IMG/VR virus record: IMGVR_UViG_3300011226_000006
Strand: one strand, 5' to 3'
DNA length: 11,225 nucleotides
Source of the DNA: a virus
Taxonomy: Duplodnaviria; Heunggongvirae; Uroviricota; Caudoviricetes
Part shown: positions 1 to 11,225 of the stretch, piece after piece
Layout: each line of letters begins with the position of its first letter
Position numbering within the stretch: the stretch's first letter is position 1
Position numbers and translations under genes: made by a program
The notes under the pieces: model-generated
Told to the model about the DNA's origin: nothing
What the model saw: the letters and a program-made list of their open reading frames with translations, nothing else
The model's database searches: none

Positions 1-304
1 ACTGGGTAACAAAGCTCCAGGTGATGGCTGGAAATATCGTGGTAGAGGATTAATTCAAATCACTGGCCTCCATAATTATCGCATCTGTGGCGCGGCGCTG
101 AAGTTAGATCTGGTGACTTCACCTGAACAACTGGAACAGGAGCTACAGGCCGCGCGCTCAGCTGCATGGTTCTACACCTCTAAAGGTTGCATGGTCTACG
201 GTACCGATATTAATCGTGTTACGCGCATCATTAACGGCGGTCTGAACGGTATTGAGGATCGTAAGGTTCGATACAACAAGGCGCGGGCGGCGCTGCTGGT
301 ATGA
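1..304 (+). CDS. Phage endolysin, glycoside hydrolase family 19 (chitinase-like lysozyme); 5' end lies outside the window
   Basis: Frame beginning at nt 2 is open from the window edge to TGA 302-304 and translates [37 protein letters not shown]...[24 protein letters not shown], which matches the GH19 phage lysozyme C-terminal region as I remember it. The ORF track only shows the GTG-initiated tail (113-304). The stop overlaps the next start (ATGA). Confidence 0.8.
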
Positions 305-693
305 AGATGAGTTATTGGGCGCTCATTTTAACGTTTATTGCTTGTATTGCTGGTGGTCTTGTTTGGTCAGCGAATCACTATCATGGAAAGTTTCTGGAGG
401 AGCAGAAGCGTGCTGACGCTGCGGAACAGCGAGCTGATTCTACTGAGGCTATCACCGCGAATGTTCTGCGTACTATGGCAATAACGAACATCATTCAGGA
501 GGCGAATCAATATGCAAAACAGCAGATCGCACTGGAGTCACAGAGAACCCAGGAAGATATCAAAGTGGCTGTTGCGGATGATGATTGTGCTTCACGTCCT
601 GTGCCTGCTGCCGCTGCTGACCGGTTGCGGAAGTACGCGAACAGTTTACGTGAGCATTCCGAAGACTCCACTACCAGTCAGCTTGACTTCTGA
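301..693 (+). CDS. i-spanin (Rz-like inner-membrane spanin subunit)
   Basis: 130 aa with an N-terminal hydrophobic anchor ([18 protein letters not shown]) followed by a charged, coiled-coil-like periplasmic segment; sits directly after the endolysin with an ATGA overlap and contains an embedded +1-frame lipoprotein gene. This is the classic Rz/Rz1 arrangement. Confidence 0.85.
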
Positions 694-826
694 TACACCT
701 GTACCGTTTATACCCAACCCACTGACGTATGGTGCAAGTCTTGATTTGAATGTAAGTTTGTTATCCGCGTTGGCTCAATGTAATAGGGATAAGTCTGATA
801 TCAGAATCATTGATAATCAAAATTGA
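578..826 (+). CDS. o-spanin (Rz1-like outer-membrane lipoprotein), begins inside Rz in the +1 frame and extends past it
   Basis: ORF 512-826 contains internal Met-Met at 578/581 followed by a signal-like stretch and a lipobox (LLPLLTG-C), then a Pro-rich mature region ([21 protein letters not shown]). The true start is probably ATG 578 or 581, not 512. Confidence 0.75.
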   Translation: MMIVLHVLCLLPLLTGCGSTRTVYVSIPKTPLPVSLTSDTPVPFIPNPLTYGASLDLNVSLLSALAQCNRDKSDIRIIDNQN

Positions 827-930
827 TGTATATTTTTATCGTCATGTAGATAACGAACAAGGTATTCCTCTGATACGTTTCGTTGAATACAGGTCATGGG
901 TAGGCATTGCAATATCGCTTCGAAATTATC

Positions 931-939
931 TGTGATAAT
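931..939 (+). promoter_or_regulatory. Candidate extended -10 promoter element (TGtGATAAT) for the AT-rich orphan gene
   Basis: tgtgataat at 931-939 matches TGnTATAAT in 8 of 9 positions; there is no convincing -35 at 17 bp spacing. It lies ~90 nt upstream of ATG 1030 in an AT-rich intergenic stretch. Motif-only call. Confidence 0.25.
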
Positions 940-1029
940 GCTCTTAATTTTGAATGTATGTATTTGGGAAAAGAGATAAAGTAATAGTCTAATTAATGGA
1001 GATATCCACAAAACACAAGAGGGACTATT

Positions 1030-1536
1030 ATGCGACCAGATCAATTTTTCTATCCAGATACTTTTACCTTTAATTCATCCACCTATTATGGTCAACGTGA
1101 CTCATCTAAAGGTCGATTGTATATTCTTATTGAAAGTGACTTATGTCCATTTAATATCGGCGATATCATTGTGCAAAAAATGGTCGACAGGGAAAGACTA
1201 TTTGAAGTGCTTGATTACGAGGTACAAATTAGTCTCGAGGCTGGTTGCCCTGGCTACTCACATTTGGCGGTATTGATAGTGAAGGCATTGGATGTAAAAG
1301 AGAAGCCGAAGCAGATTACGACCCATTTGACGTTTAACGGTGCTATTAATGCTGGTGGTGATTTTCAAGCCGGTAATGACAATTCGATCACAAAGAATAT
1401 AACCATTCAACAACTACATGATGCTATAGAGCATTGCAATGATCCAGAGGTTAAAAGCCTTTGGCAAAAGATATTGGAAAATCCGACGTTTGCTTCAATT
1501 GCTTCAATATTGGCAAAAAGTGCTTTAGGACAGTAA
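1030..1536 (+). CDS. Hypothetical protein, 168 aa, no family recognised; low-GC single-gene insert between lysis and packaging modules
   Basis: Long uninterrupted ORF in a ~32-35% G+C region (hand counts on lines 1081 and 1381), preceded by an SD-like AGAGGG about 7 nt upstream of the ATG and followed by a clean intrinsic terminator. No signal peptide or transmembrane segment is apparent; the C-terminus looks amphipathic (SLWQKILENPTFASIASILAKSALGQ). Confidence 0.75.
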   Translation: MRPDQFFYPDTFTFNSSTYYGQRDSSKGRLYILIESDLCPFNIGDIIVQKMVDRERLFEVLDYEVQISLEAGCPGYSHLAVLIVKALDVKEKPKQITTHLTFNGAINAGGDFQAGNDNSITKNITIQQLHDAIEHCNDPEVKSLWQKILENPTFASIASILAKSALGQ

Positions 1537-1545
1537 TTCATCAAG

Positions 1546-1567
1546 CCCCATTCAATATGGGGTTTTT
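1546..1567 (+). terminator. Rho-independent terminator downstream of the orphan gene
   Basis: Perfect 6-bp stem ccccat (1546-1551) / atgggg (1557-1562) with 5-nt loop tcaat, followed immediately by TTTTT (1563-1567), 10 nt after the stop codon. Confidence 0.7.
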
Positions 1568-1593
1568 ATGCTTATTATAAAGAGTTTTCTTCA

Positions 1594-1938
1594 ATGCCAC
1601 CACGAACTCCAAAAGCCTGCCGTGTTCGCGGGTGCCGCCGTACTGACCCGTCAGGTTATTGCGAAAGCCACAAAAGCGAAGGCTGGAAGCAATACAAGCC
1701 AGGACAATCCCGTCATCAGCGCGGCTACGGTTCGAAGTGGGACGTTATCCGCGCGCGTGTGCTGAAACGTGACAAAGGTTTATGTCAGTTATGTCTGCGC
1801 GCTGGTGTGGTGCGTGAGGCGAAAACTGTTGACCACATCATCCCTAAAGCGCATGGCGGCACTGATGCCGACTGTAATCTGCAGAGTCTGTGCTGGCCGT
1901 GTCATAAGGCGAAGACGGCCCGTGAACGGATTAAGTAA
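1594..1938 (+). CDS. HNH endonuclease, phage packaging-associated type
   Basis: 114 aa with paired Cys motifs and HNH core (CQLC...DHIIPKAHGG...NLQSLCWPCHKAK); positioned directly upstream of the terminase small subunit, as is typical for cos-type HK97-like phages. Confidence 0.9.
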   Translation: MPPRTPKACRVRGCRRTDPSGYCESHKSEGWKQYKPGQSRHQRGYGSKWDVIRARVLKRDKGLCQLCLRAGVVREAKTVDHIIPKAHGGTDADCNLQSLCWPCHKAKTARERIK

Positions 1939-1964
1939 GAACCAGTTCCCACTGCCAGAGGGGA

Positions 1965-2024
1965 GGGGCGGGTCAAATCCCTGTGACCTGACGTCTTCCG
2001 GACTGCCCGCCCCATCGTTTTTTT
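1965..2024 (+). repeat. GC-rich inverted repeat (ggggcggg ... cccgcccc) followed by a T7 run; candidate cos/packaging-site element or HNH terminator
   Basis: ggggcggg at 1965-1972 is the exact reverse complement of cccgcccc at 2006-2013 (33-nt spacer), followed by atcg and TTTTTTT (2018-2024). Lies in the HNH-TerS intergenic region. Confidence 0.3.
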
Positions 2025-2063
2025 ATACCCGCGAAAAATGAAATTTAACCAGGAGTGCCGCAT

Positions 2064-2558
2064 ATGGCTGGAACGGCGGGGCGTTCCGGGCGTCGCCCCA
2101 AGCCAACGGCGCGCAAGGCGCTGGCCGGAAACCCCGGCAAGCGAGCCCTGAATAAAGATGAACCTGTTTTTACGCCCATCAAAGGTGTTGAGCCACCGGA
2201 GTGGTTCGCTGAAGAAGATCTCCCTCTCGCCACGATCATGTGGCAACTGACAACCAAAGAACTCTGCGGTCAGGGCCTGCTGTGCGTGACTGACCTCGCG
2301 GTGCTTGAGCGGTGGTGCGTGGCCTACGAGTTCTGGCGACGTGCCGTGAAAAATATTGCCAGACAGGGCAACACCATCACCGGTGCAATGGGCGGTATGG
2401 TCAAAAATCCGGAGCTGACCGCCAAAAAAGAACAGGAGTCCGAGATGAGCAGTACGGGGTCAATGCTCGGACTCGACCCCAGCAGCCGCCAGCGTCTGAT
2501 TGGCCTGGCGGGGAAGAAGAAAGCCACTAACCCGTTTCTGAAAATTATCGAATCATGA
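2064..2558 (+). CDS. Terminase small subunit (P27-family-like)
   Basis: Translation [34 protein letters not shown]... has the Gly/Arg/Lys-rich N-terminus typical of P27-type small terminases. AGGAG at 2051-2055 is 8 nt before ATG 2064; the track start at 2055 is a GTG inside the SD and is less likely. Stop overlaps the TerL start (ATGA). Confidence 0.85.
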
Positions 2559-4225
2559 GCCGGAAATCTTACCCCAACGTAAATGCTGCAAATCAGTATG
2601 CCCGGGATGTCGTGCGCGGAAAGATTATTGCCTGCCAGTTTGTGATTCAGGCCTGCCAGCGCCATCTTGATGACCTGATGGCGGAAAAAAGTAAGTCGTT
2701 TCGTTACCGCTTCGACAAGGACCTGGCTGAACGGGCCGCCAAATTTATTCAGCTGTTGCCGCACACCAAGGGTGAGTGGGCATTTAAACGGATGCCCATC
2801 ACGCTGGAGCCGTGGCAGCTATTTGTGATCTGCTGTGCGTTTGGCTGGGTCAATAAAGGCACCCGGTTGCGCCGCTTCCGGGAGGTGTATACCGAAATTC
2901 CCCGTAAGAACGGCAAATCGGCAATCTCTGCCGGTGTTGCCCTGTATTGTTTTGCCTGTGATAACGAGTTCGGCGCGGAAGTGTATTCCGGTGCCACGAC
3001 GGAGAAACAGGCGTGGGAAGTCTTTCGTCCGGCACGACTGATGTGTAAACGCACACCCATGCTGACGGAAGCGTTCGGGATTGAGGTTAACGCCTCAAAC
3101 ATGAACCGTCCGGAGGATGGTGCGCGGTTTGAACCGCTGATCGGTAACCCCGGTGATGGTTCATCACCCCACTGTGCCGTGGTGGATGAATATCACGAGC
3201 ACGCCACAGATGCGCTTTACACCACGATGCTTACCGGGATGGGGGCGCGACGCCAGCCACTGATGTGGGCCATTACCACCGCCGGGTACAACATTGAGGG
3301 GCCGTGCTACGACAAACGGCGGGAAGTCATCGAGATGCTCAACGGCTCGGTGCCAAACGATGAACTGTTCGGGATCATCTATACCGTTGATGAAGGTGAC
3401 GACTGGACCGACCCGCAGGTGCTGGAAAAAGCCAATCCAAATATTGGCGTGTCGGTTTATCGCGAATTTTTGTTAAGTCAGCAGCAGCGTGCGAAAAATA
3501 ACGCCCGTCTGGCAAACGTCTTTAAAACAAAACACCTCAATATCTGGGTGTCGGCGCGTTCGGCGTATTTCAACCTGGTGAGCTGGCAGAGCTGCGAGGA
3601 TAAATCACTGACCCTTGAGCAGTTCGAGGGGCAGCCGTGGATTCTGGCCTTTGACCTGGCGCGTAAGCTGGATATGAACAGCATGGCGCGACTTTATACC
3701 CGCGAGATTGACGGTAAAACGCATTACTACAGTGTGGCCCCGCGTTTCTGGGTACCGTATGACACGGTGTACAGCGTCGAGAAAAATGAAGATCGCCGGA
3801 CAGCCGAACGCTTTCAGAAATGGGTGGAAATGGGCGTTCTGACTGTTACCGCTGGTGCGGAGGTGGATTATCGCTACATCCTCGAGGAGGCCAAAGCGGC
3901 GAACAAAATCAGCCCGGTCAGTGAGTCACCCATCGACCCCTTCGGGGCGACCGGGCTGTCGCATGACCTTGCTGATGAAGACCTGAACCCCATCACCATC
4001 ATTCAGAACTACACCAACATGTCCGATCCGATGAAAGAGCTGGAAGCGGCGATTGAATCGGGGCGCTTTCATCATGACGGCAATCCCATCATGACCTGGT
4101 GTATCGGCAACGTGGTCGGCAAAACCATTCCGGGTAACGATGATGTGGTGAAGCCTGTCAAGGAGCAGGCGGAAAACAAAATCGATGGTGCGGTNNNNNN
4201 NNNNGATGCTCTCTTAATTCTATGA
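2555..4225 (+). CDS. Terminase large subunit; C-terminus interrupted by an N-run
   Basis: 556-aa ORF with the ATPase-region signature ([21 protein letters not shown]..., VVDEYHEH...) and a nuclease-region C-terminal half. The last codons cross the 10-N run at 4195-4204, so the exact stop is uncertain: 4223-4225 as tracked, or 4215-4217 if the gap length is off by one like the others. Confidence 0.9.
4195..4204. other. Run of 10 N (assembly gap or masked bases) inside the terminase large-subunit 3' end
   Basis: Literal n characters in the sequence. Confidence 0.95.
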
Positions 4226-4383
4226 AATCACTAATTGCTGATGTTATCGGGCTGGCTGGTTTTGGCCTGCTTACGTGCGGGTTTTACCTGCAGTTTGGTA
4301 TGGCTCCGGCTCTGATGCTGTCCGGCGGTTTACTGCTGGTGGGCGCACTGGCTATGGCCAGAAGGGGGACGCGTGCTGCTTGA
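4222..4383 (+). CDS. Small predicted membrane protein (53 aa, two hydrophobic helices); not in the ORF track
   Basis: ATG 4222 to TGA 4381-4383 translates [56 protein letters not shown] overlaps the tracked terminase stop (tATGA) and the 3' end overlaps the portal GTG start by 11 nt. No SD of its own, so translation would rely on coupling. Confidence 0.4.
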   Translation: MKSLIADVIGLAGFGLLTCGFYLQFGMAPALMLSGGLLLVGALAMARRGTRAA

Positions 4384-5599
4384 TGCTCTGTTCAGAAGTA
4401 AATCACTGGAGAATCCTTCCACCCCGATAACCGGGGATGCCGTTGATACTGATGGGCTGTTCCGGGCAGACGTTTATGTCAGTCCTGAAACTGCGATGAA
4501 ACTGGCTGCGGTGTATTCCTGTATCTATGTCCTGTCTTCCAGCCTTGCCCAGATGCCGTTGCATGTTATGCGCAGGCACAATGGGAAGGTTGAGCCCGCA
4601 CGCGATCATCCGGCGTTTTATCTGGTTCATGATGAGCCCAATACCTGGCAAACCAGTTACAAATGGCGCGAACTGAAGCAACGTCACATCCTTGGCTGGG
4701 GGAATGGGTATACCTGGGTGAAACGTAATCGTCGCGGTGAAGTCATATCCCTGGATTGCTGTATGCCGTGGGAAACGACGTTGATGAATACTGGTGGCCG
4801 ATACACCTACGGTTTGTACAACGAATATGGGGCGTTTGCGATCAGCCCCGACGATATGATCCACATCCGTGCGCTGGGTAATAATCAGAAGATGGGGCTG
4901 AGTCCGATTATGCAACATGCCGAAACAATAGGCATGGGGATGAGCGGTCAGAAATACACAGAAAGCTTCTTCAGCGGTAATGCCCGTCCGGCGGGGATAG
5001 TATCCGTTAAAAGCGGACTCAATAAGGACAGCTGGGGCTGGCTTAAAGATCAGTGGCAGAAGGCATCGCAGGCGTTACGCAGCCAGGAAAACAAACCCAT
5101 GCTGCTGCCAGCCGATCTGGATTACAAGGCACTGACTGTGTCGCCAGTTGACGCTCAGATCATTGACATGATGAAACTGAACCGTTCAATGATTGCCGGT
5201 ATTTTCAATATTCCTGCGCACATGATTAATGACCTCGAAAAAGCCACCTTCTCCAATATTTCTGCGCAGGCGATTCAGTTTGTCCGCTACACGATGATGC
5301 CGTGGGTGACGAACTGGGAGCAGGAGCTTAACCGTCGCTTGTTTACCCGCGCTGAGTTAGCCGCCGGGTATTACGTCAGGTTCAATCTGACGGGGCTTTT
5401 ACGCGGAACTCCACAGGAGCGCGCGCAATTCTATCACTTCGCTATTACCGATGGATGGATGAGCCGTAATGAGGCCCGTGCATTCGAGGATATGAATCCG
5501 GTTGAAGGGCTAGATGAGATGCTGGTAAGCGTGAATGCTGCTAACCCGGCAGGAGATTTTAAGCCCCCAAAAAATGATGAGGGAAAAACCAATGAATGA
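4373..5599 (+). CDS. Portal protein (HK97 family)
   Basis: 408 aa, typical size and order (TerL -> portal -> protease -> capsid). GTG start at 4373 preceded by GGGGG at 4363-4367. No hydrophobic segments. Confidence 0.9.
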   Translation: MLLDALFRSKSLENPSTPITGDAVDTDGLFRADVYVSPETAMKLAAVYSCIYVLSSSLAQMPLHVMRRHNGKVEPARDHPAFYLVHDEPNTWQTSYKWRELKQRHILGWGNGYTWVKRNRRGEVISLDCCMPWETTLMNTGGRYTYGLYNEYGAFAISPDDMIHIRALGNNQKMGLSPIMQHAETIGMGMSGQKYTESFFSGNARPAGIVSVKSGLNKDSWGWLKDQWQKASQALRSQENKPMLLPADLDYKALTVSPVDAQIIDMMKLNRSMIAGIFNIPAHMINDLEKATFSNISAQAIQFVRYTMMPWVTNWEQELNRRLFTRAELAAGYYVRFNLTGLLRGTPQERAQFYHFAITDGWMSRNEARAFEDMNPVEGLDEMLVSVNAANPAGDFKPPKNDEGKTNE

Positions 5600-6194
5600 C
5601 CGTGAAATCCGTTGTTACAGCGGTGAGGTGCGTGCTGAGCGGCATGACGATAACCCTGCGCACATTATCGGTTATGGATCGGTGTTTGACTGTCGTTCTG
5701 AGCTGATATTTGGTTCATTCCGCGAAATCATCCGGCCCGGCGCTTTTGACGATGTGCTTGGTGATGATGTACGCGCACTGTTTAACCACGATCCTAATTT
5801 TATTCTTGGGCGTAGTGCAGCAGGCACGCTGAATCTTTCAGTTGATGAGCGCGGATTGCGCTATGACATCCAGGCTCCGGAGACACAGACCATTCGTGAT
5901 CTGGTGCTGGCCCCGATGCAACGTGGAGATATTAACCAGTCATCTTTTGCTTTCCGTGTCGCCCGTGACGGCGAGGAGTGGTATCAGGATGAGGACGGGG
6001 TTGTTATTCGCGAGATAACCCGCTTTTCCCGTCTGCTGGATGTCAGTCCTGTGACATATCCTGCCTATCAGGAGGCTGACTCGGCTGTTCGCTCCATGAA
6101 AGCATGGCAGGACGCGCGCAACAGCGGCGCGCTACAGAAAGCCATTAATCAACGTATGGCGCGTGAACGCGTCCTGACCCTTCTTAACGCGTAA
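5592..6194 (+). CDS. Prohead maturation protease (HK97 family)
   Basis: ORF 5535-6194; the likely start is ATG 5592 (MNDREIRCYSGEVRAERHDDNPAHIIGYGSVFD...), with GAGGG about 9 nt upstream, overlapping the portal stop by 8 nt. Position between portal and capsid is canonical. Confidence 0.9.
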   Translation: MNDREIRCYSGEVRAERHDDNPAHIIGYGSVFDCRSELIFGSFREIIRPGAFDDVLGDDVRALFNHDPNFILGRSAAGTLNLSVDERGLRYDIQAPETQTIRDLVLAPMQRGDINQSSFAFRVARDGEEWYQDEDGVVIREITRFSRLLDVSPVTYPAYQEADSAVRSMKAWQDARNSGALQKAINQRMARERVLTLLNA

Positions 6195-6204
6195 AGGAAA
6201 CATC

Positions 6205-7444
6205 ATGAAACTGCATGAACTGAAACAGAAACGTAATACTATCGCAACTGACATGCGCGCCCTGAATGAAAAAATTGGTGATAACGCATGGACGGAAGAG
6301 CAGCGCACTGAGTGGAACAAAGCAAAATCCGAACTGGAAGCTCTTGATGAACGAATTGCACGCGAAGAAGAACTGCGTCGTCAGGATCAGGCGTACATTG
6401 AAAGCAATAAGGAAGAGCAGCGTCAGAATCTTGATCCGGAAAACAATTCGCAACAGGATGAGAAACGAGCTCAGGTTTTTGATAAGTGGATGCGTCACGG
6501 TGCCAGTGAGCTGACATCAGAAGAGCGAAAGGCGTTGCGTGAACTTCGTGCCCAGGGTGTAGCTCAGGATGAAAAGGGCGGATATACCGTACCAGAAACA
6601 NNNNNNNNNNTTCCTGGCGAAAGTTGTTGAGAAGATGAAATCCTACGGTGGCATCGCCAGTGTGGCGCAGATTCTGACCACTTCTGACGGTCGCACCATG
6701 GAGTGGGCAACAGCTGATGGTACTTCCGAAGTTGGTGTTCTGCTGGGCGAAAATGAAGAAGCCGGTGAAGAAGACACCGATTTCGGTATGGGAAGTCTTG
6801 GGGCGCTCAAAATGACATCGAAAATCATTCGTGTGTCTAATGAGTTGCTGCAGGACAGCGCGATCGATATGGAAGCTTATCTTGCCCGTCGCATTGCTGA
6901 ACGTATTGGTCGTGGTGAAGCCCGTTATCTGATTCAGGGGACGGGGGCTGGTACGCCTAAACAACCCAAAGGGCTGGTCGCATCTGTGACCGGCACAACA
7001 CAGACTGCCGCGGCAAATACGGTGAAGTGGCAGGAAATTCTGGCTCTGAAACACAGCATTGATCCTGCATATCGTCGCGGACCGAAATTCCGCCTGGCGT
7101 TTAACGATAATACGCTGAAACTGATCAGTGAGATGGAAGACGGTCAGGGACGCCCTTTATGGTTGCCGGATATTGTTGGTGTGGCACCTGCTTCAGTGTT
7201 GAATGTACCGTATGTCATTGATCAGGAAATTGATGATATCGGGGCGGGGAAAAAATTCATGTTCTGTGGTGACTTTGATCGCTTCATTATCCGTCGTGTG
7301 CGATACATGATTCTTAAACGTCTGGTTGAGCGTTACGCGGAATATGATCAGACCGGTTTTCTGGCCTTCCATCGTTTTGACTGTATCCTGGAAGACACCT
7401 CTGCCATTAAAGCGCTGGTGGGGAAAGGTAGCGTTGGTGGTTGA
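6205..7444 (+). CDS. Major capsid protein, HK97-fold, with N-terminal coiled-coil delta (scaffold) domain; split by an N-run at 6601-6610
   Basis: Track ORFs 6205-6630 and 6569-7444 are two halves of one gene. The pre-gap part is a charged coiled-coil domain ending GGYTVPET; the post-gap part (FLAKVVEKMKSYGGIASVAQILTTSDGRTMEW...) reads as a capsid body. The frame changes by +1 across the N-run, so the gap length is not exact. AAGGA SD precedes ATG 6205. Confidence 0.85.
6601..6610. other. Run of 10 N inside the major capsid gene
   Basis: Literal n characters; causes an apparent frameshift between the two capsid ORF halves. Confidence 0.95.
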
Positions 7445-7470
7445 TTAGTCTTTTTACGTAATACAGCACG

Positions 7471-7490
7471 CCGCGTAATGCGGTTTTTTT
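7471..7490 (+). terminator. Weak intrinsic-terminator-like hairpin with T7 tail after the capsid gene
   Basis: ccgc (7471-7474) / gcgg (7480-7483) stem with gtaat loop, followed by TTTTTTT (7484-7490). The stem is only 4 bp, so this is at best a leaky terminator or attenuator. Confidence 0.35.
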
Positions 7491-7512
7491 GTGCCCGCGT
7501 TCTGGCGGGCAC
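7491..7512 (+). promoter_or_regulatory. Perfect 8-bp stem-loop immediately upstream of the connector-gene SD
   Basis: gtgcccgc (7491-7498) / gcgggcac (7505-7512) with 6-nt loop gttctg; AGGAGG (7513-7518) and ATG 7523 follow directly. Confidence 0.4.
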
Positions 7513-7522
7513 AGGAGGTTTT

Positions 7523-7850
7523 ATGCTGTTAAAAATGGAAGAGATTAAGCTTCAGCTCCGTCTGGATGATGANNNNNNNNNNNNNNNNNNNNNNNNNNNN
7601 NNNNNTGCTTGGTAAGGCCGCTCAGAGTCGTACGGAAAACTTCCTTAACCGTAAGTTGTATGCAACCGCAGATGACAGGCCTGCGGATGATCCTGATGGG
7701 CTTGTGATATCTGATGATGTGAAGCTGGCGCTTCTGCTACTTGTCAGCCATTTCTACGAAAACCGCTCAACGGTTACAGACGTTGAGAAAATGGAGTTGC
7801 CAATGAGTTTTAACTGGTTGGTTGCTCCTTATCGCCTTATACCACTATGA
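7523..7850 (+). CDS. Head-tail connector protein (gp6-like), interrupted by the N-run at 7573-7605
   Basis: ATG 7523 with AGGAGG 5 nt upstream translates MLLKMEEIKLQLRLDD..., then after the N-run ...LGKAAQSRTENFLNRKLYATADDRP...LLLLVSHFYENRSTVTDVEKMELP.... The frame changes by +1 across the gap. The track start at 7566 (MM...) is an artefact. Confidence 0.7.
7573..7605. other. Run of 33 N inside the connector gene
   Basis: Literal n characters. Confidence 0.95.
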
Positions 7851-8257
7851 AAATTCGTCAGGCGCAGACCAGCGCAACCTACATACTGCCGGACCCCGGC
7901 GAACTGAATAAACGCGTCCTGATCCGCCAGCGGGTGGATATGCCCGCGGATAACTTTGGCGTGGAGCCTCAATACCCGGTTACGTTCCGGACATGGGCGA
8001 AGGTTATCCAGACCAGTGCCACCACCTGGCAGGAAACCGCGCAGACAGGGGACGCCATCACCCATTACATCACCATTCGCTACCGCCGGGGGATCACCGC
8101 TGATTATGAGGTGGTCTGCGGTGACAGTGTGTACCGGGTGAAACGTCAGCGCGATCTGAACGGGGCGCGGCGCTTTCTGCTGCTGGAGTGTACGGAACTG
8201 GGCGAATTTACGCAGAGTCACGGAGGCAGCAATGGCGACTCCCTTTTTTCACGTTGA
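7847..8257 (+). CDS. Head-tail adaptor / head closure protein
   Basis: 136 aa; ATGA overlap with the connector stop. The pattern ...ITHYITIRYRRGITADYEVVCGDSVYRVKRQRDLNGARRFLLLECTE resembles head-tail joining proteins as I remember them. Confidence 0.75.
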   Translation: MKIRQAQTSATYILPDPGELNKRVLIRQRVDMPADNFGVEPQYPVTFRTWAKVIQTSATTWQETAQTGDAITHYITIRYRRGITADYEVVCGDSVYRVKRQRDLNGARRFLLLECTELGEFTQSHGGSNGDSLFSR

Positions 8258-8432
8258 TGTTCAGCAGCCCGCGGAGATGCGCTTTAACCGCGCCCGTGTC
8301 CGGCGGGCGTTTGTCACGATTGGGCAGCGTCATATGCGTGATGCCCGTCGGCTGGTGATGCGCCGTGCGCGGTCGGCACCGGGTGAAAATCCCGGTTATC
8401 AGACCGGACGTCTGGCTCGTTCGATTGGTTAG
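8232..8432 (+). CDS. HK97 gp10-like tail-completion protein, N-terminal part, ending at an in-frame TAG (probable disrupted gene)
   Basis: Strong SD GGAGG (8221-8225) 6 nt before ATG 8232. Translation ...RHMRDARRLVMRRARSAPGENPGYQTGRLARSIG stops at TAG 8430-8432 in the middle of what looks like the conserved gp10-family core. Confidence 0.6.
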   Translation: MATPFFHVDVQQPAEMRFNRARVRRAFVTIGQRHMRDARRLVMRRARSAPGENPGYQTGRLARSIG

Positions 8433-8738
8433 ATGGTGCCGAGAGCCAGTAAAAAGCGAGCCGGTTTTATGACACGCATTGCCCCTAACCAGCGCAACGG
8501 GAAGGGGAACCGGATGATCTCTGGTGACTTCTATCCGGCGTTTCTGTTTTTTGGTGTCCGGGGAGGAGCAAAACGTCGTCGTAGCCATCATCGTGGTGCA
8601 TCCGGTGGCAGCGGCTGGCGGCTGGCTCCACGTAATAACTTTATGGTGGAAACTCTTGAAAAGAACCGCAGCTGGACACGCTATTTTCTGGCGCGGGAAT
8701 TACGTAAATCACTGAAGCCGGAGCGACGACGCAGATGA
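8433..8738 (+). CDS. HK97 gp10-like tail-completion protein, C-terminal part (same frame, downstream of the TAG)
   Basis: Same reading frame as 8232-8432 and directly abutting the TAG. No SD precedes ATG 8433. Continues the family-like pattern (...DFYPAFLFFGVRGG...PRNNFMVETLEKNRSWTRYFLARELRK). Stop overlaps the next gene start (ATGA at 8735). Confidence 0.5.
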   Translation: MVPRASKKRAGFMTRIAPNQRNGKGNRMISGDFYPAFLFFGVRGGAKRRRSHHRGASGGSGWRLAPRNNFMVETLEKNRSWTRYFLARELRKSLKPERRRR

Positions 8739-9389
8739 AACTGACGCCTGTTATTGCTGCGCTGCGTGCCCGCTGCCCGTATTTTGAAAACCGGGTGGCA
8801 GGCGCGGCACAGTTCAAAAATCTGCCGGAGGTCGGAAAGCTGAGACTCCCGGCGGCGTATGTGGTACCGGGTGATGACTCTCCGGGAGAAAACAAAAGCC
8901 AGACCGACTACTGGCAGGAGCTGAAAGAGGGCTTCTCCGTGGTTGTCATACTGAGTAACGGGCGTGATGAGCGCGGTCAGTTTGCTTCGTATGATGTGGT
9001 GGACGATGTCCGGCAGATGCTCTTTAAGGCCCTGCTGGGCTGGAACCCGGAAGCGTGCGGTAACCCGATTACCTATGACGGCGGCACGCTGCTGGATCTG
9101 AATCGTCATGAGCTGATTTATCAGTTCGATTTTTCGGTCATCAGCGAGCTGACCGAAGACGATACCCGCCAGCAGGATGAGCTGAACAGTCTGGATGAAC
9201 TGCGAACGCTGGCGATTGATGTTGATTATTTCGATCCCGGTAACGGGCCTGACGGCGATATCGAACATCACACCGNNNNNNNNNNNNNNNNNNNNNNNNN
9301 NNNNNNNNNNNNNNNNNNNNNNNNNNNNNNNNNNNNNNNNNNNNNNNNNNNNNNNNNNNNATCACACCGAAATAACCCTTCCTTCCTGA
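8735..9389 (+). CDS. Mu-like tail-module protein (gp37-like, family unverified); 3' region crosses the 85-nt N-run
   Basis: ATG 8735 translates MKLTPVIAALRARCPYFENRVAGAAQFKNLPEVGKL...DGDIEHHT before the gap. After the gap the frame HTEITLPS-stop ends at 9387-9389. The 277-aa track ORF (8735-9568) is a gap-induced fusion with the next gene. Confidence 0.55.
9276..9360. other. Run of 85 N, flanked on both sides by the identical 9-mer atcacaccg
   Basis: Literal n characters; atcacaccg occurs at 9267-9275 and again at 9361-9369. Confidence 0.95.
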
Positions 9390-9397
9390 GAATCTTC

Positions 9398-9568
9398 ATG
9401 TTTGTGAAACCTGTTAAAGGGCGGTCAGTGCCTGACCCTGCCCGCGGTGACCTTTTGCCCACCGAAGGGCGAAATGTTGACGAGAACAACTACTGGCTGC
9501 GCCGTGAAGCAGCGGGTGATATCCGGCGCGTGAATAAAAAGGTGAACACCGATGACGACAAGCTTTAA
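9398..9568 (+). CDS. Small Mu-like tail-module protein (gp38-like, 56 aa; family unverified)
   Basis: ATG 9398 to TAA 9566-9568 translates MFVKPVKGRSVPDPARGDLLPTEGRNVDENNYWLRREAAGDIRRVNKKVNTDDDKL. Overlaps the sheath start by 17 nt. Hidden in the track inside the chimeric 8735-9568 ORF. No strong SD. Confidence 0.5.
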   Translation: MFVKPVKGRSVPDPARGDLLPTEGRNVDENNYWLRREAAGDIRRVNKKVNTDDDKL

Positions 9569-11048
9569 CACCATTCCGTCGAATACGCTGGTTCCGCTGT
9601 TTTATGCGGAAATGGATAACTCGGCGGCGAATACTGCACAGGACAGCGGGGCATCGTTGCTGATTGGTCACGCCAATAACGGTGCAGAGATTGTTGCCAA
9701 CAGTCTGGTGCTGATGCCGTCGGCAGACTATGCACGCCAGATTTGTGGTGCGGGAAGTCAGCTGGCGCGTATGGTCGAGGCTTATCGCCAGACTGACCCG
9801 TTTGGCGAGCTGTATGTGATTGCCGTTCCGGAAGCCACAGGCGCGGCGGCAACGGTTACGCTGACGGTGACCGGAGCAGCAACCGAAACCGGCACGGTGA
9901 ATGTGTATGTGGGACGTACCCGCGTGCAGGCACCGGTGACCAACGGCGATAACGTCACGACGATTGCCAGCAGTATCAAAGATGCCATCAATGCCGTTCC
10001 GGCCCTGCCGTTTACGGCCTCATCTTCGGCAGGCGTGGTCACACTGACCGCGCGTCATAAGGGGCTTTGCGGGAATGAAATTCCTGTCAGCCTCAATTAC
10101 TACGGCTTTGGTGGGGGCGAAGTGCTGCCAGCGGGTGTACAGATTGCCGTGGCGACGGGGACCGCCGGAACGGGCGCTCCGGTTCTCACCGGTGCGGTGG
10201 CTGCAATGGCGGATGAGCCGTTTGATTATATCGGTCTGCCGTTCAACGACACGGCCTCCGTTAACACGCTGGTGACCGAGATGAACGATACCAGCGGTCG
10301 CTGGAGCTATGCGCGTCAGCTGTATGGTCATGTGTATACGGCAAAGATCGGCACGCTGTCAGAACTGGTGACCGCAGGTGACCAGTTTAACCAGCAGCAC
10401 ATCACCCTGGCGGGGTACGAAAAAGAGACCCAGACGCCTGCCGACGAGCTGGCGGCAAGCCGTACCGCCCGCGCAGCGGTGTTTATCCGCAACGATCCGG
10501 CACGTCCCACGCAGACCGGTGAGCTGGTGGGTATGCTGCCTGCGCCGAAGGGGAAACGGTTCACGATGACCGAGCAGCAGACCCTGCTGTCTCATGGCGT
10601 GGCAACGGCGTATGTCGAAAGCGGGGTGCTGCGCATTCAGCGTGATGTCACCACGTACAGGAAAAATGCTTACGGGGTTGCGGATAACAGCTACCTCGAC
10701 AGCGAGACGCTGCATACCAGTGCGTATGTACTGCGCAAACTGAAATCCGTCATTACCAGTAAGTACGGGCGTCACAAGCTTGCCTGTGACGGTACCCGCT
10801 TTGGTCCCGGTCAGGCGATTGTCACCCCGGCGGTGATCAAAGGGGAACTGCTGGCAACCTACCGTCAGCTCGAGCGTGCGGGGATCGTGGAAAACTACGA
10901 GCTGTTCAAGCAGTACCTGGTTGTGGAGCGTGATGCCAGCGATCCGAACCGCCTGAACACGCTGTTCCCGCCTGACTATGTTAATCAGTTGCGTGTCTTT
11001 GCCGTGGTTAACCAGTTCCGTCTTCAGTATTCAGAGGAGTCTGCATAA
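9552..11048 (+). CDS. Contractile tail sheath protein (Mu gpL-like)
   Basis: 498 aa, the right size for a Mu-type sheath, located after the gp37/gp38-like genes and before a short tube-like gene. Gly/Ala/Thr/Val-rich and beta-rich composition. SD-like AAGGTG upstream of ATG 9552. Confidence 0.7.
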   Translation: MTTSFNTIPSNTLVPLFYAEMDNSAANTAQDSGASLLIGHANNGAEIVANSLVLMPSADYARQICGAGSQLARMVEAYRQTDPFGELYVIAVPEATGAAATVTLTVTGAATETGTVNVYVGRTRVQAPVTNGDNVTTIASSIKDAINAVPALPFTASSSAGVVTLTARHKGLCGNEIPVSLNYYGFGGGEVLPAGVQIAVATGTAGTGAPVLTGAVAAMADEPFDYIGLPFNDTASVNTLVTEMNDTSGRWSYARQLYGHVYTAKIGTLSELVTAGDQFNQQHITLAGYEKETQTPADELAASRTARAAVFIRNDPARPTQTGELVGMLPAPKGKRFTMTEQQTLLSHGVATAYVESGVLRIQRDVTTYRKNAYGVADNSYLDSETLHTSAYVLRKLKSVITSKYGRHKLACDGTRFGPGQAIVTPAVIKGELLATYRQLERAGIVENYELFKQYLVVERDASDPNRLNTLFPPDYVNQLRVFAVVNQFRLQYSEESA

Positions 11049-11225
11049 TGGCCCGTATCGGGGGAACCTGTTATTTCAAAATTGACGGTCAGCAGCTATC
11101 GCTGACCGGCGGCATTGAGGTGCCCATGAACAGGACGGTCAATGATGACATCATCGGCCTGGACGGTTCAGTGGACCGCAAGGAAACTCACCGTGCGCCT
11201 TATGTCAAAGGGACCTTCAAGGTGC
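11048..11225 (+). CDS. Putative tail tube protein (Mu gpM-like); 3' end lies outside the window
   Basis: ATG 11048 overlaps the sheath stop (TAATG); GAGGAG at 11034-11039. Translation MARIGGTCYFKIDGQQLSLTGGIEVPMNRTVNDDIIGLDGSVDRKETHRAPYVKGTFKV continues to the window edge. Assignment rests mainly on position after the sheath. Confidence 0.55.
   Translation, partial: MARIGGTCYFKIDGQQLSLTGGIEVPMNRTVNDDIIGLDGSVDRKETHRAPYVKGTFKV

Follow-up and report, generated by a model that had tools for sequence, protein, structure and literature searches.

A probable moron in the slot between the spanin and HNH-terminase genes of an SfV/SfIV-like Escherichia coli prophage

Positions 807 to 1593 of the viral DNA analyzed here (IMGVR_UViG_3300011226_000006; the whole stretch of 11,225 nt is referred to as the window) probably constitute a moron, i.e., a horizontally acquired single-gene transcription unit. 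The unit occupies the slot between Rz/Rz1 and HNH-TerS-TerL in an SfV/SfIV-like, HK97-headed prophage. This assessment is made from sequence comparisons and extends to the mechanism of expression proposed below. By definition, a moron is additional DNA of deviant G+C content that brings a promoter and a terminator of its own (Juhala et al. 2000; Cumby et al. 2012; PMC3594210). A sequence-only reading had described a self-contained unit within the late operon, composed of a promoter-like element, a Shine-Dalgarno sequence, a gene, and a terminator. Support for this description came from a footprint shared with one homologous locus (L017), from motif enrichment across lineages, from solitary copies of the gene, and from recurrent terminators. 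The features of the unit and its surroundings are as follows.

Window start: endolysin gene, 3' end only
301-693: Rz
512-826, plus strand: Rz1/LysC o-spanin gene, left flank (PF23793 LysC, 3.7e-15; phrog_214 and phrog_456, Rz-like spanins)
807-1593, no strand assigned: inserted AT-rich island (probable moron) in the variable slot between Rz1 and HNH (homology break and G+C content)
827-1029, plus strand: leader or regulatory region, noncoding, 33% G+C (no gene annotated in RefSeq/GenBank relatives)
930-949, plus strand: conserved noncoding block CTGTGATAATGCTCTTAATT, comprising the putative -10 element and the bases up to the predicted start (comparison with L017)
931-939, plus strand: putative extended -10 element TGTGATAAT, TG-n-GATAAT, hexamer at 934-939 (read in the sequence)
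1018-1023, plus strand: Shine-Dalgarno sequence AGAGGG (core GAGG), 6 nt before ATG 1030 (read in the sequence)
1030-1536, plus strand: ORF168, cargo gene of 168 aa (phrog_5789 match and dN/dS)
1543-1567, plus strand: predicted intrinsic terminator, stem AAGCCCCAT/ATGGGGTTT, loop TCAAT, T5 (pattern scan and fold)
1594-1938, plus strand: HNH endonuclease gene, right flank (PF01844, 9e-15; PF05119 Terminase_4)
2055-2558: TerS, P27-family small terminase
2555-4225: TerL, large terminase
Downstream of TerL: portal, protease, and capsid genes
7566-7850: head-tail connector
7847-8257: head completion protein, PF05521
After the head completion gene: tail terminator and sheath genes

The window corresponds to the late region of an SfV/SfIV-type E. 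coli prophage with an HK97-like head and a contractile tail. It was 98.7% identical to E. coli SCU-482 across positions 1 to 2600 and 95.7% identical to phage vB_EcoM-689R6 across positions 494 to 2600. In both relatives, the gene for the Q antiterminator precedes the holin genes and is situated 3 to 4 kb upstream of the island. The HNH gene is the first gene of the packaging module, which has the order HNH, TerS, TerL. Rz1/LysC is nested in Rz and runs on past the Rz 3' end. All four ATGA junctions previously noted between late genes (at 301, 2555, 7847, and 8735) are present in the sequence.

Comparisons with related phages delimited the island. In the alignment with SfIV, homology stopped at window position 806 and restarted exactly at the HNH start codon (ATG 1594). 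In five E. coli prophages that share this HNH-TerS-TerL module (91 to 95% identity), homology restarted at positions 1580 to 1594, and the left break to SfIV and these five relatives was at about 801 to 806. All six have both flanks and lack 807-1593; the claim of a foreign insert was thereby confirmed, the extra DNA being missing at the same position in related phages. The contents of the slot between the spanin and HNH genes varied, with iss/bor on the opposite strand in L006 and L008, DUF6979 and an IS3 element in L004, two minus-strand hypothetical genes in L005, one plus-strand and one minus-strand hypothetical gene in L007, and 290 bp with no annotated gene in SfIV. Judged from these alignments, 807-1593 has been inserted between Rz1 and HNH, at a site whose cargo varies. 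The HNH-TerS module was carried by about 1195 of 5426 complete E. coli genomes and the island by 29 of 5426. The island sequence was found at 97 to 99% identity in these 29 genomes, one sequenced phage, and 14 IMG/VR contigs. Among E. coli genomes, the leader (807-1029) was confined to the 29 that carry the gene, and a plasmid search for the island gave no match.

The composition of the island is unlike that of the surrounding genes (G+C of 0.36 versus 0.54; 0.361 for 807-1593 and 0.539 for the remaining window). The G+C content was 0.370 for 827-1570, 0.330 for the leader (827-1029), and 0.385 for ORF168, and no 744-nt sliding window elsewhere fell below 0.470 (mean, 0.542; standard deviation, 0.032). 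The discrete trough that had been proposed was thus borne out by the G+C profile, and codon usage agreed with it (GC3 of 0.34 in ORF168 versus 0.46 to 0.69 in the adjacent genes). Both the trough and ORF168 are clearly beyond chance. Homologues of the gene had a G+C content of 37 to 43% in every host, with flanks at 46 to 57%, except for a Vibrio island in which the gene (0.37) resembled its flanks (0.36).

ORF168 matched PHROG 5789 (function unknown) from end to end (E = 5e-77). One search retrieved 21 clusters of homologues (48 to 98% identity), and an exhaustive profile search of 1.8 billion representatives retrieved 64 clusters. An alignment of 19 sequences had 35 invariant columns. Compared with a 71%-identical homologue, dN was 0.167 and dS was saturated at 3.3 (dN/dS of about 0.05). 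From these comparisons, ORF168 is judged to be a real gene under purifying selection. Searches of Pfam, NCBIfam, PADLOC, and PDB sequences with ORF168 gave no match, and PADLOC-DB 2.0 gave a single, meaningless 13-bit match across eight family members. Every family member bore the database name "hypothetical protein," and a literature search on the family accessions returned nothing. The JGI label "CsrA" on two relatives had no Pfam support and was discarded, as were giant Ig/cadherin-repeat proteins (P0025 and P0065) that matched the profile through repeat-domain cross-matches and are unrelated.

Members of the family occupy accessory positions of mobile elements. They were located after the lysis cassette in at least three different lambdoid backbones, two genes from a BstA defense gene at a prophage end, beside a serine recombinase gene in the Vibrio island, and in a cf-PICI-like E. 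coli satellite. No conserved partner gene was found in any gene context examined.

These data also refute the idea that the low-G+C stretch is a decaying remnant or an artifact of assembly or masking rather than an acquired unit. Four masked runs of N do occur in the window, and a second apparent G+C trough (9200-9450) coincides with one of them. However, 807-1593 contains no N bases, the same sequence recurs at 97 to 99% identity in the 29 genomes, the phage, and the 14 contigs, and ORF168 is intact and under purifying selection. We regard this explanation as having practically no chance of being correct.

About 200 nt of AT-rich noncoding DNA had been proposed upstream of the gene, and the leader fits this description: its G+C content is 33%, relatives have no gene annotated there, hidden open reading frames of 41 aa (plus strand) and 75 aa (minus strand) had no PHROG match, and no Rfam family was detected. 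The extended -10 element previously read as TGtGATAAT is present at 931-939, with no usable -35 element; a -35/-10 pattern scan of the leader found no plus-strand site. Extended -10 promoters work without a -35 element. The Shine-Dalgarno sequence AGAGGG was likewise found ahead of ATG 1030, at 1018-1023, and all homologue loci have AAGGA or AAGAG in this place.

Motif statistics were dropped as evidence for a promoter, since neither the -35/-10 scan nor the following tests gave an excess. With at most one mismatch, TGNTATAAT occurred 6 times in the window (6.1 expected), and a crude position weight matrix (PWM) promoter scan showed no excess over shuffled sequences in the window or at homologous loci. 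At the sequence level, the unit has a candidate promoter of its own, with a motif that by itself occurs at chance frequency; the support for a promoter is solely comparative.

The first comparison is with L017, which encodes a 71%-identical protein and has the order gene, 113-aa gene, TerS, TerL, portal. Window positions 930 to 949 were identical to L017 at 20 of 20 positions, whereas the other 20-nt windows of the leader were 35 to 55% identical and essentially unalignable. The conservation of this block equaled that of the best coding segment. Because synonymous sites are saturated and the block is nevertheless fully conserved, it is judged to be under selection. In IMG/VR, the block was seen only together with the gene; within the sequences searched, it travels only with the ORF168-family gene. 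A conserved 17-mer was considered as a portable promoter and rejected. Its 57 genome-contig matches included none in Enterobacterales and were about the number expected by chance in 596 Gb (an estimate), and the 17-mer matches lacking the gene in IMG/VR were in unrelated low-G+C phages.

The second comparison covered 14 lineages. An extended -10-like motif (TG-n followed by a hexamer matching TATAAT at four or more of six positions, including A2 and T6, between -120 and -16) was present in 10 of the 14, compared with 3.6 expected from shuffled sequences and with 7 of 107 control open reading frames from the same loci (Fisher P = 1e-7, a value that overstates independence because the 14 lineages are partly related). 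The motifs upstream of homologues included TGTGAT(T/C)AT, TGAGATTAT, TGGTAAATT, and TGATAATAT. Relative to the ATG, the motif was located at -40 to -44 in eight lineages, at -99 in the window, and at -95 in L017.

Past the -10 hexamer, a further 10 nt are conserved (GCTCTTAATT), and the block might serve as an operator or an RNA element, either in addition to or in place of a promoter. If 930-949 were mainly regulatory, acting as a repressor or activator operator or as an element of the 5'-leader RNA, expression would be conditional and not constitutive. The recurrence of GCTCTTA in L021 and the long predicted leader (84 nt) would fit such a role, as would TGTGA within the block, which is a CRP half-site, and the palindrome ATTATCtgtGATAAT (925-939), which overlaps the -10 element. 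However, the palindrome is missing from L017, the second CRP half-site is poor (TCTTA versus TCACA), and Rfam gave no match. Additionally, the distance from motif to ATG varies (-99 versus about -42), so a promoter fits better than a leader structure. We therefore consider a mainly regulatory block very unlikely; it would be compatible with a moron and would alter only how the moron is regulated.

Downstream of the gene, the hairpin and T5 tract that had been placed at 1546-1567 proved to be real, with a stem that starts at 1543. The predicted terminator begins 7 nt past the stop codon and consists of a stem (1543-1551/1557-1565), a 5-nt loop, and T5 at 1563-1567. Its folding energy is -14 kcal/mol (z = -3.7 versus shuffled sequences), and its strength is moderate, with four G-C pairs and T5. 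At the sequence level, the unit thus has its own terminator. Canonical terminators (a hairpin and T-run within 75 nt of the stop codon) were found 3' of the gene in 8 of 14 lineages, compared with 20 of 129 control long open reading frames at the same loci (P = 0.001). Their stems were unlike between lineages: AAGCCCCAT, AAACCCTGC, AAACCGCC, AACCGCC, AACCTCC (three lineages), and GCCCG. Two more lineages had strong hairpins with no T-run, and the canonical hairpin and T-run were missing from L009, L121, L122, L012, L123, and L125. The junction to the next gene, TTTTTTATTGGAG...ATG (ATTGGAG-ATG), was common to four lineages, and L004, which has different cargo, also has a terminator just ahead of HNH; the terminator may thus be part of the slot boundary and not of the cargo alone.

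Solitary copies of the gene bear on its autonomy. In four unrelated backbones, the homologue is the sole gene on its strand, and both neighbors are on the opposite strand. These are Serratia prophages, in which it lies between an SLT-domain gene and a DUF927 primase gene with a 600-bp gap upstream; the IMG/VR contig L123; Klebsiella phage P12620-1; and the cf-PICI-like E. coli satellite, which carries a more distant family member. The visible genes of the satellite encode an integrase, AlpA, Bro-N, a primase, SSB, the family member, capsid, protease, portal, HNH, TerS, and TerL (satellite classes are as in PMC10085698). With both neighbors on the opposite strand, the homologue is not readable from a neighboring operon and must have its own promoter. 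Autonomy is not universal, because in L009, L121, and L122 the homologue is close to the spanin gene (only 44 to 92 nt after Rz/Rz1, on the same strand) and because six lineages lack a canonical terminator.

The exceptions bear on a different account, according to which ORF168 would be only a passenger of the late operon, a piece of foreign DNA without a working promoter that relies on the Q-modified complex alone for its transcription, and the hairpin would be a 3' stabilizer, a processing site, or an incidental feature of the slot. Such an account would explain why the gene points the same way as the late operon in the window and most lambdoid carriers, why the motif and PWM statistics show no promoter excess, and why in L009, L121, and L122 the gene is on the strand of the spanin gene, 44 to 92 nt after it, with no canonical terminator. 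What it does not explain is a 20/20 block located precisely at the -10 element against a background of saturated neutral sites, the enrichment of the extended -10 motif across lineages, the enrichment of terminators 3' of the gene, and the copies that stand alone on the opposite strand in Serratia, L123, P12620-1, and the E. coli satellite, which are beyond the reach of neighboring operons. On this balance, a passenger without a promoter is unlikely.

For the preferred reading, that of a moron, we infer promoter activity, expression in the lysogen, insulation of the downstream genes, and read-through by the Q-modified complex, and we propose the following mechanism. Sigma-70 RNA polymerase would start at the -35-independent extended -10 element (931-939), with a predicted start near A946/A947, and produce an mRNA about 620 nt long, of which the first 84 nt would be leader. 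ORF168 would be translated from the GAGG Shine-Dalgarno sequence. The transcript would end at the hairpin and T5 (1543-1567), 27 nt short of the HNH ATG; this terminator would prevent transcription in the lysogen from running into HNH and the terminase genes. A point against expression in the lysogen is that H-NS could silence an AT-rich island in E. coli.

The sequence-only reading had pointed out that late transcription would need to bypass this terminator, and Q, which is encoded upstream in near-identical prophages (97 to 99% identity to the window), offers an explanation. Polymerase modified by Q passes intrinsic terminators in lambdoid phages. In lytic growth, the late complex, modified by Q, would ignore the terminator, and ORF168 would also be made late; the unit would in this way leave the late operon unbroken. 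A second, stronger terminator-like structure, a tandem hairpin downstream of the capsid gene (7470-7518; -35.8 kcal/mol for 7440-7540), lies in the same late operon and must also be passed by late transcription.

The island resembles known morons. Lambda bor and E. coli iss occupy the same slot, between Rz/Rz1 and the packaging genes (iss in L006 and L008), and the bor/iss and ORF168 units are alike in being single small accessory genes of the kind counted as morons (PMC3594210). However, iss/bor runs on the opposite strand, and its product is an outer membrane lipoprotein for serum resistance, whereas ORF168 reads in the direction of the late operon, contains neither a signal nor a lipobox sequence, and shows no sequence relationship to iss/bor. 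The prototype moron, HK97 gene 15 (superinfection exclusion), is like the island a single extra gene in a late operon of an HK97-type phage, with deviant composition and its own promoter and terminator (PMC3594210), but it differs in its slot, which is in the tail operon, and in encoding an unrelated protein.

The ORF168 protein was modeled with AlphaFold2 using a 56-sequence alignment (pLDDT of 78.7). The model consists of a six-stranded barrel (residues 10 to 86; pLDDT of about 95), a segment with a pLDDT below 50 (residues 104 to 118), and three C-terminal helices (residues 126 to 166). The low-pLDDT segment is among the most conserved, with F112, Q113, A114, G115, and N118 invariant in the close clade. 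It contains a phi-Q-phi-G-(N/S/D/T) motif that was found in 44 of 56 family members, typically as G-x-Q-V-Q-V-G-N-N-N; the core is VQVG in most members and FQAG in the ORF168 clade. In ORF168, the motif is internal (residues about 106 to 119). In distant members, the C-terminal module is kept, and the barrel is swapped for a zinc ribbon, a winged-helix-like domain, or another N-terminal domain. The tail of distant members (...LLENSTVASIIGAGASALLGLL) is hydrophobic (17-residue Kyte-Doolittle mean of 1.6 to 2.0), and that of the ORF168 clade is only weakly so (0.7 to 1.2 over 17 residues).

The family motif resembles the G-phi-Q-phi-G core that is common to RHIM, fungal PP, and bacterial BASS3 motifs (bioRxiv 10.1101/2020.01.06.895854), and Bab/Agp (BASS11) proteins are amyloid-controlled cell death effectors of E. 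coli prophage defense islands (bioRxiv 10.1101/2024.11.07.622273). The Pfam RHIM profile matched 7 of 56 family members (best E = 0.0015); the scores listed (17.3 and 15.6 bits) were under the 20-bit cutoff, and the profile did not match ORF168 itself. Like Bab/Agp, BASS3/RHIM, and fungal HET-S, the family has a short, highly conserved N/Q/G-rich phi-Q-phi-G motif that the AlphaFold monomer does not place, and, like Bab/Agp, its members are prophage encoded and have a helical part that may be membrane directed. The low pLDDT at the conserved residues 104 to 118 is compatible with an amyloid and is not evidence for one. Unlike in the amyloid effectors, the motif is internal and not terminal, no adjacent gene has a matching motif, and the hydrophobic segment is C terminal. 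We do not place the ORF168 family in a Bab/Agp-type family, because the defining paired terminal motifs are absent.

The barrel fold is neck protein-like; PilZ and FMN-binding barrels scored nearly as high, and the fold is therefore generic. Head-completion or stopper proteins (PF05521; SF1141, phage Chi Neck 2) showed no sequence or profile relation to ORF168, whose gene is outside the head-tail joining module; the window has a PF05521 gene of its own (7847-8257). An hhalign comparison of ORF168 with the product of that gene gave a probability of 0.14%, and a role for ORF168 as a decoy of the phage's own stopper protein was rejected for want of a profile relationship.

A role of ORF168 in conflict or exclusion is a lead only. 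Our best guess, a tentative one, is that the lysogen expresses ORF168 as a conflict protein, by which competing phages are excluded or aborted. The N-terminal neck protein-like barrel would be the recognition part, and the phi-Q-phi-G segment, helices, and hydrophobic tail would be a self-associating, membrane-directed part. The pattern across the family hints at a conflict module made of one protein, in which a self-associating, membrane-directed effector would be joined to a recognition domain that can be swapped; in function, it would be an analogue of amyloid-switched effectors such as Bab/Agp. In its most specific form, the idea is of a hitherto undescribed family of conflict modules, each a single gene for about 168 aa, that combine a swappable N-terminal recognition domain with a constant C-terminal part (a RHIM-like phi-Q-phi-G motif for self-association, amphipathic helices, and a membrane-attacking glycine-zipper tail) and that abort or exclude competing phages, like Bab/Agp or HET-S in one protein. 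We consider this version speculative and rather unlikely. The modules would be carried, as morons, by prophages, phage-plasmid-like phages, and cf-PICI-type satellites across Gammaproteobacteria.

As a textbook moron in a well-known slot, the island adds an example and no new concept. Its value is practical, in that it provides a compact, portable, and apparently autonomously expressed gene of an uncharacterized family. Tests of the family would be inexpensive, given the length of 168 aa and an evident conserved motif as a target for mutation. It recurs in accessory or defense-type positions, after lambdoid lysis cassettes, near BstA, and alone in a cf-PICI-like satellite, and genes in such positions are often phage exclusion or host fitness factors.

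In many carriers of the AT-rich island (807-1593), homology to the window starts abruptly at 494-499, inside Rz and just before the start of Rz1, and upstream of this point the holin, the endolysin and the N-terminal part of Rz differ from those of the window. A mosaic junction is therefore placed inside Rz. The island and the adjoining HNH gene are thus accompanied on their travels by the segment formed by the Rz C-terminus and Rz1. Several unrelated cargoes (in loci L011, L019, L120, L021 and L004) end in a terminator that is followed by a common TTTTT(T)ATTGGAG...ATG junction leading into the next late gene. This hints that the boundary made up of the terminator and the Shine-Dalgarno serves the slot as a recombination or junction module. 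A second intrinsic-terminator-like site lies within the late operon, directly 3' of the major capsid gene (predicted folding energy of window 7440-7540, -35.8 kcal/mol):

7470-7518, tandem terminator-like hairpins: GCCGCGTAATGCGGTTTTTTT, then a GC-rich stem of 13-14 bp

Within the island leader, a perfect 6-3-6 palindrome, ATTATCtgtGATAAT (925-939), overlaps the -10 hexamer and creates a promoter-like match in mirror image on the minus strand (954-925). The palindrome is not kept in L017, the locus of an ORF168 homologue compared with the window. In L124 (E. coli CH459, NZ_CM166353.1), the IS4-like element ISVsa5 is inserted in the AT-rich leader at the equivalent of window position ~855, which places it ~90 nt 5' of the conserved -10 block. 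The insertion leaves both this promoter block and the gene intact.

In L024 (IMGVR_UViG_2711768073_000020; 2020-8406), the DNA that corresponds to window 1580-2739, running from HNH up to where TerL begins, is present in two copies, the second beginning ~1.7 kb past the end of the first. This repeated presence suggests an insertion or duplication in that prophage's packaging module. The window itself contains four masked runs:

4195-4204, masked N run
6601-6610, masked N run
7573-7605, masked N run
9276-9360, masked N run (85 N)

The last is straddled by a second apparent G+C trough (9200-9450), which is partly an artefact, and is likewise spanned by a 277-aa ORF (8735-9568) that probably represents two genes, with tail terminator (PF23840) and DUF2635 domains.

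A distant member of the ORF168 family, P0178, was found on three E. coli contigs (L126-L128; gene at 6001-6507 of L126) and has a VQIG motif and a glycine-zipper tail. Its gene stands alone on the opposite strand, with SSB and primase genes on one side and a capsid gene on the other, within a cf-PICI-like satellite; at 40% G+C it is poorer in G+C than its flanks (51%), and a hairpin lies 3' of it. Elsewhere, TIR-domain and caspase-family genes are located upstream of the holin in E. coli UMNK88 (L005, 1-697), and a BstA gene (KilA-N plus BstA_C; 1164-1928 of L020/L021) lies at a prophage end, two genes from an ORF168 homologue. These TIR-domain, caspase-family and BstA genes are further defence-type cargo of related prophages.

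What the first reader, a model, noticed from the sequence alone, without database searches (positions are those of the whole stretch)
8232..8738. In-frame TAG (8430-8432) splits a gp10-like tail-completion gene; ATG follows immediately with no SD
ORFs 8232-8432 and 8433-8738 are in the same frame and separated only by one TAG. Together (~167 aa) they read like a single HK97 gp10-family protein: the upstream piece ends ...TGRLARSIG and the downstream piece continues with ...DFYPAFLFFG...PRNNFMVETLEKNR.... Only the first ATG has a strong SD (GGAGG). This looks like a nonsense mutation in a virion-assembly gene, implying a defective or decaying prophage, a sequencing error, or a gene that needs amber suppression or read-through. 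Any of these changes how the element should be interpreted.
Basis: partly seen in the sequence, partly recalled or inferred. Interest (0 to 1): 0.55.

Follow-up and report, generated by a model that had tools for sequence, protein, structure and literature searches.

The report
Lone amber codon in prophage tail-completion gene
A single base change (TAC to TAG) breaks one otherwise normal virion-assembly gene of an SfV-like prophage; it occurs in no other public sequence searched, is either an error in a gappy draft assembly or a very recent mutation, and is ordinary in both cases.

Summary
ORFs 8232-8432 and 8433-8738 share a frame and are separated only by TAG at 8430-8432.

Every relative examined has one uninterrupted ORF of about 168 aa here. 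This holds for phages SfV, SfI, SfII, SfIV, ST64B and phiP27, and for homologues across Enterobacterales down to about 50% identity. Codon 67 is Tyr in them: TAC in 87 and TAT in 38 of 125 sequences, never TAG. It ends the conserved motif LARSIGY.

The TAG allele was not found in 5,426 complete E. coli genomes, GTDB species representatives, IMG/VR or JGI metagenomes. Two independent samples carry a prophage that differs from the window by only 9 SNPs and one 6-bp indel across all 11 kb. Both have TAC.

Those nine private differences look unselected: 6 of 8 coding changes are missense or nonsense. Their spectrum is unnatural, with 7 transversions to 2 transitions and three C<->G changes. The window also holds four scaffold-gap N runs.

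I conclude the TAG is a private, unprogrammed one-base lesion. A consensus error in a low-quality draft is slightly favoured (about 0.5) over a very recent real nonsense mutation (about 0.43). Suppression, read-through or a true two-gene arrangement is unlikely (about 0.05).

The "HK97 gp10" label has only remote support. The direct match is PHROG 879, "tail completion or Neck1 protein".

The parts
8232..8738 (+). Homologue of SfV orf8 (tail completion / Neck1 protein, PHROG 879). It is 168 codons long and interrupted at codon 67.
   Evidence: It is collinear with the single 507-bp ORFs of SfV NC_003444 6285-6791 and E. coli WP_000224836. The repaired protein matches PHROG 879 over its full length, E 5.6e-95.
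8430..8432 (+). Amber codon TAG in place of Tyr67 (TAC). The change is C>G at 8432.
   Evidence: In 125 relatives the base is C in 87, T in 38, and never G or A. Tyr67 is at least 90% conserved in a 35-sequence alignment and ends the motif LARSIGY.
8433..8435 (+). ATG immediately after the TAG. This is the native internal Met68 codon of this lineage, not a designed start.
   Evidence: Intact relatives read Y67-M68. Across the family the position varies (M/Y/R/W/F/A/V). No SD precedes it.
8222..8226 (+). Shine-Dalgarno GGAGG serving the true start at 8232.
   Evidence: Read directly from the sequence.
7847..8257 (+). Upstream neighbour, the head closure protein Hc1 (Phage_HCP). It overlaps the orf8 start by 26 nt, as in relatives.
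   Evidence: PHROG 25, E 5.5e-50. Pfam PF05521 is recorded on the equivalent gene.
8735..9275 (+). Downstream neighbour, the tail terminator gene. Its start overlaps the orf8 stop (ATGA). Its 3' end runs into an N gap.
   Evidence: Pfam PF23840 is recorded on the equivalent gene.
9276..9360 (.). An 85-N scaffold gap flanked by a duplicated 9-mer, ATCACACCG. It creates the false 277-aa ORF at 8735-9568.
7573..7605 (.). A 33-N scaffold gap in the head-tail adaptor gene. It replaces 29 bp present in relatives.
6601..6610 (.). A 10-N scaffold gap inserted in the major capsid gene with no sequence missing. It creates a false frameshift (ORFs 6205-6630 and 6569-7444).
4195..4204 (.). A 10-N scaffold gap replacing 73 bp at the 3' end of the large terminase gene.

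Best explanation
The window is the late (lysis, packaging, head, neck, tail) region of an SfV-like temperate myovirus prophage of E. coli/Shigella. The stretch 8232-8738 is one gene. It is the homologue of SfV orf8, a small basic 168-aa 'tail completion / Neck1' protein encoded between the head-closure and tail-terminator genes. In this record a single C>G change at 8432 turns the conserved Tyr67 codon TAC into amber TAG. The ATG that follows is simply the next native codon, Met68. The stop is private to this sequence and is not a programmed feature.

I favour the view that the G is a consensus error of a fragmentary, scaffolded draft assembly, and that the real prophage carries TAC and an intact gene. 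It cannot be separated from a very recent real mutation without the reads.

Shown: the single-gene status, the Tyr codon in all relatives, the uniqueness of the TAG, the near-identical intact twins, and the odd spectrum of the window's private differences. Inferred: that the cause is error rather than mutation.
For: One gene:
- SfV and two E. coli chromosomes have a single 507-bp ORF, and codon 67 is TAC.
- All 29 phage records with a homologue match as one continuous stretch.
- Thirty-four homologues down to about 50% identity are 165-181 aa, with Tyr or Phe at that column.

The TAG is unique:
- There are 0 exact matches in E. coli complete genomes; 557 records match the 60-mer, none at 100%.
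- There are 0 matches in GTDB representatives, 0 in IMG/VR and 0 in JGI metagenomes.
- The 66-aa and 101-aa products do occur in the 15-billion-protein collection. In every contig shown (10 of the 24 read for the 66-aa product, all 7 for the 101-aa product) they are contig-end truncations, not stop-bounded ORFs.

Near-identical twins:
- L148 (GCA_048935615.1) and L149 (SRR30197789) differ from the window at exactly the same sites over the whole window equivalent.
- They differ from the window by 9 SNPs and one 6-bp indel, and both have TAC.

The private differences look like noise:
- Transitions to transversions are 2:7, and 3 of 9 are C<->G.
- Natural differences at this locus show ts:tv of 1.7-3.3 and 2.5-6% C<->G (Fisher p 0.002-0.03 and 0.003-0.04).
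- Six of 8 coding changes are missense or nonsense, as expected without selection.
- Given 8 random coding changes, at least one stop is expected with P about 0.25.

Draft quality:
- Four N runs lie within 11 kb. One 10-N run has nothing missing, and one 85-N run is flanked by a 9-bp overlap. These are typical unmerged scaffold joins.
Against: No reads are available, so an error cannot be demonstrated. Position 8432 lies mid-contig, more than 800 bp from either N gap, not at a low-coverage contig end. Prophage genes under relaxed selection also accumulate changes with dN/dS near 1, and nonsense mutations in prophage structural genes are common. Consensus substitution errors are rare in assemblies with adequate depth. 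With only nine differences, the spectrum argument is statistically modest.
Confidence: 0.5

Rival explanations
1. The TAG is a genuine, very recent nonsense mutation (Tyr67 to amber) in the prophage's tail-completion gene. Translation stops after 66 residues, inside the conserved N-terminal domain. At best an untethered 101-aa C-terminal fragment is made by reinitiation at the adjacent ATG. The prophage still lysogenises and lyses but yields few or no infectious particles. It would be an early step of prophage domestication or decay.
For: The TAG is unambiguously in the record, mid-contig. Codon 67 sits in the most conserved motif, and the region homologous to PF04883 spans about residues 10-80, so truncation should inactivate the protein. 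The other private changes include radical missense changes in the terminase (C362W) and the portal (T242P), which fits relaxed selection on the whole late operon. Loss of tail-completion proteins blocks head-tail joining or strongly lowers infectivity in P2, SPP1, TP901-1, lambda and Mu (PMC11784142).
Against: No other sequence in any collection searched shares the allele, so the mutation, if real, is confined to this isolate. All other genes in the window are intact once the N gaps are discounted. The private SNP spectrum (7 of 9 transversions, 3 of 9 C<->G) is unlike natural variation at this locus.
Confidence: 0.43
2. The stop is real and tolerated. One route is natural UAG read-through or a host amber-suppressor tRNA. 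The other is termination-reinitiation at TAG-ATG giving two fragments that complement each other. Either would supply enough functional protein, since this protein class may be needed in very few copies per virion.
For: TAG is directly abutted by ATG. The T5 homologue-class protein appears to be monomeric in the virion, so little protein may suffice (PMC11784142).
Against: The stop is not conserved in any relative: 0 of 125 in the census and 0 in four collections. The window encodes no tRNA. Met68 is not conserved in the family, so the ATG is incidental. The break falls within a predicted strand (residues 66-68) of the conserved core.
Confidence: 0.05
3. There are two separate, independently conserved genes of 66 aa and 101 aa.
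For: PHROG 8673 (unknown function) matches only residues 80-167. Short 60-130-aa products exist in the protein collections.
Against: Every full-length relative and every isolated phage has one ORF. The 66-aa and 101-aa products inspected are truncated by contig ends exactly at the C/T polymorphic base, not by stops. The short PHROG begins at residue 80, not 68.
Confidence: 0.01

Closest known systems
SfV orf8 (NP_599040.1) and its orthologues in SfI, SfII, SfIV, ST64B (sb10) and phiP27; PHROG 879 'tail completion or Neck1 protein'
   Same: It holds the same position between the head closure (Hc1) and tail terminator genes. It has the same length of 168 aa. It is about 91% identical to SfV orf8 and 98% to E. 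coli prophage copies. It matches the PHROG profile over its full length.
   Different: The window copy has TAG where all of these have a Tyr codon.
HK97 gp10-like family (Pfam PF04883, TIGR01725): tail completion proteins (TCP/Ne1) such as lambda gpZ, SPP1 gp16.1 and the Mu and P2 TCPs
   Same: It is a small protein encoded between head-closure and tail-terminator genes. Remote relatives of the orf8 family pass the PF04883 threshold. The predicted fold's best viral matches are annotated HK97 gp10. TCP is equated with Ne1 in PMC11784142.
   Different: The orf8 protein itself has no direct Pfam or NCBIfam hit, even at E<=1. It carries a basic, Gly-rich insert of about 50 residues (residues 86-134) that is predicted to be disordered. 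No solved structure matches.
Classical amber (am) mutations in phage morphogenesis genes, and pseudogenised structural genes of cryptic prophages
   Same: A Tyr codon TAC is converted to TAG by one transversion in an essential virion gene.
   Different: There is no evidence here of laboratory selection, of a suppressor host, or of the multiple lesions typical of cryptic prophages. The lesion may not exist in the organism at all.

Membership tests
SfV orf8 / PHROG 879 tail completion or Neck1 protein | Full-length similarity to the family profile | tested here: met
   The repaired 168-aa sequence matches phrog_879 at 1-168 of 168, E 5.6e-95. It is 91-98% identical to SfV and E. coli copies.
SfV orf8 / PHROG 879 tail completion or Neck1 protein | Gene order: head-tail adaptor, head closure, this gene, tail terminator, DUF2635, sheath | tested here: met
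   The window ORFs and the annotated relatives are collinear.
SfV orf8 / PHROG 879 tail completion or Neck1 protein | Single uninterrupted ORF of about 165-180 aa | tested here: not met
   The window copy is interrupted by TAG at codon 67. All relatives are uninterrupted. It is therefore a disrupted, or mis-sequenced, copy of a family member.
SfV orf8 / PHROG 879 tail completion or Neck1 protein | Conserved motif L-A-R-S-I-G-Y/F | tested here: met
   L61, S64, I65 and G66 are invariant and present in the window. Only the final Tyr is replaced by the stop.
HK97 gp10-like (Pfam PF04883 / TIGR01725) | The protein scores above the family's gathering threshold | tested here: not met
   The whole protein and both fragments give no Pfam hit at E<=1. 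There is no NCBIfam hit.
HK97 gp10-like (Pfam PF04883 / TIGR01725) | Homology demonstrable through intermediates | tested here: inconclusive
   Twenty remote relatives found with the orf8 profile were scanned. Two pass the PF04883 cut-off (23.5 and 22.8 bits against 21.4), one scores 21.3, and two are sub-threshold. One other family (Vps4_C) appears once, below its cut-off. This is suggestive of a divergent branch, not proof.
HK97 gp10-like (Pfam PF04883 / TIGR01725) | Shared fold | tested here: inconclusive
   The AF2 model is poor (mean pLDDT 62, residues 86-134 below 50). After one close homologue, the BFVD hits are dominated by 'HK97-gp10' proteins, but with TM scores of only 0.44-0.53 and E 0.02-1. 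The PDB gives nothing.
Programmed stop-codon read-through or suppressor-dependent gene | Stop codon conserved at the site in relatives | tested here: not met
   Zero of 125 relatives carry it. There are 0 exact matches in four collections.
Programmed stop-codon read-through or suppressor-dependent gene | Suppressor tRNA encoded nearby | tested here: not met
   ARAGORN finds no tRNA in the window. The rest of the genome is not available.
Decaying / cryptic prophage | Several independent inactivating lesions (frameshifts, deletions, IS insertions) in essential genes | tested here: not met
   Within the window, every other apparent disruption coincides with an N-run scaffold gap. All other genes are full length compared with the intact twins. 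Regions outside the window were not testable.

The most novel reading that the evidence does not exclude
The amber codon is real and the phage is still viable. Tail-completion proteins may be needed in as little as one copy per virion. Basal UAG read-through, or reinitiation at the abutting ATG with complementation between the fragments, could then supply enough activity. That would make this a naturally 'leaky' amber mutant that throttles virion infectivity.
Probability: 0.04. Interest if true: 0.3.

Novelty: already known. Interest (0 to 1): 0.08.

Why it matters
It matters only for annotation. The locus should be annotated as one tail-completion/Neck1 gene, either as a pseudogene or marked as a possible sequencing error, not as two hypothetical proteins. 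If the TAG is real, this particular prophage copy probably cannot make fully infectious particles. That would affect predictions of its mobility but reveals no new biology. The practical lesson is that this window is a gappy draft. Its N runs and private SNPs should not be read as biological frameshifts, fusions or decay.

Tried and rejected
1. A possible hot spot at 8432. Look-ups of the 66-aa and 101-aa products showed the 66-aa product at contig ends in many public assemblies (10 of 24 contigs inspected; listed in 364 index blocks), stopping at the base before 8432. The 101-aa product was found on 7 contigs, all starting at the base after it. This briefly suggested a hypermutable or error-prone site. 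The census showed instead a common synonymous C/T (TAC/TAT) polymorphism in an otherwise identical context. Samples holding two related prophages or strains therefore fork there. This is an effect of how I searched, not TAG and not a hot spot for G.

2. Direct family assignment. Pfam, NCBIfam, a PDB sequence profile and a PDB Foldseek search gave nothing.

3. Finding the source assembly. I looked up the window's private protein variants (TerS A133S, protease E174D). Neither is on record, so no clonal relatives could be used to test whether the TAG is inherited.

4. The sheath variant S412C first looked private against the IMG/VR panel. It is shared with many contigs, including the twins. 'Private' was therefore redefined as a difference from the twins.

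The 98%-identical P0002 was used instead.

Full report
**Observation.**
- ATG lies at 8232, with GGAGG five bases upstream.
- An in-frame TAG lies at 8430-8432, and ATG follows at 8433 with no Shine-Dalgarno-like sequence before it.
- The stop is at 8736-8738.
- The two pieces are 66 and 101 codons.

**Context.** The window is the late region of an SfV-like temperate myovirus prophage of E. coli/Shigella.
- Window positions 1997-11225 match phage SfV at 97.7% identity, with 81% of the window covered.
- More than a thousand complete E. coli genomes match the 1.4 kb around the finding at 90-99%.
- The gene order is lysis genes, HNH endonuclease, small and large terminase, portal, HK97-type protease, major capsid, head-tail adaptor, head closure, the gene in question, tail terminator, DUF2635, sheath.

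**It is one gene.** In SfV (orf8, 6285-6791) and in two E. coli chromosomes, the stretch equivalent to 8232-8738 is a single 507-bp ORF of 168 aa.
- Codon 67 there is TAC (Tyr), so the window differs by C>G at 8432.
- All 29 phage records that hold a homologue match as one continuous stretch. They include SfI, SfII, SfIV, ST64B, phiP27, the Yersinia YeP phages and Pantoea AH07.
- Thirty-four homologues from Klebsiella, Salmonella, Erwinia, Pantoea, Serratia, Dickeya and Hamiltonella, down to about 50% identity, are 165-181 aa.
- Residue 67 is Tyr in at least 90% of them and otherwise Phe. It closes the most conserved motif, L-A-R-S-I-G-Y.
- Residue 68, the 'new start', is not conserved (M/Y/R/W/F/A/V). 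The ATG is therefore an incidental native codon.

**The TAG is unique.**
- A 60-mer centred on it matches 557 complete E. coli records, none at 100%.
- Exact patterns that include the TAG give no match in GTDB species representatives, IMG/VR or JGI metagenomes.
- A pattern with N at 8432 retrieved at least 120 IMG/VR loci. Together with the annotated loci, the base is C in 87 and T in 38, and never G or A.

**A false lead.** Exact look-ups of the 66-aa and 101-aa products returned many contigs.
- In every contig inspected the product sits at a contig end. Contigs stop at ...GGTTA or start at ATGGTG....
- The cause is the common synonymous TAC/TAT polymorphism in an otherwise identical context. 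It forks assembly graphs of samples that hold two related prophages or strains.
- None of these contigs carries TAG.

**Near-identical twins.** A lookup of the window's AT-rich accessory ORF (1030-1536) retrieved two independent samples, NCBI GCA_048935615.1 and Logan SRR30197789.
- Their prophages differ from the window at exactly the same sites over the whole window equivalent, so they agree with each other wherever aligned.
- Both have an intact 168-aa gene with TAC.
- The window differs from them by one 6-bp in-frame deletion at 1642 and by nine SNPs (effects):

| Position | Change | Effect |
|---|---|---|
| 16 | A>T | not assigned |
| 1578 | C>T | not assigned |
| 2460 | G>T | TerS A133S |
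| 3640 | C>G | TerL C362W |
| 5096 | A>C | portal T242P |
| 6113 | G>C | protease E174D |
| 7249 | T>G | capsid, synonymous |
| 8432 | C>G | Y67* |
| 10985 | C>T | sheath, synonymous |

- Six of the eight coding changes are missense or nonsense. Random substitution in these genes gives about 76% non-synonymous changes and 3.5% stops, so at least one stop among eight changes has P about 0.25.
- The spectrum is 2 transitions to 7 transversions, with three C<->G changes.
- Natural differences between relatives at this locus run 1.7-3.3 transitions per transversion, with 2.5-6% C<->G. Fisher p is 0.002-0.03 for ts:tv and 0.003-0.04 for C<->G.

**Assembly quality.** The window contains four N runs.
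- One 10-N run sits in the capsid gene with no base missing.
- One 85-N run is flanked by the duplicated 9-mer ATCACACCG.
- One 33-N run replaces 29 bp.
- One 10-N run replaces 73 bp.
- These are unmerged scaffold joins of a fragmentary draft. From my own knowledge, a 10-N minimum gap is typical of early short-read scaffolders such as Velvet.
- They also account for every other apparent lesion in the window: the 'split' capsid gene, the shortened terminase, and the 277-aa 'fusion' ORF at 8735-9568.

**Interpretation.** The stop is a private, unselected, one-base lesion in an ordinary single-copy virion gene. The data cannot separate a consensus error from a very recent real mutation.
- For error, which I put slightly ahead at about 0.5: the unnatural spectrum of all the private differences, the poor assembly, and the two independent twins agreeing at every site where the window differs.
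- For a real mutation, about 0.43: the site is mid-contig, and prophage late genes do decay.
- Suppression, read-through or a working two-piece gene, about 0.05: this lacks support because the stop is not conserved, the window has no tRNA, the ATG is incidental, and the break falls in a predicted strand (residues 66-68) of the conserved core.
- Two independent genes is effectively excluded.

**Consequences if the TAG is real (inference).** Translation would end after 66 residues. Reinitiation at the abutting ATG could give a 101-aa fragment and preserve coupling into the tail terminator gene, whose ATG overlaps the orf8 stop. Without reinitiation, polarity on the tail genes is possible. Loss of tail-completion proteins prevents head-tail joining in P2, SPP1 and TP901-1. 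In lambda (gpZ) and Mu it gives normal-looking but poorly infectious virions (PMC11784142). The prophage would then be non-productive or weakly productive, while lysogeny and lysis would be unaffected.

**Family.** The direct, strong match is PHROG 879, 'tail completion or Neck1 protein'.
There is no Pfam or NCBIfam hit and no PDB sequence or fold match.
- It is plausible as a remote relationship. A profile search of 1.8 billion representatives found 172 relatives.
- Of 20 relatives scanned, two pass the PF04883 cut-off, one scores 0.1 bit below it, and two are sub-threshold. The only other family reported is a single sub-threshold Vps4_C hit.
- The PF04883-like region maps to about residues 10-80, so the TAG cuts inside it.
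- The AlphaFold model is weak (pLDDT 62, residues 86-134 disordered). Its best viral matches after a close homologue are proteins annotated HK97-gp10, with TM scores of 0.44-0.53.

**Verdict.** It is a lone TAC>TAG change, possibly not present in the organism at all. Interest is low.

Noticed in passing
window 4195-4204, 6601-6610, 7573-7605, 9276-9360: Four N runs (10, 10, 33 and 85 bases) are scaffold gaps of a draft assembly. They create false features: a 'frameshifted' major capsid gene (ORFs 6205-6630 and 6569-7444), a large terminase short by 21 codons, an interrupted head-tail adaptor, and a 277-aa 'fusion' ORF at 8735-9568 spanning the tail terminator and DUF2635 genes. The 85-N gap is flanked by a duplicated ATCACACCG.
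   Followed up: yes
window 786-1593 (ORF 1030-1536, +): An AT-rich insert (GC 33-39% against about 55% in the flanks) lies between the lysis cassette and the HNH endonuclease gene. It encodes a 168-aa protein that matches PHROG 5789 (unknown function) and has no PADLOC hit. A terminator-like hairpin follows it. The E. coli 98207 prophage has only 91 bp here, whereas the twins L148 and L149 carry the insert. It looks like a moron of unknown function.
   Followed up: partly
window 8432 equivalent in L006-L022 and many other public contigs: Many public assemblies have contigs that end exactly one base before this position, and a few that start one base after it. The cause is a common synonymous TAC/TAT polymorphism within an otherwise identical context of at least 50 bp. 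It forks assembly graphs when two related prophages or strains are present.
   Followed up: yes
window 1642 (HNH endonuclease gene 1594-1938): A private in-frame 6-bp deletion within an ACCACCAC repeat removes two Thr codons (RRTTTDP becomes RRTDP). The five relatives that matched the flanks all have the longer form.
   Followed up: partly
window 3640 and 5096: Two private radical missense changes occur in essential genes: TerL C362W (C>G) and portal T242P (A>C). Both are absent from 68 and 14 relatives respectively and from the near-identical twins. Like the TAG, they may be errors or signs of relaxed selection.
   Followed up: partly
window 8735-9275: The tail terminator gene (Pfam PF23840 on the equivalent gene of relatives) has as its best PHROG match phrog_209, which is labelled 'portal protein'. 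This label clashes with the Pfam family and the gene's position and is probably a misleading PHROG annotation. PHROG 25 ('head closure Hc1', 286 positions) also extends over the orf8 region, which suggests that some phages have Hc1-orf8 fusions or that the profile was built from mis-called genes.
   Followed up: no
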